DNA of 12,597 nt from Candidatus Bathyarchaeia archaeon (GTDB lineage Archaea > Thermoproteota > Bathyarchaeia > TCS64): assembly GCA_050014495.1 (NCBI GenBank), contig JBEKDF010000054.1:1-12597 (forward strand), given 5' to 3'. Positions 1 through 12,597 of the stretch are shown piece by piece (position 1 is the first letter of the stretch; the number at the start of each line of letters is the position of its first letter). The notes below the pieces were generated by a model. The model worked only from the letters and a program-made list of their open reading frames with translations. It was not told the DNA's origin and did no database searches. A program made the translations under genes and the position numbers.

Positions 1-553
1 CGTTAAGTAGGCCGGAGAGTTTTAGCTCACCTGCGCCTACGCGTGCCTCGAGGTTATTCATTATACTTGGGTTGGTTTCCTTGAATGAGATTCGGGTATC
101 GCCAGCGCCGGCTTCTATTAGGAGATCCGTTATCGGTAATTTCCCGAGACTTAGATTTGTTCGTATTACACCTGCGCTAAGTTCCATGGTGAATGGTTTG
201 GCGTCACCGAGCCTAAGGTTCCATTTGTTTGAGAAGTAGTGTGGGTAGGCTAGTGGGTCTCGCGTCTGTTCTATCCTCACTATGTTTCCTGTCGTAGATA
301 CGAATGGTTTCGACTCTGGGATATCATAGTCTATGGTGCCTTCAACAAATTTCCCTGCCCCAGACCCTATTTCCAAGCTGCTGGCTCCAACAACCATCTT
401 CAGTTTAGCTGAATCGCCTTCGGGATAGTTCACTTCGATTTTGTCGACTAGCAATTGTGTGTTAGTATTGTATCCTGGGACTTGTGTCCCGCATCGTGAG
501 CAGAATCTATCATCTTGAGAAAGTTCTTTCCCGCACTTCATGCAGTATGGCAT
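1..553 (-). CDS. Zinc-ribbon + toast-rack (DUF2154/LiaG-like beta-repeat) protein, runs off the left edge
   Basis: Hand-translated from ATG at 553: MPYCMKCGKELSQDDRFCSRCGTQVPG... (two CxxC pairs), then ...LKMVVGASSLEIGSG...FVEGTIDY...KWNLRLGDAKPFTMELSAG...NLSLGKLPITDLLIEAGAGDTRISF...LEARVGAGELKLSGLLN. Open for 184 codons to the edge. TTTATA on the minus strand at 589-594. Confidence 0.85.
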   Translation of the reverse strand, partial: MPYCMKCGKELSQDDRFCSRCGTQVPGYNTNTQLLVDKIEVNYPEGDSAKLKMVVGASSLEIGSGAGKFVEGTIDYDIPESKPFVSTTGNIVRIEQTRDPLAYPHYFSNKWNLRLGDAKPFTMELSAGVIRTNLSLGKLPITDLLIEAGAGDTRISFKETNPSIMNNLEARVGAGELKLSGLLN

Positions 554-588
554 ATGAGTTACACGAATATCTTAGTCAAGTTTGTAGC

Positions 589-594
589 TATAAA
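589..594 (-). promoter_or_regulatory. Putative TATA box of the zinc-ribbon gene
   Basis: TTTATA on the minus strand about 35 nt upstream of ATG 553. Confidence 0.5.
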
Positions 595-698
595 CGTCTG
601 GTGACATCATCGCAGTTAGTGAATCGGTGTGGACACAGATTCTGGTTAAGTACATAATCGGACATAACCCTCAAAAGACAAGCCCACGCTCGGAAATG

Positions 699-706
699 TT
701 AAATAA
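699..706 (+). promoter_or_regulatory. Putative TATA box of the orphan gene (probably leaderless)
   Basis: TTAAATAA preceded by purine-rich GGAAA, ending 22 nt before ATG 729. Confidence 0.55.
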
Positions 707-728
707 ACTATTAATTACTAAAGGAATT

Positions 729-1289
729 ATGAGCCAAGAAAAGAAAGAAGAAACGATTTATGAATCTAATGAAAGTGTTAAAAATTCAATCCCTGAAGAA
801 AAGTCTGAAATAATGAACAAAGGAATCCAATTGGATGTGTCTTATACTAAAGGATTAGAAGGGGCAATTGAACAAATAAGATTATTTGAAGAAAATGCGA
901 AAAAAGTAATGGATATAATAGATGTCGTAAGTTTTTCTTCACATATTGAAAATCTTAAAAAGTTTGAAGAATCAACAATAAGGACAATGGATGTTATGGA
1001 AAATAGTACAAGATTTAATACTATAGACCAAGAAACTTTAAAATATTTGAATGAACTAAAAGATATATATTATGAATTAAATCAAGAGATAGTCGACATA
1101 CCTAATGTATCTGTAGTTAGTCAAGGAGCATTAATAACGGATATAGACTCAAAAATGGAAGGTGCTGTGCAAGCTCAAAACGCATATATCGAATCCTTAG
1201 AGAGGGAATTAATTAAAAAAGAGGAAGAGATAAGACAACTAAAAGCAATTATTGAAGAAAAAAAGAAAAAAGACGATTTTGTTGCCTGA
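729..1289 (+). CDS. Hypothetical AT-rich, E/K-rich coiled-coil protein (186 aa from ATG 729)
   Basis: Long ORF in very AT-rich DNA where stops would be frequent by chance. TATA before ATG 729 and T6 right after the stop. C-terminal heptad-like segment YIESLERELIKKEEEIRQLKAIIEE. No recognisable family motif. Confidence 0.75.
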   Translation: MSQEKKEETIYESNESVKNSIPEEKSEIMNKGIQLDVSYTKGLEGAIEQIRLFEENAKKVMDIIDVVSFSSHIENLKKFEESTIRTMDVMENSTRFNTIDQETLKYLNELKDIYYELNQEIVDIPNVSVVSQGALITDIDSKMEGAVQAQNAYIESLERELIKKEEEIRQLKAIIEEKKKKDDFVA

Positions 1290-1295
1290 TTTTTT
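1290..1295 (+). terminator. Oligo-T terminator candidate
   Basis: TTTTTT immediately after the TGA of the 729-1289 ORF. Confidence 0.45.
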
Positions 1296-1433
1296 CACCA
1301 ATTATCGCACCTACATTATAAACTATGCAGAAAATCCTTTTTTCATGTAGAAGTGTTTCAACACCGTTAGGCAACCAATAATTAATCGTAAGCGTAAGAT
1401 AAATGTGAGGATTAAAAATAGAGATTTACTTAG

Positions 1434-1892
1434 CTAGGCTTTTCTGTCAAAATAAATATTCTTCCCCTTTATTGAGATCGGTATCCCTTCTACATCTTCT
1501 CCCTTGACAAGACCCATCTTCATAGCAGCTAGACCCACACTACGCATTATCCTATTATCCACGTTTAAGTCAGAGGCGACCTTCGCAGCCGATCCCAAGG
1601 CAATGCCTAGGTCTATAAGCTTCGCTTGGAATGGCCACCACTCTTCGCTCGGCTTGCCACACTCAACACCGATAAGCACAACCGCCCCCGAGGCTCGAAC
1701 GTTCCCCGAGTCTCGGCCTCGTCCGAGCTCATCCATGGTCTTGGCGAGTTTCTCCTTGTCATCACCGGTAATAATGCCAGTGTTTATGCTGTCCTCTCCC
1801 CTGGTTTTGGGAGCTGTCCTAGCTGCTGCTATCATCAGTTTCGCGACTGTTAGGAGTGCTTCCTCCTCAGCAGTGGTTGAGTTCATTATCAT
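1434..1892 (-). CDS. DUF2148/COG4739 family protein (nitroreductase-like fold, 'ferredoxin domain-containing'), variant without the Cys cluster
   Basis: Family motifs AARTAPKTRG, RDSGNV, VVLIG, IDLGIALGSA, VDNRIMRSVG and GIPISIKGKNIYFDR. TTTAAA at 1928-1933. Confidence 0.85.
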   Translation of the reverse strand: MIMNSTTAEEEALLTVAKLMIAAARTAPKTRGEDSINTGIITGDDKEKLAKTMDELGRGRDSGNVRASGAVVLIGVECGKPSEEWWPFQAKLIDLGIALGSAAKVASDLNVDNRIMRSVGLAAMKMGLVKGEDVEGIPISIKGKNIYFDRKA

Positions 1893-2079
1893 GTTTGGTT
1901 TCCAGATCTCAGTTCTTTTCGGCCAGATTTAAACGCAGATCGTTTCGCGTATGTTTCCAATTCATCACTTCAGACGGTCAAGATGACGCAGTGAATATGA
2001 GGCAAAACCACGTTCCATTTGTGTCAAGAAAGAGAAATTACCTAGTGAGGTTTGTGTTCTAAGAGATAAAATTAGAGCA

Positions 2080-3627
2080 TTATTGGGTTGGTAATCGTAT
2101 CGTGAATGTGGTGCCTTTACCAACTTCAGACTCGAAATCGATTGAGCCTCCCTGAGCACCAACTGCCCTCCGACAATATGTAAGCCCCAAACCCATGCCT
2201 CCAGTCTTCGTTGTGTATAGCGGAGAGAAGATTCTCGCCTTATACCCCTCAGGTATACCCACCCCCGTGTCGCCAACACTAATGACTATCTTGTCATCAT
2301 TTTTCTTCGCACTAATCGTGAGTTTACCGCCATTTGGCATCGCTTCCACCGCGTTCTTCACAAGGTTGTCGATGACTCTATGCATTATGTCTGGGTCTAA
2401 TTTTACTAAGTCGAGGCTTTTCCCCAGGGAAATCTCAACCTCCACGTTCGATGGAAGCGTTGTTCCCTCGATTATGTTTTTTACTAATGCAATTAGATCG
2501 GTATTTACTGGATTGGGAACTATCTCCCGCGTGCTCGACCGCCAGTCAGCAATCATCTTCAGTGATCTGACTGCATTCTCCTCGATCAGCTGGAGCATCC
2601 TGGGTATGAGGGTTGGGTCCTGTTTTGTCATGTTTACTGCTTGGACTACTTGTCCGAGTGGTCCACGCAAATCGTGGGCGACCGTAGCACCCATTTGCTC
2701 CACTGCCGAGATGACCTCGGCTCTTTGTAGCTCTTCCTGAAGATTTCTCTGCTTCGAAATGTTCCGCGACACAAGGCCTAGGTTAGAGCCTATTAGGAAG
2801 GCTGTGTTAGAGTGCCAGATGTCTGGAGAGACCCAGCTCGCTCCCTCCCAGTGCATTGGTTCACCTGTTCTTAGGACCCTCAACATCGCCTCGTATCTCT
2901 CCGTCTTCTCAATCCCAGGGAAGATCTCAGAATACCTCTTCCCGATGAGATCCTCCTTAGTGGTGCCGGGTGGAGAGCCCATGAGGAATAATTGGAGACC
3001 GACCTTGTTTAGGTCAATTAAGCGAAGTTGAGAATCGAATAATCCAAAACCATCCTCGGTTGAGTCTATGAAGGCACGTAGTCTCTCCTCGCTCTCCTTG
3101 AGCTTCGAAGTTCTATCATCAACCATCCTCTCAAGCTTGTTAGCATATTCCTGAACCTGCTCATTTGATGCTCGTAGCTCCTCTTCAGTATGCTGCAGCT
3201 CCTTTTCAGCCCTCTTCTTTTCTACGGTGTGTCTGATCCTTTTTGCCAGTAGCTTATAGTGGGCTGATGTCGCCTCTTTACGGACATAGTCGTCGATGCC
3301 GGCGGCGAAGGCCGCGGATGCGACCTCCTCGCTCCCCCTCGCCGTGTAGATGATGAAGGGAATCTCACTGGTTTTCCTTACCTCGGTGCAGAGCTGGACA
3401 CCGTTCATCTCAGGCATCTTGTAGTCGGAGACGATGCAGTCGAAGGAATTGTCGCGGAGGAGTTTCAGAGCTTCAGATGCGGATAACGTCGTTGTGATTG
3501 TGAAGGATAGGTCTGAGTCTTCTAAGTTTAGCTTCGCTAACTCCATCTGCGAGGGCTCATCGTCTACAATGAGAACATGGAATGAGTTGGTATTCCTTGG
3601 GGTGGGTTCTTCGGGCAAAGACTTCAC
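2080..3627 (-). CDS. Cytoplasmic receiver-coiled coil-PAS-histidine kinase
   Basis: REC: LIVDDE, DCIVSDYKMPEMNG, IIYTARG, DDYVRK. PAS-like FIDSTEDGFGLFD..LN..EDLIGK. H-box VAHDLRGPL, N-box NLVKNAVEA, G1 DTGVGI, F-box IFSPLYTTK, G2 GMGLGL. GTG start with TTATAA at 3657-3662. No transmembrane segment. Confidence 0.93.
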   Translation of the reverse strand: MKSLPEEPTPRNTNSFHVLIVDDEPSQMELAKLNLEDSDLSFTITTTLSASEALKLLRDNSFDCIVSDYKMPEMNGVQLCTEVRKTSEIPFIIYTARGSEEVASAAFAAGIDDYVRKEATSAHYKLLAKRIRHTVEKKRAEKELQHTEEELRASNEQVQEYANKLERMVDDRTSKLKESEERLRAFIDSTEDGFGLFDSQLRLIDLNKVGLQLFLMGSPPGTTKEDLIGKRYSEIFPGIEKTERYEAMLRVLRTGEPMHWEGASWVSPDIWHSNTAFLIGSNLGLVSRNISKQRNLQEELQRAEVISAVEQMGATVAHDLRGPLGQVVQAVNMTKQDPTLIPRMLQLIEENAVRSLKMIADWRSSTREIVPNPVNTDLIALVKNIIEGTTLPSNVEVEISLGKSLDLVKLDPDIMHRVIDNLVKNAVEAMPNGGKLTISAKKNDDKIVISVGDTGVGIPEGYKARIFSPLYTTKTGGMGLGLTYCRRAVGAQGGSIDFESEVGKGTTFTIRLPTQ

Positions 3628-3775
3628 CGATTTTCATCATTATATTGAATGAGGTCTTATAACAATCTTGACGCGTGCTTAACTTATGTGAACTCTAATC
3701 CAATCCCTAATTGAGTACATAAATACATTATTCGATGTGAATATTTGGCGTCTCTTTTTTTTTTGTTTTTAACGC

Positions 3776-4444
3776 TTAAAAAGCTTTTATGATTCTAATT
3801 TTTTCCAGATAGGTCAATGATTTTGGTGCGTGGAGAAGGTTATTATTCTTATCAAGAAATTCTCGCATGTCTTCTGGGGTGTCGATATCCAAGGCAGTAC
3901 TCACTGATCTGTAAACTCTAACATCAGCGCCGATTGATCTCAACTTAAGTATGTGTCTCTCAAAGCTTCCGACACCGAAGCTCGGCGTAATTAAATCACA
4001 GGGATGTAGAAAAAGCACATTTGTGCCACCATCTTTTGATGGTGCAATCACGGCATTCGGACTTTGGGAAGATGGCGAGATGATCCGTTTGATGTCTTCT
4101 TCTGATAGGATTGGAAGGTCCGCTAAGACTATCAGAGCTGATTCGGCTCCTGTTTTACTACACCACGCTAAGGCTTCTTCTAGATCGCGGTTTAGATCAC
4201 CAGAATCTGATACGAGGGAATCAATGCAAAGTCCCTTTGCGAACCTGATAACTTTCTCGTCGGGTGTAACGATCAGGATCCTTAGCGCAAGTTCGGAGGC
4301 TTGAATTGTTTTAACTACATCCTCGAGCATGAGGAGGGTGAGTGTTTCACGCTCCTCGGTATCTAAAATGTTAGAGAGCCGGGATTTTGAATCATGGAGT
4401 CTCTTAACAGGAAGTAAAGCGTAGACTTTGTCTGGTCCTACCAA
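3776..4444 (-). CDS. cofC: 2-phospho-L-lactate/PEP guanylyltransferase (F420 biosynthesis)
   Basis: LLPVK..SKSRLS, ADLP, DGGTN, SFG.GSF.RH and LDIDTPED motifs. Starts 3 nt downstream of cofD. Confidence 0.93.
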   Translation of the reverse strand: MVGPDKVYALLPVKRLHDSKSRLSNILDTEERETLTLLMLEDVVKTIQASELALRILIVTPDEKVIRFAKGLCIDSLVSDSGDLNRDLEEALAWCSKTGAESALIVLADLPILSEEDIKRIISPSSQSPNAVIAPSKDGGTNVLFLHPCDLITPSFGVGSFERHILKLRSIGADVRVYRSVSTALDIDTPEDMREFLDKNNNLLHAPKSLTYLEKIRIIKAF

Positions 4445-4447
4445 GTT

Positions 4448-5383
4448 CTACACCAATTCTAATGATCTGAGGGTCGTCTCTGCGAGCCGAATCTTATCCT
4501 CTAAGGAAGTCATAATTGTGTTCGTAACTAAGATATTTATTCCCAATTCCTTGACCGCCTCAATGTACTTCTGGTCCCTATTGTCTATCACAAATGAGTC
4601 AAGGAAGTCTTGGTAAAGCATCGCTATAGTGTAAGCGGATACTTCTAGTCCCAGACCTAACATGATCTTGTCGGCTGGGCCCTTAACTGGTGCCCCTCCC
4701 ACAATCGGGCTGACTGCAGTAATCTTCGCCTCGGTTTCTCTTAGAGCATCACGGACTCCAGGTACACTAAGTATGGTGCCTATGCTAACTATTGGATTAC
4801 TCGGACACACGATGATGTGGTCCGCCTCTCTTATTGAGTCAATTACTCCCGGTGCTGGCTTCGAGCTCTCTGCACCAACGTACTTCACATCATTAACTGG
4901 ATCGGAGGATCCCCTGTGTACAAGGTACTCTTCGAAGTGGATGAGTCCATTAGGTGTGGCTATGTATGTAGCAAAGGGGTCGTCGGTCATCGGGATCAGC
5001 TTCGCTTCAATCCCTAGGGACTTTACGTGCATCGCAGTTATCTCGGATAACCTGTAGCCTTCAGCGAGATGCTTTGTTCTGCTTATGTGGGTTGCTAGGT
5101 CGGCATCGCCTATGTTGAACCATTTTTCGAGTCCGAGTTTGCCTAGGGCCTCGAGGCAGTGGAACGAGTCGTTGTTTATACCCCAGCCTGTTTGCTCGTT
5201 CACGATGCCTGCGAGTGTGTAGGTGACTATATCGACATCGGGTGAGATTTTTAGCCCATGTAGTTCAAAGTCGTCACCCGTATTGATTATAATCGTAATA
5301 TCCTTCGGTGGGACAACCTTGACGAGGCCTTGTAGGAGCCTCGCGGCTCCCACTCCGCCGGCGAGGCAGGTTATTTTAGGCAT
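4448..5383 (-). CDS. cofD: 2-phospho-L-lactate transferase (F420 biosynthesis)
   Basis: LAGGVGAARL, NTGDD, ISPDVD, WG, WFNIGDADLATH, PMTDD, HFEEY, PSNPIVSIG and VSPIVGGAPVKGPADK motifs. Confidence 0.96.
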   Translation of the reverse strand: MPKITCLAGGVGAARLLQGLVKVVPPKDITIIINTGDDFELHGLKISPDVDIVTYTLAGIVNEQTGWGINNDSFHCLEALGKLGLEKWFNIGDADLATHISRTKHLAEGYRLSEITAMHVKSLGIEAKLIPMTDDPFATYIATPNGLIHFEEYLVHRGSSDPVNDVKYVGAESSKPAPGVIDSIREADHIIVCPSNPIVSIGTILSVPGVRDALRETEAKITAVSPIVGGAPVKGPADKIMLGLGLEVSAYTIAMLYQDFLDSFVIDNRDQKYIEAVKELGINILVTNTIMTSLEDKIRLAETTLRSLELV

Positions 5384-5544
5384 CGCCTATTTTGTAGCTG
5401 ATGCGTATTTGAGGCATCTGGTAGAGTATTCATGACCTCCATCATGTGATTCTGACTCGTCAAGGCTTATTGTGATAAATTAACGTCATAGGCTTTATTG
5501 GACCCCTCATTGTATTTGGGAGAAGGTCGTAGACGGGATTATCA

Positions 5545-6594
5545 ATGAGGCTAAAGGGAGTTTGCTACGATGTTGGGCGAGTAATGGGGATCGACTGGCG
5601 CCCAAGCTTTGATCCAAAGGTCGTGAATATGGAACTTGGGATCATCAAGGACGATTTGCATTGTAACGCTGTAAGAATCTGCGGTTTAGACATTAACCGC
5701 CTTATGACGACGGCTGAAGATGCTTTGGAGCAAGGGTTGGAGGTATGGCTCTCACCTGAGAGATGGAATAAAAGCGAACAGGAAACTATAGAATACATCA
5801 CAAAAGCTGCGACAGCTACGGAGACCCTACGCCAACGATTACCGGATAAACCCCTGATATTCAGTGTTGGATCCGAGTCGACACTCTTTATGAAGGGCAT
5901 TTTGGAAGGTGGAAACATATCTGAGCGGATGGGTAACCCGAAAAATAGGTCAAGCGTTAAATCCGGAGAGCACAATAAGCCACTAAATGCGTTTCTGGCA
6001 AGGGCAAGTGAGTCCGTTAGAAAGGTCTTCCAAGGCCAAATAACATACGCATCTCTACCCTGGGAGACGGTTGACTGGAGCCTCTTTGACTTCGTGGGTG
6101 TCGACCACTATCAAATCGAAAAAACAAGGGATAATTACGTGGAGCTCCTAAAACCACTCTTCACATCCAACAAACCCGTCGTCATATCCGAATTCGGGTT
6201 CCGCACTTATCGAGGAGCCGAGGGCACCTCGGAAGGAATGGATGAGGATATAGTAGACAACAGATCCCTATTCCTGCACCAAGTATCGTTCTTAGGCCGA
6301 TTTGTCCAGCCGAGACTGAGGGGTGATTTCGTTCGTGATGAGGGTCTGCAAGCGCGTGAACTCGTTGACCAGCTCATTACCCTTGACAGCGCGGGTGTTG
6401 AGGGTGCATTCGTTATGACGTTTGTCAGCCCCATCTTCCCATTTGACGAAGATCCCCGACATGATCTCGACATGGCAAGCTACAGCTTGGTGAAGACCCT
6501 CTCCAACAAGATGCATGGGGAAACTTACCCCGATATGACGTGGGAGCCAAAGGAGTCGTTTAGAGCCTTAGCTGACTATTATGGTAAGCATTAG
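5545..6594 (+). CDS. Clan GH-A-like TIM-barrel protein (family often labelled 'abortive infection protein' in Actinobacteria)
   Basis: KGVCYDVG, DLHCNAVRI, GLEVWLSP, SVGSE (acid/base position), TYAS..WE.VDWS.FDFVGVDHY, KPVVISEFG (nucleophile position), LDMASYSLVK and WEPKESF. Confidence 0.8.
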   Translation: MRLKGVCYDVGRVMGIDWRPSFDPKVVNMELGIIKDDLHCNAVRICGLDINRLMTTAEDALEQGLEVWLSPERWNKSEQETIEYITKAATATETLRQRLPDKPLIFSVGSESTLFMKGILEGGNISERMGNPKNRSSVKSGEHNKPLNAFLARASESVRKVFQGQITYASLPWETVDWSLFDFVGVDHYQIEKTRDNYVELLKPLFTSNKPVVISEFGFRTYRGAEGTSEGMDEDIVDNRSLFLHQVSFLGRFVQPRLRGDFVRDEGLQARELVDQLITLDSAGVEGAFVMTFVSPIFPFDEDPRHDLDMASYSLVKTLSNKMHGETYPDMTWEPKESFRALADYYGKH

Positions 6595-6643
6595 GAAATT
6601 ATAAGGATAGACTTCGTGCACATAACAGAAATGACTGAGTCAA

Positions 6644-6655
6644 CACGCGCACGTA
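6644..6655 (+). repeat. Intergenic GC-rich 12-mer, copy CACGCGCACGTA
   Basis: Near-identical copies on the minus strand at 7656-7667, 8562-8573 and 10768-10779. Confidence 0.55.
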
Positions 6656-6713
6656 CAATCATAAAATCTATGATCGTCGAAGTTGAGGTTTTATTTTAAG
6701 GGAAGAGAAGGTC

Positions 6714-7505
6714 TTATGCCTCGAGTCTGAATTTTGAGTCATCCATAGTGAAGTGTTCCCCGCCAGCGACAAACACTTCAATGCTTACGAAGCCCTCAAG
6801 CCCACTATCCCTTATCTTCGTAGCCAAAAGGTTGTCCACCTGAAAAATCCCTGCAGGGTTCGACATCTCGATCTTCACCTTGATTGGTTTCTCCACGCCT
6901 CCCTCGATACTAACTCTTTCTATTGATAAAGCAGATACGGAGTGAATGTTGATTCTACCCGCCTCATATGGGATGCGTGCCCTCCCCCTCTCCATATCCA
7001 AAGCATCTGCGACTTTCACAACACCTGCCTCGAGAGTCAGTGGTTTTACTGAAGCCTGATGACTGACCACCGCATGCAGGACCTCACTTGAAATGATCGT
7101 GGCTTCTTCGGGGCCGTAGATCAGTGGCAGGCACCTCTTCATGACATCTCTGGCCATCCCGACGCTGAGGACCTCGTGTCCCTCACGGGTTATGGACATC
7201 CCAAGGTCATGAGTCACGGAGGCAAGTAGGACAACAACCTCTGCGTCGTCGGAACCCATTCCATAGTTCACCTTTATGCTTGGTTCGATCTTCCTGTCAG
7301 TGAGTAGCCTCAGCAACTTGATGGCTCTGTTAGCCACAAGTTTCACGTGGGTGGGCCCATGGTCGCTGTAGCCCATGCGATCAATCGCGAGAACGTTGGC
7401 GCATCTCCAAAGAGTATGTAGTTCTACGTCGGAGTCTATGAATTCCAGCATCGTCCTTAGCTTCTTATTCTCTTTTATTGGGATGTTTAGAGTGTTCTTC
7501 AGCAC
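6714..7505 (-). CDS. HD-domain metal-dependent phosphohydrolase (COG3294-like)
   Basis: SDHGPTH, HDLG, HAVVSH, ADALDMERGRARIP and IHSVSA motifs. GTG start with TAATTAAA at 7535-7542 on the minus strand. Confidence 0.9.
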   Translation of the reverse strand: MLKNTLNIPIKENKKLRTMLEFIDSDVELHTLWRCANVLAIDRMGYSDHGPTHVKLVANRAIKLLRLLTDRKIEPSIKVNYGMGSDDAEVVVLLASVTHDLGMSITREGHEVLSVGMARDVMKRCLPLIYGPEEATIISSEVLHAVVSHQASVKPLTLEAGVVKVADALDMERGRARIPYEAGRINIHSVSALSIERVSIEGGVEKPIKVKIEMSNPAGIFQVDNLLATKIRDSGLEGFVSIEVFVAGGEHFTMDDSKFRLEA

Positions 7506-7655
7506 TCGATGTTCGCCTTAATCGAATTAGGGCGTTTAATTATTTCAACAATTCTGGGTGGATCATCTCGATGAAGCTGTACTAGTATATCGTGCGTGCA
7601 CGCCGAGTTGCCTTAAAGAATTGGTTCTCCTATTGACAAAAAAACGTATTCAGGC

Positions 7656-7667
7656 TACGAGCGCGTG
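7656..7667 (-). repeat. Intergenic GC-rich 12-mer, copy CACGCGCTCGTA
   Basis: 11/12 identical to 6644-6655; 15 nt after the uppP stop. Confidence 0.55.
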
Positions 7668-7682
7668 ATTTATAAAACTCGA

Positions 7683-8482
7683 CTACTTACCTAGTAGAGC
7701 AAATAACACGATGATAACTCCAAGCGACCAGGTGTAGAATGCGAAGTAATAAAATCGCTTAGCCAATGTTATCCTTGAAATAAGATTCAATGCGATATAT
7801 CCAACAACCATGGCTACACCGACCCCCGCCAACATCTCGGTCAAGCCAAGACCTGTGGTTGAAACCACACCTTGCTGTTTAAATGCCTCAACCAGTAGAT
7901 CTCCAAGGATCGCAGGAATTGATAGAAGAAATGAGAACCTTAGAGCCTTCTCCCTGTTTATACCCGTCAGTAATGCTGATGAGATGGTAACGCCCATTCT
8001 AGATAATCCGTGGAATGCAGCTAACCCTTGAAGAAAACCAACGATCAGACCTTTCTTAGTAGTAACTACTTCACTAGCTTCTTTACTGTACTTGGATAAG
8101 TACACAATCGTTCCGTCTAAAATGAAGGCAATGCCGACGGGCAAAATACCGGAGAGAACGTCTTCGAAAAACTCCACATATATCAATCCAATTATACCAG
8201 TTGGTATAGTTGCGATTATCAATAATGGTATGAGCCTGCCATATTCTGAGTGGAAGTCCAAGTGATAAAGAGAGGAAAGATGCTGAGAACCTCCTTTCTA
8301 AGGAATAAGATCACAACAACTAGTGTACCGACGTGCAGGACTACGTCGAATAGAGGTGTTGTGGCCAGACCAAAGAAGTGTTCTAGGACTATGAGATGCC
8401 CGCTACTAGAAATTGGTAGCCACTCTGTGAGGCCTTGAATAGCTCCTAAAATGACTGTTTTAATCAGTTGGCCCCAGATCAA
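7683..8482 (-). pseudogene. uppP: Undecaprenyl-diphosphate phosphatase (BacA/UppP), split by a 1-nt frameshift near 8274-8281
   Basis: The 5' ORF has QGLTEWLPISSSGH and VLHVGTL. The 3' ORF has ATIPTG, QGLAAFHGLSRMG and FSFLLSIPAI. Adding one base at AGC-ATC-[C]TT-TCC gives a continuous 266-aa protein (..SILSSLYHLDFHSEYGRL..). Could be a sequencing error. Confidence 0.85.
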
Positions 8483-8561
8483 AGTTGGTCAAATCTTGAG
8501 TTCTAGTGTTGAGTATACTCTAAAAAGTTAGATCATAATCATGCAATCTGTGTGGTGTTTT

Positions 8562-8573
8562 CTCGTGTGCGTG
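8562..8573 (-). repeat. Intergenic GC-rich 12-mer, copy CACGCACACGAG
   Basis: 9/12 identical to 6644-6655; 1 nt after the flavodoxin stop. Confidence 0.45.
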
Positions 8574-8574
8574 A

Positions 8575-9117
8575 CTAGAGTTTTCTACCGTAGTCGCGAG
8601 CCTTCTTGAGAAGATTATAGCGCGTTTCAACTGGTTTCTCGCCAGTGTTTGCGGCGGCGATACCCTTTATGTTCTTCATCCCGTAGCTCCTTTCCATTTC
8701 CTTGAGCCAGTCGAGGACACCGTCGTATCTGTGGGGGTCATACCAACCGTATGTAATGCAATTGATGGCCTTCGTCCCCTTGGGCCACTTAGCCTTGTTC
8801 TCCTCACTATAGTAACCACTATACCAGTAAAGGCGCTGGATGAATACATGTGTACGGGAGTCGACAGTGCTGTACCAGATGGGTGCTCCGAGGATGAGAG
8901 CTCCCATGGACTCGATATGAGGCTTGATCTTCTCGAAGTCATCCTCGGGGAACGTCGTCATCCCCTCCTTTTCCCCGAGGTGACCGATCTTCAACTCCGC
9001 GAGCTTGAAAAGGACAGTCTCATGCCCCGCCTCACTTGCGCCAGCGAGTACCTCCTCGACGAGCTTAACCGTGTTTCCATCTCTCTTGGCTCCACCAACT
9101 ATGCCTAGAACCTTCAA
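8575..9117 (-). CDS. Multimeric flavodoxin / NAD(P)H-dependent FMN reductase (Isf-like), no Fe-S Cys motif
   Basis: From TTG 9117: MKVLGIVGGAKRDGNT (FMN phosphate loop), DDF, LILGAPIWY, FIQRL and C-terminal LLKKARDYGRKL. TTTTTATA at 9149-9156 on the minus strand. Confidence 0.85.
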   Translation of the reverse strand: MKVLGIVGGAKRDGNTVKLVEEVLAGASEAGHETVLFKLAELKIGHLGEKEGMTTFPEDDFEKIKPHIESMGALILGAPIWYSTVDSRTHVFIQRLYWYSGYYSEENKAKWPKGTKAINCITYGWYDPHRYDGVLDWLKEMERSYGMKNIKGIAAANTGEKPVETRYNLLKKARDYGRKL

Positions 9118-9266
9118 TGATATCACTACCAACCTTTAGAGTGGGTCCTATAAAAAGAACCACAAACTCTTGCAAACATGATAAAACAGGTTAAATGATC
9201 GCTGTTTTCTTAATTAAAACTTGAGTGTTAAAGACGATTAATGCATTCGTGTTTGGTTTGGGGTGC

Positions 9267-10616
9267 CTATTGATCTACTTCCTTGTCCGCTATCTTCAGA
9301 CCCTCATCCATCGCATCGACGCCAACGTCAACTTGCTCCTTCGTAACTATCAACGGCGGAGCTATCACGAAGTGGCTTATCCAGGTGTTGCAGATGACTC
9401 CGTTCTTACCCATCTCCGCGGCGACTTTATCCACCATTAGTGGAACTCCGGTGATTTTGTCGATCCGAGTGTTGAAGGGTTTCTTCGTCTTCCTGTTCTT
9501 CACGATCTCGACGGCCCAGAATAGGCCTATGCCCCTAACGTCTCCGATTGATGGGTGTCGATCCTTGAGCTCGTCTAGCCTCTTAGCCATGTGGGCGCCG
9601 AGGTTCTTCGTGTTCTCGAATAAGTTGAGGCGCTTATATTCGTTTATCGCGGGGACAACAGGGGCCATGGAGAGTGGGTGTGCCTCATATGTGTGGCCGT
9701 GGGCGAAGTAGTTCTCCTCGAAGTAGTCCGCGATCTTTTTGGACGTAGCGGTTATGCCGAGAGGCGTGTATGCACCTGTGCAGCCCTTTGCCGTGGTGAG
9801 TATGTCAGGCTTCACACCCCAGTTGTCGACGGCGAACCAGGTGCCTGTTCTTCCCCAGCCCGCCATTACCTCATCGGCTATGAAGAGTACGTTATGCTCC
9901 TTGGATATCTGCTTGAGTCGGGGAAGGTACTCCTTGACTGGGACAAGCACTCCGTTTGTTCCGACGACGGGCTCCACTATGATTGCGGCTACGTTTCCCT
10001 CGTTTCTTAGCATATAGTCGACGTATTCGGCGCAAGTCACGCCGCAGGTTGGGTACTCTTGGTGGAATGGGCACCTGTAGCAGTAGCAATCGGGGGCGAA
10101 TACGGTGCCATCAACCTTGCTGCTTGGCTCGGCGAACCATCTTCGTGGGTCTCCTGTGCATGCGATTGCAGCTGCGGTTGAGCCATGGTAGGAGGTATAG
10201 CGTGAGATGACCTTGTAGGCTCCTCTTGGCTTCTGGTACATTCTAGCGATCTTTAGCGCGGCCTCGTTGGCTTCTGTCCCCGAGGTCGAGTAGAATATCT
10301 TCTCGAGCCCCTCAGGAAAGACCTTGATCAGGGCCTCACTCGTCCTCGCACGGATGTCTGTGGAGTAAGCGGGGTTTATGTAGGGCATCAACTGAGCCTG
10401 CTCAACTATCGCTTTGATGAGTGCTTGGTTCTTATGGCCTAGGTTGGAGCACATTAGCTGGGAGGAGAAGTCTAGGTACCTCTTCCCGTTGATGTCGGTG
10501 AGGTATACGCCTTCTGCGTCCACTATGTGTTGGGGCTTCCATCCCTTCTGGAAACGCCAGGTTCCATACGTGTGTTTGACAACCTGATCCACGACGTCGT
10601 CTGGTTGCTTCGACAA
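9267..10616 (-). CDS. PLP-dependent class III (omega-type) aminotransferase; substrate not assignable
   Basis: YLDFSSQL..NLGH, SGTEANEAALK, SYHGST, EPVVG, FIADEVMAGWGRTG, PDILTTAKG (PLP lysine), HGHTY, VRGIGLF and APPL. TTATATTA at 10645-10652 on the minus strand. Confidence 0.95.
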   Translation of the reverse strand: MSKQPDDVVDQVVKHTYGTWRFQKGWKPQHIVDAEGVYLTDINGKRYLDFSSQLMCSNLGHKNQALIKAIVEQAQLMPYINPAYSTDIRARTSEALIKVFPEGLEKIFYSTSGTEANEAALKIARMYQKPRGAYKVISRYTSYHGSTAAAIACTGDPRRWFAEPSSKVDGTVFAPDCYCYRCPFHQEYPTCGVTCAEYVDYMLRNEGNVAAIIVEPVVGTNGVLVPVKEYLPRLKQISKEHNVLFIADEVMAGWGRTGTWFAVDNWGVKPDILTTAKGCTGAYTPLGITATSKKIADYFEENYFAHGHTYEAHPLSMAPVVPAINEYKRLNLFENTKNLGAHMAKRLDELKDRHPSIGDVRGIGLFWAVEIVKNRKTKKPFNTRIDKITGVPLMVDKVAAEMGKNGVICNTWISHFVIAPPLIVTKEQVDVGVDAMDEGLKIADKEVDQ

Positions 10617-10758
10617 GTTGTATCAATGTGGCATTGTTCTTAAGTAATATAAGATAGGGGTCTACGCGCTGCTAATTATGGGCTCTCCGCAGCCACGCCC
10701 AACAAGGTGGGTCACTGTTCTAGGAAAATGATGGCTCATCCGAGGGAAAGATGTCAAT

Positions 10759-10869
10759 TTAGAAGACTATGCGCGCGTGGCCCAGGAGAAACAGTGACAC
10801 TATCACTGCTAGGAGGATGTTTGACCTCCTGTTTCTCCTCTGCTCGTCTACGAATGTGCGTTGGGACAT
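10759..10869 (-). pseudogene. htpX: Truncated 5' remnant of the HtpX/M48 membrane protease gene normally coupled to lemA
   Basis: ATG overlaps the lemA stop (TAATG). Encodes MSQRTFVDEQRRNRRSNILLAVIVSLFLLG, resembling the F.eqi.rN.r.s.lL + TM1 start of LemA-associated HtpX, then HARIVF*. Confidence 0.65.
10768..10779 (-). repeat. GC-rich 12-mer, copy CACGCGCGCATA, at the htpX breakpoint
   Basis: 10/12 identical to 6644-6655; begins directly after codon 30 of the htpX stub. Confidence 0.55.
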
Positions 10870-11426
10870 TAGAACTGTACCTTAGGCACCTGCCTCTCGC
10901 CCTCAGGGATTGTGAGGAACTCGTGCTTACTGCGGCCACCCGCGAACCAAGCACCAGGAATCGTCGTGATGAGGTTGTTAAAATTCAGCACACTCGTGTT
11001 GTAGAACTGACGTGAGCTCGCAATACTATCCTCGATCCCCGACAGCTGCCCCTGAAGCATCTTGAAGTTCTCATTAGCCTTAAGATCAGGGTAAGCCTCC
11101 GCGACAGCGAACAACTGGCGCAGACCCGAGGACAACATGTTGCTCGCGTCCATCCTCTGCTGAGGCGAGCCCTGGATCATACCAGCTCTCGCCGCGGCGA
11201 CCTGCTCAAAGATCTCCTTCTCATGCGATGCATAACCCTTGACGGTCTCTACGAGGTTTGGAACCAGATCGTAGCGCTTCTTCAGCTGGACATCAATCTG
11301 GCTCCAGGCTTCACTGATCTGGTTCTCATAGCGTCTAATCCTATTGTAGTAGCTAAAATACAGCCATACCAGGATCAGGACTATGATCACGATTACTCCG
11401 ATCCCTGCTAGTGTTAATACATTCAT
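10869..11426 (-). CDS. lemA: LemA family protein
   Basis: N-terminal TM segment, then YN, AWSQIDVQLKKRYDLVPNLVETVKGYASHE, AVAEAYPDLKANENF and EDSIASSRQFYN..V..FN. Confidence 0.97.
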   Translation of the reverse strand: MNVLTLAGIGVIVIIVLILVWLYFSYYNRIRRYENQISEAWSQIDVQLKKRYDLVPNLVETVKGYASHEKEIFEQVAAARAGMIQGSPQQRMDASNMLSSGLRQLFAVAEAYPDLKANENFKMLQGQLSGIEDSIASSRQFYNTSVLNFNNLITTIPGAWFAGGRSKHEFLTIPEGERQVPKVQF

Positions 11427-11728
11427 TTTCTTTTCTCCATAGATTGATCCGCGTGGTTTAGGATGCCATAATTCTGATTCTTGATTAATTCCTTACCTAA
11501 GCCATGCAGTCAACTGTGATTTCCAGCTAAAACACTGGACTGTTTGCTTATAAACCATCACTTTTTTTCTAAATTACATTCATCGGCAACGTCTCGATTC
11601 ACTTGAAACGCACGGGAGACTGGTTTCTATATTGAATGTTACCAAAGGCTTGATCAGCATGTGAACTAAACAACTTATTTTTTTAAATTTTTTTTATACT
11701 CGTGGCATAATACTTAGTTAGAAATAAT

Positions 11729-11995
11729 ATGTTCGAAGTGAAGAAAAAAAAGACAATCGAGGAGAATGTTGAAAAAACTGGAGAAGCTATAGGAAAGAAA
11801 GTGAAGAAGGAAACTGAGATGACTGAGGAAGCACTTAAAAATGGCGCAAAGAGTGGAGCTGAGAAAACCGAGAAGGCGTTAAAGACCGGAGCTTCGAAGG
11901 CTTCCAAAGCAGCTAAAGCCTTCGAGAAGGGAGTGAAGGAAGGATTAGAGGAGGAAAAAAAGCGCATTCGGGGCGAAAAAGAGAGACTTCCCTAA
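11729..11995 (+). CDS. Small K/E/A/G-rich hydrophilin with about 11-residue helical repeats (LEA-like); may start at GTG 11738
   Basis: Repeats EENVEKTGEAI/GKKVKKETEMT/EEALKNGAKSG/AEKTEKALKTG/ASKASKAAKAF/EKGVKEGLEEE. TTTATA at 11693-11698, 30 nt upstream. Confidence 0.75.
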   Translation: MFEVKKKKTIEENVEKTGEAIGKKVKKETEMTEEALKNGAKSGAEKTEKALKTGASKASKAAKAFEKGVKEGLEEEKKRIRGEKERLP

Positions 11996-12117
11996 TCTGC
12001 ATGCGCGGGCGTAGTATTGAATGGTAACAAACACGCATACGCCATTCATGAAGAAAGTTAACAAAGAAATGGCGGGGAAAATATATCAAGCAACCCAACC
12101 CATGCTATACAATCAAG

Positions 12118-12543
12118 ATGAAATTCAATCCCCTGAAACCTGAGCTATATGTCACAAGCTTCCAAATAAGCCTTAATTTTTATAAAAATATCTTAGGATT
12201 CGACGTCGAGTATCAACGAGAAAATCCTTCATTTGCCTTCTTATCTTATCAAGGCAGCAACCTCATGATTCAAGAACTAGATCCAAAAGAAGATAAAGCA
12301 TTTATCACGGGGAGCCTTGAATATCCCCTCGGCCGGGGAATCAATTTTCAAATAGATATAGACAACATTTCAAAAATCTCTAATTCATTAAAGAGAAGTA
12401 AGTACCCCTTGAGAAGAAATGTCCAAGATAGCTGGTATAAAGTTGGCAACATTCTCCATGGATGTCGACAAATCCTCGTCCAAGATCCAGATGGTTACCT
12501 CCTGAGATTTTCTCAAGGTATCGGAGAAAAACCCGTAGAATAA
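12118..12543 (+). CDS. VOC family protein (glyoxalase/bleomycin-resistance-like)
   Basis: LKPELYV..SLNFY..LGF, FAFL, LMIQE, YPLGRGINFQI, WY and RQILVQDPDGYLLRFSQ. T5 after the stop. Confidence 0.92.
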   Translation: MKFNPLKPELYVTSFQISLNFYKNILGFDVEYQRENPSFAFLSYQGSNLMIQELDPKEDKAFITGSLEYPLGRGINFQIDIDNISKISNSLKRSKYPLRRNVQDSWYKVGNILHGCRQILVQDPDGYLLRFSQGIGEKPVE

Positions 12544-12597
12544 CCTTTTTCATAATCGCAAGCCACTCGAGCTTCAGATGCAATTCTTAACCTTAGC

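Follow-up and report, generated by a model that had tools for sequence, protein, structure and literature searches.

Results

CG-rich words and gene junctions in the window

The window, that is, the whole stretch of 12,597 nucleotides that was analysed, comes from a Candidatus Bathyarchaeia archaeon from peat. It contains uppP, an HD-domain gene, a flavodoxin gene, an aminotransferase gene and lemA followed by a 5' stub of htpX (Table 1). The original prediction described a recurrent GC-rich 12-mer at gene junctions and at the break in htpX. All 13 listed words were present at their coordinates and strands, and the distances of 15, 1 and 6 nt from stop codons matched the ORF calls. The consensus CACGCGCWCGTA did not hold as a unit, because exact copies occurred only at the two sites used to build it, which are both inside the window and the only ones in the genome. 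With up to 2 mismatches there were 4 matches compared with 0.82 by chance (5 of 200 shuffles reached 4), and with up to 3 mismatches there were 10 compared with 9.4 expected, which is near chance. The consensus was rejected as a genome-wide word on these counts. Eleven of 12 letters were common to two eroded tracts in 4.6% of 4,000 random pairs, so that such a pair is expected among five sites about 38% of the time. A mobile HD-gene module with the two exact copies as its inverted ends was also rejected, since their likeness is at chance level and the homology limits stop short of both copies.

The sites were then rated as eroded (CG)5, by matches out of 10. In the 2,086 bases of intergenic DNA of the window, five sites (6644, 7594, 7658, 10770 and 12002) scored at least 8/10, compared with 0.2 in 500 shuffles (maximum 2), and eight scored at least 7/10, compared with 1.7. 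These five are short runs of alternating C and G in eroded form. The genome-wide excess over shuffle corresponds to about 89% of the 8/10 sites and about 63% of the 7/10 sites. Among the copies first described as weaker, the one at 7589-7600 overlaps an 8/10 site, and those at 683 and 11607 scored 7/10, as did 8562; those at 1385, 3670 and 12032 scored 5-6/10, which is chance level by sequence alone. The weak copy at 10663 is likewise at chance level by score but has separate support as a breakpoint: homology to both G002 copies ends at 10664, and the parents run on without CG. The copy within a CDS at 6347 scored 7/10.

Table 1. Sites of the window, scored against (CG)5
Position	Strand	Feature	Score	Homology
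683..694		Probable eroded tract at homology boundary	7/10	Homology to G012 starts at 689
6644..6655		Eroded (CG)n tract, convergent spacer	8/10	No homologue reaches the site; presumed junction
7589..7603		Eroded (CG)n tract upstream of HD-domain gene	8/10 at 7594-7603	
7656..7667		Eroded (CG)n tract 15 nt past uppP stop	8/10	Ends at stop codon, 15 nt short
8562..8573		Probable eroded tract 1 nt past flavodoxin stop	7/10 (~63% real)	Ends at stop
10663..10674		Short CGCGC run, aminotransferase promoter region	5/10	Region no longer matches relatives
10759..10866	-	htpX 5' stub behind lemA, ending in filler		Matches N-terminus of 316-aa Peptidase_M48 of L161
10768..10779		CG filler, pure run GCGCGCG at 10771-10777; htpX cut after ~30 codons	8/10	
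11607..11618		Possible eroded tract	7/10	No homologue reaches the site
12002..12013		Eroded (CG)n tract 6 nt past a stop	8/10	Ends at stop

The mid-gene break in htpX was confirmed: alignments to the intact lemA-htpX of 12 relatives end at 10776-10786. The intact gene encodes a 316-aa Peptidase_M48. None of the 12 carried a CG tract at the break position. Contigs from runs X4, X7 and X9 cross the break without differences. Split contigs at the motif were found at no window site in four runs, whose low-depth contigs are uninformative on activity. Near the HD-gene tract, homology ends at 7558, where the relative L166 has its own 8-bp tract. At three of the five strong sites, we infer the status as a junction.

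Alternating CG runs in the genome

Intergenic (CG)n runs of at least 8 bp numbered 401, compared with 8 in the shuffle; the genome-wide feature is these runs and not the 12-mer. Other dinucleotide runs were at most 2.5-fold over shuffle. Prokaryotes generally suppress alternating GC patterns (PMC4060949), and a 50-fold excess is therefore surprising in itself. The number of runs was 177 at 8 bp, 125 at 9 bp, 92 at 10 bp and 4 at 11 bp, indicating a sharp ceiling at 10 bp. Spans with one mismatch likewise fell off after 10, and the runs of 15 of the 17 other genomes in the genus did the same. In the single-contig genome G074, 46 ten-mers and 7 eleven-mers were counted in the 800 kb that were read of 1,976 kb. 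A slippage microsatellite was rejected, because the distribution was nearly flat from 6 to 10 bp and then dropped more than 20-fold, with no geometric tail, and because runs appear at joints without a seed from which to grow.

Runs of 8-10 bp were found 53 times in 2.53 Mb of called CDS and 394 times in 0.58 Mb of intergenic DNA, and CG six-mers in CDS were at or under expectation. A HIP1-like repeat, offered in the original prediction as one reading, is contradicted by this near confinement to non-coding DNA. The prediction ranked a transcription-factor site lower, and this was borne out: tracts were rarer than expected in the 40 bp upstream of starts (47 versus 82), kept no fixed distance to starts or stops, and were densest between convergent genes (about 3.1-3.3 per kb in spacers of 30-300 bp, versus 0.7-1.4 otherwise). 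Within 30 bp of stops there was a mild enrichment (126 versus 82 expected). Around 111 ten-mers, the flanking arms held no information beyond 2 nt. Erosion consisted mostly of C>T and G>A changes. The bases bordering the runs were AT in G000 and TA in G074 (146 of 287), and were partly new relative to the parent. The trait differed between sister genomes, with about 500 eight-mers in G000 versus 1 in G001 and G010.

CG runs are new relative to the parents of the joints

After 42 IS-end flanks had been dropped from 150, 99 of the remaining 108 non-transposon flanks with a homologue shared no more than 3 nt with the run. The parents overall were mostly paralogues or orthologues of 75-95% identity and not true ancestors. 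At 13 joints both parents were known and neither carried the tract; four of 12 two-sided cases (C1:234404, C3:76677, L113 and L002) were dropped as collinear or point-variant. Together with the htpX homology limits, the tract-free parents agree with the prediction that the words lie at junctions and at a break within a gene, and they favour its scar reading. They do not agree with a pre-existing module-shuffling site, since the absence of the tract at the joint in intact parents indicates a product of the join and not its substrate. The same held when att, dif and attC sites were considered: the site was absent from the substrate before joining, and there were no conserved recombinase-binding arms.

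At C33:31598, 10 bp replace about 445 bp within a transposase gene, and at C4:60356 a 10-bp run lies at a deletion of about 960 bp. In an unselected census of collinear gaps, 5 of 133 carried a run of at least 8 compared with 0.0 expected; 124 had no run of at least 5, many of these being repeat-protein artefacts. The filler was alternating CG whatever the flanks. Runs often took up the phase of 1-2 G/C bases at the broken end, and an in-phase match of 1-4 nt was present at 69 of 110 ends, where we estimate chance at about a quarter. G074 had 508 nine-mer matches, and 8 of its 10 flanks with a homologue were filled joints, several relative to parents of 95-99% identity (the L311/L343 pair was left out). 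Neither the transposase profile nor PF01609, Ku, RT or gyrase had a match in G074.

An IS5/IS1182-like clade flanked by GCGCG

One clade of insertion sequences nearly always had GCGCG on its flanks, and this held in tract-poor genomes too. It comprises elements of 1.1-1.6 kb and MITEs with 18-bp terminal inverted repeats, and its transposase of about 330 aa has DUF772 and DDE_Tnp_1, so that the DDE transposase with DUF772 and the terminal inverted repeats of the IS5/IS1182 families are both present. The transposase scored under every NCBIfam cut-off (94.9 of 270 for IS1182 and 93.6 of 140 for IS5_4), and its nearest plasmid relatives were 24-28% identical. The target duplication may be 2, 4 or 6. 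An empty IS allele was found neither in four runs compared with C61 nor among 42 paired elements. At one orthologous site, a 9-mer that is free in G016 holds an IS in G000; this alignment supports the free tract as a putative pre-existing IS target.

Candidate writer enzymes

No enzyme or template for the CG runs was found in the genome comparisons. G000 encodes Ku and LigD. Ku did not track the trait: outside the genus, only 1 of 17 tract-rich genomes had it, and it was also found in tract-free G001 and G010. Two extra AEP primases (C20 and C53) did not track the trait in single-protein queries of five genomes; G074, G151 and G283 had no match to the extra AEPs of G000. RT, PolY, the number of PolB genes and gyrase did not track the trait either, and nucleotidyltransferases of about 350 aa are also present in tract-free G287.

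Discussion

Origin of the CG runs

The sites of the window are best explained as eroded CG runs at joints left by the loss, capture or rearrangement of DNA. The runs are mostly absent from the parents and were likely written during rejoining by a putative host enzyme, a reading to which we assign a probability of about 0.6. Under the mechanism we propose, each broken 3' end would gain a small number of CG units, probably dictated either by a short palindromic template of fixed sequence or by the pocket of the enzyme itself. Since (CG)n is self-complementary, two ends tailed in this way could always anneal and then be filled in and ligated, with no homology shared between them. Joints within needed genes would be purged, and for this reason the survivors would accumulate in spacers and pseudogenes. 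The IS5/IS1182-like clade, with a preference for GCGCGC, would then probably land in the scars.

Alternatively, the transposase of this clade may itself write or carry the CG bases, with insertion, adjacent deletion and excision each leaving a run, so that all tracts would be transposon scars. In G000, a pure run of 4-9 nt precedes the terminal C, always in the same phase, at 53 of 58 repeated IS ends. Elements whose proteins are 30-100% identical and whose ends fall into at least six types share this feature. G165 has IS flanks of 7+7, yet no free nine-mers, and at least 12 IS ends have flanking CG that is absent from the intact homologue. The border bases of the runs are similar to the inverted-repeat tips (CAT, CTA). 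The clade is also associated with tract-rich genomes (15 of 26, versus 61 of 275 others; outside the genus 7 of 17, p=0.065), although kin are not independent. However, a transposase match is lacking in 11 of the 26 tract-rich genomes, among them G074 with its young filled joints, and the IS-rich genomes G250, G158, G293 and G064 have few tracts. The left and right IS flanks sum to 8-16, which gives no ceiling at 10 without an extra rule. The sum was longer in tract-rich hosts (12.2 versus 10.8, p=0.016, with 4 of 42 paired elements dropped, two for an IS110 insert and two for a mutated end), which fits an IS that lands in tracts made by the host. Moreover, 807 of 907 tracts are without a repeated flank and 100 have one. 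We consider a transposase origin unlikely; if true, it would mean that a DDE enzyme adds bases, an activity unreported in the literature searched.

Existing tracts might instead be break-prone or self-propagating, with a break at the tract, or an end copying a tract from elsewhere, followed by micro-homology joining. One-sided joints, which are most of the 108 and include htpX, cannot reveal the origin of the run, the 1-2 nt in-phase match at ends would fit, and alternating CG favours Z-DNA (PMC4060949, section 3.6). GyrA was found in 6 of 301 genomes and in none of the 26 tract-rich ones, which makes Z-DNA unlikely in vivo. The 13 joints with the tract in neither parent speak against this origin, and it leaves unexplained both the lineage-specific borders and the genomes with practically no tracts (G001 and G010); we regard it as improbable. 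A functional site under selection (att-type, a HIP1-like palindrome, an uptake signal, or a regulator or chromatin-protein site) would account for a palindrome with a fixed maximum length and strong enrichment, and the genome has 13 tyrosine-recombinase matches. It is already largely refuted, and very improbable, given the lack of arms past 2 nt, of conservation at orthologous positions and of enrichment in CDS, the depletion in promoter zones, the peak between convergent genes, and the occurrence inside broken genes with tract-free parents. Since the genome was binned from a metagenome, as 92 contigs and with 7.5% contamination, an assembly or sequencing artefact was also considered. For the htpX joint this is refuted by the unchanged contigs of three runs. 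An artefact is scarcely credible for the rest: independent contigs of other runs cross window sites unchanged, a diverged strain spans 6644 and 12002, and the trait is lineage-specific, is seen in one-contig assemblies and erodes by transitions.

Implications

Read more widely, a repair process that writes during rejoining may exist in several Bathyarchaeia lineages: Ku-independent, leaving a defined, self-complementary linker that has at most five CG units and end bases particular to the lineage, and making any two ends compatible. Genomes would be reshuffled gene by gene, and the joins would form a countable and datable record that an IS clade has adopted as its target, its ends being hit in turn by an IS110 element. 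We put this wider view forward tentatively, at somewhat less than even odds.

The trait is not described in the openly accessible literature searched; the main text of PMC13343696 does not contain 'Bathy'. Homology-free end joining in archaea is an open question, and the primase proposal in PMC3333859 is based on in vitro work only. A fixed self-complementary filler would tag each join, so that the rates, positions and ages of rearrangements could be read from a genome. With sister genomes that differ so much, a comparison should be able to find the causal gene. An enzyme making any two ends cohesive would, if real, be a new activity with a possible use in DNA assembly.

Comparison with known systems

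HIP1 of cyanobacteria is a short, over-abundant, lineage-specific palindrome of fixed sequence that fills coding DNA, whereas the CG runs lie in intergenic DNA, range in length from 5 to 10 bp and come in as insertions at joints. Healing of broken ends by a telomerase-type enzyme would account for a capped repeat, for 1-2 nt priming and for the lineage-specific borders. However, RVT_1 (PF00078) had no match in G000 and five other tract-rich genomes, and no template was found. In Ku/LigD NHEJ and in filler synthesis by TdT, Pol mu and Pol theta, unrelated ends are joined with 1-2 nt of micro-homology and new bases are left, as in the archaeal joints. The archaeal filler differs in being one self-complementary repeat with a 10-bp ceiling, neither random nor locally templated, and the trait does not follow Ku. 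The IS clade shares transposase domains and inverted repeats with IS5 and IS1182 and differs from them by its invariant GCGCG flanks and sub-cut-off scores.

The primase PriSL of Sulfolobus adds terminal nucleotides with a preference for G/C and anneals to a second strand, and has been proposed to act in end joining; its activity was demonstrated in vitro on dC/dG stretches, with rNTPs preferred (PMC3333859). The accessible part of that paper describes no alternating CG product, and PriS is also encoded in tract-free genomes. The IS-excision enhancer (IEE) is an AEP polymerase with MMEJ activity that links IS excision to adjacent deletions, to joining by micro-homology and to slippage of 5-7 nt (PMC9943667). 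The expansions described there for IEE are homopolymeric and templated by the end, whereas the CG runs are alternating.

Alternating CG runs between genes

All 13 words listed in the original prediction, which described a degenerate GC-rich 12-mer, were present at their places in the window. As a genome-wide word the 12-mer consensus failed, with two exact copies, both inside the window, and chance-level counts at three mismatches. When scored by agreement with (CG)5, five window sites reached 8/10, against 0.2 expected, and three further intergenic sites reached 7, but four of the weaker copies were at chance level by sequence.

The source genome (3.1 Mb, 92 contigs, 49% GC) was surveyed by k-mers on our own gene calls (3265 genes, 81% coding). 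GCGCGC occurred 2286 times in intergenic DNA versus 91 expected, and was not enriched in coding DNA. Pure alternating CG runs of 6, 7, 8, 9, 10, and 11 bp numbered 262, 148, 177, 125, 92, and 4 between genes, compared with 76, 18, 5, 1.4, 0.2, and 0.2 after shuffling. The excess is unique to CG: runs of at least 8 bp numbered 401 versus 8 in shuffled sequence, and those of AT 55 versus 37. In near-perfect ten-base windows, most departures from (CG)5 (93 of 139) were C>T or G>A changes, which yield words like the predicted 12-mer from (CG)n. The ten-mer register varies by genome, GC-type versus CG-type copies being 99 versus 54 in the source genome and 7 versus 48 in the relative G007. The feature is real and nonrandom, though different from the predicted consensus.

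Tract density was highest between convergent genes, and no flanking arms were found around tracts. The 40 bp before starts had 47 tracts versus 82 expected, in agreement with the original prediction, which ranked a transcription-factor site as the poorer fit. A regulator site was rejected on this placement, and an att site because arms are lacking. A noncoding multicopy word family (AGGTGGAAGTGAGGATAAGGCTAT-like) also occurs in the source genome (e.g., contigs C50, C74, C75, C77, and C84), its 8-mers having 100 to 190 copies in the k-mer survey. Its words lie upstream of many paralogous genes and are often interrupted by CG tracts.

Nature of the window

The window is a complete contig whose nearest named relatives are Bathyarchaeia, and the sequencing runs containing it are mostly peat metagenomes. 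The location and neighbors of its Pfam-annotated genes differ from relative to relative, marking it as reshuffled accessory DNA. The HD-domain and glyoxalase genes, 4.6 kb apart here, are adjacent in the relative G002, where a CG run lies close to the end of glyoxalase homology. The reading frame of uppP is split by a frameshift, which is either genuine or introduced in assembly. Three other runs (X4, X7, and X9) have contigs that share just 35 bases with cofD and then pass into repeat-like sequence, as a host-matching CRISPR spacer would.

New CG at joints

The predicted mid-gene break in htpX was borne out: homology to intact htpX stops at 10776-10786 in 12 relatives, whose intact genes have no CG run at the matching position. 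Upstream of the aminotransferase, the match to both G002 copies stops one base before CGCGC. Among 1340 flanks of runs of at least 8 bp, 150 had a differently continuing homologue. After removal of 42 IS ends, 108 were left, of which 99 had 3 nt or fewer in common with the run; these runs measured 8 bp in 27 cases, 9 bp in 29, 10 bp in 25, and more than 10 bp in 6. Both parents were available for 13 joints, and the tract was absent from both. These alignments show that tracts mark joints and arose there.

Among 133 collinear gaps counted without prior selection, 5 had runs of at least 8 (0.0 expected) and 124, many in repeat proteins, had no run of at least 5, indicating that CG-filled joining is not the sole route of DNA loss. 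The parent's following 1 to 4 bases were in phase with the run at 69 of 110 ends. The 1 to 4 bases beyond the run differed from the parent more than farther bases (e.g., 14/35 versus 2-4/35), indicating that filler can include border bases. These were AT in the source genome and TA in the relative G074.

Positions of joints and other features (C, contigs of the source genome unless G002 is named; L, loci taken from the source genome or relatives)
Feature	Position	Locus
Two-sided joints, tract-free parents, set 1	C4:60356, C13:42042, C24:4356, C33:2378, C33:5405, C33:13896, C33:31598, L256:9122	
Two-sided joints, tract-free parents, set 2	C5:95745, C14:4047, C76:6511	
Two-sided joints, tract-free parents, others	L004:135, L308:6295	
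IS110-family insertions	C48:5777-7090, C17:57460-58773	L332, L333; also L098, L118, L208, L257, L263
Match within cofD	window 4773-4807	
HD-domain gene	window 6714-7505	
uppP (BacA), two overlapping frames	window 7683-8482	
Glyoxalase gene	window 12118-12543	
Adjacent HD-domain and glyoxalase genes	G002:C24	L159
Nested inverted repeats	G002:C30:1-3563	L111
Ku-LigD operon	C3:65223-67500	L267
Extra AEP primase	C20:26 kb	L268
Extra AEP primase	C53:7 kb	L269

Mobile elements at tracts

Of 124 repeat ends in the source genome, 41 coincided with tracts, versus 4.8, mostly due to a clade similar to the IS5/IS1182 families yet scoring under the family cut-offs. Its members are 1.1- to 1.6-kb elements and MITEs; they have inverted repeats of 18 bp and a transposase that combines DUF772 with a DDE domain. 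Alternating CG of 4 to 9 nt in fixed phase preceded 53 of its 58 repeated ends in this genome, and the CG flank holds across 30 to 100% protein identity, tract-poor genomes included.

A 361-aa IS110-family element is placed so that the GCGCG run directly abuts one side and the first bases of this inverted repeat the other, an arrangement that recurs in several different host elements. IS110 elements use a bridge RNA, and the GCGCGCG conserved in the noncoding end of this one may be a candidate guide for the GCGCG/inverted-repeat target. In G002, nested long inverted repeats (108 to 212 nt) surround an IS copy, the same flank being IS filled once and carrying a free 8-mer once.

Distribution and candidate genes

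Tract-rich genomes, set by our choice at 80 or more hand-counted nine-mer matches (raw, without GC correction), numbered 26 of 301 Bathyarchaeia and were spread over six families; sister genomes within the same genus had 0 or 1 match. Of the 17 tract-rich genomes outside the genus, 1 had Ku, which was also present in G001 and G010, both tract free. Ku-LigD and two extra AEP primases of the source genome, one beside an integrase-like gene, were rejected as candidate tract writers, since their distribution does not follow the tracts (for the primases, by single-protein queries of five genomes). No writer enzyme was found among Ku, extra AEPs, RT (six genomes), PolY, nucleotidyltransferases of ~350 aa, PolB number, and gyrase.

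Origin of the tracts

The data show new CG at joints, limited to ~10 bp and primed in phase over a short stretch, with lineage-specific borders and differences rich in transitions, as well as an IS preference. We favor, at a probability of about 0.6, CG filler written by the host at joints. CG units would be added as tails to broken ends, and the self-complementary tails would anneal and then be sealed. Both the ceiling and the borders could be set by an enzyme pocket or by a short, fixed template, and survivors would remain in spacers through selection.

That the IS clade itself writes the tracts as scars is possible but doubtful. In its support, the clade's profile matched 15 of 26 tract-rich versus 61 of 275 other genomes. 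An intact homologue of the flanking gene lacked the CG at 12 or more IS ends, which fits a CG-writing IS or one landing in an older scar alike; no empty IS allele was found. However, searches of G074 (one contig, 1.98 Mb, 39% GC) matched neither the IS profile nor PF01609, Ku, RT, or gyrase, and two repeat-like remnants were all that turned up. Yet it had 508 nine-mer matches, and the 800 kb examined showed a matching ceiling as well as joints that were filled relative to 95 to 99% identical parents. Conversely, the IS-rich genomes G250, G158, and G293 had 5 to 18 matches. Landing in earlier tracts is favored by one orthologous site (free 9-mer in G016, IS filled in the source genome), by longer IS flanks in tract-rich hosts (12.2, n=25, versus 10.8, n=13; P=0.016, with kin not independent), and by a repeated flank at just 100 of 907 tracts.

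Self-propagating or fragile tracts seem improbable. A selected functional site is very unlikely, as tracts are depleted before starts, lack arms, and peak between convergent genes. Least credible is an artefact, because contigs of three other runs cross the htpX joint unchanged.

Comparison with known systems

In the literature, alternating GC and RY patterns are described as generally suppressed, with Thermofilum pendens as an RY-rich exception (PMC4060949), PriSL as capable of terminal transfer and template bridging (PMC3333859), and ISs as possibly inserting into already existing breaks (PMC11708052). IEE is treated in PMC9943667, and "Bathy" is absent from the main text of PMC13343696. A literature search found no account of the CG-run trait. 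The tract is a scar left by the join and is not a site for it. TdT and telomerase are further systems for comparison. CG tracts do not belong with Ku/LigD nonhomologous end joining, att sites, microsatellites, or HIP1; they work like filler-assisted end joining.
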